From positions 1 to 64,000 of the IMG/VR virus record IMGVR_UViG_3300034111_000335: a stretch of DNA of 64,000 nucleotides; one strand, given 5' to 3'. The DNA is from a virus. The translations under genes and the position numbers were made by a program. This document shows, piece after piece, positions 1-64,000 of the stretch (position 1 is its first letter; each line of letters begins with the position of its first letter). The notes under the pieces were generated by a model. The model had not been told where the DNA came from. It did not search any database and worked only from the letters and a program-made list of their open reading frames with translations.

Positions 1-226
1 CTCCTTGTATTTTATTACGCATCCAAGTTGCACCACCTAAATAAGATACATCGTAAGGGTCAAATTCATCAAACTCCATACCATCCAACTCCATCATTTT
101 TTTTATCTCCTCATCACTTGGTAGTTGAACTGAAGGAGCTGCTAGTATTAAAAAGTCAGCAGTCAATCCTGTATATTGGCTTTTTTCAATCATTTTTTTT
201 ACTTGTTCTTCTGTGTATAGTTTCAT
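1..226 (-). CDS. small hypothetical protein, runs off the window edge (MKLYTEEQVKKMIEK...MRNKIQG)
   Basis: ATG at 226 overlaps the TGA of 223..471; manually translated as open to position 1. Confidence 0.7.
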   Translation of the reverse strand, partial: MKLYTEEQVKKMIEKSQYTGLTADFLILAAPSVQLPSDEEIKKMMELDGMEFDEFDPYDVSYLGGATWMRNKIQG

Positions 227-471
227 TTCTCACCTCCTCCGTAGGTTTGTTCGTAGTATTGTTCACCAGTTATTGGTAATGTACTTTCAGGATAATCAAT
301 TCCATGAACTGTTCCTTTGTTGTATGCAGTTTCAATTCTTTCCTTCTCCATTTCTTTGCATTGGTCTGCATAAGATTCTATCATTTCAAGATGTTCTTTA
401 CTCAGTAGAATTTGGTCTTTAATAGCATTTAGAAATTGTTCAACTGCCGTCTGTTGTTTATTGTTTGTCAT
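223..471 (-). CDS. hypothetical protein with KQQTAVE N-terminal motif
   Basis: 82 aa ORF with ATGA-coupled neighbours. Confidence 0.8.
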   Translation of the reverse strand: MTNNKQQTAVEQFLNAIKDQILLSKEHLEMIESYADQCKEMEKERIETAYNKGTVHGIDYPESTLPITGEQYYEQTYGGGEK

Positions 472-731
472 TTGTTACCTCCCTTGTGTATTGGGTTTTT
501 GCAGTTTCCTTTGTGACATAGAATATTACCCTTGTAATTCTTACAAATGAAGTATTCACATCCTTCAATTACACATACTTTAAGCGGGTCTGATGCTAAA
601 TTACCTTCACTGGGTATTGTGTAGTTGGTAGTTTTTGATGATACTGTTGGTTTTGTGCAACCACTTATCATTCCGATAAGTAATGTTGCTAATAATAGTT
701 TTTCAACTGCCGTTTGTTGTTTATTGTTCAT
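468..731 (-). CDS. putative lipoprotein with KQQTAVE N-terminus and Cys-rich C-terminus
   Basis: Hydrophobic stretch ending MISGC (lipobox-like); CEY...CHKGNCKNPIH tail. Confidence 0.7.
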   Translation of the reverse strand: MNNKQQTAVEKLLLATLLIGMISGCTKPTVSSKTTNYTIPSEGNLASDPLKVCVIEGCEYFICKNYKGNILCHKGNCKNPIHKGGNK

Positions 732-734
732 AGT

Positions 735-1634
735 TTAGTTGTTTAAGTAATATTTTCCTTTAAGACCATTGATAGTCTCTTCTTTGTTTAGTTTTAAGTT
801 TTTTACTATTTCAGGCTTAGCGTAGACTAGTTGATATCCTTTAACTTCTTTGTTTAATTTAAGCATTTTTTCTACACAACTTTTACTAAGACCTGTTACT
901 TGGGTAGCTTCTTTTACAGACTCTGTAACTTCCATAATAAAGCCGTTTTTGTCTAGTACCAATAAAGGCCTACTTTGCTTAACAGATAAACCAGACTTAC
1001 CTAACATAGGATTAGATTTAAGTCTATGTTCGCTTAGTCTTTTTCTGCTTTCAGGAGACCAATTGTATACATTAACTACTGGGTATTTGTTAAAAGGCTC
1101 TGTATGTATTCTCCAGACATATCCATAAGCTATTCTTCTCTTACCACTACTTGCTAAAGATATTTTTGTATTATTCTTAAGATTACCCGTTACTGCTAAG
1201 CTTGCTTCTGACATACTATCGTAAGTAGCTATAAAGTTACCTTCTTGATCATACTGGTCCACTTTGTATCTTCTTTTTGACATAGTTTCTTCTGTGTGTT
1301 TATAATCTCTTATACCATCTCCCCCTGCAGTAGCATTTACTAGATTAGGATAACTCTTAATTGCTAAGATTTCAGCTTGTTTTACTTCTTCTGCTGTATC
1401 ATATTCAGCTAAAAGAGTAATTACAGGCTTAGTATCCTTGTCTAGTAAAGACTTAATCCAACAATGTCTGTGATGTCTAGATTTTTTATGTTTAAATGCG
1501 ACTCTGCAAGAGGCTATATGTCCTGCTAATCTAGATCTTAAGCATTGTTTTGTTATTCCAATATATCTTATTCCTGAACTGTCTGATAAGGAATATAGTT
1601 TGTATGTTATTACGTCCGATTTTTTGTAAGGCAT
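735..1634 (-). CDS. GIY-YIG homing endonuclease with NUMOD DNA-binding repeats
   Basis: KLYSLSD...RYIGIT...R motif, conserved Glu and N-x-T-x-GG; HTEET and KVDQYDQEGNFIATYDSMSEA NUMOD-like segments. Confidence 0.85.
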   Translation of the reverse strand: MPYKKSDVITYKLYSLSDSSGIRYIGITKQCLRSRLAGHIASCRVAFKHKKSRHHRHCWIKSLLDKDTKPVITLLAEYDTAEEVKQAEILAIKSYPNLVNATAGGDGIRDYKHTEETMSKRRYKVDQYDQEGNFIATYDSMSEASLAVTGNLKNNTKISLASSGKRRIAYGYVWRIHTEPFNKYPVVNVYNWSPESRKRLSEHRLKSNPMLGKSGLSVKQSRPLLVLDKNGFIMEVTESVKEATQVTGLSKSCVEKMLKLNKEVKGYQLVYAKPEIVKNLKLNKEETINGLKGKYYLNN

Positions 1635-1638
1635 ACAA

Positions 1639-1668
1639 CAAATATAGTAGAATAAAATAAATAGTCAA
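1639..1668 (-). promoter_or_regulatory. Bacteroidota-type promoter for the endonuclease gene
   Basis: Minus strand TTGAC ... TATATTTG (TAnnTTTG) ending 4 nt before the ATG. Confidence 0.65.
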
Positions 1669-1671
1669 GAG

Positions 1672-2742
1672 TTAGATATAAGTTATTTTGTTCTGGTCAA
1701 AAGATTTTAAGTTGTCGTGCATCCACTTTTCGTCTACAGTATCTTTATAACACAATATGTGAATAGTAGAAGATTGATCAGGACTTAGTCTTAATAGACG
1801 ACCAAAGCGCTGAACGAACTTAGGGGAACCACCAGAATAAGAGTGTAGAATGATAGCATTTTTAAGATTAGGTATATTAATACCTTCGCTTAATTGCTCT
1901 ACACATGATAGTTTAGTGATTTCACCTGTTTTAAAGGCTTCTAAGGGACTATTCTTGTTCTTGGAATGGTGAGAGTCCTTACAGAGTCTTTCAGCTTGAT
2001 CTATGGTGTTTGCAAAGATTATAACTTTCTCCTCTGAGTCTATCTCTGAGATAAGTTTCTTAGCATAATTTTCCTTAGTTTCAAACTGCTTTAAGAAATT
2101 GATTCTTTGAATGGTCTTAAACATCAAATTTCTAGAGTTAGCGTTTTCTATCTCTCTAGTTATCCAGTCATACTGAGCTCTTTCACTGGTCATCCAACCT
2201 TGCTTAGTTTGAATAGTTTTGTTTTTGTTTAAGTCTAAATAGTGTACAAAGATGTGATAGTCGTTAAGAATCTCGTTTTCTACGGCTTTATCTGTCTTAA
2301 ATACGTACTTAATTGGGTAATACTCCATCATAAGTTGACCTTTCTCTGAAGTCAAATACTTAGGAGGAGTACCTGTTAAGCCTAAAATCCTCCCTCTGTA
2401 CTTTAATAAAAAAGGAAGAGTAGTAGCTTTAAGAGAGTGTGCTTCATCTAAGATAAGAATATCATACTCTTCAGGATTGTGTTTTGTAAGAGAAAGATAA
2501 GTAGTGAAGGTAATACGCTCTAAAAGCTCTTCAACCTCAAACTTGACTGCATCTGCTGTCCAAGACTTAAAAATATCTACCTTAGGAGCAACTACAAGAA
2601 CTTTCAAGTGATCAGGTAAGACATTGATATAATCTAATCCTATCTTAGTCTTACCTGCACCTGTCGCTAATTGTAAACCACACCTTTTAAACTGTAAGGC
2701 TTCTTTAAGAGCCTGATGTTGTATTAAATCTCTTGTTATCAT
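1672..2742 (-). CDS. superfamily 2 DEAH helicase (ResIII/UvsW-like)
   Basis: LATGAGKT Walker A, DEAH, TGTP, EGINIP, QRFGRLLR. Confidence 0.92.
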   Translation of the reverse strand: MITRDLIQHQALKEALQFKRCGLQLATGAGKTKIGLDYINVLPDHLKVLVVAPKVDIFKSWTADAVKFEVEELLERITFTTYLSLTKHNPEEYDILILDEAHSLKATTLPFLLKYRGRILGLTGTPPKYLTSEKGQLMMEYYPIKYVFKTDKAVENEILNDYHIFVHYLDLNKNKTIQTKQGWMTSERAQYDWITREIENANSRNLMFKTIQRINFLKQFETKENYAKKLISEIDSEEKVIIFANTIDQAERLCKDSHHSKNKNSPLEAFKTGEITKLSCVEQLSEGINIPNLKNAIILHSYSGGSPKFVQRFGRLLRLSPDQSSTIHILCYKDTVDEKWMHDNLKSFDQNKITYI

Positions 2743-2748
2743 ATATTA

Positions 2749-3249
2749 TCATTTGTAACTCTTTAGTTTGCTTACGTAAGTAGGATCTTCTGCATAGACA
2801 CCGTCTATGTTTTTAAGATACCTTTTTTGAATGTGAGCATAACACTTGATATTGTCTCTATAAGTGTCATACTTAGCATAGACTCCGTGTTTACCTGCTA
2901 CATGCTTACATTTATGAAAGGTAATACCAAACAAGTTCTTTGCTTGGATACCTACGTTAGACTTACCATGATTACTTTCTATTCTAGATTGTAAGCAAGC
3001 AACTGCAGCTAGGATTACTCCTTGCTTAGTAAGTTCTGCTGTAATTCCTGAATCATTAAGAATAACATCCTTCTCTGTGATAACTTCTTTTATCACTTTA
3101 GTCTTAGTTATTACCTCTGATTCTGGAAACATAAATGATACTAATAGCAATACTGCAAAGATAACATTAATAGTTAAAGAGATGTGAAAATACTTCTGAT
3201 AATTGGGAGCTTTTGATAAGCTAAGATCTTGATTTTGTTTGTAGTACAT
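2749..3249 (-). CDS. membrane-anchored GH73 glucosaminidase (peptidoglycan hydrolase)
   Basis: N-terminal TM helix; Q..IES..G, NLFGI and YAEDPTY motifs. Confidence 0.82.
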   Translation of the reverse strand: MYYKQNQDLSLSKAPNYQKYFHISLTINVIFAVLLLVSFMFPESEVITKTKVIKEVITEKDVILNDSGITAELTKQGVILAAVACLQSRIESNHGKSNVGIQAKNLFGITFHKCKHVAGKHGVYAKYDTYRDNIKCYAHIQKRYLKNIDGVYAEDPTYVSKLKSYK

Positions 3250-3350
3250 GATTGTTAATATTAAATGTGAAACATAAATTAAGGCAACAACTATGCCAAA
3301 TGGTAATAATTAGAACTTAGGGCAGGTATCTCTCCTACCCTAAATTAAAG

Positions 3351-3743
3351 TTAAATAGTATCGTCTTGCCAGTTAATGACGCTTACTACTTCAGACTCTT
3401 CTATAAAAGTCTTAAGATAATTCTTACCTACCTTGTAGTCTCCTAGAATGATATCATGGATGACTTGGTAGTCTTGAGGTACTATTACTTCTTTGATAAA
3501 GGTAATAGTTTGCTTAGTAGTAGGAAGTTCTCTTAATCCTCTTAAGTAAGTCTTTTCATCAATCATAGACTTAACTGTTAGGTGTTTAAACATCCTTTTA
3601 ATCTCTCTTTCTTGGATACGATCTAGCTTATCTAAGCTAGTAATCCTACCCTTAAGTTGAAAAGATTTAAATTGTGGCTTCTCCTCCCTTACGGAGTAGA
3701 CTTTCTCTGCTACAATAGCAGTCGAAGTGATTCTTTTTCTCAT
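3351..3743 (-). CDS. hypothetical protein
   Basis: 130 aa ORF followed by a hairpin at about 3318-3342. Confidence 0.7.
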   Translation of the reverse strand: MRKRITSTAIVAEKVYSVREEKPQFKSFQLKGRITSLDKLDRIQEREIKRMFKHLTVKSMIDEKTYLRGLRELPTTKQTITFIKEVIVPQDYQVIHDIILGDYKVGKNYLKTFIEESEVVSVINWQDDTI

Positions 3744-3787
3744 ATAAATGTATTTTAAGTGTTTCTAAATTAGATACCTGTTAAAAG

Positions 3788-3813
3788 AAAAAGGAGGCCC
3801 AATAACCTCCTTT
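3788..3813 (-). terminator. intrinsic terminator
   Basis: aaggagg/cctcctt stem with an A-run on the plus strand (U-tail on minus). Confidence 0.55.
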
Positions 3814-3958
3814 GACGTAATACAGATATGAAAAAGATTTTAACCACTCATTGGTTAGGGCCACTATTGGGTAGCCTTTGCAGTTAGGATAAACGCTAAT
3901 CTATCCTAACTAAAAAGTCCTGGAAGCAGATCTTACGGTATGCAACCAGGAACATTTA

Positions 3959-4153
3959 AAAAACAACTTCTTGCATGCTCACCATGCTTTTAGATTTTAC
4001 TGGACATAGTTTACTGTCCACCTGTTGACGTGCACATCAGAGCAGGGTCCATCACAGTTCACTTTGGGTCATGTAACTCATTTGGGTAATTACTCCCAAG
4101 AGCCAAAGTATCTTTCAACGGTGCTAATCCGCCCTCTGTAAGAAGTTGTTTTT
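3959..4153 (-). ncRNA. candidate ~195-nt structured RNA directly 3' of tRNA-Leu
   Basis: 17-bp closing stem (aaaaacaacttcttgca / tgtaagaagttgttttt, one non-WC pair) enclosing at least five hairpins; no ORF in the track. Confidence 0.55.
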
Positions 4154-4242
4154 TGGTTCTATTGATGGGAATCGAACCCATACTGACATTGCTGTCAACA
4201 GGATTTTAAGTCCTGCGTGTCTACCTATTCCACCACAATAGA
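4154..4242 (-). tRNA. trnL: tRNA-Leu (anticodon UAA), encoded CCA
   Basis: TCTATTG/CAATAGA acceptor stem, CAGGA-CTTAAAA-TCCTG anticodon arm, long variable arm, ATGGG-TTCGATT-CCCAT T-arm, ACCA end. Confidence 0.95.
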
Positions 4243-4267
4243 ATAAAGGGAGCCTTACGACTCCCTA

Positions 4268-4275
4268 CAAATATA
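4268..4275 (-). promoter_or_regulatory. -7 promoter element upstream of tRNA-Leu
   Basis: TATATTTG on the minus strand; no clear -33 element. Confidence 0.45.
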
Positions 4276-4285
4276 ATTCATTTAG

Positions 4286-4876
4286 TTAAATTACTTCTGC
4301 TTTAGCTTTAACTTTGTTTTCTTTGATAGCATCCATAGGATTAGCTGTCATGTTAGTAATGCTACGAGACAAGTTTTGATCTTGCTTAATAGTAGCATTA
4401 GACATACCTGGTTCAGCAAACTCTACAGAAGTGTAGATCAAAGCACCTTCAAAAGTTAACTCTTGACCATCACGAGTCTTTTTAACAGACCATTGAGGCT
4501 TAAGAGAACCATCAGCATTTTTTACTACTGCATCATCAGTAGTATCTACTCTGCGAAGGATTAAGTCTTCACCATACAACTGAGAAGTACTTACGTTAAC
4601 AGGGATAGCTGTTGAATAGTCACCAGTTACATCATCAGCAGTAAAGCCAAACTGACCAAAGTCTTTGTCAAAGTTGTCTTCAGTGAAGTTAAGCAATGCA
4701 GTCATACGGTTGGTAAGGTTACCACCAAGACCACGGCTAATCATACGTTGGTGAACAGATAAGTTAGCAGGAGTGTAGCACTCGAACATAACAGTAATAG
4801 GAGCTGTAAGTCCAGAATTGCGGAAAGCTTTGCTAGCGAAAGCTAAATTAGTTGATTTGAAATCTTCGTAAGTCAT
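4286..4876 (-). CDS. hypothetical protein
   Basis: 196 aa ORF with A-rich initiation region. Confidence 0.8.
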   Translation of the reverse strand: MTYEDFKSTNLAFASKAFRNSGLTAPITVMFECYTPANLSVHQRMISRGLGGNLTNRMTALLNFTEDNFDKDFGQFGFTADDVTGDYSTAIPVNVSTSQLYGEDLILRRVDTTDDAVVKNADGSLKPQWSVKKTRDGQELTFEGALIYTSVEFAEPGMSNATIKQDQNLSRSITNMTANPMDAIKENKVKAKAEVI

Positions 4877-4910
4877 AATTTTGTTTTTAGTTTTTTAAAT
4901 TTGTTAATTT

Positions 4911-5240
4911 TTAGTTGTCTTCTAATACTGTTACTTTATCTTTCTCATAAATATAAATAGGCCCTATATAGCCGTCTTTAATAAGATAAGTCTTTTCACA
5001 GTCTTGTAACTTGTAAGAGATGATCATGTTCCATTCTGAGAACTTAAACACGAAACAATCTATTACTTTAGGAGGATTAGGATTACCTTCTCCTATGAGA
5101 TCTTCAATAAAGAGAGTATCTGAATGCGTTAAGCGTTCAAGTTTTACACAGCTATCAGAACAAAGAGATCTAATAGGAAATAATTGGGCTTTTAGATTAG
5201 TAAAGCCGTTTAAAATTAAGATAAAGAACAGTTTTTTCAT
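4911..5240 (-). CDS. hypothetical secreted protein
   Basis: MKKLFFILIL...KAQ Bacteroidota-type signal peptide. Confidence 0.7.
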   Translation of the reverse strand: MKKLFFILILNGFTNLKAQLFPIRSLCSDSCVKLERLTHSDTLFIEDLIGEGNPNPPKVIDCFVFKFSEWNMIISYKLQDCEKTYLIKDGYIGPIYIYEKDKVTVLEDN

Positions 5241-5281
5241 AGTTTTAAATTAAAGGGGCCATTGCTGACCCCTAGTTTTAA

Positions 5282-6265
5282 TTACAAGCCTTTACGCAAG
5301 AACTCAAGTGCAATTTCTTTCTTAGAAGCACAGAATTTTAATTGATCTGCATTTTCTTTTACATACGACATTAAAGCTTTATGCTTAGCGTTAGTATAAG
5401 TTTCTTCTGTAAAGATATTAATAGCAGCACGAGTTAATGCTCTTGTAGACCATCTGTCCATTTTAGGAACAATAGTAAGCAAGTTTGCTACACGTTGACA
5501 GGCTAATTCAGATTTAGCAAAGTCAGGCATTTCAAATTTACCTGCTTTCATAGTCTTAACAGCTTCACCACCGTCATTACCTGTAGATGCAGTAATAACA
5601 ACATCAAAGTCTAAGTTGTACTTTTTCTTCAAGAAAATAAGTTGCTTATAATCTTCTTTAGATTGAGCCCAGGCATTTACATAATCGCCTTGTTTCCAAG
5701 ATCTAGAAGAAGAATTAAGCATAGCAACTAATTCAGTAAGCTGTTCAACATTTTCAATTCCATTTACAACTACATAAGGAATAGGAATACCTAAACGCAT
5801 ACAAGCCATAAGAGCATGTTGACCGTCTGCTACATACTTACACATATAACCATCAATAAAGTCTATTTCTACTACGATGATAGGACGAATCATACCATAC
5901 ATTTGAATAGAATTAGCTAAACGATCAATGTGTTTTAAGATAAGAGTACGTTGAACACCTGGCAAAAAGTTAAGTGTTTCGTTTGCTTTAAGCCACTTTA
6001 AGTTGTTTTTAAGACTGTTTCCGCTTACATACAACATCTTGTTGGTCTTGCTTACTGCTGTTTTAGTAACTTCTTTAGCTTTCTCCATAAAACTAATAGG
6101 AGTAGTTCTAGAAGATGACTGTAACAGAGAATTAGTTACTGTTGTTTCTTTAGAAACAATAACATTTTTACGAGGACGACCTTTTCTACGAGGAGTAGGA
6201 GTTGGTGCGTCATTTTTGGTTACCAATTTAACCTTTAATTTGTTTGTTTTCTTTGTTGTTTTCAT
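5282..6265 (-). CDS. ParB/Srx-like protein with N-terminal AT-hook
   Basis: QR...LANSIQMYGMIRPIIV...ADGQHAL motif; RRKGRPRK AT-hook. Confidence 0.75.
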   Translation of the reverse strand: MKTTKKTNKLKVKLVTKNDAPTPTPRRKGRPRKNVIVSKETTVTNSLLQSSSRTTPISFMEKAKEVTKTAVSKTNKMLYVSGNSLKNNLKWLKANETLNFLPGVQRTLILKHIDRLANSIQMYGMIRPIIVVEIDFIDGYMCKYVADGQHALMACMRLGIPIPYVVVNGIENVEQLTELVAMLNSSSRSWKQGDYVNAWAQSKEDYKQLIFLKKKYNLDFDVVITASTGNDGGEAVKTMKAGKFEMPDFAKSELACQRVANLLTIVPKMDRWSTRALTRAAINIFTEETYTNAKHKALMSYVKENADQLKFCASKKEIALEFLRKGL

Positions 6266-6304
6266 AAATGTTTTTTTTGGTTTTTTGTTTTTTTGTTTAA
6301 TTTG

Positions 6305-6379
6305 TGGTAGCCCCTGGGTGAATCGAACACACCATCTCTAGGATGAAATCCTATTGTCCTACCATTAGACGAAAGGGCC
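6305..6379 (-). tRNA. trnE: tRNA-Glu (anticodon UUC), encoded CCA, slightly non-canonical stems
   Basis: GGCCCTT/AGGGGCT acceptor stem, TAGG-ATTTCAT-CCTA anticodon arm, TTCGATT T-loop, ACCA end. Confidence 0.85.
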
Positions 6380-6554
6380 AATTACACTTTAACCTTAAGT
6401 GTGAAGGATTAGTCTATGCCTACTTCTTTAGCAGCATAATAAGCAGAGAAAGCTCGGCTTACACCTTGCTTTCTAAAATACCTGTAGAAATCCAAGAACT
6501 CCGCTAAGAGTCCATAAGATTTAGCTACATACCAATGTTCTAAGAATTGATCTT

Positions 6555-6740
6555 TCATAATATTTCAGTTAAAGAGTTAATTTCTGCTTTAAGAGTTTCT
6601 ATGTAACGTTCTTGATCTCTTACCCAATTCTCTTCACCAGAATCCATAGAAGGTACTGTAAAACAAAATAAGTCATTCTCTGCAGCATTTAGTTCTTGAT
6701 ACAAGTAAGTCAATCGGTCTTGAATGTCTTCAGTGTTCAT
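6555..6740 (-). CDS. hypothetical protein
   Basis: 61 aa ORF, ATGA-coupled. Confidence 0.65.
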   Translation of the reverse strand: MNTEDIQDRLTYLYQELNAAENDLFCFTVPSMDSGEENWVRDQERYIETLKAEINSLTEIL

Positions 6741-6964
6741 AATGTGATTAAGTTAAGTTCTTCTTTAAGTTGATTAAAAGGGTTGTGTTCAGTAATTCTG
6801 TTTAGTGCTACTCTTAAGTCTTGAGTTTGTTCTAAATAAAACTCATCAGAGATGTTGCCTAACTCATACTCTTCATCTAGTCTTTCTAAGAAGAAGTATA
6901 AGCGGTTAATCTTCATAATCATAACACTAACAGCTAAGGCTTCTACAAATTCTTCTGGATTCAT
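6737..6964 (-). CDS. hypothetical protein
   Basis: 75 aa ORF, ATGA-coupled. Confidence 0.65.
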   Translation of the reverse strand: MNPEEFVEALAVSVMIMKINRLYFFLERLDEEYELGNISDEFYLEQTQDLRVALNRITEHNPFNQLKEELNLITL

Positions 6965-7056
6965 AGTCTTGAAATTACTAGATAGTTAGCATAAGCATCT
7001 TCATAAGTCAATGCCCAAATTCTGTAGCCGTCAATGATAAATAGTTGTTTTTCCAT
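6961..7056 (-). CDS. 31-aa hypothetical protein (MEKQLFIIDGYRIWALTYEDAYANYLVISRL)
   Basis: Manual translation; overlaps the start or stop of both neighbours. Confidence 0.6.
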   Translation of the reverse strand: MEKQLFIIDGYRIWALTYEDAYANYLVISRL

Positions 7057-7232
7057 TAGTTTTTAAAAGGTTTAGAATCTACTACTATAGAGCCAATGCC
7101 TGTAGCAATGGCTCCAATAGAGAAGAAGTTAGAGATAACGGTTAAGCCCATTTGTTCGCTTAGGTATGCTGCTAGAATAGCAACAATACAAGCAATCCCT
7201 AATAGAAGGGAAAGTAAAGTAAGTCTTTTCAT
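7056..7232 (-). CDS. 58-aa two-TM membrane protein
   Basis: Manual translation MKRLTLLSLLLGIACIVAIL...; coupled to neighbours. Confidence 0.6.
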   Translation of the reverse strand: MKRLTLLSLLLGIACIVAILAAYLSEQMGLTVISNFFSIGAIATGIGSIVVDSKPFKN

Positions 7233-7462
7233 GCTTCTTGGCTTAAATAGTAAATAGTACCGATAATAGTAAACACACCTACTATAAAAGTAGTAATGCC
7301 TGTATTAAACAATCCATAGAAACATTCAGTAATACTTCCTGCTCCTGAAAGATTTCCAATAATAGCAAGAAAGAAGTTAAAAATAGTAGTAGTAACTACT
7401 AAGAAGACGATTGGGAGAACTACTATCAGCAGTGCTTTCCACATAAATTTAAGTATATTCAT
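7229..7462 (-). CDS. small two-TM membrane protein
   Basis: 77 aa hydrophobic ORF. Confidence 0.7.
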   Translation of the reverse strand: MNILKFMWKALLIVVLPIVFLVVTTTIFNFFLAIIGNLSGAGSITECFYGLFNTGITTFIVGVFTIIGTIYYLSQEA

Positions 7463-7506
7463 ATCTGTTTTGTTCTAATTAAGAGAAAAGGGGATTATTA
7501 GTCCCC

Positions 7507-7800
7507 TTATAGATTTTTTGCAAGCACTAAAATTTCTACTAAATCATCAGTACTTACACGAGGGTTAACATCTGTACCGTCTGGAGTAATAGTCAGATTA
7601 CCATCATAATAAACATACCAGTTACCATCTTTGTCTATGACAGCAACTTCAGCAGTTGTTACACCCTGATCACAGTAATGACCTGTACCAAATCTTACGC
7701 TTACATAAACTTTGTTAGCAAACGTAAGACAAAAACCTTCGTCAATAAAGTCTTTAGAGAATCCACGAGTAGTCTCTTTAATAGTAATGTAGTTATTCAT
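7507..7800 (-). CDS. hypothetical protein
   Basis: 97 aa ORF with ACAGATATG start context; hairpin terminator at about 7486-7508. Confidence 0.75.
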   Translation of the reverse strand: MNNYITIKETTRGFSKDFIDEGFCLTFANKVYVSVRFGTGHYCDQGVTTAEVAVIDKDGNWYVYYDGNLTITPDGTDVNPRVSTDDLVEILVLAKNL

Positions 7801-7955
7801 ATCTGTTTTAGTTTAGTTTAAAATAAAGATTGGGGATTAGATCATTTGTTCACTAATCCCCTTTAGAAACATCCCTTGTGTTTCAAAGGTATCTTTGAGT
7901 ACCTTGACGTGTGGCCAATCACGATCATATCTACACTTTATGGCCAGTAGAGTGT

Positions 7956-8168
7956 TTATCTTTTGTATCTGCCAATGACAGTTACTTCCGAGGTTATGTG
8001 ACCAGCAGAAGAATTCATTTGCACATAAACAACCCTTTTATTTATTATCAAAGGATATGATTCACTGTAACAGCAACCACATCCGTCATTATGATAATGA
8101 GTGGGAAGTTTACGCTTAACAAAGTTCTTTGCTTGGCCTAATGTAGAGAAAACTATAAACTTATTCAT
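7956..8168 (-). CDS. hypothetical protein (GCGCC motif)
   Basis: 70 aa ORF. Confidence 0.65.
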   Translation of the reverse strand: MNKFIVFSTLGQAKNFVKRKLPTHYHNDGCGCCYSESYPLIINKRVVYVQMNSSAGHITSEVTVIGRYKR

Positions 8169-8367
8169 AGTCTTCTAACATATAACACCCGATATCAGCT
8201 AAAATCCGGGCTTCATTGTTACCTTTACCACAATCACTCACTAAAACACTAATAGTGCTATAGTAACCAAGAGTAGTAACCATCAGCTTAATAGCTGCTT
8301 TAGTTTGGTCATCCATATACCTTAACAAGGTATTATGTCTAACAGTGGGTTCAAATGTATTTTCCAT
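8161..8367 (-). CDS. hypothetical protein
   Basis: 68 aa ORF. Confidence 0.6.
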   Translation of the reverse strand: MENTFEPTVRHNTLLRYMDDQTKAAIKLMVTTLGYYSTISVLVSDCGKGNNEARILADIGCYMLEDYE

Positions 8368-8385
8368 TTCTATATCTGTTTTAGT

Positions 8386-8592
8386 TTAAGAGTCAAATAA
8401 TTTATCCCGGTCATCATCTTTAGCAATCTCTACATAACGTAAAGGCTTACTATAATCAAACTCAGGATCATCACATCTATATCCATAGTAACAAGGACAC
8501 TTGGTGGCATAGAGAGGAACAAGCTTAACTTGTACTACATTAGGATAAGATTTAGTCTTATCAAAGTTTGGGATAGTAGTTATTATCTTCAT
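8386..8592 (-). CDS. hypothetical protein
   Basis: 68 aa ORF with ACAGATATG start context. Confidence 0.6.
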   Translation of the reverse strand: MKIITTIPNFDKTKSYPNVVQVKLVPLYATKCPCYYGYRCDDPEFDYSKPLRYVEIAKDDDRDKLFDS

Positions 8593-8638
8593 ATCTGTTT
8601 TAGTTTATACTAATTGGTATTATACCATAAGGTATAAT

Positions 8639-8755
8639 TTACTCCCATCTGCACTCAGTTGTAATAAGAGGCTTTACTAAGAGCAAACATGCCTACTTAG
8701 TTACGTTATTACAACTGCTCACCCTTTGGAAGTGAGTTGTGGTGCATTAAAGTAA
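8639..8755 (-). ncRNA. twister-like self-cleaving ribozyme (type P1) with extended P5, copy 1
   Basis: P1 UUACUU/GAGUAA; UAA; P2 UGCA/UGCA; P4 CUCAC-UUCCAAAGG-GUGAG; pseudoknots CCA/UGG and CC/GG; P5 CAGUUGUAAUAA/UUAUUACAACUG. Confidence 0.75.
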
Positions 8756-8820
8756 GACAGTTTCACTTCGCATTATATCTGTCTTGAACCCCGCTTCTAG
8801 GGTTTAAAGTAAAGGGGTTG

Positions 8821-8991
8821 TTACACCCCATATAGAGAATTATGAATCTTATATAGAACACCATTATCTTCAAAGACCATCCAATACTGATAATTAACAT
8901 CAAGTCTTGTTTGTCCTTTAAATTCAGGATTCTTTAAGTTCATGTAATCAGACGAACTGATTTCCTTTGCAATGTTTAATAGATTTTCCAT
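8821..8991 (-). CDS. 56-aa hypothetical protein (start reassigned to MENLLN)
   Basis: A-rich leader before the ATG at 8991; the longer 9069 start overlaps a structured RNA. Confidence 0.65.
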   Translation of the reverse strand: MENLLNIAKEISSSDYMNLKNPEFKGQTRLDVNYQYWMVFEDNGVLYKIHNSLYGV

Positions 8992-9042
8992 ATGTATATT
9001 GTTTGTTTTAATTTCAAAATAAAAAAGCAGTTTAAACACTTG

Positions 9043-9243
9043 CTTAGGTATAGTACGTCTTAGTACCATCAGAGAGTTGTTTTTCCTTTACGTACCATGG
9101 CTCACAAGCGGTACAACCTTTCCAGGTAATTCTAAAGTTGGGTTTCATAAGACAATCTTAATTTATTACACGCAAGTCACTAGCGTGGAATCAAGAACCT
9201 TCTAGTAAGGATTACCAACAAATCAGTGTCAGTTTTACCTAAG
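9043..9243 (-). ncRNA. candidate ~200-nt multi-branch structured RNA
   Basis: Closing stem cttaggta/tacctaag; nested stems gttg/caac, ggtaat/attacc, gtacc/ggtac, cacgc/gcgtg, cctt/aagg. Confidence 0.45.
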
Positions 9244-9463
9244 TTAGATAACTAGAATCTTTTAGAATAGATAATAAAGTAATTCAATTGTAATACAAGG
9301 CTTGTTGATTTATCTTGTATTTCGACACATTCATTTCCCCATAGTGTCTGATGAGGTAATGGAGAATTATTACTTGCTGTTAAGCATTGTCCATTTTTTT
9401 TATCTAGCACCCTTATCTAGTCTTTGCATTAGCTACTGCAAATAAAGATTGGGTTACAATTGT

Positions 9464-9627
9464 TTACTCCACTCTGCATTCAATTGTAATAATAGACCTT
9501 AAAGTTATATACTCAAAAGAGCCTTAAAACTATGTATCCATACAACAAATACCTGATCCAGTCATATTTGTTGCTTATTATTACAATTGCCGGTCCTTGT
9601 GAAACCGGTTATGATGCATTAAAGCAA
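9464..9627 (-). ncRNA. twister-like self-cleaving ribozyme (type P1) with large P5 insert, copy 2
   Basis: P1 UUGCUU/GAGUAA; UAA; P2 UGCA/UGCA; P4 CCGGU-UUCACAAGG-ACCGG; pseudoknot CAC/GUG covaries with copy 1; 14-bp P5. Confidence 0.78.
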
Positions 9628-9659
9628 CCAAGCAAAAACTTCGCTTAGCATTAGATAAC

Positions 9660-9940
9660 GGCTCTGCTATAAGAGACGAATAAGAATAACCTATAAGACC
9701 TTATAAGAGATTATATAAGAGGTTATAAGTTAGTAAGGTTAATAGGAATTTTACTTATTGGTCATATCACAACCTAAAAGATATTAAAATCCACTATTTT
9801 GGACAGTGAGAAAGAAGATAGAGAGGGAAGAATCCCCTTTTTCTACCACTTTCTACCACTGAATTGTCATAAAAAAGTTAAACAAAATGACAATTGTCTT
9901 GGATTTTCCCGGGTTTAGACTTTCAAAAGTTAAACAAAAC
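9660..9940. repeat. AT-rich non-coding region with direct and inverted repeats (possible origin)
   Basis: Repeated tataag; ttctaccact twice (9841-9860); aattgtcat/atgacaatt inverted repeat; aaaagttaaacaaaa at 9873 and 9925. Confidence 0.4.
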
Positions 9941-10033
9941 CTATTTTACCTGTTAATTGAGAAAAATACACAGTAAAATGAGAAAGATAAACCCTTGGAA
10001 TAATCTTTGAAACCCCCAAAGGGGGAAGTGTGG

Positions 10034-10357
10034 TTAGTCCCACACTTCCGCATCCGCCATTTTAATGCGGATTTGAGGAGTACAACAAACAAGTGCCTTA
10101 TGCCCTGTTTCCTTGAAGGTTACCTCAAGCACCACAGAGTTGCCAGCAACCTGTGTAAATGGTGTGTCTTCCCACTTACTTGATAAATTCTTACTCAACC
10201 AAACAAACACTTGTTGCTCTTTGCCTTCGGCATCTTTCTCACCTGTGATGATGTTGAAGCCGAGTGCTTTTGTAGCACCTTTTGAACGGAAGATTGGTGT
10301 CATTTCCAAGGCAATCTCATTGATTGTCTTACTGTCGAAGTCCTGATTTGTTTTCAT
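10034..10357 (-). CDS. hypothetical protein, first gene of the leftward arm
   Basis: 107 aa ORF with ACAGATATG start context. Confidence 0.75.
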   Translation of the reverse strand: MKTNQDFDSKTINEIALEMTPIFRSKGATKALGFNIITGEKDAEGKEQQVFVWLSKNLSSKWEDTPFTQVAGNSVVLEVTFKETGHKALVCCTPQIRIKMADAEVWD

Positions 10358-10469
10358 ATCTGTCTATTAGCGTTTTATAGGGGGTACCCCTAGCGCCAAT
10401 TTTGGGATGGGGTATGTTAAATTGGTGTCCCCCACCCTCTCATGGATATAAAATGGAGGGGTTGAAAAT

Positions 10470-10499
10470 TTTGAAAAAAATTTTTTTAGTTTACCTTTG
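10470..10499 (+). promoter_or_regulatory. Bacteroidota-type promoter
   Basis: TTTG ... TACCTTTG ending 5 nt before the ATG at 10505. Confidence 0.6.
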
Positions 10500-10504
10500 A
10501 ACCC

Positions 10505-11089
10505 ATGCGAAAATTAAAAAATTTTATTTTTATCTTATCTTTCTTTCTTTCCCTACAAGGGTTCTCTCAGAGAGACTCTGTTTATGTTAAGACCTCTATC
10601 TATTCTTGTGTGTATTCAGAGGTTTTACAACAGCCTAAGCGAGTTTGGTACACTGTTCAATGTCCCTTAGGTTCTTATCCTAGAAAAGGAATGGACTTCT
10701 ACACTAACGATAGTGTAAGAACGAGTGACGGAAAAGATTACGAGGCTAATGTATGGGATAAGGGACATTGTGCTCCAGCAGCTGACTTTAACTGTGATAA
10801 AGATAGACTATGGGCTACCTTCTCTTACCTTAATTGCGTCTTACAGCACGAAAGGTTAAACAGAGGTGCTTGGAGATTCTTAGAAGTAAGAGAAAGAGAG
10901 TTAGCTAAGTCTCAAGTTGTCGAGGTAGAGATTAAAATGATTTACTCTAAGAGCAGTTTAAAATTGCCAACAGGAGCTACAGTCCCTGATGGATTCTTAA
11001 AAACTATTAAATACGGCAAGGTGAAGGAAGTTTATTATTTCAAGAACGAAGATCCAGGTACCACCGATTACTTAAGGTTTAGGAAGTAA
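10505..11089 (+). CDS. secreted DNA/RNA non-specific endonuclease (NucA/EndA family)
   Basis: Signal peptide; WDKGH, TFSYLN..LQ...LN..AW..LE motifs, ATVP. Confidence 0.9.
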   Translation: MRKLKNFIFILSFFLSLQGFSQRDSVYVKTSIYSCVYSEVLQQPKRVWYTVQCPLGSYPRKGMDFYTNDSVRTSDGKDYEANVWDKGHCAPAADFNCDKDRLWATFSYLNCVLQHERLNRGAWRFLEVRERELAKSQVVEVEIKMIYSKSSLKLPTGATVPDGFLKTIKYGKVKEVYYFKNEDPGTTDYLRFRK

Positions 11090-11275
11090 ACGACCAAAGG
11101 TTATATTACTTCGAACTGTTAAGTCTTTATGAGTAAACTGCCACATCTCTCCACTGTCTAGGATGACTGTATATATGGTATCGGTTTCATAACCGTAGTC
11201 TGTTACTAGCCATATTATTCCTTTTCCTTTAGGGGTATTTACTTCTAAGCGATTTGTAGGTTCAAAGATTATCAT
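11072..11275 (-). CDS. small hypothetical protein
   Basis: 67 aa ORF coupled to the upstream transferase gene. Confidence 0.7.
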   Translation of the reverse strand: MIIFEPTNRLEVNTPKGKGIIWLVTDYGYETDTIYTVILDSGEMWQFTHKDLTVRSNITFGRLLPKP

Positions 11276-11943
11276 AGTTGGGTGTCTCTTTTACATAAGT
11301 TTAAGTAAAGTGTTTTGTCTTCAGACCACTCCTTTCCTGTCCACCATTCAAAGCCTTTAAAGTCTGCCTTGTAAGCTGAAGCTAATTCGTAGCCTCCTAA
11401 AAGGTAGACATGATTACATCTAAAGAACTGGGCTATTCTACACTCGAATAACTGAGACACATTACCTAAGGATAGTTTTGGATTTTCATAATCCCACAGA
11501 AACTGGTAAGAGACTAAAGTCCTTCCAGTAGTGTCTTTGTATAGTTTAAAAATATTAGCTCCTACTAGCTTTTCTTCGTAGTAGTAAAGCAGACATTCAA
11601 ATCCTTTAAAATCTTCTAGGTTTATATCTCTTTTAAAATTGTGTTTGTCTGTGTACTTTCTATAAATAGGCTCTAGAAGAGTTAAAACTTCTTCTGATAC
11701 AAAGTGCAGAGAGTATTGTATTTGTTTGCTTAGTTTTTTTACAGTTTTAGTAGGCTCATAGTCTTTTACTCTAAGTCGAACAGACCTTAGATTATACCAG
11801 TAGTCTTGCCACTCTACCCATCCTTCACTTAGGTAGGTTAGATAAGTAGTATCTAAGGCTATTCCTTTGGGGTCAGAGAAGATAAAGTCTTCTTTTGTGA
11901 CCTTACCGTACCCTGTTATATGATCAAAGATAACCTGTATCAT
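11272..11943 (-). CDS. aminoacyl-tRNA-protein transferase-like protein (ATE/Bpt family)
   Basis: L..GW, SVRL....Y.P, Y.KY...H, KLVG, KLSLG....L.E, VYLLGGY...SAYK..F...E motifs. Confidence 0.78.
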   Translation of the reverse strand: MIQVIFDHITGYGKVTKEDFIFSDPKGIALDTTYLTYLSEGWVEWQDYWYNLRSVRLRVKDYEPTKTVKKLSKQIQYSLHFVSEEVLTLLEPIYRKYTDKHNFKRDINLEDFKGFECLLYYYEEKLVGANIFKLYKDTTGRTLVSYQFLWDYENPKLSLGNVSQLFECRIAQFFRCNHVYLLGGYELASAYKADFKGFEWWTGKEWSEDKTLYLNLCKRDTQL

Positions 11944-11980
11944 AACTTTATCATAGCTCTATTATAGCTGTATTATAAAT

Positions 11981-11988
11981 CAAAGATA
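11981..11988 (-). promoter_or_regulatory. -7 promoter element for the transferase operon
   Basis: TATCTTTG on the minus strand. Confidence 0.5.
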
Positions 11989-12026
11989 GTTAATTAAACA
12001 AAAACCACTCTTCTACTTAAGTTTTC

Positions 12027-12056
12027 TTGACTTATTTTTTTAAAGAGCTATTTTTG
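12027..12056 (+). promoter_or_regulatory. Bacteroidota-type promoter
   Basis: TTGACT ... TATTTTTG; the upstream part is repeated at 29460. Confidence 0.55.
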
Positions 12057-12219
12057 TTTTTAGGGGGAGATCTGTGTTTTTCTTGGAGTTACGATTGTTT
12101 TGTGACTAGTTTCTTTAGCCATGTTTTTGGAGGGTTACTAGGTAGGGATTCAGATCTTTCTCCTTTCATGTATTCCCCTACCTAGAACCCTTTTTTAGTT
12201 TATAAACTTCTAAATTTAT

Positions 12220-12594
12220 ATGCGTAACAACTTCTTTCAGACACCTGGCTACGCTACAGACTTAGTAAATGTAATTATTAAGGGGTTTTCGGAGAAGACT
12301 TATGTTTGTCCTCATGACTGGCAACAGTTATACGCTTTCAAAGAAAGAGTAGGAATAAAGATAAGAAGAGAAGGACATAAATGGTTTGTCTTACTTAGAG
12401 GAGGAGACAACTACGGTGGAGAATTCGAGACTCAGGTTATAGAAGATAACTCAGTTACTTGTTCTAAGCCTAGGTTTGAGGGTCCCTACCAGAAGTTAGG
12501 TTTTCTTAGGTACGAAGGTCAATCCGCTAAGGGTACTTTTCTAGAAGATGGTTATATTTTAAACGAAGAAGGTCAATATATAGTGTACGAATAA
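12220..12594 (+). CDS. hypothetical protein (first gene of the tail-fibre region)
   Basis: 124 aa ORF. Confidence 0.7.
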   Translation: MRNNFFQTPGYATDLVNVIIKGFSEKTYVCPHDWQQLYAFKERVGIKIRREGHKWFVLLRGGDNYGGEFETQVIEDNSVTCSKPRFEGPYQKLGFLRYEGQSAKGTFLEDGYILNEEGQYIVYE

Positions 12595-12595
12595 C

Positions 12596-13204
12596 ATGAA
12601 TTACAAAGTTTCCCAACTACAACCACTAACAGGTCCTGAAATTGCAGGAGAAGATCTTCTGTTGTTAATTGACGTCAATCCCACTACAGGAAACGTAAGA
12701 TCTCGTAAAGTTAGAGTAGAAGACTTAGTAGACTTTCGTTTACTTAACTCTGGTTTAAGTAATTTTGTTCTATTATCAGGGTCTTATGCCAATCCTTCCT
12801 TTATTACTTCGTTAGACTGGAACAAAATCATCAATACTCCAGACACTTTAGCTGAATACGGCATTACAGACGCCTATACCAAGACACAAGTGGACAATTT
12901 ATTGGACACTGTAGAAGGAAATCAGATTGCTTCTATGTCTATTACAGGAGCAGAGACCAAAAGTTTAAACTTACACCAAGTAGATGGAGGCGTAGTAAGC
13001 GTTTCTTACGTAGATACTTACACTCACACTCAAAGTTCTCCTATTAGTACCTGGACTATCACTCATAACATGAACAAATACCCAAGTGTTACAATTGTAG
13101 ATTCAGCAGGAACTACCGTAGATGGCTCTGTAGATTACATTAGTTTAAATGCAGTAACTATTAATTTCTGTGGAGCGTTCAGTGGTAAAGCTTACTTTAA
13201 CTAA
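12596..13204 (+). CDS. putative tail or fibre-associated structural protein
   Basis: N-terminal KVSQL motif, PDTLAEYGITDAYTKTQVD fibre repeat, C-terminal WTITHNMNKYPSV beta domain. Confidence 0.7.
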   Translation: MNYKVSQLQPLTGPEIAGEDLLLLIDVNPTTGNVRSRKVRVEDLVDFRLLNSGLSNFVLLSGSYANPSFITSLDWNKIINTPDTLAEYGITDAYTKTQVDNLLDTVEGNQIASMSITGAETKSLNLHQVDGGVVSVSYVDTYTHTQSSPISTWTITHNMNKYPSVTIVDSAGTTVDGSVDYISLNAVTINFCGAFSGKAYFN

Positions 13205-13233
13205 AACAAAACAAAAAATAAAAATATAAAATC

Positions 13234-14667
13234 ATGTCAAAAAAATTCTTATCTGGCATAGACCTCAATAAATGCGAACTGCAGAATGCGGTCATCCAGA
13301 ACTTAGGTACAGCACCAGGAACTCCTGCCGCAGGTCAAGTCTACTTCAACTCCTCTACTGGAGACAAGTCAATCTACTTCTATGATGGTACTGCCTGGGT
13401 AGACGTAGGAGGTGATTTAAGGTCAATTGTAGCTGGTAACGCTATATCTGTTAGCGGAACCAGAGATATTACCGTAAACGTTCTGTATGACGATGCTTCT
13501 ATTGGTTTAAATGTATCTAACCAACTTTACATTAAGGCAGGCGGTGTTACTAACGCAATGTTGGTTAACTCCTCTCTTTCTGTAGTTGCTGGAGCAGGTC
13601 TTACTGATGGAGGTTCTGTTGCTCTTGGAGCTTCTGTAACTCTTAACATTGGAGCAGGTACAGGTATTACTGTAAACGCCAATGACGTAGCTCTTGACAC
13701 CACTTCTACTCGTAACACTGATCACTCTGCAGTTATCTTGACAGCAGGTGCAGGTTTAACTGGCGGAGGAGATATTACAGCTTCTCGTACATTTACAGTA
13801 GGTGCAGGAACTGGTATCACAGTTAACGCTGATGATATTGCTATCACAGGTGCTGGATCATTGACTACCAACTACTTAACTAAGTGGAACGGTACAGGAT
13901 TCTCTAACTCAACTATTACAGATGACGGAACTACCGTAACTATTGGTGGTAACTTAACTGTAAACGGTAGCATTACTTACGTTAACTCTAACACAGTTGA
14001 AATCGGTGATAACATTCTTCTTCTTAACAGAGATGAAGTTAGTGCTCCTTCTCAGAACGCAGGTATTGAAGTAGAAAGAGGAACAAGTACTAACGTTTCT
14101 TTCATCTGGAATGAGACTAGTGACTACTGGTCTACTGTAACTGAGCCTTTACACGTAGGTTCTATTGCTGACGCTGGTGCTGCTTACACAGGAAACAAAT
14201 ACTTGGTAAGTGACTCAGGTGTAATCAAGTACTTAACTTCTGCTGATTTAGCAGGTGACGTTATTACAGGAATCACAATCAGTGGATCTAACGGTGTTGC
14301 AGTTGCTGGTTCAGGAACAACTTCTATCACTGTAAGTGGTGTAAACGCTACTACAAGTGCTGCAGGTGTTGTAGAATTGGCTACTAGTGCTGAAGTAAAT
14401 GCTTTAAGTAGCTCTACAGTAGCAGTAACTCCTTCTGGATTAGCTGCTTTGCGTTATGCTGTAACAGGTCCAGCAGCTCCAGCAACTAGTATGATAGTAA
14501 CTCACGCTTTAGCTTCTAACGATATCATAGTTCAAGTTTATGAACTAGCTACTGGTGAGAACGTAGAGTGTGATGTAGTACGTACAACCAACAACGTAGT
14601 TACTTTAGGATTCTGTTCTCCTGTTGCTACAAATGCTCTTAGAGTATTGGTGATTAAAATTGCTTAA
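13234..14667 (+). CDS. tail fibre or structural protein with AGxGL/GI repeats
   Basis: Gly/Thr-rich repeats, AGIEVERG, GVVELAT; C-terminal THAL beta domain. Confidence 0.75.
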   Translation: MSKKFLSGIDLNKCELQNAVIQNLGTAPGTPAAGQVYFNSSTGDKSIYFYDGTAWVDVGGDLRSIVAGNAISVSGTRDITVNVLYDDASIGLNVSNQLYIKAGGVTNAMLVNSSLSVVAGAGLTDGGSVALGASVTLNIGAGTGITVNANDVALDTTSTRNTDHSAVILTAGAGLTGGGDITASRTFTVGAGTGITVNADDIAITGAGSLTTNYLTKWNGTGFSNSTITDDGTTVTIGGNLTVNGSITYVNSNTVEIGDNILLLNRDEVSAPSQNAGIEVERGTSTNVSFIWNETSDYWSTVTEPLHVGSIADAGAAYTGNKYLVSDSGVIKYLTSADLAGDVITGITISGSNGVAVAGSGTTSITVSGVNATTSAAGVVELATSAEVNALSSSTVAVTPSGLAALRYAVTGPAAPATSMIVTHALASNDIIVQVYELATGENVECDVVRTTNNVVTLGFCSPVATNALRVLVIKIA

Positions 14668-14688
14668 TTTAATTAATACCTTATCTTT

Positions 14689-14717
14689 GCTAGGGGCCTA
14701 AAAACCCCTAGCTTTTT
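14689..14717 (+). terminator. intrinsic terminator
   Basis: gctagggg/cccctagc stem followed by a T-run. Confidence 0.65.
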
Positions 14718-14727
14718 ATACAAAAAC

Positions 14728-17700
14728 ATGAAGTATCTAAGCATACAAACCTTTCAGTGTGGAATATCCGTATCAGGAGCAGCAACCTTTACAGGGGGTG
14801 CTACAATAAACGTACTAGCTCTTAACGGAGCTACAACTTCTTCAGAGGCTAGTTTATTCTTAGGTGCTCATGGTGCTAATGAGGGAGGTCAATTAGTATT
14901 ACAGAAAGGAACAGGTCAAACTTATGCAGCTCACCTAGATAACTATAACGATCAGTTCCGAATTCTTTATGGAACTAATACAGGTTCTACAGGTATAGCA
15001 TTAGCTGTAAGTCTTTCTAATCGTCAGTTAATTCTTCCTGCTTATACTAGTTCAAGTTCTTTTAGCGGAACTGCTGCTGGATATTTGGCTTTTGATTCTT
15101 CAGGTAATATTATTACAACTGCTGTTCCTACTTCAGGAGTAAGTTCTATTATAGCAGGAACAGGCGTAACAGTAAGCTCAGGTACAGGAAACGTAACAGT
15201 TTCTATTGGACAATCAGTAGCTACTTCTGCAACACCTTCTTTTGATCAGATTTTCCTTACTAATAACGGAAACGGAACAAATGTTAAGATAGGTGATGAT
15301 GCTTGGATAGGTGATGTAAATGCTGCCAACACTCTTAGGATAATGGGTCAGCAAAATAATGCTGATGGTTATATTGTTTTTGGTAATAGCGACTTTACAG
15401 CATTAGGAAGAAGCGGAACAGGTAACTTAACTTACGGTGGAAGCACTGTATGGACAGCTGCTACCCTTACCAATCTTAACCAATTAACTAACGGCCCAGG
15501 TTATATAACTTCCGCAGCACTTGCAGGCTATGTTCCTACATCTCGTACGTTAACTATTAACGGTACAAGTTATGATTTAAGTGCAGATAGAACTTGGACA
15601 ATTAACACTGTTGCTTATACTTCTAGATTACAACACCAAGTTAAAGCTGGTGTAGCAATTAATAAGGGTCAAGCAGTTTATGTAACAAGTGCAGATGGAA
15701 CCAATATGATTGTTGGTCTGGCTTCAAACGCTTCTGAAGCCACATCTTCTAAGACTATGGGTCTTTTGGATGCCACAGTCTCTACAAATGGTTTTGCCAA
15801 TGTAGTTACAGAAGGTCTTTTAGCAGGATTAGATACCTCAGCCGCAGGTACAGAGGGTGATCCTGTATGGTTGGGTACCGGGGGTAATTTGATTTATGGT
15901 TTAACCAATAAACCTTACGCTCCTGCCCACTTAGTTTTTATAGGTATCGTAACCCGTAAGAACGCTAATAATGGAGAAATCTTTGTAAAGGTTCAGAATG
16001 GTTTTGAACTTAATGAGATTCATGACGTAGATTTAAAAACAACTGCCCCTATAAACGGGCATTTACTAGGTTATAATGGAACCCTTTGGGTAAATAAAAC
16101 AATTGCAGGTTGGCTAGGATACACTCCTGCTAACGCAAGCGGTACTACTAACTATCTTTCTAAGTTTACAGGATCTACTACTTTAGGTAACTCTCAGATC
16201 TTTGATAATGGAACTAATGTGGCAATTGGCACGTCATCGCCATTTGTAAAACTTGATGTTAGAGGAGAAGCCATTCTTCTTTATAGGGCTGCAACAAATG
16301 CTTATGCTATATATTCAGCTGCAAATAATTCGTATTCTTGGCAGTTTGGTGTGAACAATGGATCTGACTATGTTATTTGGGGTGGAGGATTTACAGGGCT
16401 AGGTACAGAAAGATTCCGAATAGCATCTACTGGAGAAGCTACATTCTCAAGTAGTGTAACGGCAGGGGGAGCAATTTCTACGTCAGGTACAGGGTTAAAT
16501 GCAAGCGTTAGAATAAACAACACAACTGCAAGTACTGGAGTTGATTGGCATTTATATTCCCTTAACAATGGAAACTTTGGATTATATAATAATACAGGTG
16601 GTGCTTATGCTTTTCAGGTAACTTCTGCAGGTAACGTAGGTATCGGTACAACTAGTCCTGTATCTTCGCTTAGTGTAGTTGGTAAAACAAATTTGGGAGG
16701 GCAAGCGTCAGGATTTTATGTTACTCCTTCTACACTTCACATTGCCAGTTCAACTGTTTCTCAGATATCTTTTGAAGATTATATAGTTACAGCAGCTATA
16801 GCTTTGGCTAATAATACATTTGCATTTGGTCATCAAAACGCATCTCCATCGTACGAATTTAAGCATAGTAATACATACAATGGAAACTACGCAACTACAG
16901 GTACTACTTTTGCAAGATTTAACCCAACGACAAGTTATATAAGTTCGGGCAATATTGGTATAGGTACTACAAGTCCAACAGGCAAGCTAGATATTGTACC
17001 AAGTGCTCAGAATGCTATTAACATTTCTCGTGCAGGAGGCTATGCTTCTTTTTATAGTAGTAATGATTTAGTTTTTGAAACAGATAGTGTCTTCTACTTT
17101 GGTGTATATACTCCAAGATTATTTTCTGTAAACGGTAGTTTTTATACTACAGTAGCAGGTAGTGTTGGAATAGGAACTTCTAGTCCTTCCCAGAAGTTAC
17201 ATGTAGTAGGTGCTTCTATACTTGCTAATAACTCTTCTATAAACCCAGACACTTATGTAAATACAGTTATTGCTGGTGCTATAGGAACTGTTGGCGGATG
17301 GGGATTAAGTTCAGCAATTGGAGGAAATGCAGGTACTGGACATAGTTGGGCTATTGGAACTAATGGTGATAATCTATATATGGGTTATTCCAATGGTAGT
17401 TCTAGTAACTCAATGTTGACATTTTTGCAAGTAGATGATAGTACTCGTAATGTATTTTTAGTACCGCAATCAGGAAACGTTGGAATAGGTAATGCTTCTC
17501 CTAGTTATAAATTAGATGTAAGTGGTGCATTAAGAGCAACTGGAACAGTATACAGTGACAATGGATCTTTAGCTGGTGCATTAAATCTTGGTCAGGTAGT
17601 TAGTATTGGTTCTTCTTTTGGTAGTTACGCAAATCTTATATTCACCATGCACAATGGTGGAGGATTTAGTGACATAATGAAGTTGCAGGGTAATGGAAAT

Positions 17701-18642
17701 GTAGGTATAGGTACTAATAGCCCATCAGGTAGAGTACATATTAAATCCTCAGGATTAAATACATACCCGCTCCTTATTCAAAGAGCTGCGAATACAAATA
17801 ATATCTTCTATGTTGTTGAAACATCGGGAGGAGATGGACAGGTCGTTATTGAAAACAGCGGAGGAGGAGCAGCAGTGCAGCTACATTCTAATGGAACAAG
17901 TTATTTTAATGGAGGTAACGTTGGTATTGGTACTACTACCCCTTCTACTTTACTAGATGTAAGCGGAGTTATCACAGCTACAGGCGGTAACAGTACCAAC
18001 TGGAATACTGCGTATGGCTGGGGTAATCATAGTTCAGCAGGTTATGTTCCTCAAGCAAGAACTCTTACTATTAATGGAACTAGCTATGACCTAAGCGCAA
18101 ATAGAAGCTGGACAATATCAGCAGCAACTCCAGGAGGATCTGATACACAATTCCAATACAATAGTTCTGGATCTTTAGCAGGAGCCTCTGCTTTGACTTA
18201 TAACTCTACTACTAACAGAGTAGGTATTAATCAAGCTTCTCCAGGATATGACTTAGATGTAAACGGACAAGTAAGAGTACAAGATAAACTTAGAGTAGGA
18301 ACTGGTAACGGAGTAGTACACATGTCTTCTACGGCTACTATTAATCCTAGTGCTACTACTGTTGTATGGGCTCAAACCGTAAGCGTAGGTATGTGTGCCT
18401 TTATTGAGTACTACATTTTAAACAACAATTCACTTACAGACCAAAGAGCTGGTACAATCATGGTTACCTGGAATCAATCAGGAACGCCTACAATCACTCA
18501 CACAGAAACAACTACCCCTGATATAGGGTCAACTACCACTGTGAACTTTACAAGCTCTCTAGTGGGCTCAGATGCAAGAATTAACGCAGTAAACTCAAGT
18601 GCCAATCCTTACACGATGGTAATGAGTTATAAATATTTCTAA
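14728..18642 (+). CDS. long tail fibre protein (GNVGIGT repeats)
   Basis: 1304 aa; about 8 GNVGIGTxxP-type repeats; RTLTINGTSYDLSA twice. Confidence 0.85.
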   Translation: MKYLSIQTFQCGISVSGAATFTGGATINVLALNGATTSSEASLFLGAHGANEGGQLVLQKGTGQTYAAHLDNYNDQFRILYGTNTGSTGIALAVSLSNRQLILPAYTSSSSFSGTAAGYLAFDSSGNIITTAVPTSGVSSIIAGTGVTVSSGTGNVTVSIGQSVATSATPSFDQIFLTNNGNGTNVKIGDDAWIGDVNAANTLRIMGQQNNADGYIVFGNSDFTALGRSGTGNLTYGGSTVWTAATLTNLNQLTNGPGYITSAALAGYVPTSRTLTINGTSYDLSADRTWTINTVAYTSRLQHQVKAGVAINKGQAVYVTSADGTNMIVGLASNASEATSSKTMGLLDATVSTNGFANVVTEGLLAGLDTSAAGTEGDPVWLGTGGNLIYGLTNKPYAPAHLVFIGIVTRKNANNGEIFVKVQNGFELNEIHDVDLKTTAPINGHLLGYNGTLWVNKTIAGWLGYTPANASGTTNYLSKFTGSTTLGNSQIFDNGTNVAIGTSSPFVKLDVRGEAILLYRAATNAYAIYSAANNSYSWQFGVNNGSDYVIWGGGFTGLGTERFRIASTGEATFSSSVTAGGAISTSGTGLNASVRINNTTASTGVDWHLYSLNNGNFGLYNNTGGAYAFQVTSAGNVGIGTTSPVSSLSVVGKTNLGGQASGFYVTPSTLHIASSTVSQISFEDYIVTAAIALANNTFAFGHQNASPSYEFKHSNTYNGNYATTGTTFARFNPTTSYISSGNIGIGTTSPTGKLDIVPSAQNAINISRAGGYASFYSSNDLVFETDSVFYFGVYTPRLFSVNGSFYTTVAGSVGIGTSSPSQKLHVVGASILANNSSINPDTYVNTVIAGAIGTVGGWGLSSAIGGNAGTGHSWAIGTNGDNLYMGYSNGSSSNSMLTFLQVDDSTRNVFLVPQSGNVGIGNASPSYKLDVSGALRATGTVYSDNGSLAGALNLGQVVSIGSSFGSYANLIFTMHNGGGFSDIMKLQGNGNVGIGTNSPSGRVHIKSSGLNTYPLLIQRAANTNNIFYVVETSGGDGQVVIENSGGGAAVQLHSNGTSYFNGGNVGIGTTTPSTLLDVSGVITATGGNSTNWNTAYGWGNHSSAGYVPQARTLTINGTSYDLSANRSWTISAATPGGSDTQFQYNSSGSLAGASALTYNSTTNRVGINQASPGYDLDVNGQVRVQDKLRVGTGNGVVHMSSTATINPSATTVVWAQTVSVGMCAFIEYYILNNNSLTDQRAGTIMVTWNQSGTPTITHTETTTPDIGSTTTVNFTSSLVGSDARINAVNSSANPYTMVMSYKYF

Positions 18643-18685
18643 TATATAGATTATATACATTGTTGGATAGTGAAAACAATAAAAA

Positions 18686-21600
18686 ATGGCAAACGAATTT
18701 AAAGTCAAAAACGGTCTTATAGTAATAGGAGACCTAACCACATCAGGAACTATTACTATTAATGGTGCTCTTGCAGCTACACAATCTTGGGTTACATCTC
18801 AAGCTTATTTAACTTCTGCTAGTTTAAGCGGATATGCTACACAGTCTTATGTGACTAGTGCATTAGCTGCCTTAGTAGATGCAGCTCCTGCAGCATTAGA
18901 TACGCTTAATGAACTTGCAGCAGCACTTGGAGATGATGCTAACTTCTCTACTACTATCACAAATAGTATAGCAGCTAAACAAGCCCAACTTAATGGAACT
19001 GGTTTAGTAAGAATGTCAGGAACAAGTGTAAGTTATGATAATACTACTTACTTAATTTCTAATTTTGGAAATATAGAAGGGGAGCATGGTTATGGGTATC
19101 CTTCAAGTGACGGTTGGTATAAAATTGCAGAGATTGTTTTAACCTCATCATGCCAATCTTTTAATCTTTGGGGAGAATATAGAGACACGGGTTACTTTGA
19201 CAACTCTCATTATAGGATTCATATTACTGCAAGAGCAGAGTGTGACTTTCCAACTAACAATGAAAGTCATGCTATTAATGTAAACATGTACGGAAGTAGT
19301 ACTAATGAAACTTACTTTAATAATAATGTAAGAGTTGTTCTTACTTCATCTTCTTCTAATTATAGAAAATACGAATTACAATACTATAGAGCGACTTGGG
19401 ATACAGGTAGTTGGAACTTACAAACTTTAGGTTGGACTACATACACAACTTCTCAAACTGCAGGAACTCCTACAGGAACTCCTAGAGTCTATTATATCTC
19501 TAAGTTTGTTGCAGATAACATTTACGCAGCTAATAAAATCTCTATAGGAACAACTTATAGTGGATTTGCTGCAAACATTGCAGGAACTACTTATGTTATT
19601 GGAGCTTCAGTTTGGGTTAACGATGGCTACGGTATTTCAAATGCTAGTAGTGGGGGTACAGGATTTTTTCCTTACAGTGATGGAACTTTAGTTTTTAACT
19701 CAGTTAACTCTGAAAAAATGCGTGTTGCTTCTAGTGGCAATGTCGGAATTGGGACTAATAGTCCAGGATATAAACTTGAAGTAAATGGTGGAGCTACTGG
19801 TAATAACATTGCTAGATTTACAACAGGAGGAACAGGCGGAGGCACCAGAGGTCTTACTGTGTACTCTGACAATTCTCAAGTTAAACTGCAAGTCACTGAC
19901 AATGCCGGAAGTCAAGGAACTTGGGCATTCTTAAACTTAAATCCAGATGGAGGAAATGTAGGAGTAGGAACTACCTCTCCCGACAGTAGGTTTACTGTAA
20001 AAGGGGATAACGCACTAGTAGATGTTCAATCTACTGCTGACGGACAAACTATTGGATTTTTAGCTAGATACCTGAATAGTGCAACTTTGGGGGGAGCCTT
20101 TAGGTATACTACAGGAGATGCTCAATTATATATTGATAACTTTTTCCAAGGAAATAACGGAGTTTACAGTGATATAAACATAAGAAACTGTGATACTGGT
20201 GGAAATCTTATTAATCGCATAAAGATTAAAGGGTCTAGTGGTAATGTAGGAATTGGTACTTCTAGTCCTGGTAACATACTGACTGTAAACGGTGACACAA
20301 GACTTGTAACTGGAACTACTCAAGGTTTATTCGCCTACGATGCTCCCTCTGGTGGTGCTTTTATTTGGTCATTAACAAGATACACTGATACAAATGCAAA
20401 CGATCTAAACGTTAATACAAGAAGCGGGTTTGGAATACGTACAGGAGTAGAATCTTTAACTAATTCAGGTCACCAATTCTATGTAACTTCTGTAGGCAAT
20501 GTAGGTATAGGAACAACTGCTCCTACACATAGACTTACTGTAGCTGGAGGAAATGTTTTGATGTTTCCTTCGGATAATACAAGACAACTAAGTTTCTTTA
20601 ATGATTCTTACGGCATAACTGCTTCAAGCGGTCTTGAACTAATTACAGGAGATTATATAAGATTTAGACAAGGTAGTACAGAATTAGCAAGATTAACAAC
20701 AACAGGATTAGGTGTTGGAACTTCTACTCCTTCTGAAAAATTTCACGTTAGTGGTGCTGCTATATTTGATGGAGGATCAGGTAACTCTTCTACAGATGCT
20801 GTAGTTTACATAACTAAGTCAAATAATAATGACTGGGGATTATATGTAAATGCTTCTGGTCTTGACTATGGTATGTATACTAGGGTATCTCCTTCTGCAG
20901 GATATGCTATTGGTGTAAATAATGGAACTAATTGGACTACTAGAATTACTGGAGATGGTAGAATTTATTTAAATGAGAAAGATACAATAGCTTCTTATGA
21001 TACATGGCTTCGTTTAAATGAATCTGGACATTACGGATCTGGTGTATACACTCCAGGAGTAATGAGGGCTGATGGAGGATTTAACGTAAGTGGAAGTCAA
21101 GTATGGCACGCAGGTAATGATGGAAGTGGAAGTGGATTAGATGCTGATTTACTTGATGGACAAAATTCTACTGAGTTTCTACGCTTATTATCTGGAGGTG
21201 CTGAAGCAAGTTTGGATAGTTATACAGACAATGGATTTAGATCAGTAAGTTTTGCTGGGCACTCTCAACACTTGTTATCATGGAATGCTGGTGGTTCTAC
21301 AGGAACAGTCCAACAATTGTTTCATTATGGTACACCTAATAACGGATGGAGAATTAGAAATAAAACTGATAACACTTCTTGGAGTGATTGGGGATATGTT
21401 GTTATGGCTAGTTCTAATCAGGGACTTATCTCTGGAACTATTGCTACTCAGTCGTGGGTAGGGTCTCAGAGTTACGCTACTACATCTTATGTAACAACCC
21501 AAATTAATAACCTAATTAACGGAGCACCAGGTGTACTAGATACACTTGATGAATTAGCTGCTGCTTTAGGAGATGATGCAAACTTTGCAACTACAGTAAC

Positions 21601-22108
21601 TAATAGTATTGCAGGTAAGGTTTCTAAGACTGGTGATACTATGACTGGTGCTCTCACCATTCAGAATGGAGTATCTGCAACTTGGGATTATATGACCCTT
21701 GAGCATCCTGGTCCTCACGCTAGAATAAACTTAGGCAATGCTGAGAACGGATTTTTAATTGCTCACGAAGGAACAACTACTGCAACGTTTGCTACAAATG
21801 GTAACCTAACAATTACTGGAGCATTGATTGAAACTTCATCAATCAAAGTAAAAGAAAATGTAAAAACAAGTGAGGGAAATTTAGAAAAGGTAGTAAATTT
21901 GAGACCAGTCACTTACAATAAGATTGGGTCTCAGACTACAGAACTAGGTCTTATTGCAGAAGAAGTTGCTGAGGTGTACCCAGAATTTGTACAATATGAT
22001 GAGAATGGAGAACCTATAGGGGTTCACTACTCTCGCTTAACTGCTGCTCTTATAGGTGCAGTAAAAGAATTAAACGAACAATTACAAGAACTAAAGAGAA
22101 ATAAATAA
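18686..22108 (+). CDS. tail fibre with C-terminal intramolecular chaperone (peptidase S74)
   Basis: LDTL(N/D)ELAAALGDDANF twice; GNVGIGT repeats; SS..VKEN...LRPVTY...GLIAEEV. Confidence 0.88.
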   Translation: MANEFKVKNGLIVIGDLTTSGTITINGALAATQSWVTSQAYLTSASLSGYATQSYVTSALAALVDAAPAALDTLNELAAALGDDANFSTTITNSIAAKQAQLNGTGLVRMSGTSVSYDNTTYLISNFGNIEGEHGYGYPSSDGWYKIAEIVLTSSCQSFNLWGEYRDTGYFDNSHYRIHITARAECDFPTNNESHAINVNMYGSSTNETYFNNNVRVVLTSSSSNYRKYELQYYRATWDTGSWNLQTLGWTTYTTSQTAGTPTGTPRVYYISKFVADNIYAANKISIGTTYSGFAANIAGTTYVIGASVWVNDGYGISNASSGGTGFFPYSDGTLVFNSVNSEKMRVASSGNVGIGTNSPGYKLEVNGGATGNNIARFTTGGTGGGTRGLTVYSDNSQVKLQVTDNAGSQGTWAFLNLNPDGGNVGVGTTSPDSRFTVKGDNALVDVQSTADGQTIGFLARYLNSATLGGAFRYTTGDAQLYIDNFFQGNNGVYSDINIRNCDTGGNLINRIKIKGSSGNVGIGTSSPGNILTVNGDTRLVTGTTQGLFAYDAPSGGAFIWSLTRYTDTNANDLNVNTRSGFGIRTGVESLTNSGHQFYVTSVGNVGIGTTAPTHRLTVAGGNVLMFPSDNTRQLSFFNDSYGITASSGLELITGDYIRFRQGSTELARLTTTGLGVGTSTPSEKFHVSGAAIFDGGSGNSSTDAVVYITKSNNNDWGLYVNASGLDYGMYTRVSPSAGYAIGVNNGTNWTTRITGDGRIYLNEKDTIASYDTWLRLNESGHYGSGVYTPGVMRADGGFNVSGSQVWHAGNDGSGSGLDADLLDGQNSTEFLRLLSGGAEASLDSYTDNGFRSVSFAGHSQHLLSWNAGGSTGTVQQLFHYGTPNNGWRIRNKTDNTSWSDWGYVVMASSNQGLISGTIATQSWVGSQSYATTSYVTTQINNLINGAPGVLDTLDELAAALGDDANFATTVTNSIAGKVSKTGDTMTGALTIQNGVSATWDYMTLEHPGPHARINLGNAENGFLIAHEGTTTATFATNGNLTITGALIETSSIKVKENVKTSEGNLEKVVNLRPVTYNKIGSQTTELGLIAEEVAEVYPEFVQYDENGEPIGVHYSRLTAALIGAVKELNEQLQELKRNK

Positions 22109-22109
22109 G

Positions 22110-25100
22110 ATGGCTATTTTATTAACCGGAACTACAATTGGTGGACACAGTGCCATTCACGCTGGAAACCTAGCAACACACGGTATTGTTACAACTAGTA
22201 ATATCGGGAGTTATGCTTTAACTAGTCTTCCATCACATAATCACGATGATCGTTACTATACAGAAAGTGAATCTGATTCTAGATATTTATCTATAAATGG
22301 GGGAACTGTTACAGGTTGGGCTTTATTTACTGCTTCTACTCAAGGTACTGCTATAGTTAGAGCAACACAACAAGATACTTCTGCTGGTTATTATTTATTT
22401 CAAGGTATTACTGGTAGTTCAGAAGTATTTAGAGTTGAAAGAAGTGGAAGACTAAACTCAGCAGAATATATTTATTCTTATGGATATAGAGGTAATGGTA
22501 ACGTAGGAGGTACAGGTTCTGCTTCATGGCACCCAGATGGAGCTTATATTGGTAGTACTATGTGGCAGTATGGTGCTCAGTATAAGAATAATACGGGTAT
22601 TTATGATGTAAGCGAATTTAAACTTAATGCTGGTCCTACTCTTAGTATTTATAATAGTAGAAACTTGAGTGTTAGGGCTCTAGATAATAATGCTGATGTT
22701 GGAATTTTAGGACAACAGTCTGGGGGAGGTTTTGCTTTTCAAATTTATGGAACTGGTTCAAGTTATGGTTTTTTAAATGGAATATGGGCAGCTTGGGATA
22801 TTAGAAAAGCTGTAAATGGAGCTATGTATATGAATGATAACGACAGTTATTATTTACAAACAAACAGCACTTCTAACTTTGTTGCTCTTAACATCCAGGG
22901 TAATGCAGTAGTTCATGCAGGTAACATTGGGTCTCAGTCAGTAAGTAATTCAAACCATTTAAATTCAACTAGAGATACTCCAAGCGGTAAACTGCAATAT
23001 TGGGATGCACCTGGTCTTGGTATTGATGAGGCTCCTTCTGGTGATTGGCACAACACAATAAGAATGGGTCACGGCTCACCCTTATCTTATTATAGTAATA
23101 CATTAGCTATTCGTATGACTGGTTCTGGTGTTGGCGATATATACACGCAAACTATTATGAACGGTAATAGACAAGGTTGGAAAAAACATTGGAATGATGG
23201 TAACCACGGAAGTGGGTCAGGACTAGATGCTGACCTTTTAGATGGTCAACAAGGTTCATATTACCAACCTGCATCTTCAGCCATTACTACTTCTAATATT
23301 GGGTCTCAGAGTGTAAACTTTGCTAATAGTTCAACATCTGCAGCATATCTAAATTATACAGGGGTTGGTGGAACACAATTAAACGCAAACACATTTAGTT
23401 ATGGTCGTGCATCAAACTATTATAGCACTGCTCAAATTTTAAATTCTCCAGAGAATGCATATGCGTCATTGTACAATTTTGGTGGTGATACTCCCAGTGC
23501 ATTGTCTTTGCAGTTGTTTGCTTCTGTAAATCATAATGACACATCTTCAACAAGAAACTTGTGGTTTAGAGTTGGAAACAATTTAGGTTTTCAAAATGAC
23601 TGGAAACAAATAATCCATTCTGGAAGCATTGGATCTCAGAGTGTATCTTACGCTACTACTGCAGGTGCATTGAGTTCAATGAACATATCTCAGTTCACCA
23701 ATAACTCTGGTTACATTACAGGATATACAGAAACAGATACTTTAAATTCAGTAACTGGTAGAGGTAATACAACTTCTAATAGTGTAAGATTTGGTAATCA
23801 TGTAGATTTAAGTCCAACAGGTAGTGCATTTAGATTTTATGATGGAAGCACTTTCAGAGGAGGTTTTGGTTTAGATAGTTGGGGACACGCAGGTAGTGAT
23901 GCTAACTTGGTATTATATGTAAATGGAGATAATACATTATTCTTCTCAACATCCGGTACAAAAAGAGCGTATATTAATAGTGCGTCTTTTTATTCTTTTG
24001 TTGCAATAAAAGAAAATGGTAATCAAGTTCTTCATGCAGGTAACTACACTTCTTATTCTCCTTCTTTAACAGGTAGTGGTGCTTCAGGAACATGGGGTAT
24101 AAATGTAACAGGAACTGCAGCAAGAGCAACAAGAGCTAATGGTAATTTTTATATAGATGATAACTATGGTAATACTATAGTAGGATTATATAATTCTACA
24201 ATTTTGCAGGGTGTGTTTGCAATGGGAGATGCTTACAAATTAACTGCAGGTGGTGGAGCAGGAAATCTTTATGGTCTTGCTTGGTCACATCCTAATGCTG
24301 GAGGTGTAGCTTCAAACCTGAATACACACGGTCTTCTTGTGATGGAGAATGGTACATTCTTAGCAGCTATCTCTGGTTCAATTAGAGCAAGAGATGATAT
24401 GCGTGCTCCAATCTTCTACGATTCTAATGACACTACTTACTATTTAGATCCTAATAGTAATTCATATTTATCTACACTTCGTGTTGCTAATGCTACAAGT
24501 GGAGTTTCACTTCATGTTGGACTTGGTTCTACTCACGGAGTTTACACAGCAGATAACGATAGAAAGTATTTAGTTGTATCAGCAACATATTACCCACACA
24601 TGGCCTTGGTTGCCACTAGTTCAAACAATAGCAATCACGGAGCAGTATTTTCTTTTGTGGGTTCTGAAAGTGGTGCAGCTAGACAGTGGAATATGGGTAT
24701 TGCAAATAGCAACCCATTTGTGTTTAGTATTGGATATAATAGGACTGGAGACAACAATCCACACTACGGCATTGGTGACGGATGGCATGGAGATGATAAT
24801 CACCACGCACGTTTAAGTATTGACAGAGACGGCAATACTAAGATTCGTGGTATGTTGTATATTAATGGTACAAGTGGTGGAATATCTACAGGTAGTGCAG
24901 TAATTCACGCAGGCAATATTGGCTCACAATCTGTATCGTATGCAAGTACTGCTGGAGCGTTAAGCTCAATGAATATCTCTCAGTTTAGTAATAACTCAGG
25001 ATACTTTGTAAGTAGTACAGCCAATACTGTTTCGGTAAATCAAATAGCATTTTCTACAACAAACTACGACTTTACTTTAGCTCCTAGACTATCTATTGGT

Positions 25101-28100
25101 TCTATGTCAATCAAGCTGTGGGACAACTACTTTAATAGTAGCGGATTAGGTGTAGACTACGGCTCTCTGTTGGATATCTATGGAAGAGGCGGTCACGTAC
25201 ATAGTCAGTTCTATATGGATGCAGGCGGAGGTTTATTCTACAGAATGTCACCATACGCTAGTGGATGGACTTCTTGGGCTTCAATATGGACTAGTAGTAG
25301 TTTGACTAACTTAAATCAGTTAACAAATGGTCCTGGTTACATTACATCTTCTGCATTAAGTGGCTATGCTACTCAAAGTTACGTAAACTCTCAGGGATTC
25401 TTAACCAGTGTACCTGCACAATCTCAACTCATAAGTCCTAATGGGGCAACTGTTGTTGCAGCAGATTCAGCAATGCCTAATGCAGGACATTCGTTTATAC
25501 ATAGTTTGGCTTTAGGTCCTGGTGGAAATGATGGTCACATACTTGGTATGTCTTGGGCAGGTACAACTAGTGTTTATGGTGCTCAGATTTTCTTAGACAC
25601 AGATCCTAATGACATCATGGCAATTAGGTCTAGAAGTAATGCTGGAGTTTGGACATCTTGGAAAACTGTTTATCATAATGGCAACTTTACTGATAATTCA
25701 TCAAATTGGAATACCGCATATAGTTGGGGTAACCACGCATCAGCTGGATACTTAACTTCTTTACCGTCCCATAACCATGACGATAGGTATTATACCGAAA
25801 CGGAATCTGATGGTAGATTCCAACCCTTAGAGAATCAAAGACTTTCTACTGGTAATTCCCCAACATTTGCAAATGTTTATGCTAGTGAGTGGTTTAGAAA
25901 CTATGGTAATCAGGGTATTTACAACCAAACATACGGAACTCACTTCTATTCACTTTCAAGTGGAGCTTGGGCTATTACAGGAAGTGGAGGTGCTGTTGAA
26001 ATTCAGTTTAGAAGTAACCACCAAAGTACTCTTCGTGGGTATGTTTATGCAGATACTAGCAACAACATTGGTTTCCTAAACAACGCAGGTAACTGGAGTT
26101 TGAGAACCGATTCTAGTAGAGATACTCAGATTTATGGAGCACTAACCGTAGGTAGTGGTACATCGGCTGATATTTATATGACAGATACGGATGAGACTAC
26201 TAGACGTATACACACAAACAGCGGTAGAATAGGATTTTTAAATTCTTCTAGTAACTGGGGAGCTTATTGTGATAATACTGGTAATTGGTTTAGTGATCAT
26301 TCTATGCGTGCTCCAATCTTTTATGACTCACAGGATACCAACTACTATGTAGACCCTAACAGTTTATCTAGACTTGGTACAATGCAGATTGATAGAATTG
26401 GTGTTGGACAAGCTGTAGACAACGGGTATAGAATCATTACATCTGGAGACATCTACCTTAATGCTAATGGTAATGGATGGGCTGAAGGTGTATGGAAACA
26501 ACGCAGAGGAGGTTCCACGTACTATGATGTAATTGACTCTGGAAACATCGGTAGTCAATCTGTAAACTATGCTGCAACTGCTGGATCTGCTCCTGCCAAT
26601 GGCGGTAACTCTAGTACAGTAGGCGGATTTGGTGCAGGATCTTTCTTTAGAGACCTTGGTTTTGAGGGCGGTGGTGCTAATGCAAATACTATTGCTGAAA
26701 CTAGATCAGCATTTACATATTCATCTGGTTCTCCATGGACTGGCCCTTTAGCGTATTTTGGTGCATCAGGTTATGGGTTACAACTAAACGCAACATATCA
26801 AAGCGGTGTTAATATTTCATACAGAACAAGAAATGGTGATAATGCAACGTGGAACTCGTGGAGAGAGTTTATTCACTCTGGCAACATTGGGTCTCAGTCT
26901 GTATCATACGCAAGTACGGCAGGTACTGCAAATGCAGTAGCATGGACTAACGTATCTAGCAGACCGACAGCTTTATCTCAATTTAGTAATGATTTGGGTA
27001 ACTATGGTGGCTTCTTAACTTCTTTACCTGCACATGATCATGATAGACTATTCTTAACAGATTCTAGAGGAGCGTCTAGAGCACCTTCTTACTACGATCA
27101 AAGATATGCTCAGTGGGATTTTCAGAATACCTCAGATACGGGTGCAGGAGGAGACGGTTGGCATGGTCTACTTACAGTAGCTAAATGGTCTTCTTATGAT
27201 CCTTCTCATAGACAAGAACAACTTGCTTTCACTGGTGATGAATTAAAACGTAGAACTGCTACAAGTGACTCTGCTTGGGGATCTTGGAAAACAATTATAG
27301 ATTCAGGAAACATTGGTAGTCAGTCAGTAAGTAATGCTGCAACTGTAGGTGGCTATACTCCTTCTGGTAGTGTAGGTGCAAACACAGTAGTTATCAGAGA
27401 TGCTAACAACTACATCTATGCTCACTACATTAACTCAAACGTATCTGAGTCTGAGAATCCAACTATTAACTCATTCTACACAAGTAATGGAGATGGTTGG
27501 TTAAGAAAGTCAAGTGTTGCTCACGTTAAGTCTCAGTTAGGATTAGGGTCTTTAGCTTATCTATCTAGTTTAAATGAATTGGATTGGTATGGGTATCTTA
27601 CAAGCGAGAACTGGAATACTTATTGGACTAGTAATAAACTAAGAGTTGCTTCAGTTTCTGGAGCTACAGGAACTGGTCGTCCCCCAACTAGTGTACATAA
27701 TTTTGGCAGTTTGCTTTCTTATGGGACTTCATCAGGAGACGCATTTCAAATGTATTTTCCTGACAATGCTGGTAACAGTATTGCTAACAGTAGAAAACTT
27801 CACTATAGAACTGGTCAGAGTGTTAGTGCTGGTCCTACTGGTAGTGGTTGGTGTGATTGGAGAACAGTTGTTGACATGGTGGGTGATACTTTAACTATTG
27901 TTGAAGGTGCTACTCCTAAAATTGTTGTCCGAGGATCAACAGGATATGGTAATCCATCATCAGGCTCTATTGAATTAGTAGGGGATGCAGATGGTGGAAA
28001 CACTCAGTCATACAGATGGATAAGTACTGCTCCTGATTGGGGTGGCCAAGAATTTAGACTAGAAAGAAAGGTTAATAACGCTTTTCAGCTTGTAGGAAGA

Positions 28101-28460
28101 GTTCCTAAAAACACCAATAACCTTGAGTGGCAAGGTACTATTGTACAAGGTTTATCTGACTCAAGAGTTAAGACTAATGTTGTTAGTATGACAGAGGGTC
28201 TTGACAAGATTGATCGGATTAGACCTGTAACATTTGATTGGGTACCTACTGAGAATGTATCTGATAGAGAAGGAGCAGACTTTGGTTTTATTGCTCAAGA
28301 ACTTGAAGAGGTATTACCAGAAGTAGTACATACTAGAGGTGATGGATACAAAACAGTTATGTACGAAAAAGTAGTACCTGTATTGGTTCAAGCAATGAAA
28401 GAACAGCAAGCAATTATTGAGGCTCTTAAGGCTGAGATAGAACTCCTAAAGAACAAGTAA
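22110..28460 (+). CDS. giant modular tail fibre with C-terminal peptidase S74 chaperone
   Basis: 2116 aa; IGSQSV seven times; HNHDDRYY twice; SDSRVKTN...RPVTFDW...GFIAQEL. Confidence 0.88.
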   Translation: MAILLTGTTIGGHSAIHAGNLATHGIVTTSNIGSYALTSLPSHNHDDRYYTESESDSRYLSINGGTVTGWALFTASTQGTAIVRATQQDTSAGYYLFQGITGSSEVFRVERSGRLNSAEYIYSYGYRGNGNVGGTGSASWHPDGAYIGSTMWQYGAQYKNNTGIYDVSEFKLNAGPTLSIYNSRNLSVRALDNNADVGILGQQSGGGFAFQIYGTGSSYGFLNGIWAAWDIRKAVNGAMYMNDNDSYYLQTNSTSNFVALNIQGNAVVHAGNIGSQSVSNSNHLNSTRDTPSGKLQYWDAPGLGIDEAPSGDWHNTIRMGHGSPLSYYSNTLAIRMTGSGVGDIYTQTIMNGNRQGWKKHWNDGNHGSGSGLDADLLDGQQGSYYQPASSAITTSNIGSQSVNFANSSTSAAYLNYTGVGGTQLNANTFSYGRASNYYSTAQILNSPENAYASLYNFGGDTPSALSLQLFASVNHNDTSSTRNLWFRVGNNLGFQNDWKQIIHSGSIGSQSVSYATTAGALSSMNISQFTNNSGYITGYTETDTLNSVTGRGNTTSNSVRFGNHVDLSPTGSAFRFYDGSTFRGGFGLDSWGHAGSDANLVLYVNGDNTLFFSTSGTKRAYINSASFYSFVAIKENGNQVLHAGNYTSYSPSLTGSGASGTWGINVTGTAARATRANGNFYIDDNYGNTIVGLYNSTILQGVFAMGDAYKLTAGGGAGNLYGLAWSHPNAGGVASNLNTHGLLVMENGTFLAAISGSIRARDDMRAPIFYDSNDTTYYLDPNSNSYLSTLRVANATSGVSLHVGLGSTHGVYTADNDRKYLVVSATYYPHMALVATSSNNSNHGAVFSFVGSESGAARQWNMGIANSNPFVFSIGYNRTGDNNPHYGIGDGWHGDDNHHARLSIDRDGNTKIRGMLYINGTSGGISTGSAVIHAGNIGSQSVSYASTAGALSSMNISQFSNNSGYFVSSTANTVSVNQIAFSTTNYDFTLAPRLSIGSMSIKLWDNYFNSSGLGVDYGSLLDIYGRGGHVHSQFYMDAGGGLFYRMSPYASGWTSWASIWTSSSLTNLNQLTNGPGYITSSALSGYATQSYVNSQGFLTSVPAQSQLISPNGATVVAADSAMPNAGHSFIHSLALGPGGNDGHILGMSWAGTTSVYGAQIFLDTDPNDIMAIRSRSNAGVWTSWKTVYHNGNFTDNSSNWNTAYSWGNHASAGYLTSLPSHNHDDRYYTETESDGRFQPLENQRLSTGNSPTFANVYASEWFRNYGNQGIYNQTYGTHFYSLSSGAWAITGSGGAVEIQFRSNHQSTLRGYVYADTSNNIGFLNNAGNWSLRTDSSRDTQIYGALTVGSGTSADIYMTDTDETTRRIHTNSGRIGFLNSSSNWGAYCDNTGNWFSDHSMRAPIFYDSQDTNYYVDPNSLSRLGTMQIDRIGVGQAVDNGYRIITSGDIYLNANGNGWAEGVWKQRRGGSTYYDVIDSGNIGSQSVNYAATAGSAPANGGNSSTVGGFGAGSFFRDLGFEGGGANANTIAETRSAFTYSSGSPWTGPLAYFGASGYGLQLNATYQSGVNISYRTRNGDNATWNSWREFIHSGNIGSQSVSYASTAGTANAVAWTNVSSRPTALSQFSNDLGNYGGFLTSLPAHDHDRLFLTDSRGASRAPSYYDQRYAQWDFQNTSDTGAGGDGWHGLLTVAKWSSYDPSHRQEQLAFTGDELKRRTATSDSAWGSWKTIIDSGNIGSQSVSNAATVGGYTPSGSVGANTVVIRDANNYIYAHYINSNVSESENPTINSFYTSNGDGWLRKSSVAHVKSQLGLGSLAYLSSLNELDWYGYLTSENWNTYWTSNKLRVASVSGATGTGRPPTSVHNFGSLLSYGTSSGDAFQMYFPDNAGNSIANSRKLHYRTGQSVSAGPTGSGWCDWRTVVDMVGDTLTIVEGATPKIVVRGSTGYGNPSSGSIELVGDADGGNTQSYRWISTAPDWGGQEFRLERKVNNAFQLVGRVPKNTNNLEWQGTIVQGLSDSRVKTNVVSMTEGLDKIDRIRPVTFDWVPTENVSDREGADFGFIAQELEEVLPEVVHTRGDGYKTVMYEKVVPVLVQAMKEQQAIIEALKAEIELLKNK

Positions 28461-28461
28461 C

Positions 28462-28491
28462 TTGACAATTTAACTAATAGCATTATATTTG
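28462..28491 (+). promoter_or_regulatory. Bacteroidota-type promoter
   Basis: TTGACA ... TATATTTG. Confidence 0.65.
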
Positions 28492-28526
28492 TAATGTATA
28501 CAATTTAAAATTATAATTTTACAACA

Positions 28527-29033
28527 ATGGCACTTAAAATCACAAAAAGCATTGGTACCGATAAAGGTATTACCAATGAAGCTTACGTACGTATTGCTGA
28601 CTACCAAATCTCTAAGAGTGGTAACGCTAACTTCCGTATTCAATTGTTCATGAGCGCTGCAGATGCAGTAGCTTCTCCTAACGCTATGGCTCCTATTGAC
28701 GGAGGTCAAGCACGTAACCAACAAATTGGTGAGTACTTGTCTATTCCTTTGACTAAGCAAGTTGAAGAGACTAAGACTCGCACTATGATGCAGCCTGTAC
28801 AGAAGGACGTAGTTAAGACTCGTACTATCACTAACGAAGCAGGTGAAGAAGTATCAGAAGAGTACACTGTACAAGAGTACGTAACTGAAGAAGTTACTGA
28901 AGAGTACACCGTTACTTTGACTATTCCTGATTTATCTTCTGCAGAAGGTGTTGACATTTTTGCATTCGGTTATACCCACTTGAAAGCTAAACTTGTCAGC
29001 TTATTTACTGCTGCTAAAGTAGAAGACTGCTAA
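28527..29033 (+). CDS. hypothetical protein (possible fibre-tip accessory protein)
   Basis: 168 aa ORF directly after the fibre genes. Confidence 0.7.
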   Translation: MALKITKSIGTDKGITNEAYVRIADYQISKSGNANFRIQLFMSAADAVASPNAMAPIDGGQARNQQIGEYLSIPLTKQVEETKTRTMMQPVQKDVVKTRTITNEAGEEVSEEYTVQEYVTEEVTEEYTVTLTIPDLSSAEGVDIFAFGYTHLKAKLVSLFTAAKVEDC

Positions 29034-29092
29034 TTTGGCAGATTCTACAGAAAAGCATTATATTTGCATAAACCAACTAAACAATATAAATC

Positions 29093-29392
29093 ATGGCAAC
29101 TAAATTAAACGAACAAGAGATCGAAGCAATCAAAGGCTTCCAACAAAAGACTCAAAACGTAATTATGGATTTGGGTAAGATCGAACTCCAGATGAATGAC
29201 TTGCTTTCTGTAAAAGAGAAAGTAAAGGAAGCAATGGCTGAAGTAGTAAAAGAACAGAATGAGTTCTTCCAATCTATTGAAGCTAACTACGGTAAAGGTC
29301 AGATTAATTTGGATACCTTTGAGCACATTGCTGCTGAAGCTCCTGCATCAGAAACCCCTGTAGTTCCTTTTACTCAGGCAGAAGTATTGTAA
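29093..29392 (+). CDS. coiled-coil protein (possible fibre assembly chaperone)
   Basis: Coiled coil ending YGKGQINLDT; preceded by TATATTTG at 29059. Confidence 0.7.
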   Translation: MATKLNEQEIEAIKGFQQKTQNVIMDLGKIELQMNDLLSVKEKVKEAMAEVVKEQNEFFQSIEANYGKGQINLDTFEHIAAEAPASETPVVPFTQAEVL

Positions 29393-29412
29393 TAATAACT
29401 ATTACGCAACAG

Positions 29413-29442
29413 AAACCCTCAGAGAAATCTGGGGGTTTTTTT
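29413..29442 (+). terminator. intrinsic terminator
   Basis: aaaccctcaga/tctgggggttt stem followed by a T-run. Confidence 0.7.
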
Positions 29443-29459
29443 GTTTAACTACTAACTAG

Positions 29460-29489
29460 TTGACTTATTTTTTTAAAGTTTTATCTTTG
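29460..29489 (+). promoter_or_regulatory. Bacteroidota-type promoter upstream of the lysis genes
   Basis: TTGACT ... TATCTTTG. Confidence 0.6.
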
Positions 29490-29669
29490 TCTCAACCAAC
29501 CTTTTCTCACCTAAAGTATAGTCTATGAAAGTCCGAAGTTGCTTTGAACATTCTATCAGATATCGTTCTTATGGTGAGTTTTTCTATATTCCTCACACTG
29601 CTGCTGTCTAAGTGGTTGCTAGAGGATTACGGGATTTTACTATTAACCAAACTAAAAAAAGGTAACTAT

Positions 29670-29918
29670 ATGAAATTTTTAAACTTTATCGGAGGCCTCT
29701 TCAAAGATGAGAAGGGTGTTGTCTCTATGAAACGTCTGTGTGGCTTAGCATGCACAGTGACTTTATGCGCTACATTGTACGCTAACTCTTTTACCGAAGC
29801 ACACTTTGCTCCTTCTGTTCCTTTAGTGGATGCAGTTGCATTACTTGCATTTGGTTGTTTAGGTTTGACTTCTGTTGAGAAAATCATGAAGAAGCCAGAA
29901 GCACCTAGCGAAGATTAA
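29670..29918 (+). CDS. putative holin (two TM; start reassigned to MKFLNF)
   Basis: SMKRL motif with two hydrophobic helices; directly upstream of the endolysin. Confidence 0.65.
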   Translation: MKFLNFIGGLFKDEKGVVSMKRLCGLACTVTLCATLYANSFTEAHFAPSVPLVDAVALLAFGCLGLTSVEKIMKKPEAPSED

Positions 29919-29945
29919 TTTACTATAAACTATAAACTATAAACT

Positions 29946-30533
29946 ATGAGCTACACTAGAGAACAAATCGAAGCTGCTATGAAAGCCAAAGGCTACAAGT
30001 ACTTTGAGAACGGTGACTTTAACGTAAACATTATTGGAGTACGTAACTCTTCTACTGGTACTAAAGTAACCAACGTATTTGACGATCACTTGACTCTTTC
30101 TTACAAAGAAAACGGTGAGTGGAAATTTAAGATCTGGCCTGCTACTACTGATCCTGGAACTAAGGGTGTTAAAGAATTCCACAACGCTGCTGGAGTTGCT
30201 CGCTTAGTACCTGGTCAATACTCAGGTTCACACCATGTAGGATTACACCAAGGTAAGTACGAAGCTTTGAAACAGAAAGCAAACGTAAAGGTTTACCGTG
30301 ATGCTAACAAAGACATGAACTATGATGAATCTAAGATACAAGAAGGCATTTTCGGTATTAACATTCACAAGGCTGGTGCAGATTCTACTTACGTGGAGAA
30401 CTGGAGTGAGGGTTGCCAAGTGTTCAAGAAGTCTGCGGACTTTGATGCATTCATGGTTATCTGTAAGAAGGCTGCTGCATTAGGTGGTAACTCTTTTACC
30501 TACACTCTTATCGAGTCTAAAGATATTAAGTAA
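29946..30533 (+). CDS. putative endolysin with an L,D-transpeptidase-like His/Cys motif
   Basis: IIGVR, TTDPG, PGQY, GINIH...WSEGCQV (H...SxGC). Confidence 0.7.
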   Translation: MSYTREQIEAAMKAKGYKYFENGDFNVNIIGVRNSSTGTKVTNVFDDHLTLSYKENGEWKFKIWPATTDPGTKGVKEFHNAAGVARLVPGQYSGSHHVGLHQGKYEALKQKANVKVYRDANKDMNYDESKIQEGIFGINIHKAGADSTYVENWSEGCQVFKKSADFDAFMVICKKAAALGGNSFTYTLIESKDIK

Positions 30534-30995
30534 ATGAGAGGACTTCTCGTAAGTCTTTTTTTGATTCTCTCTATCCCCTGTTCTTCACAGATTAAAGTTC
30601 TGAAGGCAGGGGATGGTTGGGACTTAAAGGTGGACTCTGCCTTAAGCTTAATCGCACAAACAGATGTCAACACGTATACTAGAGTGATAGATGTCGTAGA
30701 CATCATAGACTTTTGGATAAGTCCTTATTCCTCTAACAACGTCTCTCAAGATGGTAACGTAATCTACATTGCTACAGGAGACATAAAGATTAACTCAATA
30801 CCTAACCTAGCTTGTGTTATAGTACACGAAAGTCTTCACTTATACTACAGATTGCATCCAGTAGAACAATCAGATAGTGAAGAGGAACTTAAGTGTTATA
30901 TCTACGAGGTAGGCTTTATAAATAAACTACCAACCCCTGAGCCATGGTTACTGGCAAACGCAATAGAACAGATACACAAACTAAATAAAAAATGA
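30534..30995 (+). CDS. secreted zincin-like metallopeptidase
   Basis: Signal peptide; VIVHESLH with downstream EE..CY. Confidence 0.7.
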   Translation: MRGLLVSLFLILSIPCSSQIKVLKAGDGWDLKVDSALSLIAQTDVNTYTRVIDVVDIIDFWISPYSSNNVSQDGNVIYIATGDIKINSIPNLACVIVHESLHLYYRLHPVEQSDSEEELKCYIYEVGFINKLPTPEPWLLANAIEQIHKLNKK

Positions 30996-32890
30996 ATAAA
31001 CTATTTAAAGTTATCATCGGGGTGTTGACATTGTTGGTTGGCAATGCATCAGCACAATCTTCTGCTACTTCCCCAGGTACAGGTCATTGGGTCGTAATTG
31101 ACTCTGGTTACCAAGTTGCTACCACTACTGCAGGGCAGACAGTAGCACCTTTACATTTCTATAACACTTCTACTTCAGAGAAGATCACTGGTATGCAATT
31201 CCGTGTATTCTACGATAACACTGCATTCACTGCTGTAGTTCCTTCTTTGAAGATCTCTACTACAGATCAGTATCTTCAGTACGTAGATAGTAACTCACAA
31301 GGATTCTTGACAGTAACTTTAGCTTACACTGGATCTAGTTCTACTTACAACTACTCTAACGGAGCTACCTTTGATTTAACTTTCACGCACGCAGGAAGCT
31401 CAACATGGAATACTTTAGATTCTATTAAAACTTTGAAAGTTGCAGGTGTTAAATCATTTGCTAACAAAGCTGCTACTAACTGGGGTAACGATACTACATT
31501 GGTAGTTTACTCTTATGGTGGTCGTTTCAACCAAAAAGTATTAAGATTTGCTGCTAAGTTTAAAAACGTAACAGGTTCTGACGCTAAGAACTTGTGGGTG
31601 TCTTTAGAGAAGAAAGCTCCTTCAGGATCTTGGACTCAAGTAGAAGCTAAATCAACTAACTCTAGTGGTGTTGTAGTATTCCGTAAATTCTTGGATACTA
31701 CTTACTGGGACGTACGTATGGTAGTTAAGGGAGATACAATGACTCCTGGTAACGTATTCTCTACTGCAGATGCACAAAAGATCAATCAATCTATCTTAGC
31801 TCAATACACTCCTTCTGGATTTGACTACTACACAATGGATGTAAACAACACTGATGGTTCTATTACTATTGCTGACGTATACTCTGTGTACGGACGTTTA
31901 GCAGGTAGATTCTCAGCTTGGCCTAACTCTAAGAAAGATGTAATGTTCTTCACAGTTGCTGAATACAATGCTATCAACGGATCAGCTACTAACTTAACTG
32001 CTACTTACTCTACTATTAACAACTTTGATTACACTATTGATGGTCGTGATTCTATCACTTACTACGTAGCTGTTAAAGGAGATGCTAACTCTACAGGATT
32101 TAAGATGGCTCGTTTGACTCCTATCAAGATTACTAACCCAGCTAATGCTAAGCGTTACATCATTGATGAGACTGTAAGTTATGATTTCCCTGCAGAAACT
32201 ATTGAGATTAACATGCCTAAAGTAACTGTAGATGAAGGTAACTTAGTTAACGTTCCTGTTAAAGTTCTTACAGATGGCAAGCAGTTGGGTGCACTTCAAT
32301 TAGACTTACGTTATGATACTGCTTACTTAGAGTTTAAGAAAGTAGAGAACACTGAAAAGATGATGAAGTGGACTTCTTACTTAAACCCTTCTAACGGTAC
32401 AGTATCTTGGGGAGCAGCTGACTTAACTAACGAAAACTTCTTAAATGATGGAGAGCAAGTATTTACCCTTCAGTTTATTGCTAAGAAGCCACAAGACTCT
32501 TGGGCTACTGCAGCTTTATGGACTGGTGCTAAATACGTAGGTGATGCTAAGTCTAAAGACATGAACATTACTCCTGCTATGGGTATCATAGAAGTACGTA
32601 GGATTAACAAAGGAGTTGTTTCTTTAAATGATCTTAACTCTATTATCGTATTCCCTAATCCTACAGATGGAGCAGTACAGATCCAATTCCAGATCAAACA
32701 AGATGCTGACGTAGACGTAGCTATCTCTGATGAGGTAGGAAGACGCATACAAACGATCCTAAGAGAGAAAATGCCTGCAGGTAAGTACAAGTATAGTACT
32801 AACCTAGATCGTCTCTCTAATGGCGTCTATGTGCTTACTGTTGTAACAGAGCATGAGACCTTACATTCTAAAATTATCGTAACTAAATAA
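30992..32890 (+). CDS. cohesin/dockerin-like protein with T9SS type A C-terminal sorting domain
   Basis: Signal peptide; cohesin-like GMQFRVFYD and VNVPVKV...GALQLDLRYD; dockerin-like DVNNTDGSITIAD; C-terminal VFPNPT...LSNGVYVL...KIIVTK. Confidence 0.82.
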   Translation: MNKLFKVIIGVLTLLVGNASAQSSATSPGTGHWVVIDSGYQVATTTAGQTVAPLHFYNTSTSEKITGMQFRVFYDNTAFTAVVPSLKISTTDQYLQYVDSNSQGFLTVTLAYTGSSSTYNYSNGATFDLTFTHAGSSTWNTLDSIKTLKVAGVKSFANKAATNWGNDTTLVVYSYGGRFNQKVLRFAAKFKNVTGSDAKNLWVSLEKKAPSGSWTQVEAKSTNSSGVVVFRKFLDTTYWDVRMVVKGDTMTPGNVFSTADAQKINQSILAQYTPSGFDYYTMDVNNTDGSITIADVYSVYGRLAGRFSAWPNSKKDVMFFTVAEYNAINGSATNLTATYSTINNFDYTIDGRDSITYYVAVKGDANSTGFKMARLTPIKITNPANAKRYIIDETVSYDFPAETIEINMPKVTVDEGNLVNVPVKVLTDGKQLGALQLDLRYDTAYLEFKKVENTEKMMKWTSYLNPSNGTVSWGAADLTNENFLNDGEQVFTLQFIAKKPQDSWATAALWTGAKYVGDAKSKDMNITPAMGIIEVRRINKGVVSLNDLNSIIVFPNPTDGAVQIQFQIKQDADVDVAISDEVGRRIQTILREKMPAGKYKYSTNLDRLSNGVYVLTVVTEHETLHSKIIVTK

Positions 32891-32894
32891 AACT

Positions 32895-33245
32895 ATGAAC
32901 ATTAAAAAAACGCTTGGTTTTAGTCAAGCAGAACCAGTCCCAGTAGATCCTAAGAATAGATTCTATTACATGCTGCAGCAAATGCAGGCTAATCGTTGGA
33001 AGATTACAGCTATCGTATTAGGTTTGTTCTTCTTTATTATTCTTGGTATTAACTCTGCAGTATTTTTTGGAATAGAAATCCAAGAGAACTGGAAAGAGAT
33101 GTTACTTATTCTTTTTGGTGCCTTTGTAGGTAACTTAAACAAGGTAGTTGACTACTGGTTTAACTCAGAAGACCGTGACAAAATGTTAATTCAGAAGGTC
33201 GATGAAGAGGACGGTGAATCATTATCTAACCCAAATAACTCCTAA
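32895..33245 (+). CDS. two-TM membrane protein
   Basis: Two hydrophobic helices, VVDYWF. Confidence 0.75.
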   Translation: MNIKKTLGFSQAEPVPVDPKNRFYYMLQQMQANRWKITAIVLGLFFFIILGINSAVFFGIEIQENWKEMLLILFGAFVGNLNKVVDYWFNSEDRDKMLIQKVDEEDGESLSNPNNS

Positions 33246-33249
33246 TACT

Positions 33250-33570
33250 ATGTCAGAAGAACAAGAAGAAAGCGTAATGTCTGCTACTAAGAAAGCAATC
33301 ATTGGCGCAGTCACCACTGCTGTAACTGCAGGAGGTGCATGGTTTGCTACTCAATTCGGTGGCGGTGAAGAACCTAAAGAAGAGGCTAAAACAGAACAAG
33401 CTGCTCAGCCTGTAATTAACGTTAACCTAGAGAACAACAATACTAACCAACAGAAGCAATCTAGCGGAGGTACTAACACAATCATCAAAGAACGTGTAAT
33501 TGAAAAACCTGCTGCTCAACCTGCTGCTCCTGCAACCAAACCCCAAGCTGATGAAGAAGATCCTTGGTAA
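33250..33570 (+). CDS. small membrane-associated protein (start reassigned to MSEEQ)
   Basis: AIIGAVTTAVTAGGAWF helix followed by a low-complexity tail. Confidence 0.7.
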   Translation: MSEEQEESVMSATKKAIIGAVTTAVTAGGAWFATQFGGGEEPKEEAKTEQAAQPVINVNLENNNTNQQKQSSGGTNTIIKERVIEKPAAQPAAPATKPQADEEDPW

Positions 33571-34252
33571 GTCGCTTAACAGACTTTGGTTAGTCTTACT
33601 ATTAATGGGTTGTGGTTCTATGAAGACTACTACCGAGGAAGATAAAGTAGAGGTGAAAGACATCTCTACTGTATCTAACTATACAGATTCTATTAAAAAA
33701 ACAGTACAAGTAGTAAGCGTGGATATGACTAAAGTTTTAAGTTTGTATCCTGCTTTGCAAGAGAAGAATGTAGGTCTAGGATTTGCTGAGTCTGTACTTG
33801 ATTATTTGGATGAAACAAACAGATTTATATTCACAGAAGAGAAGTCAGAGATCAAAGAAAGAATGGTCACACAATTCAAAGCATCAAAGAAAGGCGTATT
33901 TGATGAGCCTGTTGATGGAAAAGGTAAGATTAAACCTGCTCACTACTTTGTTTACGTTACTGTGGCTGATTTTGCTGTTGATGAAGACGAGCAAGTTGAT
34001 GGCCTTAAGTCAAAGGTTGTGGTTACTACCTTCATCCGTTTACAGGTCCGCTTTGTGGATGCTAAAACAGGTCAGATCTATATTGGATCTGGTGAAGGTG
34101 AATCTACAAAGACAGGCGAATCTTTCTTAAAGTCTTTAGACGATATGAAGTTTTCTCAAAGCACAGTAGGTAAAGCTACCCGTAAATCTCTTGAAACTGC
34201 TTGTACTAATGTGATCCAAAATCTCATTAAGTCAGGTGTATTTAAAAACTAA
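33551..34252 (+). CDS. CsgG-like (curli transport family) lipoprotein
   Basis: Lipobox LLLMGC; RFIFTE...YFVYVTVADF...LQVRFVDAKTGQI..GSGEG pattern. Confidence 0.72.
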   Translation: MKKILGKSLNRLWLVLLLMGCGSMKTTTEEDKVEVKDISTVSNYTDSIKKTVQVVSVDMTKVLSLYPALQEKNVGLGFAESVLDYLDETNRFIFTEEKSEIKERMVTQFKASKKGVFDEPVDGKGKIKPAHYFVYVTVADFAVDEDEQVDGLKSKVVVTTFIRLQVRFVDAKTGQIYIGSGEGESTKTGESFLKSLDDMKFSQSTVGKATRKSLETACTNVIQNLIKSGVFKN

Positions 34253-35696
34253 GCTTTTTACTTTATTAGTGATTATAGCTCTGTCCGTAAATGGGCAGAG
34301 CTTTATCTATTCATACACAGATCCTTGCACACAGGAGCTAAAATTTATTAATGCTGACATGTCCAGTCCTATAGTAATTGCTTACTATGGACAGGTTAAA
34401 ACATTCTCTTATACAGAATTACAAGATGGAACGTTTGATAATTGGATAAATAGTGTATATTTGAAGTATCAAAATACATCACCCTGTCAAGGAGTTGGAG
34501 TAACTACTACTACAACTACCACAACAAATACGACTCTAAACATTGTAAGCAATGTAATGAACTTAGGGGCTATTTCAAATGTAGGTAGTGTAAATGTAGA
34601 CGTAGGATCTAGCACCTCTTCAGGAACTAACGTAGGAACAACCAATAAAACAAACAATAATGACAGCAGAACTAATTCTCGGAATCGTACTAGTAGCAGC
34701 TCTAGTAATTCTAATTCTTCTAGCAGCTCGTCAGGAGAAACTGGAAGCAGCAGCAATGGAGGAAATGCACCAGAAAATCAAAGCGGGAATACCGACAACG
34801 GAAATCCCGGAAGTAGTGGTAGCAGCGGAGAAGGTAATGGAGGAAGCAGTGGCTCCAGCTCCAGTGGAAACTCCAGTGGTAGTGGAAGCAGTAGTGGAAG
34901 CTCCAAAGGTGGAGGAAGTGGTGGCGGAGGTAAAACCGAAGAAAAAACGGAAGTACAAGAAGAAAAACCCTCCGACCAACAAGTAGAAGAAACTAAGACT
35001 GAGCAACAAAAGTCTCAGTCTAGTGGTACTGCGAAAGCAGCCAATAAAGCTAAAGCCGAAGTTGCTAAGCCCGCAATATTAGTAACTGGTGATTTAGTTG
35101 GTATTCAGACTAAGTCTGATGGAGCACAAGATGCAAGAGGTACTGCCTCCTTTACAAGAGTAAAAGGAGATGGTACTTCTTCTCTTGGGTTTTCAGCTGA
35201 TTACATGCTTAATGCTAGAATCGGTAATATCTCGTGCGTACGCTCGTGGATAGGAGCAAATAAAAAAGGCAACAAACACATTAGTGTTGTATCAGATGGT
35301 CTAAGTCTGATGCCTAAATCAATATCAAATACACTCTTGTTTGTAAGAGTAAACTCAGTTAAGAACTTTACAGCACTTTACGGAGCAGCTGGAACCTATG
35401 GTAAGTTATTTGGAGAAGAGATGATTTCTACAATTGCTATAGGTGGATTTATGTACAAGGGAAAACTTACTAAGAATATAGATGCTACAATTATTGCAGC
35501 AGGAATCTATTCTCCCTACTCTAAATATTATACAGAGTCTTTATTTGAAGCTAAGCCTATTGTAATTCCTTTCTTTAACTTTACCTACAAAATGACCAAG
35601 ACTTTTGGCTTAGGTATTACAGGAGGGGGAACTTACGTAGCAGGACAAGATATCCTAAACTTTCAAATCTTAATGGGAGCTAAGCTATTGATATGA
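34236..35696 (+). CDS. secreted protein with Ser/Gly-rich linker and putative C-terminal beta-barrel
   Basis: Signal peptide; T/S/G-rich middle; amphipathic beta-strand pattern in the last ~200 aa. Confidence 0.65.
   Translation: MYLKTKLFTLLVIIALSVNGQSFIYSYTDPCTQELKFINADMSSPIVIAYYGQVKTFSYTELQDGTFDNWINSVYLKYQNTSPCQGVGVTTTTTTTTNTTLNIVSNVMNLGAISNVGSVNVDVGSSTSSGTNVGTTNKTNNNDSRTNSRNRTSSSSSNSNSSSSSSGETGSSSNGGNAPENQSGNTDNGNPGSSGSSGEGNGGSSGSSSSGNSSGSGSSSGSSKGGGSGGGGKTEEKTEVQEEKPSDQQVEETKTEQQKSQSSGTAKAANKAKAEVAKPAILVTGDLVGIQTKSDGAQDARGTASFTRVKGDGTSSLGFSADYMLNARIGNISCVRSWIGANKKGNKHISVVSDGLSLMPKSISNTLLFVRVNSVKNFTALYGAAGTYGKLFGEEMISTIAIGGFMYKGKLTKNIDATIIAAGIYSPYSKYYTESLFEAKPIVIPFFNFTYKMTKTFGLGITGGGTYVAGQDILNFQILMGAKLLI
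34660..34986 (+). CDS. nested alternative-frame gene encoding a single-TM protein with a basic C-terminus
   Basis: A-rich leader aaaacaaacaata before ATG; TM helix, E/V/A/P-rich stalk, KPKKKRKYKKK tail. Confidence 0.6.
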   Translation: MTAELILGIVLVAALVILILLAARQEKLEAAAMEEMHQKIKAGIPTTEIPEVVVAAEKVMEEAVAPAPVETPVVVEAVVEAPKVEEVVAEVKPKKKRKYKKKNPPTNK

Positions 35697-36844
35697 GGTG
35701 GATCATTGTTTTACTCTTCTTTGTGAACTCACTGAGTGCACAATTCACTTACTCAGGATATATGTACAGTGCTAATGGAGGTGCTGCTATAAACGTTCCT
35801 GTGAAGCTTTATAAAAGAACAACAACTACTACAGGAAATAACTCTACTACAGTAAAGGTTTATAGAACTCATAATGGAACTGGTGCTACCACACAGTACT
35901 CTACTTATCCTTCTACGAGATCAGAAATGGATAGGTGTTTTAACACAAGTTACTCCCACACTAGTTTGTGGTCAACAACTACAATGTCAGGTAACTCTTC
36001 TTTAAATTTTGGAACTTATAGTACATTAACTTCTGCAGGTGCTAGTGTTCCTAGTAGTGGGGATTACTATGCTACAGAAGTAAGTTTTACTTTTACCCCT
36101 GCAGAAACTGGCACCTATTCTTTTGGTATGACTTCTGATGATGGATCAGATCTGTGGTTAGTAAATACAGGAAGTATTATTGAATACTATGGAGGTAAAG
36201 GAGTAGGTACTTACAAATACGGTAGTGTGAGTTTAACCGCAGGTACTTCTTATACGTTTATTGCACGCATGCAAGAATACTCTGGCGGAGATGGATTATA
36301 TCTTATCTGGAGAAGACCTTCTCAATCTGCACATTCTTATCAATCCTCTGAAGTAGGGACAGTAACTACTACAACTTCTTCTTGGACTTTAGATGCTACA
36401 GCCTATACTAACTCTTCAGGATACTATGCTTTCTCTAGAACCACTACTGCAAGTACACAATGGTATATACAAGTAGATGTACCTACAAGAATTCAGGCTT
36501 ACACTAGCACAGATATTCAAACAGTATCTAATATTATCTTAGGTAAGTCTACAGTCAATGGATTATCTTATCACAGATTTGATGTTAATGATGACGGAAG
36601 ATTAAACATTGCAGACAAATACTATGTAGCTGCTAGGAAGTCAGGAAGATTTACTAGATGGAGGTTAGCCTCTGATGTAAGAATATTTACAGCTGCTCAG
36701 TACAATACAATCTCTTCTTCTACTGGTAATGTGCGTACTACATATCCAGGAGTAGCTACCTTCTCAACTTCTACTTTAACTAGTGGAGGAACTTTAAATC
36801 TATATCTAATAGCTCCTGGATACTCTGGAGCAGTAACTTACTAA
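35693..36844 (+). CDS. secreted PA14-domain protein with a dockerin-like motif
   Basis: Signal peptide; GTYSFGMTSDDGSDLW (PA14); FDVNDDGRLNIAD. Confidence 0.78.
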   Translation: MRWIIVLLFFVNSLSAQFTYSGYMYSANGGAAINVPVKLYKRTTTTTGNNSTTVKVYRTHNGTGATTQYSTYPSTRSEMDRCFNTSYSHTSLWSTTTMSGNSSLNFGTYSTLTSAGASVPSSGDYYATEVSFTFTPAETGTYSFGMTSDDGSDLWLVNTGSIIEYYGGKGVGTYKYGSVSLTAGTSYTFIARMQEYSGGDGLYLIWRRPSQSAHSYQSSEVGTVTTTTSSWTLDATAYTNSSGYYAFSRTTTASTQWYIQVDVPTRIQAYTSTDIQTVSNIILGKSTVNGLSYHRFDVNDDGRLNIADKYYVAARKSGRFTRWRLASDVRIFTAAQYNTISSSTGNVRTTYPGVATFSTSTLTSGGTLNLYLIAPGYSGAVTY

Positions 36845-36845
36845 C

Positions 36846-37292
36846 ATGAAAAAACTATTTATACTTTCCGCTTTAGTCATTATGATGACTTCTCTGAGTG
36901 CTCAATGCTACAAAGTTGACACTGTAACTTCAATTGCTTCTGTAACAGAGATAGGAGGAAGACCTATTATCTTCGGAGCACAGACAACTCTAGAAGAGAT
37001 CGCTTCTTCAAAGTACCAATTATGTAATGAGGGCAGTCCTATTTCAGGAGAAATCAAATCCATTGCTATGCCTGAGCAACTCTTAAACATTGTAGGCTTA
37101 CAGTTTCTTAAGCGTGAGTACATTGTAATTACACAGATCAATGTCAATGGAACTGTTGTAACAGGAGAAGCAAAGAAGATTGTCTATGTAAATGCAATGT
37201 TTGTTTCTGTAGAAGGGATTCCTCACAACAGAAAAGCTTACTCTAAGGCCTTGGAGAAGTCGTTTAAGAATGGATTTGAAAACTTGAAATAG
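36846..37292 (+). CDS. secreted hypothetical protein
   Basis: MKKLFIL...SAQ signal peptide. Confidence 0.72.
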   Translation: MKKLFILSALVIMMTSLSAQCYKVDTVTSIASVTEIGGRPIIFGAQTTLEEIASSKYQLCNEGSPISGEIKSIAMPEQLLNIVGLQFLKREYIVITQINVNGTVVTGEAKKIVYVNAMFVSVEGIPHNRKAYSKALEKSFKNGFENLK

Positions 37293-37370
37293 GATAATAT
37301 CCTTCTCAAATGAGAAGTTGTCTATTTTGACTTTCTATTCTAACTTATATTACAGCAGTTTTTAACCAAA

Positions 37371-37571
37371 TAGCTCTCGGAGCTAAGTCTCTGTTCTGTC
37401 CACTTATTGCCTACGGTCTATTAGTTGTAGGTCAGAGCACTGTAAACTTCGTAAGAACATTTCGACACTATCGGAGAAACCTCTTTTCACCTCTGAGGGC
37501 TACTCATACTATCCGACTTCTAGCAGATTACTTTCTAATCCTCATCTGCGAACACTAAGAAGTGGTGTCAG
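37371..37571 (-). ncRNA. candidate ~200-nt structured RNA with its own promoter
   Basis: TACATTTG -7 element at 37576-37583; nested stems GACAC/GUGUC, ACUUCU/AGAAGU, GCAGAU/AUCUGC, UCGGA/UCCGA, GUUCU/AGAAC, CCUAC/GUAGG, UAGCU/AGCUA. Confidence 0.55.
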
Positions 37572-37632
37572 TCTACAAATGTAATAGCATTTGTAGGTCA
37601 GAAGTCTGGTGTGTTGAAAATTTGTGGATTTT

Positions 37633-37905
37633 TTAGAGTCCTGCAGCCTGCTGACCCTTTAGATAATCAGTCTGTTGCATTGGAGGATCATCGTCTACAA
37701 GAGAGTCCATAGCCATTTCTATGTATTCCCACAACATTTCTTCTGTGTATCTCTTTCTGTAGGTAAAGTCTTTGAAGCCTTCGTACAAAGCATTTTTAAA
37801 TCCTTCTATATCCCCTGCTATCTTAATCTCTTCGTCTTGCAAGGCTAAAAGGAATATGTCAAACACTTCCTGAGCTGTGGGTTTTTTAATCTTTTCCATC
37901 GACAT
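37633..37905 (-). CDS. hypothetical protein
   Basis: ORF preceded by minus-strand TATATTTG at 37926-37933; start reassigned. Confidence 0.65.
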   Translation of the reverse strand: MSMEKIKKPTAQEVFDIFLLALQDEEIKIAGDIEGFKNALYEGFKDFTYRKRYTEEMLWEYIEMAMDSLVDDDPPMQQTDYLKGQQAAGL

Positions 37906-38015
37906 AGCAGTGTTTTTAAGTAACACAAATATAAGTTTAAATCTTTTTTTGTCTATAGTGTTTGTCTAATACTTATAAACTGTGAAAATAATTATCTAGA
38001 TTAAGAATTTGCTTA

Positions 38016-38094
38016 ACACGTGTAATATAAAATGTTACACGTGTCTTTAGACTTAACATTTAACTTGACTTTTTTTGCTATAATGGTATATTTG
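38016..38094 (+). promoter_or_regulatory. inverted-repeat operator candidate plus promoter of the packaging operon
   Basis: acacgtgtaa-N9-ttacacgtgt; TTGACT ... TATATTTG. Confidence 0.55.
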
Positions 38095-38118
38095 TTTAAG
38101 TAAAAACAAACCAAACCA

Positions 38119-38475
38119 ATGAAAGTAGCACGTAGATATGAAGAAGGAGTCAAGTTACATCAAGCATATATTGATGTATTACTTAGACTTGCAGGGTATA
38201 GATTGTCAGATCTATACACTAGTATATTAGCCCATAGTTCTTACTACGGTACTTTAGACAAGGAAGTAAAAGAAAGAATCGCAAGTGAGTTTAGCACATC
38301 AGTCCAAGTAATTTCTAACGGGATTACTAGACTAAGAAAAATGGGCATCTTAGAAAAAAACACAGTCAACAGAAGATTGTGTCCTACTAGCAAGCAAGAT
38401 GTTACACTCACTTTGATTCTTTCTACAGGAGAAACTAAAAAGGTAGAACCCCAGTTGGAAGCTGCACAAGCATGA
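38119..38475 (+). CDS. winged helix-turn-helix DNA-binding protein
   Basis: RIASEFSTSVQVISNGITRLRKMGIL. Confidence 0.65.
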   Translation: MKVARRYEEGVKLHQAYIDVLLRLAGYRLSDLYTSILAHSSYYGTLDKEVKERIASEFSTSVQVISNGITRLRKMGILEKNTVNRRLCPTSKQDVTLTLILSTGETKKVEPQLEAAQA

Positions 38476-39026
38476 GAACTGTAAAGGATAAATACGACAA
38501 CATCGAAATAAAAACCTACGCAGCTTACTCCGAGGTTGCTAAGGAAATGGATATGACTATAGACCAAGTAAGCACGGTCTACGAGTGGTATCTTAAAAAA
38601 ACCATCGAAGAGATCAAAGAGCTACCCACAGTTAAAGTAAGATTGTCTGGATTAGGAGTTCTAGTATTTAATCCTAACAAGGCAATGAAGACTATAGCTA
38701 CTAAACTTAAGTCTGAAACTTTGCTTACAGATTCTCCTAGAGAAGATCTTACAGCACTCAGAGGATATAATAACTACTACTTGCTAGAGAACTGGATTAA
38801 GTTATTTGAAGACAGATATGAAAGAGGAAAATCTAAAAAACTATACGCACCTGTAGTAGTTGATTACTTTGATAGAACTCTTATAACCTTAAAACAAAAC
38901 CACAAAAAATTATATGAATCCTTACAAAGAGTACATGGCCCTGAGCCTGAAGGGTCTAAAGAATTTGAACAAAGTACTGGAGGGAGTGGCAACGAAGACA
39001 GCGAACCAATTCAAACTATTGAATAA
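38472..39026 (+). CDS. HU/IHF-like DNA-binding protein
   Basis: EVAKEMDMTIDQV...VRLSGLGVL pattern. Confidence 0.6.
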   Translation: MRTVKDKYDNIEIKTYAAYSEVAKEMDMTIDQVSTVYEWYLKKTIEEIKELPTVKVRLSGLGVLVFNPNKAMKTIATKLKSETLLTDSPREDLTALRGYNNYYLLENWIKLFEDRYERGKSKKLYAPVVVDYFDRTLITLKQNHKKLYESLQRVHGPEPEGSKEFEQSTGGSGNEDSEPIQTIE

Positions 39027-39288
39027 TGAAAAACAGAACATTATCGCAGAGCGAATGGATATTTGTCTCAAGTGTCCCTACAATTCAACAAACGCAGTAT
39101 CTTCCCCTGAGTACTTACAACTCACGGGCGAACACTACAGCACTACCAGGTCAGAACTACACTGTTCGTTTTGTGGGTGTATCTGCACCTTCAAAACAGC
39201 ATCTCTATCTTCGAATTGTGGAGTAGAGAGTTGGAACGCATCTAAACCAGATAAACAAATAGAACTATTATGGCACAAAGTAGAGTAA
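38914..39288 (+). CDS. Zn-ribbon (CxxC) protein
   Basis: RMDICLKCP, HCSFCGC...K..S...C. Confidence 0.7.
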   Translation: MNPYKEYMALSLKGLKNLNKVLEGVATKTANQFKLLNNEKQNIIAERMDICLKCPYNSTNAVSSPEYLQLTGEHYSTTRSELHCSFCGCICTFKTASLSSNCGVESWNASKPDKQIELLWHKVE

Positions 39289-39401
39289 AGAAACTCACAA
39301 TCAAGAATGGTTGTGACAAGAAACCAGGAAGTAAGTGTGGAGTACAGATTTACTTCTTGCCTGCTGACAAACCTTTAACACAGGTTTCTTCTAAAAAATA
39401 A
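39270..39401 (+). CDS. 43-aa basic hypothetical protein
   Basis: Manual translation MAQSRVKKLTIKNGCDKK...; fills the gap in the operon. Confidence 0.45.
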   Translation: MAQSRVKKLTIKNGCDKKPGSKCGVQIYFLPADKPLTQVSSKK

Positions 39402-39405
39402 GATT

Positions 39406-39612
39406 ATGGAAAACCACCAAGCCCCTAGTCAGCAACCCTACGTATCTAAGACTTTACAGGATAACTTATTCGAGACGTTTAAGATTTTCTGGAAAGCAGG
39501 ATACTCGTACGGAAAGACTGGAAGAGATGAAGACTTCTATGCACGTGTTCTTGAAGACATCATGAACATGAACCAGTCAGACTTCTTAAAAAAATACAAC
39601 AATGGCAACTAA
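39406..39612 (+). CDS. hypothetical protein
   Basis: 68 aa ORF. Confidence 0.6.
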   Translation: MENHQAPSQQPYVSKTLQDNLFETFKIFWKAGYSYGKTGRDEDFYARVLEDIMNMNQSDFLKKYNNGN

Positions 39613-39919
39613 AAAACTATCCTATATATCAGCAGAACTTGAATGGGCAGAACAACGCTTAACTGAGTGGAGAGCATATATAGATAACAATCCTATCAAT
39701 GGATTGAAAGACAGAATTGAATGGAAGCCTACAGCCAAAGGAGGAACAATGCCTATGGTTATTGCTAGCCAAGAATCACAAATCAAATCTCTTAGAGATA
39801 CTATGAAAGAATACTTAGCTTTACTTGAAGTAGTAGATCGTCTTAGAGAGAAAGAAGAACAAAAAGCAGAAGCCCGTGGATCTCAAGAGATTAACGGTAA
39901 GATGAAACAATTTAGTTAA
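39602..39919 (+). CDS. hypothetical protein, possibly terminase small subunit
   Basis: Helical protein coupled to the terminase large subunit gene. Confidence 0.55.
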   Translation: MATKKLSYISAELEWAEQRLTEWRAYIDNNPINGLKDRIEWKPTAKGGTMPMVIASQESQIKSLRDTMKEYLALLEVVDRLREKEEQKAEARGSQEINGKMKQFS

Positions 39920-41931
39920 TGATACATCCTAATCTAGATAGTCCTGAGTTCCTAATCAACGTAAGGAATTTCCCTGATACTGATTCAGAGGAATATACTG
40001 CGTTTTGGGAAAACGAGGATAAGAAGATTACAGAAGGTGTTACTATTAATGGATTTTACTTTTCTCCTTTCATTTATTGGCATTTAAACTATTGGTCTAT
40101 TTATATAGACACTATAGTAGGTAAGCGTCAAGTTCGTAAACTAGATAAACCTCAACTTTGGGACACCTACCTAGCTGTAGATGAAACCATTCACAAGGCA
40201 GAGAATCACGAGGATGGAAAGAAAGGAGTTGTTATGGTAGGATCCAGACGTATCTCTAAATCTGTTTTGACTTCTTCTTATATGGCTCACAAAGCCATTA
40301 CACAGAAGGGTTCTGATAACTTGATATCTGCACTTAACCAACCTGACTTAAAAGTAATTACAGATTACGTAGACTTAGGTATTCGTAATCTTCCTGACTA
40401 CTTTAGATTTCCTCGTATTGAGGATGACTGGAAGAAGCAGGTTACTTTAGGTTTTAAAGATAAAAAGACCAACGCTCGTAATGAGTGGTCTAAATTCCAC
40501 GTACGTAACTTTGATGAAGGCAACAATACGGAAGCAGCTGCTGGTCTTACTCTGTCTTCTTTTCTTTTGGAAGAAGGAGGAAAGGGTAAGATTCTTAGTT
40601 GCTTAGCGGCAACTACTCCGTGTTTCGATAGTCCTTATGGATGGCGTTGTTCTCCTTTTGTTATCGGAACTTCGGGAGACATGAGTAAAGCTGCTGACCT
40701 AGAAGAATTATTTAATAACCCAGAAGCTTACAACTTCCTACCTGTAGAGGCAAACGAAACAGGTAAGAGTTATGGATTGTTTATTCCAGGAACTAAATCT
40801 CTAAAAGTTCCAAAGGAAGAAAAATCTTTAGGACTTTATCTAGGCAAAGAAGAGGCTTCTGAGTTAGACTTAATTAAGATTTGGGTAGCAGACGAAGAGA
40901 AAGGTAAAGAACTTATCTTAAAGTCTAGAGAACAGATTAAAAAGTCTAGTGGATTAGAGACTTACTTAAAAGAAGTAATGTACTATCCCCTCACGCATGA
41001 GGAGTGTTTCTTAGAGTTATCTCAGAACATTTTCCCAGTAGATTTACTTCAAGAACAACTACAGAAGTTAACTGCCCAAGAGATTGTAGCAGACAACGTA
41101 GAACTCTACATGTCAGCAGACGGAACAGTACGTCACAAGTTTACCGAGAAAAAGGCTGTTACGAACTTCCCTGTTAAACCAACAGATAATATTGAGGGTT
41201 GTGTACAGATTTGGGAATATCCTCTGTCAGAAGCCCCCTATGGACTTTATACAGCAGGAACGGATCCATACAAACAGTCACAGGCACACTACTCAACTTC
41301 TTTGGGGTCTACTTACATTTATAAGCGAGTACATAATCTTAACGGAGAAGGCTGGCAGAATATGGTAGTAGCTTGTTATACAGGTCGTCCTAAGAAGATT
41401 GAAACCTGGTACGAGACTACTAAGATGCTTCTTAAGTATTACAATGCTAAGACTCTTTGTGAGAACATGGACTATGGTTTTATTCAGCACTGTGTAGATA
41501 AGCAAGAGTCTCCTAGAGTTTTAGAGAAGACACCTAAGTTTCTTAACGACATCCACCCTAACTCTACAGTTAATCGTGACTATGGAATTCACATGACCAA
41601 GGATATTAAAAACTATTTAATGTCGCTTATCATTGAGTACATCACAGAAGTAGTAGATATAGAAAGAGATGCTGATGGTAACACTATAAAAGAACGTCTA
41701 GGAGTTACTAGAATCTTAGATCCTATTCTAATTAAGGAATTAATTAAGTTCACACCTAAGTTAAACGTTGACCGAGTTATTTCATTTGGTCTTACTTTAG
41801 CTATGGCTAAGTCTTTAAACACTCAAGTAATTATTTCTGATGCAAGTCAAGATACTAGAATGCAAGCATACTTTAGAGAGAAGAAAGGCTCATCTCTTTT
41901 TCGTACAACTTCATCACCTTTCCGCTATTAA
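39919..41931 (+). CDS. terL: terminase large subunit
   Basis: GSRRISKS Walker A-like, LLEEGG Walker B-like, GTSG, AGTDPY nuclease motif, NVDRV. Confidence 0.9.
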   Translation: MIHPNLDSPEFLINVRNFPDTDSEEYTAFWENEDKKITEGVTINGFYFSPFIYWHLNYWSIYIDTIVGKRQVRKLDKPQLWDTYLAVDETIHKAENHEDGKKGVVMVGSRRISKSVLTSSYMAHKAITQKGSDNLISALNQPDLKVITDYVDLGIRNLPDYFRFPRIEDDWKKQVTLGFKDKKTNARNEWSKFHVRNFDEGNNTEAAAGLTLSSFLLEEGGKGKILSCLAATTPCFDSPYGWRCSPFVIGTSGDMSKAADLEELFNNPEAYNFLPVEANETGKSYGLFIPGTKSLKVPKEEKSLGLYLGKEEASELDLIKIWVADEEKGKELILKSREQIKKSSGLETYLKEVMYYPLTHEECFLELSQNIFPVDLLQEQLQKLTAQEIVADNVELYMSADGTVRHKFTEKKAVTNFPVKPTDNIEGCVQIWEYPLSEAPYGLYTAGTDPYKQSQAHYSTSLGSTYIYKRVHNLNGEGWQNMVVACYTGRPKKIETWYETTKMLLKYYNAKTLCENMDYGFIQHCVDKQESPRVLEKTPKFLNDIHPNSTVNRDYGIHMTKDIKNYLMSLIIEYITEVVDIERDADGNTIKERLGVTRILDPILIKELIKFTPKLNVDRVISFGLTLAMAKSLNTQVIISDASQDTRMQAYFREKKGSSLFRTTSSPFRY

Positions 41932-41953
41932 CTAAAACTAAATAACAAATACA

Positions 41954-44407
41954 ATGATTATTGAATCTCTCAAAGAGTACACTGATCCAGTCAATCACGC
42001 CTACTTTTATCCTGAGCAGTTTGTAAGCTTATCGGATAAAGAAAAGGAGAGCTGGATTAAGTCTACTATGGACTACTTTGCAAATATTGCATTTGCACAG
42101 TACAAGCAGAATATCACCTTTAGAAAAAACTATAGGTTGCTTAACGGAGAATTTAACTTCTCTGACTACACAAACATCCCTGAGATGCAGGAACTAATCA
42201 GTTACTTAAATGATGTACCTGATCAAGAGCCTGAAGTACCTCAGCACTTAAAGCACTATCCTATTGTTAACCCTCCTATCAATCAGTTGAAGGGAGAGTT
42301 AATTAACCGTCCTCACAAGTACAAGGTTAAAGCAGTAGATGACGAAGCTGTAAACGAGACTATTGATTTCCGTACAGAGTTAATTAAAGAACATTTTGTA
42401 AAGAAGTTAGAAGCTCAGTTAGAAGGTCAGCCTATTGATCCCGAACAAGAAGCTCAGATGCAACAAGAACTACAGAACAAAATTTTGGATTATACTTCTG
42501 TTGCAGAAGAGTGGGGTAACAAAACTTTAAATGCTCTTAAGTACCACTTTAACTTTAGAGAGAAGTCTCAGCAAGCTTTCTTAGATTTCTTGGTAACAGG
42601 TAAAGAGTTTCACCACTTCTACCCAGATAATTCTCGCTTAGGATTTACCTATAAGACAGAGAACCCATCTAACGTATGGTACTTAGCTAATCGTAATGCT
42701 CAGTACACATCTGACTGTTGGGCTTTAGGTTTGATTGAAGTTCTTTCTATGAGTGAAATCGTAGAGAGATATAATCTTACAGGAGAAGAAGTAGAGCATT
42801 TGAAGAATCGTTCTTTACAGAACTTAAGAAACAACGAATACTCTCCCTTAGCTCCAGCTTTGCCAGATCCTAACGATCCTTTGTGGCAGTTAACCTTCGA
42901 GAACGTAGGTGACTTTGCTAACGGAGGTATTGATCATAACGTATTCTCATTTAACTCTCAGCACTCTTACACAGTTGTTACTTCTTACTGGCAGTCTAAG
43001 AAACGTATCTTCAAACGTACCTACTTAGATGAGGAAGGATTCCAACAAGAGATGTTTGTATCTGAAGATTACAAGATGGATAAAACCTTAGGTGATATTA
43101 CTCTTGAGGAACTTTGGATCAACGAATGGTGGAGAGGTATTAAGATTGGTGCAGACATCTACGTAAATGTAGAACCTTTAGAGTTTACTCAGAGTGCTCC
43201 TATTGTAGGTATTATTAATACCACTCGTAACACTCAAGGTAAGTCTTTGTTAGATCTTCTTAAACCCTATCAGGTTCTTTACAACATCTGTATGAATCAG
43301 TTGTGGGAATTGCTTGAGAAAGAGATCGGTGTTGTATTCTTGGGTGACTTGAAAGTAGTTCCTAAGAAAGACTCTCAGGATCCTATTGAGACAATGCTAT
43401 GGAATGCTAAGAACAGAGGAACTCTTTTGATTGATACCTCAATCGAAAATACAGGAGGAGCTGTACAGTTCAACCAATTCTCTCGTCTTGATCTTACTCG
43501 TTCACAAGAGATTCAAGCACGTATTCAATTAGCTCAACAACTTCGCTTAGAAGCTTATGAGTTAGTAGGTCTTACTCGTCAACGTCTAGGTAACTCTCAA
43601 GCATCAGATACAGCTACTGCTGCTAACAATGCTTTGATTCAATCCTTTGCTCAAACAGAAACTTGGTTTGCTTGGCATGATAACATCTTACAGAAAGTTT
43701 ATCAGACTATCTTGGATATGGCTCAGTACATCGAGTTACAGAAGCCTACTTCTACTTTAAACTACTTAAACTCTGAACTAGAGACTGTATTCTTACAGGT
43801 ATCTAAGAATGAATTACTTCATGAGTTGTTTGTATTTGTTTCTTCTTATGCAGAAGACAAAGTTACTCTTGAACAGTTAAAGCAGTTGGCTCAACCTGCT
43901 ATGCAGAATGGAGCAGAGCTTTCTGAGATGGTAGATTTGTTTACTGCTAATTCTGAAAGAAGCTTACGTAAGACTTTGTCTGATGTACAGAAACGTAAAG
44001 AGGCTATCCGTCAACAAGAACAAGCGCTTAAGCAACAGCAGTTGGAGCAACAACAAGCACAGTTTGAACAGAAGATGCAGATGGATGCAGCTCAGAAAGC
44101 AGAAGATGCTAGAAGAGATGACATGAATAAGCAGCTTGATCGTGAGAACAGACTGCAAGTAGTTCAACTCCAAGGTATTGCCAATGAAGGTTCTTACAAC
44201 CCAGATGTAGATACTACAGGTCTCTTAATTGAACAGACTAAAATAGCTCAAGACATTTCTAAACAAACCTTTGAAAAGGTAACTAAGAATAAAGAGTTAA
44301 GTCTTAAAGAAAAAGAGCTAGCACTCAAGGAGAAAGACATAGATACTAAGCTTAAAATAGCACAAACAAATAAAAACAAGTACGATTCAGGCTCAAAAAA
44401 GAAATAA
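41954..44407 (+). CDS. portal protein (crAss-like)
   Basis: 817 aa following terL; HYPIVNPPINQLKGE, GLTRQRLG; Q-rich coiled-coil C-terminus. Confidence 0.88.
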   Translation: MIIESLKEYTDPVNHAYFYPEQFVSLSDKEKESWIKSTMDYFANIAFAQYKQNITFRKNYRLLNGEFNFSDYTNIPEMQELISYLNDVPDQEPEVPQHLKHYPIVNPPINQLKGELINRPHKYKVKAVDDEAVNETIDFRTELIKEHFVKKLEAQLEGQPIDPEQEAQMQQELQNKILDYTSVAEEWGNKTLNALKYHFNFREKSQQAFLDFLVTGKEFHHFYPDNSRLGFTYKTENPSNVWYLANRNAQYTSDCWALGLIEVLSMSEIVERYNLTGEEVEHLKNRSLQNLRNNEYSPLAPALPDPNDPLWQLTFENVGDFANGGIDHNVFSFNSQHSYTVVTSYWQSKKRIFKRTYLDEEGFQQEMFVSEDYKMDKTLGDITLEELWINEWWRGIKIGADIYVNVEPLEFTQSAPIVGIINTTRNTQGKSLLDLLKPYQVLYNICMNQLWELLEKEIGVVFLGDLKVVPKKDSQDPIETMLWNAKNRGTLLIDTSIENTGGAVQFNQFSRLDLTRSQEIQARIQLAQQLRLEAYELVGLTRQRLGNSQASDTATAANNALIQSFAQTETWFAWHDNILQKVYQTILDMAQYIELQKPTSTLNYLNSELETVFLQVSKNELLHELFVFVSSYAEDKVTLEQLKQLAQPAMQNGAELSEMVDLFTANSERSLRKTLSDVQKRKEAIRQQEQALKQQQLEQQQAQFEQKMQMDAAQKAEDARRDDMNKQLDRENRLQVVQLQGIANEGSYNPDVDTTGLLIEQTKIAQDISKQTFEKVTKNKELSLKEKELALKEKDIDTKLKIAQTNKNKYDSGSKKK

Positions 44408-44440
44408 GAGATACAAATAAGTAATAGATTATAGCACTAA

Positions 44441-44477
44441 AGTAGGGGGTTTTTGAGCCTAAAAATCCCCTATTTTA
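44441..44477 (+). terminator. intrinsic terminator
   Basis: gtagggggttttt/aaaaatcccctat stem followed by a T-run. Confidence 0.55.
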
Positions 44478-44564
44478 ACTTATTGTGCATATCGTAACCT
44501 AATTTATTAATCTCTTGTGTTAATTTTTTAAAATATTACTTTTGAATTAAACCAAACTAACCTT

Positions 44565-45689
44565 ATGACAACCAATAGTCCATTAGAGAATTTAGAGTTC
44601 TTTGACAGTTTTTCCGTAGATGATCCACTAGATTTAGATACCACTACAGAAGATCCTAATGCCCACATTAAACCAGATATTTTAGGAGGAGAAGACTTTG
44701 ATCCCCTAGAAGAAGATGAAAATCCTGAACCTATAAATCCTCCTAAAGCTCCAGCACCTGTTGAAGAAGAAGAGGAAGAAGAGGAAGAAGTAGATTTAGA
44801 AGGAGATGAAGACGAAGAAGATAATTACTTTGAAGTCTTTGGTAAGGGTCTTGCTAAAGCAGGAATGCTTAACGTAGAAGAAGGAGAAGAAATAGAGTGG
44901 AATGAGCAAACATTCTTAGCTAAGATGAACGAGACTATCGAAGATAGAGCTTGGAATCAATTAGAAGAACTTGCTACTGAAACTTACGGAGAAGCAGGAG
45001 TACAGATGATTGAAGATATCTTCATCAATAAAGTGCCTGTGCAAGAATACTTACAGATGTTCTCAAACGAACAAGTAGTCGAGAATGTAGACTTATCTGT
45101 AGAAGGAAACCAAGAAAGAGTTTTCCGTTTGTATTTAGCTAAGACAGGAATGGATGAAGATGAAATCGAAGATCAACTGAACTACGCTAGAGATAATGAT
45201 CGCTTAGAAGCATACTCTCAAAAGTATCAAGTTAAATTGGTAGAGAAGATGCAACAGGAAAGAGCAGTACTTGCACAACAAAGTGAAGCTCGTGTACAAG
45301 CGATTAAACAGAAAGAAGAAGAAAGAGAACAACTCTACGCTGATGTATTAGATGGAGCAATTGCTTCAGGTGCTATTGAAGGGTATCCTATCAACGAGCA
45401 ATCAGCTACAGAGTTATTTGACTTCGTTCTTTCGAGACCACACGTTCTTCCAAACGGTCAGCGTATCAGTGAGTTTGAATACAAACTTGCTAAGATGCGT
45501 CAAGAGGATCCTTCTAAGTTTTTAGCTGTAGCTAGATTAGTTCAAAATGATTTAGATCTAACTCCTGTAAAAAGAAAAGCTGTAACTGATGAGACCAATT
45601 CTCTATTCAATGATTTAAAGACCAAGAGTAAAAAGTCTGGTAAGACCTCAAAATCTAACGATGACTTATTTTCACGGTACTTCAAATAA
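44565..45689 (+). CDS. acidic scaffold-like protein
   Basis: Highly acidic coiled-coil protein between portal and capsid; TACTTTTG promoter element at 44537. Confidence 0.7.
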   Translation: MTTNSPLENLEFFDSFSVDDPLDLDTTTEDPNAHIKPDILGGEDFDPLEEDENPEPINPPKAPAPVEEEEEEEEEVDLEGDEDEEDNYFEVFGKGLAKAGMLNVEEGEEIEWNEQTFLAKMNETIEDRAWNQLEELATETYGEAGVQMIEDIFINKVPVQEYLQMFSNEQVVENVDLSVEGNQERVFRLYLAKTGMDEDEIEDQLNYARDNDRLEAYSQKYQVKLVEKMQQERAVLAQQSEARVQAIKQKEEEREQLYADVLDGAIASGAIEGYPINEQSATELFDFVLSRPHVLPNGQRISEFEYKLAKMRQEDPSKFLAVARLVQNDLDLTPVKRKAVTDETNSLFNDLKTKSKKSGKTSKSNDDLFSRYFK

Positions 45690-45720
45690 AACATAAAAAC
45701 AAAAATAATAAATTACTACT

Positions 45721-47244
45721 ATGCCTAATCAAAGTATTCCAAGGGTTAACGGGAGAGTTATAGCTAACGCTCACATGACCAGCTCATTCTATTCTAAAAA
45801 TGGTTTGGGTAAATTGACAGACAAGAACTTCGTTGAAACCATGCTGCGCACTAAGCCTGATCAGTATGACAAAATGATGATTCGCCTTTTCACCGACACT
45901 AAATTGTACAAGAACGACTTGTTGGATTTGGTAATGAAGACTGGTAAGCCTTTTATGGTTAACGATCCTAACGGAGTTTTCACCTACAAAATCAAGAAGC
46001 GTGCTGAGTTACCTAAGATCATTGTATCTACTGCTGCTACCTACCCAGGTCGTGATGGTTCTACTTTCGAATTGGTATTTGACAAGAACGTGTTTGTTGT
46101 TAACGACATTATCACCGGCCACCGCTATGAGCAAGAAACTCAAATTCAAATCGTTTCTGAAGGTGAAAAACACCAGAACGGTTTCAAGTACAAGTGTACT
46201 GCAGTAGGTGCTTCTTCTAGCGACTACGTAGCTGCTACTTTCTTGGCTGTAGGTGTTGAGTACTTCAAGATCGGTAACGTATTGGGTGAGTACACCACTT
46301 CATTCTCTAGCTTGGGATTGTTCGATGGTAACTTAGAAGTTATGGCTGATGTATTGCAACAGTATGGTGTTGAACACACTATCACTGACTGGGCTGATGC
46401 AACCAAATTGGGTATGCAGACAGACGCTTCAGGCAATCCTATGGACATCACTTACTACTCTGTAAGCGATCCTATGGCTGAAGGTGAGAAAACCAAAATC
46501 GTTGGTTGGGAGCCTACAGTATCTCGTTTGCTCCGTATGGAGATGATGCGCATGAAAGCTAACACTTTGATGTGGGGTCGTCAAGGTAACGGTAAAGATG
46601 AAAAAGGTCGTCCTACTCGTGCTAAGCAAGGCTTATGGCAGCAATTGCACTTGGGTAACGTTATCTACTACGATCGTGGTCAGTTCTCTTTGAACTTGAT
46701 TCGTACTGCTATCGGTGACTTGTTCTACAACCGTGTGTTGTTGAAAGACCGTAGCGTGAAGATCTACACCAACCGTTCTGGTATGGAGTTGGCTTCTACT
46801 GCTATCCGCAAAGACTTCAACGGTCAGAACTTCATGGTATCTGCTGATAAGTTCTTGGATGGTAAAGATCGTACTAAGCAAGGTTATGCTTTCCAATTCG
46901 ATCACTTTATGACTACTGAGACTGGTCCAGTTGAATTCGTAGAATTAGAGCAATTGAATGAGCATGCTACTTTCTTGGAGTTGGGTCCTAACAAGAAGAC
47001 TCCTCCAATCTTCATCATCTTGGATGTAAGTGGTCAAGATGACGCAGGTATCCGTGAGGTAAAATTGTCTACTCGTCCTAACATGTACTATCAGTACATT
47101 GCAGGTTCAGTAGGATTCGGTGCTCAACAGACATCAATCGCTAGCAAAGATCCTTATTCTACCTACATCATGAAAGACTTCGCAGGTATCTTCTTGGAAG
47201 ATCCTACCAAGACTGTGATCATTAAAGAATTCCCTCGCATCTAA
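45721..47244 (+). CDS. major capsid protein (crAss-like)
   Basis: 507 aa, strongly biased codon use, position after scaffold, followed by a GC-rich hairpin. Confidence 0.85.
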   Translation: MPNQSIPRVNGRVIANAHMTSSFYSKNGLGKLTDKNFVETMLRTKPDQYDKMMIRLFTDTKLYKNDLLDLVMKTGKPFMVNDPNGVFTYKIKKRAELPKIIVSTAATYPGRDGSTFELVFDKNVFVVNDIITGHRYEQETQIQIVSEGEKHQNGFKYKCTAVGASSSDYVAATFLAVGVEYFKIGNVLGEYTTSFSSLGLFDGNLEVMADVLQQYGVEHTITDWADATKLGMQTDASGNPMDITYYSVSDPMAEGEKTKIVGWEPTVSRLLRMEMMRMKANTLMWGRQGNGKDEKGRPTRAKQGLWQQLHLGNVIYYDRGQFSLNLIRTAIGDLFYNRVLLKDRSVKIYTNRSGMELASTAIRKDFNGQNFMVSADKFLDGKDRTKQGYAFQFDHFMTTETGPVEFVELEQLNEHATFLELGPNKKTPPIFIILDVSGQDDAGIREVKLSTRPNMYYQYIAGSVGFGAQQTSIASKDPYSTYIMKDFAGIFLEDPTKTVIIKEFPRI

Positions 47245-47260
47245 TTGCGAATCTATGACG

Positions 47261-47283
47261 GAGGGGGTTTAATAGCCCCCTCC
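47261..47283 (+). terminator. hairpin after the capsid gene
   Basis: ggaggggg/ccccctcc stem; weak U-tail. Confidence 0.55.
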
Positions 47284-47325
47284 TAAATAGATAAAGTTAG
47301 AACCAAAAATTAAACCAAACCAAAA

Positions 47326-48264
47326 ATGAGTAAAGAAATAGCACAGGGAGTGCGAATTATTCGTCCCTACAAAAGACAACCTTCTAGCATGCGCACATTA
47401 GAAGGATCATTGTACCAGAATGGATATAACTTCATTCCAGGAACAGTAAGAAAGTTTTTCCCACGAGTTGATTCACGTGGAGTAATTAGAACAGGATTAG
47501 ATGAGAACTCTCCGAAGTTCCGTGGAATCTTGGACACAAAAGCTAGAGAGCAAGAGATGCAGAGAGTTAAGCAACTTAGAGAATACTATGAGTCGCTTCT
47601 TGATGAATCATTACTGCCTGCTAGTACGTTCTATGACGAAATTAAAGAAAACGGATATACCCTAGAAGACGGAGACAACGTCTTCAATATGGAGAATCCT
47701 AGAGAAGCAATTAACTTTTATTGGTTAATGGAAACCGAAATGGTTGCTCACTCTATGGATGATATAGAAAGTGGTAAGATAGATACAGCTATTGTAAAGT
47801 TCTACGTTTACAATGGTGATGTAGAAACTAAGACTACTTTTGAACGTAAGAAGCGCATTAACAGTGCAATTGCATCTTTAGATAAGATGACTGCAACTAA
47901 GCGTAAGAAGGTTCAAAAGCTTATTGGCTTAGGATTACCGATGGATGCTACAGAAGAAGAAGTTTACAATGCAGTAGATGAGTTCTTACGTACACCAGCA
48001 TCAGCTCTTGATCGAGATCCTATTGATCAGTTTAACAAGATTATGTCATACAGTGACGACTTGTTAGATGTGAAGGCTCTTGTAAAAGATCTAGTAGATA
48101 AAAACATCATTAGAATTAAAGGTTCTATTGTATACGAAGGAGAGCATGTATGGGCTAAGTCAATCGAAGAGTTTGAATTGTTCCTTGCAGATCCTAAGAA
48201 TACAGAAGAGTATACATCCTTTAAGGATAAGTTGAAAAACAAAGCACGAATTGACGCTCTATAA
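47326..48264 (+). CDS. conserved post-capsid protein
   Basis: 312 aa; synteny with the crAss-like capsid module. Confidence 0.65.
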   Translation: MSKEIAQGVRIIRPYKRQPSSMRTLEGSLYQNGYNFIPGTVRKFFPRVDSRGVIRTGLDENSPKFRGILDTKAREQEMQRVKQLREYYESLLDESLLPASTFYDEIKENGYTLEDGDNVFNMENPREAINFYWLMETEMVAHSMDDIESGKIDTAIVKFYVYNGDVETKTTFERKKRINSAIASLDKMTATKRKKVQKLIGLGLPMDATEEEVYNAVDEFLRTPASALDRDPIDQFNKIMSYSDDLLDVKALVKDLVDKNIIRIKGSIVYEGEHVWAKSIEEFELFLADPKNTEEYTSFKDKLKNKARIDAL

Positions 48265-48280
48265 AAACTAAATATATAAC

Positions 48281-48997
48281 ATGATCCCTGTTGAGGAACT
48301 CATCTATGAGTTTAAACTAACTTTAAATAAAATCAATCGTCAGGATAATATAGATATCCCGATTGAAGATATTATAGTTTACCTCAACAAGGCTCAGGTT
48401 AGTTGGATTAAAACTAAACTTAATCCTAACAATATTTATAAAGTAGGCTACGATTCTATCAGAAAGCGTATTGATGATCTCCAGATATTGAAGACCAGCA
48501 ATGTGCCTCTGAATCCCGTAAAAACAAATGATCTTTTTCACGTTGGCTATGATTGTCCTCTGAAAGACGCAGCAAACTATATGTTCTATATTTCGTCTTA
48601 CGCAATAGCAAAGAATGGAACCTGTTCTGAGCCCATTACTATAGACTTAGTTAGACATGGAGAACTTACTACTAAGTACCTTGACAACAATTACAGCCCT
48701 TCGTTTGAGTGGAGAACAACTTTAGCCACACTGGGGAATGATAACTTGACAGTCTACACTGATAGTAAGTTTAAGATCGAAAAAGTGTTTGTAACATACT
48801 TACGTTATCCCTTAGATATAGATGTAGAGGGCTACGTTAAGTTTGATGGAACAAACTCTAAGAATCAAAACTCAGAACTCCCTGAGTATGCTCAGTCAGA
48901 CTTAGTCGACTTAGCTGTTAAGTTCGCTGCTCAATCAACTGATAATCAAGCACAAGCTGTGTTTGCTGAAGATCGTTTAAACAAAAACTCTGAATAA
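48281..48997 (+). CDS. head-tail ring or connector protein
   Basis: YLNKAQ, KRIDDL, YLRYP, ELPE...DLVDLAV. Confidence 0.7.
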   Translation: MIPVEELIYEFKLTLNKINRQDNIDIPIEDIIVYLNKAQVSWIKTKLNPNNIYKVGYDSIRKRIDDLQILKTSNVPLNPVKTNDLFHVGYDCPLKDAANYMFYISSYAIAKNGTCSEPITIDLVRHGELTTKYLDNNYSPSFEWRTTLATLGNDNLTVYTDSKFKIEKVFVTYLRYPLDIDVEGYVKFDGTNSKNQNSELPEYAQSDLVDLAVKFAAQSTDNQAQAVFAEDRLNKNSE

Positions 48998-49008
48998 TAT
49001 ATAAAACT

Positions 49009-50193
49009 ATGAATCACAAGATCACACAAATCTTCGTACCTAGCGCTATCTCTAACGCTACTAGTACTTTTGCAATGGCTGCAAAATCACTTGCTGCCTT
49101 TGATGCTGATGGTAACACTAACTTAGGTGCTACCCCTTCTACTCCTGATGCTTTCAAATTGGTTTTTGGAACTGGTACTAACAATAAATATGGTACTTTC
49201 AAAACTGGTGTTATCAAGCAAAAGAACATTTTGTCTGTAACCAAGACTAGTCCTGATTTGAGCGTAACTCAACAGGTTTCTTACTTAGGTTGGGACGAAG
49301 CTTCTGCTGCTACTCCTGTTTTCAAATGTGACGAAGAATACGTTGTTACTTTGAAAATTGACGAGTACTGGAGCAAAGGCATTTACCAGCCAATGATTCA
49401 AGAGTCTGTAGTTGTTAAAACTGCATGCTGCTCTGAATGTGGTGGTGACTGCGATGCTTTGTCTGCTTCTACCTACATGACTGCTATCGTTACTAAGATC
49501 AATGCTTCTCCTTTGTTGAGCAAGTATGTTGTTGCTTCTTTGGTATCTAGCGGATCTAACTACGGTGTTAAATTGGTAGGTAAGGCTTTGGATGAATTCG
49601 GTAACGCTTGTGTTCCTGATGCAGTTCCTTACGTATTCAACTTGGTACGTTTCAAAGCTCACGTTCATGAAGGTCCTTACAACACTCAAGATTTCGATAT
49701 CGAAAATTCTTGTGCTGCTTGGACTATCACCTATGCAACTCCTGTTAAATACCCTATCGGTGTTAAGGCTGCTATGGCTGAAATGGAGCGTCACTACTTC
49801 ACTAACAACTTGCCTGCTGTTGCTGAAGCTCGCTACTACTGGAATCCTATCTACAACGAAGATGTAAATGGTTTCTTCTACGTACCTACATACACTGCTG
49901 CTTCTGGTTTCACTATGTATGAAATCACTTACTTAGAAGATTCTGCAGTAGGTTTCGAAAAGAAAACCCAGAACACTCACTCTGTAATCATCTTGGTTGA
50001 GACTGGTAGTGCAAATGCTGCTGCTATTGAAATTTTCATCAATAACTTGTTCAGCAACCAAACTACTGTGAACTCTTACACTACTACTGAGCGTGATGCC
50101 TTAACTGGTGTAGCTGTAGGTACTGTTATCTACAACACTACCACACAGGTATTCAACGTTTGGGATGGTTCTGCTTGGGACGTTACTGTCTAA
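49009..50193 (+). CDS. virion structural protein (auxiliary capsid-like)
   Basis: 394 aa with biased codon use; synteny; C-terminal TERDAL...YNTT...WDGSAW module. Confidence 0.65.
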   Translation: MNHKITQIFVPSAISNATSTFAMAAKSLAAFDADGNTNLGATPSTPDAFKLVFGTGTNNKYGTFKTGVIKQKNILSVTKTSPDLSVTQQVSYLGWDEASAATPVFKCDEEYVVTLKIDEYWSKGIYQPMIQESVVVKTACCSECGGDCDALSASTYMTAIVTKINASPLLSKYVVASLVSSGSNYGVKLVGKALDEFGNACVPDAVPYVFNLVRFKAHVHEGPYNTQDFDIENSCAAWTITYATPVKYPIGVKAAMAEMERHYFTNNLPAVAEARYYWNPIYNEDVNGFFYVPTYTAASGFTMYEITYLEDSAVGFEKKTQNTHSVIILVETGSANAAAIEIFINNLFSNQTTVNSYTTTERDALTGVAVGTVIYNTTTQVFNVWDGSAWDVTV

Positions 50194-50206
50194 CTAATTT
50201 AGAATA

Positions 50207-50235
50207 TAGTAGGGGATTAACCTCCCCTACTTTTT
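50207..50235 (+). terminator. intrinsic terminator
   Basis: gtagggga/tcccctac stem followed by a T-run. Confidence 0.7.
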
Positions 50236-50258
50236 CTTACCTATTAACTTAAAACAAA

Positions 50259-50555
50259 ATGAAAGATATTAATCTCAAACCTGGAACATTTAGTGAAACC
50301 TTGGAAAATGCTTCTGGCAAAGGTCCTGGGAAATCACTTGTAAAATTTATCTTGGGAGTTTTATCTAGCAACTCAACTTGCTGCGATAAGACTTTTGCTT
50401 ATGGTAAAGTTAACAACTCTACTATTACTCTTCTTTCTTACAGTACCACAGAATTAGGTGCTTTGACTGGAATGACTGAAGGAACTTTAGCTTACGATAC
50501 TACCTTGAACAAAGTTCATGTGTATAACGGATCTGCTTGGGTAGCTCTCCACTAA
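50259..50555 (+). CDS. small structural protein
   Basis: Shares its C-terminal module with 49009..50193. Confidence 0.65.
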   Translation: MKDINLKPGTFSETLENASGKGPGKSLVKFILGVLSSNSTCCDKTFAYGKVNNSTITLLSYSTTELGALTGMTEGTLAYDTTLNKVHVYNGSAWVALH

Positions 50556-50568
50556 TCTCTAAATAAAT

Positions 50569-50594
50569 GGGGGAGATAACACTCCCCCTTTTTT
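50569..50594 (+). terminator. intrinsic terminator
   Basis: gggggag/ctccccc stem followed by a T-run. Confidence 0.7.
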
Positions 50595-50602
50595 AAAAAA
50601 CT

Positions 50603-51109
50603 ATGAACGTACAACTTAACTTAGAAGCACTTAAAGCAAAGGATTGCTCTTACTTGTCTATCCTTGATACATCAGTATACCCATTAGCTCCTGATACTGC
50701 AGAGATTTCTATCTCAGTACCTGGCTATGATAATCCTTTTACTTTCAATTACACTATTGGCGAAGTAAACATATTCAACTCTTATAACTTTGGATTCACT
50801 ACTTCTTCTACCAGTGGCTTTACTGCTTTACCTGATGGCGTTTATACTTTAACTATTACCACTTGTCCTGATACTGGTATCAACACTCGCTACCACTTGA
50901 GGACTTGTAAGATTGATTGTCGTCTTGGAGTACAGTGGGCTAAGTATGTAGACTGCTGTGATGACGAGAAGACTCTTATTTACTTGGACAAAATTGAGTT
51001 TTTGCTTAAGGGTGCTGAAGCACATGCTGATTTATGCAACCCTGCAAAAGCTACTGAATTATATAGAAAAGCCGATGACTTACTCAGAAGACTTGAGTCT
51101 GACTGTTAA
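50603..51109 (+). CDS. structural protein (tail hub-like)
   Basis: LPDGVYTLT Ig-like segment with a helical C-terminus. Confidence 0.6.
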   Translation: MNVQLNLEALKAKDCSYLSILDTSVYPLAPDTAEISISVPGYDNPFTFNYTIGEVNIFNSYNFGFTTSSTSGFTALPDGVYTLTITTCPDTGINTRYHLRTCKIDCRLGVQWAKYVDCCDDEKTLIYLDKIEFLLKGAEAHADLCNPAKATELYRKADDLLRRLESDC

Positions 51110-51263
51110 GAAGAAACTTGCTCATGCTGCTTACAAAGAGTTACAGCATATGAAGTACTTAACAAAACCCTATTATAAAAAGTCTAAAGCATTAGCACGC
51201 TTCTTGAAGTATGCTGAATGCATAGACTGCGATACAAAAGCAACTCTGAAAATTAAACTTTAA
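51075..51263 (+). CDS. small hypothetical protein (start reassigned to MTYSED)
   Basis: ORF overlapping the upstream stop; CxxC motif. Confidence 0.55.
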   Translation: MTYSEDLSLTVKKKLAHAAYKELQHMKYLTKPYYKKSKALARFLKYAECIDCDTKATLKIKL

Positions 51264-51267
51264 AACA

Positions 51268-51798
51268 ATGACTAACTGCTGCCCTAATAACAACTGCGTA
51301 GAAATCGTTCCTTCTGGGTGCGTAAAGTATACAGGTACTCCTACTCCAGGAGGTCTGATTGATTCTTTTTCTTCTTGTGACCATCCTTATTTAAATGACT
51401 TACTTAAGTTATTAGATGATAAAGTAGTTAATATAGATACTCGTGTAGGATTAAATAAAACTGCATTTGATGCAGCTAACACTGCATGTGGAACTACTTC
51501 AGTAATTTCGACAGTAGGCCTTACAGTAACAGATGATAAATATTATTCTGCTGAGGTAGTACTTAAACTTGTAGGAGTTATTTGTGAGTTGCGTTCTCGT
51601 TTAAACTATTTGTCTGCAGAAAACATCAATACTAATAACGGAAACTTACATTGGGAAGATCTTCCATTAAGTCCTGATTTTCTTGCTTATATAAGAACTA
51701 AATGCTTAGGAGATGATCCTTGTGGTACTGGAGTACCTACTACCCTTGGAGGAGTTCTTAGAGCTATCATTAATAAACTTTGTACTTGCTGCCCATAA
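51268..51798 (+). CDS. Cys-rich structural protein
   Basis: CC...C..I...CVKYTG motif. Confidence 0.65.
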   Translation: MTNCCPNNNCVEIVPSGCVKYTGTPTPGGLIDSFSSCDHPYLNDLLKLLDDKVVNIDTRVGLNKTAFDAANTACGTTSVISTVGLTVTDDKYYSAEVVLKLVGVICELRSRLNYLSAENINTNNGNLHWEDLPLSPDFLAYIRTKCLGDDPCGTGVPTTLGGVLRAIINKLCTCCP

Positions 51799-51800
51799 CT

Positions 51801-53480
51801 ATGTCTACTTGTCTTGATTGTTTCGGAACACATATATCAACTACACCTTGCACTTCTGTAGGATGTTTGTCAACTAACTACGCTAAATGTATTACCTATT
51901 CTGGGTTGCCTTTAGCTTGCGGCACAGGAGCTATTTCAACTGTAAGTAAAGCAGGTTTAGCTTTAAGTCCTACAGTTATTACCGAATACACTGTATCTCC
52001 TACAGGAGGATCAGGTTCGGGTGCATCTGTTAAAGTTACTCGTACTCCAGGTTCTAATGTTTATACAGTTACTTTACTCAACGGTGGGTCTGGATACACA
52101 GTAGGAAACTTCTTAACTGTGTTAGGAACTTCATTAGGTGGAGCTACTCCTGCAAATGATTTGACTTTGCAAGTAACTACTCTTGCAGCTATCATTGCAA
52201 CAGGAACTGACTTAGATGTAGTTGTATCTAATCTTCACCAACGTATCTGTAACTTAACAGCTTCTGGCTTAGATTACTCAGCATATAGCTATGGTTGCTT
52301 ACGTTTAGGCGGTAACTTAGATAGTATTGGTACGCCTATTACTAGTGCTCAAGGATTTGTAGAATCAGTTGCTGCAGCTCTTTGTTCTGTAGACAATAGA
52401 GTAGTTGCTTTAGAAGTTCCTACTTTTACTGCACCTGGTTGTATTTCTGTAACTTCTGGCGTATCTACTTTAAGTCAAATCTTAACTGCTTACGGATCTA
52501 AGATCTGTACTATCAATACTAATGTAGATATGACAGGTGTATTGGGTAATCCTTGTATAGCTTATTCTTTCACTACTAAGCCTACTACTGCTGTAGTTTC
52601 AGATTACTTTAACTGGATTACAACTAATATGTGTGGTATGTACGGTGATCTACAAGGCGACTTGGTTACTGTAGGTGCAACTGTAGATAGTTTGAAAGCA
52701 TACATTGCAGGTGTAGGATCTATTCCTACTTCAATTAATACTTCTTGCATTTCTGGAGGTTCTGCTACTAGTACTTTGAGTGCAGCTGCTATCTTGTTTA
52801 CAAGTCAGATTTGTGCAATTAATACTGCTTTAGCTTCTATCCCAGCTACAAACTATGCTTTGACTTGGGCTACCAACTTTGGTTCTACTGCATACTATGG
52901 TTATACTTTTAACTACACCAACACTTCTACTACTTTACAAACTCAATTAAATAGAATAGTAGATACTTTAGGTAGATTAAAACTTAAGTTGAATCCAGCA
53001 CACTTTACTGCTACTAGTGATTCAGATGGTTTGAATATATCTTTAGTTAGTACTGGTGGATCAACTACTCCAAGTTTTGTAAACTTAACTGCAGGAACTT
53101 TAACTAATGCAGTTGTAGTTTCTTCTGCTAGATTCCCTATCGGTAGTTTGCCTAAACTCCAGAAGTATGGTAACGTAGTTACAATCATTGGAAGCTTAGC
53201 TGTAAATGCTACAGGTTCATTTACTTGGACTCACGGTCAATCTTTAACAATCGCAAACATTCCTGCAGGATATGCTCCTCTTTATACTCAAGTCTTTAGT
53301 GTTCTTATTCTTAAGTATGCAACAACTTCTGGTACTCCTTCAACCGCAGTTTATCAAGGTGCATGCTATATGAACGGTACAGACTTAGTAGTAGAGTTAA
53401 ACAATCCCGCAGCTTCAGTGACTTTATCTGGTACAGAGTCTTTAGAGATTTTTGTAGGAGGTAATTCATACGCAGTATAA
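51801..53480 (+). CDS. Cys-rich fibre or spike-like structural protein
   Basis: CITYSG motif, GGSGY repeats, helical ..IC repeats, C-terminal beta domain. Confidence 0.65.
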   Translation: MSTCLDCFGTHISTTPCTSVGCLSTNYAKCITYSGLPLACGTGAISTVSKAGLALSPTVITEYTVSPTGGSGSGASVKVTRTPGSNVYTVTLLNGGSGYTVGNFLTVLGTSLGGATPANDLTLQVTTLAAIIATGTDLDVVVSNLHQRICNLTASGLDYSAYSYGCLRLGGNLDSIGTPITSAQGFVESVAAALCSVDNRVVALEVPTFTAPGCISVTSGVSTLSQILTAYGSKICTINTNVDMTGVLGNPCIAYSFTTKPTTAVVSDYFNWITTNMCGMYGDLQGDLVTVGATVDSLKAYIAGVGSIPTSINTSCISGGSATSTLSAAAILFTSQICAINTALASIPATNYALTWATNFGSTAYYGYTFNYTNTSTTLQTQLNRIVDTLGRLKLKLNPAHFTATSDSDGLNISLVSTGGSTTPSFVNLTAGTLTNAVVVSSARFPIGSLPKLQKYGNVVTIIGSLAVNATGSFTWTHGQSLTIANIPAGYAPLYTQVFSVLILKYATTSGTPSTAVYQGACYMNGTDLVVELNNPAASVTLSGTESLEIFVGGNSYAV

Positions 53481-53574
53481 TAAAAATCTTGGCAGGGTTT
53501 TTTTGGTTGGTTTTCCTGTCATCTTGCTAGTAGGAGCCTGCGAAAGTGGGCTCTTCTAGTTCTTAAATAAACAC

Positions 53575-53605
53575 TTGACTTAAAGTTAAAATTAATTTAT
53601 ATTTG
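53575..53605 (+). promoter_or_regulatory. Bacteroidota-type promoter
   Basis: TTGACT ... TATATTTG. Confidence 0.65.
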
Positions 53606-53639
53606 TAATAAGCCTTAAATTAACCCAAACTATATACTA

Positions 53640-54281
53640 ATGTATACTAACTCAGACTTAATCGCTAGGGTAAAGAGCGCTAACAAGTTCATCAGTGATG
53701 ATGATATGATTAGTGACCGCTATATTTACGGCTTATTAAAAACTAAAGCGTCTACACTATTACGTAGAGAAATCAACTTACGAAGACTTCTTACTTCAGA
53801 TAATGTGTATCAAGCATATGAGTGTTTACATTTAATTGAGGCTCCTGGTTCTGAATGTGATCTTAACTGTCCTATACGTAGAAGCAAAAACAAACTACCA
53901 AAGATAGATGAGGGGTTGTATTCGTACTTTATTCAGGGGGTGTTCAACACTTCTAACTCGCAGGAACTTTTTCCTACTACTATTAGAGATTTTATTAATC
54001 ATAATTCTTTACGTTTTAAGACCCCTAAAAAGTACTATACTATCCGCAATGGATATCTTTACGTTTTAGATCCAGATGTAGAGTGTGTGAATATGTACGC
54101 TTACTTTACTGAGTCTATCGAAGATCTTGATGGTACACAGTGTATGAGTATGTATGATAAACAATTTAAGTTTCCTGGCTACTTGCTAGATACTTTGATT
54201 GAAATGTGTAATCAGTCTTTAATCAACTATCATAAGTTGCCTTACGAGACTGAGGACAACAACAGGGATGAACCCAACTAA
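53640..54281 (+). CDS. tail ring protein (crAss-like)
   Basis: ISDRYI, RSKNKLP, YYTIRNGYLY; synteny. Confidence 0.65.
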   Translation: MYTNSDLIARVKSANKFISDDDMISDRYIYGLLKTKASTLLRREINLRRLLTSDNVYQAYECLHLIEAPGSECDLNCPIRRSKNKLPKIDEGLYSYFIQGVFNTSNSQELFPTTIRDFINHNSLRFKTPKKYYTIRNGYLYVLDPDVECVNMYAYFTESIEDLDGTQCMSMYDKQFKFPGYLLDTLIEMCNQSLINYHKLPYETEDNNRDEPN

Positions 54282-54283
54282 TT

Positions 54284-54772
54284 ATGTCGAAAGACTTTAT
54301 AAAACCAAACCCAAGAAAACAAGTTAGGAAAAAAGAGAAAGATACAACTTCGGATACGAACTATCTTTCCCTTAGAGCCTATCATCTGTTCTTAAAAGAA
54401 ACTAAACGCAAAGACATTACCTATAAGCAGTTTTGTGGCATTCCTAAAAAGATTCACATTAAACTTATAGAGAGGTTATTACGTGGAAGATACTCACTGC
54501 GGTTTCCAAACTTCGGATCAATTAAAATTGTAAAGACTGAAAATGCGATTAAAGAAGGTAAACATACAATTATTAACTGGAAGCTCTACAATGAAACTGG
54601 CATCAAAGTGCCTTATAGAAATTCACATACCGATGGTGCAGTCTATAAATTTCATTTGTATCCATATTCTAAACGAATAGTTGAGTTTGGTTTCTACGAT
54701 CTAAGAATGTCTAACAGACATAAGACAGCCTTAGCTCAAGCAATCAAAGACAACAAACTAAATATAAGGTAA
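54284..54772 (+). CDS. IHF/HU-like protein of the tail module
   Basis: LRFPNFGSIKIVK...INWK...N.HTDG. Confidence 0.65.
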   Translation: MSKDFIKPNPRKQVRKKEKDTTSDTNYLSLRAYHLFLKETKRKDITYKQFCGIPKKIHIKLIERLLRGRYSLRFPNFGSIKIVKTENAIKEGKHTIINWKLYNETGIKVPYRNSHTDGAVYKFHLYPYSKRIVEFGFYDLRMSNRHKTALAQAIKDNKLNIR

Positions 54773-54783
54773 ACTAAAATAAA

Positions 54784-55626
54784 ATGAAATACGATAACAC
54801 TAACTTTATTTCCTCTGAGCCTTTAGTTGCTGAAGTAAAGCAAGAGCTCAAGTCGTACTTTGAAGCTGGTGCTATCAGTGAGGTTCTTATTCCTACTTTC
54901 ATTGATCAGGCTTTACGCAAACTTCGTGTAATGGTATTGAAGCCTGAAGAAGCCGTACTTACTTTCTCTAATTATAAATCTGAATTACCCTGTGACTTTT
55001 CTTTGTTAGACTATGCTTTGATTTACGAAGCAGATGTACAATGGACTTCAGGTGTTAATTCTATGCAGGGATACTGGTGGCAGAATCTAGAATGTACTGG
55101 AGGTTGTGATGCAGGAGACTGTGTCAAGCAAGAAAACTATTACGAGACTATCAGTGTACCTACACCCGGTTTTAAGATTACTATGCAACACCCTAAGATG
55201 CTTAGAGTGTATCATGGTTCTAAGACTATGTGTATTGAGGGTTGTGAAAACCTCAATGTGTCGTCAGCTGATGTATTACAAATTTATCCAAATAAAACAG
55301 TTAGTGCAACGTTTGAAACAGGTTGTGTTTTCCTTAGATATTACTCACGTCCAATGGACGATGATAACATACCTATGGTGCCAGAAATTCTTGAGGTTGA
55401 AGAGTATGTCAAGTCTTATCTTAAGTTTAAATTTTTTGAGCAGCTTTGGCATTCAGTAGTAGACGAAAGTCAACGTCAAGTAGAGTCTAAGTTTCAGTAC
55501 TACAGACAAGATCAATTAAATAAGTTACAGGCTGCTAATGGTTACTTGTTAACCTACACTAAACAGCAGATGGCTGATAACGTAGTCCGTACTAAAAATC
55601 GCTTCACTAAGTTCCATATCTCTTAA
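54784..55626 (+). CDS. tail tubular or ring protein
   Basis: ELPCDF, YYSRPMDDDNIPMVP; position before the stabilization protein. Confidence 0.68.
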   Translation: MKYDNTNFISSEPLVAEVKQELKSYFEAGAISEVLIPTFIDQALRKLRVMVLKPEEAVLTFSNYKSELPCDFSLLDYALIYEADVQWTSGVNSMQGYWWQNLECTGGCDAGDCVKQENYYETISVPTPGFKITMQHPKMLRVYHGSKTMCIEGCENLNVSSADVLQIYPNKTVSATFETGCVFLRYYSRPMDDDNIPMVPEILEVEEYVKSYLKFKFFEQLWHSVVDESQRQVESKFQYYRQDQLNKLQAANGYLLTYTKQQMADNVVRTKNRFTKFHIS

Positions 55627-55631
55627 GTTTA

Positions 55632-58600
55632 ATGGATAACAAGATCAATCAGAATGTAGCAGGTTTAAACCTTGATTCGGTTAATTACCAGATCAAGGAG
55701 AACATGATTACGTTTGCTCTAAACGCAAACATTCAGTCTCATGATGGTAACTCTACCACATACACTAATGAACCTTCTAACCAAATCTGTTATGACTTTA
55801 CAACTAGTTATCCTGGCTATAGAATAGTAGGCACACTTAATATTACAGAACAATCTAAGTTAATTGTATTCCTGGCTCATCCTGATGGACGTTCCTTAAT
55901 AGGTGAGATAACTAACTTAAGTAAAGATTGTACTAGTCTTATAGAAACAGAAAAAGATTGTGGATGTATTTCTGGAACTGTTGTTACAAACGTAGTTACA
56001 GAAGATAGTTCTTGTTGTTTGTTTACTCCTTTAGTAGTCGACAACTGTTGTGACTGTACAGACTGCTATAGATATGATGTACAGGCTACAGACAACCAAC
56101 CTTTTACAGTTGTATTTGTAGACTGTAATGGAGTAGAGACAAGTGAGACGTTTCCTTCAGGAATAGGAACTTTTAAAGCAAAACGAAATAGGTTTATTTT
56201 ACCTGTTAATGTAGAGATTTTATATTCAGTTTTAGACTCTCAAGGAATATGTATTCCTAAAAGTGCTCCTTGTTGTTTGGGTTTATCTCCAGACTTTCCT
56301 GTATACTCAGAATACAGAATAGATAACTGTGAGACTAAGGTTTACTTTATTGCTCGTAATATACAACCTCGTTATTTCTCATTAGAAGAACCTTATGGCA
56401 GAGATCAATGTGGAGATGCCATTGACTGTATTACAGACTCTTGTGAACGCTTAAAACTATTTCCAGACTTCTGCCAACCTGATATCTATCCTACTGCGGT
56501 AGACTCAGGAGGAACTTTAAAAGGTGGAGTATATTCTTTCTCTCTTGCTTACGCAGATGAGAATGGTAAAGAACTTACAGACTACGTAGATTTCTCTAAC
56601 CCGATTCCAATCTTTGAGAGGGCTATTACTGAACAGACTGAATACGAAACCTCTCAGTCTATTAGAGTTTCTATAGATCACAGTACAGCAATCTTTGATT
56701 ACTTTAACTTAGTTGTAGCTGAGAACATTAACGAAGTAACTACATACCAGTTGGTAGGTACTTATAGAGTCAACCAATCTACCTACAGAGATTCTTTGGT
56801 TTATACAGGAGATTACTCTTCTACTTTCTCTTCTATTGTTCCTTTGATTCGTAGTCCTCACTACGAGACTGCTGAGATTATTGAAAAGCAGAATGACATT
56901 CTGATGTTAGCTGACTTAGTAGAAACTCCTAAATACAACTTCCAACTATTAGCAAACCAGATTAAACTTCGTTGGGAAACAGTTAAGATGCCTGTAGATA
57001 ATAAGTTTGACTTCTCTAATCCAGAGATTGCTTATTTCTTCCGCACTTATCAAAGAGATGAAGTTTATCCTTTTGGTATTAAGTTTAAACTAAAGAACGG
57101 AAAGTATACAGATGTATTCCACATTCCTGGTAGAGAAGTATTTGTAAACTCTAACGAAGAAGAATTACTTTACTCTTCTAGTAATCCTGATGCTTTTGGT
57201 ACATCTAATGATTGCATTGTAACTACAGCACAACCTAGATGGAAAGTTTACAACACAGCTACTACAGGACTTACTCCTCCAAACAATACTCCTTCTTTGC
57301 AGGAAGTTCAATACTCTTGTAAGATTACTGTTGAAACATCTGGAGAGTTTGCTTACTGGGAGTCCACTGAAACTTACCCTTGTTATGAGGATGTTTGGGG
57401 AACCTTAGCAGGTAAAGCTATACGTCACCACAAGTTTCCTGAGAATGCTAAGTCTCACATCCACGCAGATGGAGATGACTTTATTTATCCTATTGGAGTA
57501 CGTATTTGGAATGAGTCTTTATTCGAAGGCATACTAGACCAAGAAACTGTATACGATCCCTTAAACACTTACGGTAATCACCAGATTCCTGTGAAGGAAC
57601 TTATCTGTGGTTACGAATTGGTAAGAGGTAATCGTGTAAATAACAAATCAGTTGTTGCTAAGGGACTTATCTATGACGTAGGAACTTTTATAAATGCTAA
57701 AACTCAAAAGTCTTACTACTATCCTAACTACCCCTATAACTCTTTAGAGGATGATCCATACATTAAATCTACTCCTGATTGGTATAATAAAGCAGATAGA
57801 GGCATTGAGGAGGATCAGTACGGAATGGAATTGCATAAAGGATTCGATACAATTGGGTCTCGTTATACATTCCACTCCCCTGACACACACTTCCAGTATC
57901 CTAAGATTGGTACAGAACTTAAACTAGAAACTGTAGAATACGGTAAAGTACAAGGACACTTTGTTCCTGTATTAGATCACCCTAAACATAAGTTTTTAAC
58001 CTTAGCTGATTATAGTACTGCTGCAACACTCGCTAATGCATTAGCTCTGGCATTTGAAAGTGATACAGCCGTAGATACTACCGTTCCACCTCCTCCTGGA
58101 GTAAGTACAACTGTTAGTAATAAATCTAAAACAGATGCACTTTCTATTATAACTAACAACCAAGCGTTTATAGACTTAATAGAAAAGTTAATTCCTTTAG
58201 CAAACTTTGCTTATCAGTTTAACTCTGTTGGGGAATATAAAAGATTCTTACCGATTACTACAGTAGGTAATAGAAGAAGATTCTTAGACATTGGACTTTA
58301 CGCTAATGATAAGATTGTAGAACTGAATGATGACAAACCTATTCATAACAGATTAAGAGAGACTTCTGTTTATCTTAAGACAAACGGATCTTTCTCTACA
58401 GAATATGCAAGTATCATAGATAATAGTCGCTATACTATTGGACAAAAAAACTTAGCAAAGGATCCAGAGCAGATAGTAGAATCTGATACTAGAGCTTACT
58501 ATGCTTCTATCAAGAGAGATTTTCCAAATCAGTATGGACAGATAGAAAACATTAGATACGTTTCTACTGGATATTCTTGTTCTGTATACACAGATATCTC

Positions 58601-60713
58601 AGGAACACTTAAGATTAAAACTAAGTACTATCCTGCATTCGGTGGAGACACTTACATTAATAAGTTTGCACTTAAGCGTAAGCACTCTTTCTTTACTCGT
58701 AACTTAGCTAACTTACCAGCTAAAGTAGATAATGTTCCTTTTGATTATTGGCTGTATCCTAACTTAGGATATCCTACTTACTACATTGGAGAGTCTCCTG
58801 AAGATTTAAGTTCAGCAGCAACCGAAGCTTTAATAGCTGGGGTTGCAGCAGCTGCGGCTGCGGCATTAGCTGCAGGAGTTGTTACAGGAGCTTTAGTAGC
58901 AGGCGGTGTTTTAAATGCTGCTCTTACAGGAGTATTAGCTTCAATCTACAGTTTGTTTGTAAAGAAGAATAACTTAGATGCAGATCCTCAACCTTTCTTC
59001 TATCAGAAAGGATTTTTCTACACAGCTTCTTATGGTATTCCAGTATTCTATGTAGAGTCTGACATTAACGTAGACTTACGTCATGGAAGAAATGAATTAG
59101 AAGAAAACTTCTATCCTAACGTAGGAGATGGTATTCCTGATGACTGGTTGCATGAAGTAAACGTACCTATCAAGTTTGATAATTTTTATAGTTACAATGC
59201 TACTTACTCTGCACAGAACTTAAGTCCTAACTTTCCATATAGATTAAAGTACCCTAAATTAGAGTGTTTGTCTATTCACCATAATCGTGTAATTTACTCT
59301 GATCCTGCAAACTCCTCTAACTATCTTTCAGATGCTTGGAGAGTATTCCGTCCAGGTAATTTCTATGACTTCCCTAAGCAAGGAGGACGCTTAATAGATC
59401 TAAATGCAGGAGAGAACGAAAGAGTATATGCTAGGTTTGAAAATACTACTAAGGTTTACAACTCTCGTATTACTTTAAGTACTACTTCTCCTTATCAGTT
59501 GGAGATTGGTAATGCAGAGATGTTCAAACAAAAACCTGTAGAACTTTCTAAAACAGATCTAGGTTACATAGGAACTCAACACAAAGCTTACGTTAAGTGT
59601 GAGTATGGAACATTCTGGGTAGATGCTAAACGTGGGCATATTTATCAGTTAACAAGTGAAGGCTTTAACGAGATTAAGACTGAAAATAACTTTAACTGGT
59701 TTAAGCAAAACCTACCCTTCCAGATTCTTAAAGACATTCCTAATGCAGACATTGACAATCCTCCTATTGGATTAGGTATTGTAATGGGATGGGATGAAAG
59801 ATACGAGAGAGTATTTATTACTAAGTTAGACTATAGAGTTAAGCCTGAGTACAGACCTGGTAACTCATCATTTATCAAATACATTACAGACACATCTGAT
59901 AGCAACTATCGTAAGTATGTTTTGGATAGTGGAAGTATTGAAGTAGAGATTACTTTTGGTGATCCAGCATTCTTCGAGAATAAGTCTTGGACAGTAGCTT
60001 ACTCACCTAAGTTGAAAAACTTTATTTCTTTCTATTCTTTCCTTCCTAACTTCTTTGTTCCCCAATTAGGGCACTTCCAAACTATAATCAATACTTCTAC
60101 AGGAGCATCTACTTGGAATCATAACTTATCTCTTTACAGTTATCAGACTTATTACAATATACTCTATCCTTATATAATCGAGTATAATGTAAACTCTTTC
60201 CCACAAGTATCTACAATCAACTCTGTTACTTTGATGCAGGACATTCAAGAGTACTATTCTGATTACGAGTACTATTCTTTGTCTACTGCTAACAAGAAGA
60301 ACTTAGCAAACTTTACTAAGGCTATCATCTACAACAAAGAACAGTCTTCTGGTATCATTAAGTTGATTCCTGAAGAGTTTGGTAACACAAGACAGAAGAT
60401 TACCTATCCTAGAATGACAGCAACAGGCATAGAAGCTCTTATCTCTCGTAGAGAACACTTGTATACCTTTAATGGATTTTGGAACGTTGCAGCTCAAGGA
60501 AATGGTCAACCTCTATGGTCGACTCAGTGGAGTGACTTAGTTACTCAGTACCCTATAGACAAAGTACCTAATACTAAGAGTGTAAGACCTGTGTCTGTAT
60601 CTTATCAGAAGTCTAAGATTAAGTCTGACTTTGCTAAAGTCAGACTGATTCAGGATCAATACTCTAGATTTAAGTTTATTAACACCATTCAAATAACCCA
60701 AACCAACCCATAA
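55632..60713 (+). CDS. tail stabilization (muzzle-like) protein
   Basis: 1693 aa; GLNLD, ALNAN, YQRDEVY, IRHHKFP, FHSPD, FGGDTYI, SWTVAY...SFYSFLP. Confidence 0.8.
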   Translation: MDNKINQNVAGLNLDSVNYQIKENMITFALNANIQSHDGNSTTYTNEPSNQICYDFTTSYPGYRIVGTLNITEQSKLIVFLAHPDGRSLIGEITNLSKDCTSLIETEKDCGCISGTVVTNVVTEDSSCCLFTPLVVDNCCDCTDCYRYDVQATDNQPFTVVFVDCNGVETSETFPSGIGTFKAKRNRFILPVNVEILYSVLDSQGICIPKSAPCCLGLSPDFPVYSEYRIDNCETKVYFIARNIQPRYFSLEEPYGRDQCGDAIDCITDSCERLKLFPDFCQPDIYPTAVDSGGTLKGGVYSFSLAYADENGKELTDYVDFSNPIPIFERAITEQTEYETSQSIRVSIDHSTAIFDYFNLVVAENINEVTTYQLVGTYRVNQSTYRDSLVYTGDYSSTFSSIVPLIRSPHYETAEIIEKQNDILMLADLVETPKYNFQLLANQIKLRWETVKMPVDNKFDFSNPEIAYFFRTYQRDEVYPFGIKFKLKNGKYTDVFHIPGREVFVNSNEEELLYSSSNPDAFGTSNDCIVTTAQPRWKVYNTATTGLTPPNNTPSLQEVQYSCKITVETSGEFAYWESTETYPCYEDVWGTLAGKAIRHHKFPENAKSHIHADGDDFIYPIGVRIWNESLFEGILDQETVYDPLNTYGNHQIPVKELICGYELVRGNRVNNKSVVAKGLIYDVGTFINAKTQKSYYYPNYPYNSLEDDPYIKSTPDWYNKADRGIEEDQYGMELHKGFDTIGSRYTFHSPDTHFQYPKIGTELKLETVEYGKVQGHFVPVLDHPKHKFLTLADYSTAATLANALALAFESDTAVDTTVPPPPGVSTTVSNKSKTDALSIITNNQAFIDLIEKLIPLANFAYQFNSVGEYKRFLPITTVGNRRRFLDIGLYANDKIVELNDDKPIHNRLRETSVYLKTNGSFSTEYASIIDNSRYTIGQKNLAKDPEQIVESDTRAYYASIKRDFPNQYGQIENIRYVSTGYSCSVYTDISGTLKIKTKYYPAFGGDTYINKFALKRKHSFFTRNLANLPAKVDNVPFDYWLYPNLGYPTYYIGESPEDLSSAATEALIAGVAAAAAAALAAGVVTGALVAGGVLNAALTGVLASIYSLFVKKNNLDADPQPFFYQKGFFYTASYGIPVFYVESDINVDLRHGRNELEENFYPNVGDGIPDDWLHEVNVPIKFDNFYSYNATYSAQNLSPNFPYRLKYPKLECLSIHHNRVIYSDPANSSNYLSDAWRVFRPGNFYDFPKQGGRLIDLNAGENERVYARFENTTKVYNSRITLSTTSPYQLEIGNAEMFKQKPVELSKTDLGYIGTQHKAYVKCEYGTFWVDAKRGHIYQLTSEGFNEIKTENNFNWFKQNLPFQILKDIPNADIDNPPIGLGIVMGWDERYERVFITKLDYRVKPEYRPGNSSFIKYITDTSDSNYRKYVLDSGSIEVEITFGDPAFFENKSWTVAYSPKLKNFISFYSFLPNFFVPQLGHFQTIINTSTGASTWNHNLSLYSYQTYYNILYPYIIEYNVNSFPQVSTINSVTLMQDIQEYYSDYEYYSLSTANKKNLANFTKAIIYNKEQSSGIIKLIPEEFGNTRQKITYPRMTATGIEALISRREHLYTFNGFWNVAAQGNGQPLWSTQWSDLVTQYPIDKVPNTKSVRPVSVSYQKSKIKSDFAKVRLIQDQYSRFKFINTIQITQTNP

Positions 60714-60717
60714 TATC

Positions 60718-61098
60718 ATGAAAGAAAAAGAACTCTTTACAACAGTTAAACCCGAAATAGTACTGGGACAGTTATTTCAGTCTAGGGACATCATTCACTT
60801 AGCTCACTTACAAACAACTTCGTTTAGTGAGCACAAAGCTTTAGACGGTTACTACTCAGAAGTAATTGGTCTATTAGATGATTTAGTAGAAGCATACTTC
60901 GGAACTATTGGAAAACGCTTAAACTTTAAAATTCCTGGATCAGAGTATATGAATGCTAAAGCTCATCTTACTTACATGAAAGATTATGTAATGAAGCATC
61001 GTAACGTATTTGGAAACGAAAACACCCACCTACAAAACATCGTAGATGAGATCATTGCTTTGATTACTTCTACCTTATATCAATTGACACTAAACTAA
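60718..61098 (+). CDS. ferritin-like helical protein (DUF5856-like)
   Basis: HLAHLQT..FSEHKALD.YY...DDLVEAY.G...LQNIVDEI. Confidence 0.72.
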   Translation: MKEKELFTTVKPEIVLGQLFQSRDIIHLAHLQTTSFSEHKALDGYYSEVIGLLDDLVEAYFGTIGKRLNFKIPGSEYMNAKAHLTYMKDYVMKHRNVFGNENTHLQNIVDEIIALITSTLYQLTLN

Positions 61099-61106
61099 AT
61101 AACTAT

Positions 61107-62000
61107 ATGAACCGTTTAAAGAAATCTTACTCTACTTGCATGAGTTGCGGAGGTAAGAAAATGAAATCAGGAGGTAACTGGATCAAGAGTGCTATTAAAA
61201 AGCCAGGATCTTTTACTGCACAAGCTAAGAATGCTGGTATGTCTGTACCTGCATTCCGTAATAAAGTACTTAGCAATAAGAACGCTTACTCTGCTACTAC
61301 TGTAAAGAGAGCGAACCTAGCTAAGACTCTTGCAGGAATGCGTAAAGGAGAAGATGGTATGATTACACGTAAAGGAACAAAGGATGTAATAAAGTATGCT
61401 TCACGTGTAGAGCCTAGAGGTATTACTACTGAGTCTTCTATGGGTATGCCTGTTGCTCCTACTCCAATTGAAAGTCCAGCAAACTGGTATAACGAAAGTA
61501 CTTGGGATAAAGCACAAGCTGAAAATGCAGCTCGTCCTGTAGCTAATACTCCAGTATCTTCAGATAATCCTTCTCCGTTAGTTAAAGGAGGAACAGAAAA
61601 AGTTAGAGCATACCAAGAAATGCTTCGTAGTTATGGCTACGATATTAAAGCAGATGGTGCTTGGGGTCCTAAAACACAAGCCGCATACGAATCTTATATT
61701 AAAGCAAAGGCTTCAGGTACAGCTAAACCTGCAGCTGTGACTCCTGCTAAAACAACTAGTAAAGCTTCTTCTGAGACTTGGAACTATACTCCAGAACAGT
61801 GGGATAAATCTATGGCAGAAAACAAAGCAAGAGAAGCAGCACAGAGTATGAAGTCGTTTAACACAACTGTAAATACTGTTGTTGAGCCTGCATACGTTAA
61901 TAAAGCAATTAGTAACTCAGGTAAGTATAAGGCATCTAAAGCAGCTAATGCTAAAAAGTACGTAATGAATAAACTTGACAAGTTTAATAAAAAGCCATAA
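61107..62000 (+). CDS. basic protein with a peptidoglycan-binding-like domain (putative virion cargo)
   Basis: NWIKSAIKKPG...RANLAKTL; VRAYQEML...DGAWGPKTQAA. Confidence 0.65.
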   Translation: MNRLKKSYSTCMSCGGKKMKSGGNWIKSAIKKPGSFTAQAKNAGMSVPAFRNKVLSNKNAYSATTVKRANLAKTLAGMRKGEDGMITRKGTKDVIKYASRVEPRGITTESSMGMPVAPTPIESPANWYNESTWDKAQAENAARPVANTPVSSDNPSPLVKGGTEKVRAYQEMLRSYGYDIKADGAWGPKTQAAYESYIKAKASGTAKPAAVTPAKTTSKASSETWNYTPEQWDKSMAENKAREAAQSMKSFNTTVNTVVEPAYVNKAISNSGKYKASKAANAKKYVMNKLDKFNKKP

Positions 62001-63430
62001 TGTTTGTCCCAGGAGTAAATGGTTCTGTAATTCCTAGTGTGTCCTCAGGCTCTAAGCTTAAGAGTGCATATAAGAATTCCAAAAAACGTAAGATGCCTAA
62101 TGGGGGATGGGCTAACTGGACTCCTAATACAGGAAAGCCTTACTTAAGAACTAGTCCTGCAGGTAATGCTGGTTACTCTGATAATACTAAAGTAATTACT
62201 CAAAATACAAACGTTACTGCAGCTAATAGAAAAGCAGCAGAAGCTGCAGAGTACGCTAAACGTGTGGGTAGTATTAGTCAGGGTAAAGTTAAATCAAATT
62301 ATGAGAAAGCGAAGGAAGCTACTTCTTTTGTAGCTCAAGCAGAGCAACGTAATGGTTCTGCATCCCCATTAGACTATGTATTAGATGTTGTAAATCCTGT
62401 CAATTATGTTACTAATGCTATTGATTTAGTCGGTAATACAGGATCTGCGGTTGTTAATGCTTCTCAAGGCAATTTTGCACAAGCAGGTAGTGATTTATTA
62501 GGTGCAGGATTAAATGCACTTGACGTTGTGCCTTTAACCAGAGGATTAGGAAAAGTAGCAAAGCCTGCAATTAAGAATGCTGCAAGGCCTTTTTTAAACT
62601 ATGCAGACGATATAGTACAAACCTCTAAAATTGCAGGTAAACCTGCACTACCTACTTATAAGAACGTATACAGAGCAGAGCATGCAAACTTTAATACTAT
62701 GGCAAAACCTGACGATCTTACGGGTAGGTGGGCACTAGATAATCCTAAAGACGCAGAGTTTTATGTGAGAAACTTAAAAACTCCTAGAGGAGATTCTTAT
62801 ACTACAAGTAATTATTTTAAAGGAGAAGTAGAGCCTGTAAGAATAATGAGGGATAGACTTCCTGAGTATAAAATGAAACAACAATTTGCGGAAGGTATGC
62901 CAGAGGAAGCACGAATTATGAGTATGGGTAGAGGTAAGTTGACTGATAAAGAACTTGCTAGTGTTTTAGGTGACGATGCTGCTGATAGAATGCGGAAGGG
63001 TATCCTAACAGAAATGGATTACAACACTATGTCTACTGCTCCTTTTATGTACAATACAACAGAGGGTATACTTGATGCAAACAGAATGAATCAACTACGT
63101 AAGGGTGAAAATACTTTTTTAGGTCGGGGAAAAACTAACTTGTTTCCAGATCAAAAGCAAGCTATTGACTATATAAGTAATCAGTCAAAAGGACAAAAAA
63201 ATAGTTCTTTAATTAGTAAATACCTACCTTTTAGTACTTATAAAAACGGAGGAGAAGTAGAAGATGATGATGATAAGGAAATGGTTGATGGAGTAGCAAG
63301 TATTCTTCGGAGAGTTAAGGACCCTAAGAACAGATTACAACTAGCTAATCAATTATCTAAACAGTTTAACAGAGAAAATGTAAAGTATAATTTACCTTCC
63401 TTTTTAAATAAATCAAAAGTAAAGAAATGA
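62000..63430 (+). CDS. putative ejection or cargo protein
   Basis: 476 aa; amphipathic LGAGLNALDVVP segment; xxGG motifs. Confidence 0.6.
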   Translation: MFVPGVNGSVIPSVSSGSKLKSAYKNSKKRKMPNGGWANWTPNTGKPYLRTSPAGNAGYSDNTKVITQNTNVTAANRKAAEAAEYAKRVGSISQGKVKSNYEKAKEATSFVAQAEQRNGSASPLDYVLDVVNPVNYVTNAIDLVGNTGSAVVNASQGNFAQAGSDLLGAGLNALDVVPLTRGLGKVAKPAIKNAARPFLNYADDIVQTSKIAGKPALPTYKNVYRAEHANFNTMAKPDDLTGRWALDNPKDAEFYVRNLKTPRGDSYTTSNYFKGEVEPVRIMRDRLPEYKMKQQFAEGMPEEARIMSMGRGKLTDKELASVLGDDAADRMRKGILTEMDYNTMSTAPFMYNTTEGILDANRMNQLRKGENTFLGRGKTNLFPDQKQAIDYISNQSKGQKNSSLISKYLPFSTYKNGGEVEDDDDKEMVDGVASILRRVKDPKNRLQLANQLSKQFNRENVKYNLPSFLNKSKVKK

Positions 63431-63876
63431 AACAGATGATAAAACGCAAAGATGGATCTTACTCACAACGTGGTTTGTGGGATAACATCCGTGCTAACAA
63501 AGGATCTGGTAAGAAGCCTACAAAAGAAATGCTTAAGCAAGAGACTAAGATTAAAAAAGAAAGTCGCTTAAAGAAAGCATACATGGCTAAGGGAGGAAAC
63601 ATTGCTAAGACTACTAAAGGTCCAGGAGCAAACTATCGTCCTACTAAATCAGGAGCAGGTATGACTCAGAAAGGTGTAATGGCTTATCGTAGAGCAAACC
63701 CTGGATCTAAACTAAGCACTGCTGTTACAGGTAATGTAAAGGCTGGTAGCAAAGCAGCCAATCGTAGAAAGTCTTATTGTGCTAGATCATTAGGTCAGTT
63801 ACGTAGATCTAAACAGTCTACACAGAATGATCCTAATAGCAGAATCAGACAAGCACGTAGACGTTGGAAGTGCTAA
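63427..63876 (+). CDS. basic protein (DUF6321-like)
   Basis: GLWDNIRA; GAGMTQKG..AYRR.NPGSKL...RRKSYCARS...RRWKC. Confidence 0.7.
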   Translation: MKQMIKRKDGSYSQRGLWDNIRANKGSGKKPTKEMLKQETKIKKESRLKKAYMAKGGNIAKTTKGPGANYRPTKSGAGMTQKGVMAYRRANPGSKLSTAVTGNVKAGSKAANRRKSYCARSLGQLRRSKQSTQNDPNSRIRQARRRWKC

Positions 63877-63911
63877 GAACTAAATAAACTAAATAAACTA
63901 AAACTAAATAT

Positions 63912-64000
63912 ATGGCCGCTAAAGCATCTAAATCAAAATCAACTTCTACTGCTTCTAAGTTTAAAGTTAAACCGAAAGTAAGAAGGAAGGGAGTAGTAGC
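63912..64000 (+). CDS. partial basic protein (MAAKASKSKST...)
   Basis: ATG after an A-rich leader; open to the window end. Confidence 0.6.
   Translation, partial: MAAKASKSKSTSTASKFKVKPKVRRKGVV

Follow-up and report, generated by a model that had tools for sequence, protein, structure and literature searches.

A probable overprinted membrane-protein gene in the disordered linker of a predicted phage outer-membrane protein, and its stand-alone homologues in sister phages

Two described phage systems come closest to the gene arrangement analyzed here. Protein E of phiX174, a small single-pass protein of 91 aa, is encoded wholly within the scaffolding gene D in a shifted frame, and has an N-terminal transmembrane (TM) helix and a short periplasmic N-terminus, according to the available part of the source (PMC4825663). 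In the Rz/Rz1 pair of phage Lambda, a +1-frame gene encoding an outer-membrane lipoprotein is fully embedded near the lysis genes in the gene of an inner-membrane protein, and an unstructured region of one protein tolerates the overlap; within the accessible text of the spanin survey describing such pairs, no family has both embedded and separated members (PMC6139136). More generally, overprinted viral genes that arose de novo are characterized, in the available portions of two reviews, by a narrow phylogenetic range, atypical codons, and overlap with disordered regions (PMC8227390, PMC6188560).

Here, we consider a nested open reading frame (ORF) of a 119-kb dsDNA phage that has its own endolysin-like gene. 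The window is the whole analyzed stretch, i.e., positions 1 to 64,000 (64,000 nucleotides) of the IMG/VR record IMGVR_UViG_3300034111_000335. The ORF, denoted X, occupies positions 34660..34986 of the plus strand (ATG, 108 aa and a stop in the ORF list of the window) and is situated wholly inside the outer ORF at an offset of 424 nt, hence in its +1 frame. Judging from comparison of related sequences, X is probably a real, separately initiated gene, overprinted on the segment that encodes the disordered linker of the outer protein. The preliminary description had noticed that a 108-aa ORF coincides with the Ser/Gly/Asn-rich linker and has an A-rich start context, an N-terminal TM helix, an E/V/A/P-rich stalk and a basic tail; X indeed spans the linker, and all these features are present (Table 1), the tail following the E/V/A/P-rich middle and ending in KPKKKRKYKKKNPPTNK.

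Table 1. Features of the nested locus and of the stand-alone genes (window coordinates unless a locus is named).
Feature	Position	Residues	Strand	Remarks
Outer gene	34236..35696	486 aa	+	ORF; signal peptide, N-domain, linker, barrel
Outer protein: signal peptide; small N-domain		aa 1-21; aa 22-84	+	AF2 model
Outer protein: disordered S/G/N/T linker; C-terminal ~12-stranded beta-barrel		~aa 85-278; aa 279-486	+	AF2 model
Candidate internal promoter TTTG-N18-TATATTTG	34434..34463		+	~197 nt upstream of the X ATG
A-rich leader of X (outer-frame K/N patch)	34635..34659		+	A fraction 0.64 over -25..-1; A at -3, -6
TM helix of X, then R24-Q-E-K	34672..34728	X aa 5-23	+	KD 3.37 (19-residue window)
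Juxtamembrane motif MEEMHQKIKAG	34756..34788	X aa 33-43	+	Also in stand-alone L080; conserved at outer identities as low as 55%
Second helix AAEKVMEEAVAPAP	34822..34863	X aa 55-68	+	Conserved residues; AF2 helix 51-62
Basic tail VKPKKKRKYKKKNPPTNK	34930..34983	X aa 91-108	+	Outer-frame reading of these bases: KTEEKTEVQEEKPSDQQ
Stand-alone X, L080/L081	2432..2743	103 aa
Stand-alone X, L082	2930..3217	95 aa

The outer gene is full-length and in a single frame in all 52 loci kept for analysis. According to its AlphaFold2 (AF2) model, its product is a secreted protein with an N-domain, a linker, and an outer-membrane beta-barrel, as it combines a signal peptide with a predicted barrel. The mean pLDDT of the model is 46.6, with 65-83 in the N-domain, low values of 50-70 in the barrel and values below 30 in the linker, while residues 85-298 as a whole are disordered (pLDDT <50); the predicted secondary structure comprises a helix at residues 2-17 and 12 strands within 280-484. 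A Foldseek search against PDB retrieved NanC (TMt 0.61), KdgM (0.68), PcoB (0.59), the TamA barrel, and FapF, with E from 3e-4 to 1e-2. Neither Pfam, PHROGs, nor NCBIfam has a family for this protein, and a sequence search of PDB with its profile yielded only a chance match (E=0.64). Among cultured phages, blastn found no DNA match, and the only tblastn matches of the outer protein (32% identity) were four records of Flavobacterium phage immuto, in which gp018 is a syntenic homologue of the outer gene. X is absent from immuto.

In the AF2 model of X, a helix at residues 3-41 (pLDDT 82-93) is followed by a further helix at 51-62, and no other helices are predicted. X would be a single-pass protein whose TM helix runs on into a charged juxtamembrane helix; another short helix (AAEKVMEEA) and a highly basic tail come after it. 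The N-terminus is very short and uncharged to acidic. Of 29 family members, 28 have no Lys or Arg ahead of the TM helix, and the 15 residues after it contain two to seven; this distribution of charges favors an N-out/C-in topology. In the second helix, A55, A56, V59, E62, and A63 are invariant in all 19 aligned X proteins, including stand-alone copies, and so is VKPKKKRKYK of the tail (19/19). The outer-frame K/T/E motif that underlies the tail is found also in outer-protein clades that lack the long X. No family for X exists in Pfam, PHROGs, or NCBIfam, and hence its function has no support from homology. A search of the Protein Atlas gave only unnamed viral clusters (scores 0.81-0.88), and the X family as a whole makes up six clusters among 1.84 billion representatives.

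Much of the apparent coherence of this ORF follows from the composition of the linker. A stop codon in the +1 frame requires an outer-frame NTA or NTG codon (Leu, Ile, Val, or Met); the linker has none, so +1 stops are impossible there, and the limits of the X ORF are exactly the last and the next occurrence of GTA followed by G. The earlier remark that codons of X would generate the Ser and Gly codon runs of the outer frame is borne out, as the latter contains 15 AGC, 11 AGT, and 15 GGA codons within the overlap, although in 16 other window genes AGC makes up just 5% of the Ser codons. When the outer protein was held fixed and its codons were redrawn from the usage of the phage itself (1000 synonymous shuffles), an ATG-initiated ORF of at least 108 aa arose with P = 0.71 in the window and 0.20-0.92 in 16 other representatives; the ORF length is thus not beyond chance. 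The best N-terminal hydrophobicity averaged 2.29 in shuffled sequences vs. 3.37 observed (P = 0.016), the respective P-values being 0.01-0.23 in 15 other representatives and 0.71 in immuto. The ORF, the TM helix, and the stalk are largely automatic by-products of the linker, and the ORF by itself is weak proof of a gene. The codon usage of nested X (mean log RSCU -0.225) resembles that of an off-frame, and comparison of codon usage does not decide between the two overlapping frames, since both are atypical. The minus strand of the same tract is open as well, with three ORFs of 89, 92, and 42 aa.

Independent evidence comes from two sister-phage lineages (L080/L081 and L082) that carry the X protein as a stand-alone gene. 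These copies share with the nested ones the TM helix, AAEKVM.EA, and VKPKKKRKYKPRNP, and L080 alone also has (E)MHQKIKAG. The equivalent of the outer frame is full of stops there, with uninterrupted stretches of just 11 and 4 codons around mid-gene, compared with 414-503 codons in 14 other checked loci. Codon usage of the stand-alone genes (0.222 and 0.148) falls within the spread seen for real genes (0.267 +/- 0.084). As the outer frame is closed and the codons are gene-like, these homologues independently indicate that the product of X is a protein. Nucleotide similarity between stand-alone and nested copies begins about 15 nt 5' of the ATG and stops at the stop codon of X; over the final 61 nt, stand-alone L082 and a nested copy (L058) share 92% identity, while the stand-alone DNA has overall diverged to about 70% identity. 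The L080 phage is otherwise close to the phage studied here: its endolysin-like protein is 97% identical to the product of 29946..30530 of the window, and the 82-aa membrane protein encoded upstream of it is 90% identical to that of 29670..29915. The outer-protein profile had no match at E<=0.01 in the records behind L080 (97 kb, 81% complete) and L081 (50 kb, 37% complete), and blastn and tblastn found no match to stand-alone X among cultured phages. Three further sequences (P0022, P0023, P0025) are counted as stand-alone only by their likeness to L082. The search of representatives yielded two more family members on contigs of 6.6 and 2.1 kb (P0026 and P0027, respectively) that have no match in the viral_contigs collection. 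Nested copies are known from more than 90 loci, and a metagenome scan retrieved at least two loci, both nested.

The initial reading of the locus as true dual coding proposed conservation of the X features and reduced synonymous variation as its marks. The ATG, TM helix, and tail are kept in all 21 long-form loci, and the ATG, TM helix, and EEIHQKIKAG in 10 short-form loci among the 52 and in 35/35 further loci. Synonymous variation is reduced in three core segments and unreduced in the rest of X. The core, specified in advance as the segments common to the stand-alone copies (the TM helix, the AAEKVMEEA helix, and the KPKKKRKYK tail), comprises 52 third positions of outer-frame codons; across 17 closely related nested loci, these changed 14 times vs. 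70.4 expected from the flanks, a 5-fold deficit (P=3e-16). All three segments contribute, with 9 changes at 27 sites vs. 36.5 expected in the TM helix, 2 vs. 14.9 in the second helix, and 3 vs. 18.9 in the tail, and dS of the outer frame falls to 0.26 in the window over the TM helix vs. 1.2-2.6 in most other windows. The rest of X has 65 such changes vs. 48.7 expected, and residues 29-45 around the juxtamembrane motif are unconstrained in the 17 closest sequences (20 vs. 20.3). Dual coding is thus supported by the stand-alone homologues, the limits of homology, and the suppression of synonymous changes in the core, and not by the ORF, the TM helix, or the stalk.

Frame-specific tests of selection gave mixed results. 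In an 11-codon motif block of 18 distinct sequences, 1, 3, and 5 of 11 columns are variable at X codon positions 1, 2, and 3, respectively, and outer-frame changes between PP and SS are silent in X. Changes in the pre-specified core (16/14/22, p=0.40) do not follow an X-type codon periodicity, and windows with reversed periodicity were chosen after looking at the data. Pairwise NG86 dN/dS of the TM helix and motif block does not discriminate between X (0.81) and the outer frame (0.92). In the same test over six frames none is singled out, the lowest being the antisense in-register frame (0.58). Low scores of this frame are a known artefact of register. A tree-based test with the outer frame held non-synonymous gave 0.95 (0.71-1.29) over the whole overlap and was below 1 only in the stalk (0.59; 0.39-0.89). 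Frozen sites do not necessarily mean coding, as one such patch lies beyond the overlap.

At the start of X, A is found at position -3 in 20 of 21 examined starts, and the A fraction of the leader is 0.40-0.68. Bacteroidetes are described, in the part of the source available, as lacking Shine-Dalgarno (SD) sequences, with A at -3 favoring initiation (PMC6847099). Translation of X would start at the ATG in this A-rich, SD-less context, usual for Bacteroidota, from the operon mRNA or from a transcript of its own. For the latter, there is an upstream TTTG-N18 pattern that matches the promoter consensus and would be a candidate internal promoter. It is present in 21/21 long-form and 0/31 other full-length loci and is situated within a patch frozen at all codon positions; with four matches in the window vs. 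2.2 expected, the pattern is not significant alone. Contigs from RNA libraries (freshwater metatranscriptomes X1 and X2 from two studies, and marine X4) map to parts of the 33500..36000 interval, the overlap among them; they indicate the presence of either this DNA or a transcript, provide no strand, start, or level, and may reflect DNA carry-over, so they are not counted as expression, and uncovered bins are meaningless. A +1 frameshift from the outer frame into X was rejected, as the stand-alone copies share the same Met and leader.

In the tree of X, both stand-alone lineages fall inside the nested long forms (clade support 99/97), and AU tests reject both a single stand-alone clade and a single nested-long clade (p=0.002 each), the tree being unrooted and the tested groups having been named after it had been seen. 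Together with the older outer-frame motif under the tail, the trees suggest an origin of X within the linker and two or more escapes from it. A short TM ORF might have appeared in the linker and been lengthened by loss of a stop, i.e., of an outer-frame Val codon, so that it now reads the older K/T/E motif as a basic tail; copies of it would then have become autonomous genes on at least two occasions. The E/V/A/P stalk is likely to be mostly a by-product of the outer-frame Ser and Gly codons, as the stand-alone copies lack it. We give this complete scenario of de novo birth, lengthening, and release in sister phages about even chances.

An explanation by composition alone, in which the T- and C-ending Ser, Asn, Thr, and Gly codons of the linker keep the +1 frame open, hydrophobic, and E/V/A/P-rich and the nested copy is untranslated or functionless, agrees with the shuffled ORF lengths and hydrophobicity, the lack of an overall selection signal, the off-frame-like codon usage, the hydrophobic +1 stretches elsewhere in linkers of related loci, and the open minus strand. 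It seems improbable given that the stand-alone homologues have ordinary codon usage and no open outer frame, that the homology limits coincide with the ORF limits, and that the third-position deficit falls exactly in the segments common to the stand-alone copies. These frozen segments might instead constitute a nucleic-acid element, such as an RNA structure, a regulatory site, or a recombination tract, as could be argued from the frozen patch outside the overlap and from the core lacking clear X-frame periodicity; this is barely credible, since stand-alone copies, with DNA diverged to about 70% identity, preserve these segments at the protein level. With X taken as a real gene, its history could still have run in the reverse direction, with an older free-standing gene captured into the linker or the linker growing over it. 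The unrooted tree requires two state changes either way, the L080 copy has a long branch (0.83), and the spanin survey, in its available text, makes the case that separated genes can give rise to embedded ones (PMC6139136). On the other hand, all 45 examined short-form loci are nested, the tail is a +1 reading of a motif shared with clades lacking the long X, the stand-alone genes have numerous stops in the equivalent of the outer frame, and the family is narrow, which makes the reverse direction rather unlikely.

Regarding function, the preliminary description had likened the locus to an inverted embedded spanin pair. In such a reading, X in the inner membrane and the outer protein in the outer membrane would be joined across the periplasm in a complex that breaches the outer membrane during lysis. 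The N-terminal TM helix of X, the barrel-like C-domain of the outer protein, an endolysin-like gene 4.1 kb upstream of nested X, and an architecture that recalls Rz/Rz1 as far as the latter is described (PMC6139136) are in line with this comparison. It is unsupported nonetheless, and such a complex is very unlikely. Neither protein has a lipobox (the outer one starting with ..IIALSVNGQS..), and X has no Cys after the TM helix. The Lys and Arg residues of X are only C-terminal of that helix, favoring N-out/C-in, whereas i-spanins are N-in/C-out in the part of the survey available (PMC6139136). The partners are not always together, either: the L080 and L081 records, incomplete as these are, contain X and no homologue of the outer protein, and immuto has the outer-gene homologue alone.

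A more plausible, and still tentative, guess by analogy is that X may be an inner-membrane accessory of lysis or envelope remodelling, acting, much like a holin, an antiholin, or E of phiX174, via its TM helix and a basic tail in the cytoplasm. Like holins and antiholins, X is small and has at least one TM helix, which is preserved in the stand-alone copies, and a charged C-terminus. Stand-alone X is located three (L080) and five (L082) genes after the endolysin-like gene, within a module that starts with a putative holin gene and the endolysin-like gene. A better holin candidate is the 82-aa protein encoded at 29670..29918 of the window, directly upstream of the endolysin-like gene.

As nested genes are not reported by gene callers, such proteins are invisible in phage annotation. 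The coexistence of nested and stand-alone X constitutes a natural experiment on the constraint that an overlap places on a protein and on the route of a gene to independence. If de novo birth and escape did take place, the copies would separate what is needed for function (the TM helix, the two helices, and the basic tail) from what the other frame forces on the protein and its gene (the acidic stalk rich in E/V/A/P and the unusual codons). Caution is warranted, as Ser/Asn/Gly linkers in AT-rich genomes automatically yield an ORF, a TM helix, and a stalk; hence "coherent" shadow proteins elsewhere need the same controls.

Among the described systems, E of phiX174 resembles X in size, single-pass character, and complete nesting in a shifted frame (PMC4825663), and the charges of X suggest the same N-out orientation. 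In contrast to gene D, the host gene of X encodes a predicted exported outer-membrane protein and the overlap lies in a disordered linker; the phage is a large dsDNA phage with an endolysin-like gene, and no sequence family links X to E. The Rz/Rz1 pair shares with X a +1 gene embedded in a phage envelope-protein gene near lysis genes and an unstructured region that accommodates the overlap (PMC6139136), whereas the X system has no lipoprotein, and X is found without its host gene. Unlike the spanin families covered by the available text of the survey (PMC6139136), the X family has both nested and stand-alone members. With overprinted genes in general, X shares the narrow range, the atypical codons, and the disordered-region overlap described in the accessible parts of the respective reviews (PMC8227390, PMC6188560); it differs from them in that the ordered elements, i.e., the TM helix and further helices, are predicted in X and not in the host region, and in that nested and freed copies exist side by side.

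An ORF listing confirms the arrangement given in the preliminary description, i.e., an ORF, here called X, lying entirely within a longer gene (the outer gene) in its +1 frame (see table). The viral record, whose first 64 kb form the window, is 118,886 bp long and carries direct terminal repeats. The X product begins with M-T-A-E, followed by a 19-residue hydrophobic stretch, RQEK, ..MEEMHQKIKAG.., an E/V/A/P-rich middle (the stalk), and KPKKKRKYKKKNPPTNK. The outer protein has no family match in Pfam, PHROGs or NCBIfam. Its AlphaFold2 model, built from 25 homologues and poor overall (mean pLDDT 46.6), contains a helix for the signal peptide (residues 2-17), a small N-domain with pLDDT 65-83, a region below 50 (residues 85 to 298), and twelve beta strands (residues 280 to 484, pLDDT 50-70). 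Foldseek comparison of the model with the PDB retrieved outer-membrane barrels, namely NanC (TMt 0.61), KdgM (0.68), PcoB (0.59), the TamA barrel, and FapF. The syntenic trio is present in Flavobacterium phage immuto and includes gp018 (474 aa, 32% identity to the outer protein), whose linker has no +1 ORF comparable to X.

Two small membrane-protein ORFs upstream, both with provisional predicted starts, overlap each other by 44 nt, and one of them overlaps the likely lipoprotein start (33551) by 20 nt. In related phages, GIY-YIG homing endonuclease-like ORFs (candidates by eye, ..Y.GIG.. start) are inserted at differing sites of the same envelope module; in locus L039 the insert separates the lipoprotein gene from the outer gene, and the outer protein there has a different signal peptide.

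Features discussed, in the window and in related viral loci
Feature	Sequence	Position	Strand	Remarks
Outer gene	window	34236..35696	+	486-aa ORF
X	window	34660..34986	+	ATG, 108 aa, inside outer gene, +1 frame
Stand-alone X	L080/L081	2432..2743		103 aa; same TM helix (..LGIVL..), EMHQKIKAGI, AAEKVMKEA, VKPKKKRKYKPRNP
Stand-alone X	L082	2930..3217		95-aa gene; likewise no covering ORF
Promoter-like motif	window	34434..34463	+	TTTG-N18-TATATTTG, Bacteroidetes-type; inside N-domain of outer gene
Same pattern	window	29034..29066	+	intergenic, just upstream of block running into lysis/envelope genes
Same pattern	window	10470..10499	+	intergenic, just upstream of ORF 10505..11089
82-aa protein	window	29670..29918	+	two hydrophobic stretches, charged end; directly upstream of endolysin-like gene
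Endolysin-like gene	window	29946..30533		phrog_3000 3e-38; phrog_33083 "endolysin" 2e-12
Small membrane-protein ORF	window	32895..33245	+	
Small membrane-protein ORF	window	33202..33570	+	overlaps lipoprotein start
Lipoprotein	window	~33551..34252		neighbour of outer gene
Cohesin + T9SS-CTD protein	window			neighbour of outer gene
PA14 protein	window			neighbour of outer gene
Antisense ORF	window	34487..34756	-	89 aa
Antisense ORF	window	34731..35009	-	92 aa
Antisense ORF	window	34778..34906	-	42 aa
GIY-YIG-like ORF	L039	3085..3726		213 aa
GIY-YIG-like ORF	L141	622..1209		195 aa

By itself, the open frame of X means little as evidence of a gene, since the linker lacks codons able to form a +1 stop, shuffled codons commonly yield an ORF as long, and the hydrophobicity is partly expected. 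A +1 stop requires an outer-frame NTA or NTG with A or G as the next base, i.e., a Leu, Ile, Val or Met codon; the linker contains none of these residues, and X is bounded exactly by the last and the next such Val codon. With the outer protein fixed and codons redrawn from the usage of 16 other window genes (n=1000), an ATG-initiated ORF of at least 108 aa arose in 71% of shuffles. In the +1 frame, Ser, Asn, and Thr codons that end in T encode Val, Ile, and Leu; the best N-terminal hydrophobicity was 3.37 against a shuffle mean of 2.29 (P=0.016; P 0.01-0.23 for 15 other representatives). Neither frame has typical codon usage in the overlap: mean log RSCU is -0.133 in the outer frame and -0.225 in X, whereas real genes score 0.267 +/- 0.084 and their +1 off-frames -0.213. 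Three antisense ORFs open over the same low-complexity tract are treated as compositional by-products.

The decisive evidence comes from stand-alone copies of X. Such copies were found by searching viral contigs with X (loci L080/L081) and through P0024, a called homologue on an 81.5-kb contig (locus L082). In L080/L081, X is not overlain by any other plus-strand ORF of 35 aa or more. The outer-frame equivalent around the middle of the gene is open for 11 codons in L080/L081 and 4 codons in L082, compared with 414-503 codons in 14 nested loci from the same searches. L080 is a true sister phage, sharing with the window the endolysin-like protein (97% identical) and the 82-aa membrane protein upstream of it (90%). 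The source records of L080 and L081, which are 81% and 37% complete respectively, contain no match to the outer-protein profile. Between L082 and nested copies, nucleotide identity is 70% across 239 nt and rises to 92% in the final 61 nt, and the similarity extends from about 15 nt before the ATG to the stop of X. For free X, the X frame has the codon usage of a gene (0.222, 0.148), and the remaining two frames resemble off-frames. The preliminary description had proposed true dual coding; the stand-alone copies, the similarity limits matching X, and the third-position deficit in its core (see below) bear this out, and we regard dual coding by X and the outer gene as very probably real.

A full-length outer gene is present in 52 loci out of a set made up of 63 related loci, the window's own locus, and immuto. 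Conservation of the start and TM helix, proposed earlier as a check, extends to all 21 loci with long-form X (98-118 aa; outer identity at least 76%), each of which retains the ATG, helix, and tail. Ten loci (outer identity 55-66%) carry a 47-65-aa short form, in which the TM helix, a charged segment, and (M/L/I)(E/V)E(I/T)HQKIK(A/V)G are followed by a stop 4-12 codons later; the other 21 have +1 ORFs without confident alignment to X, or none (immuto). A later scan yielded 35 further short-form loci, all nested. In short-form loci (e.g., L057, L048, L040; outer residues ~194-240) the +1 frame reopens after the stop of short X, with a second hydrophobic stretch, a basic end, and in some cases its own ATG; this stretch may be a by-product or raw material of the long form.

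Reduced synonymous variation, likewise proposed as a check, was found in core segments of X and not in its remainder. In the cleanest test, the core (TM+RQEK, AAEKVMEEAVAPAP, tail) was chosen by an outside criterion, conservation in the stand-alone copies: among 17 close nested loci, 14 changes occurred at 52 outer-frame third positions vs. 70.4 expected at the flanking rate, 1.354 (P=3e-16). Outside the core, X had 65 changes vs. 48.7 expected, with outer-frame periodicity (32/65/41), and no X-frame periodicity was detected within the core in these loci (16/14/22, p=0.40). Pairwise NG86 values for X vs. the outer frame were 0.81 vs. 0.92 in the TM+motif block, 0.48 vs. 0.70 in the stalk, and 0.30 vs. 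0.67 in the tail. Changes were also counted along a tree of 19 long-form sequences; setting those that are non-synonymous in both frames against those that are synonymous in X gave 0.95 (0.71-1.29) for the whole overlap and 0.59 (0.39-0.89) for the stalk, with no general selection signal for X. Window scans, with windows picked after seeing the data, revealed patches in which the outer-frame third position is frozen and the first variable, one of them over ..LVILILLAARQE (0.75/0.33/0.08 changes per site). Across 18 distinct sequences, the 11-codon motif has 1, 3, and 5 variable columns of 11 at X codon positions 1, 2, and 3, and its outer-frame PP<->SS changes are silent in X.

In a 27-row tree, short and long forms split with support 100/100, and both stand-alone lineages fall within nested long forms (99/97), L082 being sister to the L058/L092 type (86/84). 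AU tests, on groups named after seeing the tree, reject both a single stand-alone clade (p=0.002) and a single nested-long clade (p=0.002). An origin of nested X from a free-standing X appears improbable. Read in the +1 frame, a K/T/E motif of the outer frame (KTEE.KTE..P..Q.VEE.KTE.QK) yields the X tail. The presence of this motif in outer clades lacking long X as well suggests that it predates the tail overprinted on it, and hence that free X copies derive from nested ones. A profile search of 1.84 billion representatives found X in only 6 clusters.

The AlphaFold2 model of X (19 sequences) comprises helices 3-41 (pLDDT 82-93 over the TM part) and 51-62, with disorder elsewhere. Lys and Arg are absent from the N-terminal flank in 28 of 29 members, and 2-7 occur within 15 residues C-terminal to the TM helix; by the positive-inside rule, this favours an N-out/C-in orientation. 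The same topology is stated for phiX174 E in PMC4825663. Free X copies lack the acidic stalk, and their C-terminal net charge ranges from +6 to +11, compared with a range of -2 to +5 for the nested long forms, so the stalk is probably imposed by outer-frame Gly/Ser codons.

The promoter-like motif, of Bacteroidetes type, lies within 36 nt that are almost invariant at all codon positions, and is present in 21/21 long-form loci (one clade) vs. 0/31 other loci; window-wide, the pattern has 4 matches vs. 2.2 expected, which is not significant. This candidate promoter may drive X or downstream genes. The X start context is A-rich (A at -3 in 20/21 starts) and fits the SD-less initiation noted for Bacteroidetes in PMC6847099. 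Free X is located three (L080) and five (L082) genes after the endolysin-like gene, and a small TM + coiled-coil-like protein is encoded directly before it in L082 and near it in L080; with low confidence, these neighbours favour an inner-membrane lysis or envelope accessory role. The 82-aa protein is a better holin candidate than X.

The preliminary description had also likened X and the outer protein to an embedded spanin pair. Set against definitions from a spanin survey (PMC6139136), this analogy fails: there is no lipobox, the likely topology of X is opposite to that of an i-spanin, and the partners are not always together, the L080/L081 records having X without an outer match and immuto the outer gene without X. 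The gene architecture itself matches that of phiX174 E in D and of lambda Rz1 in Rz. According to the survey (PMC6139136), no spanin family has both embedded and separated members; unlike those families, the X family includes both.
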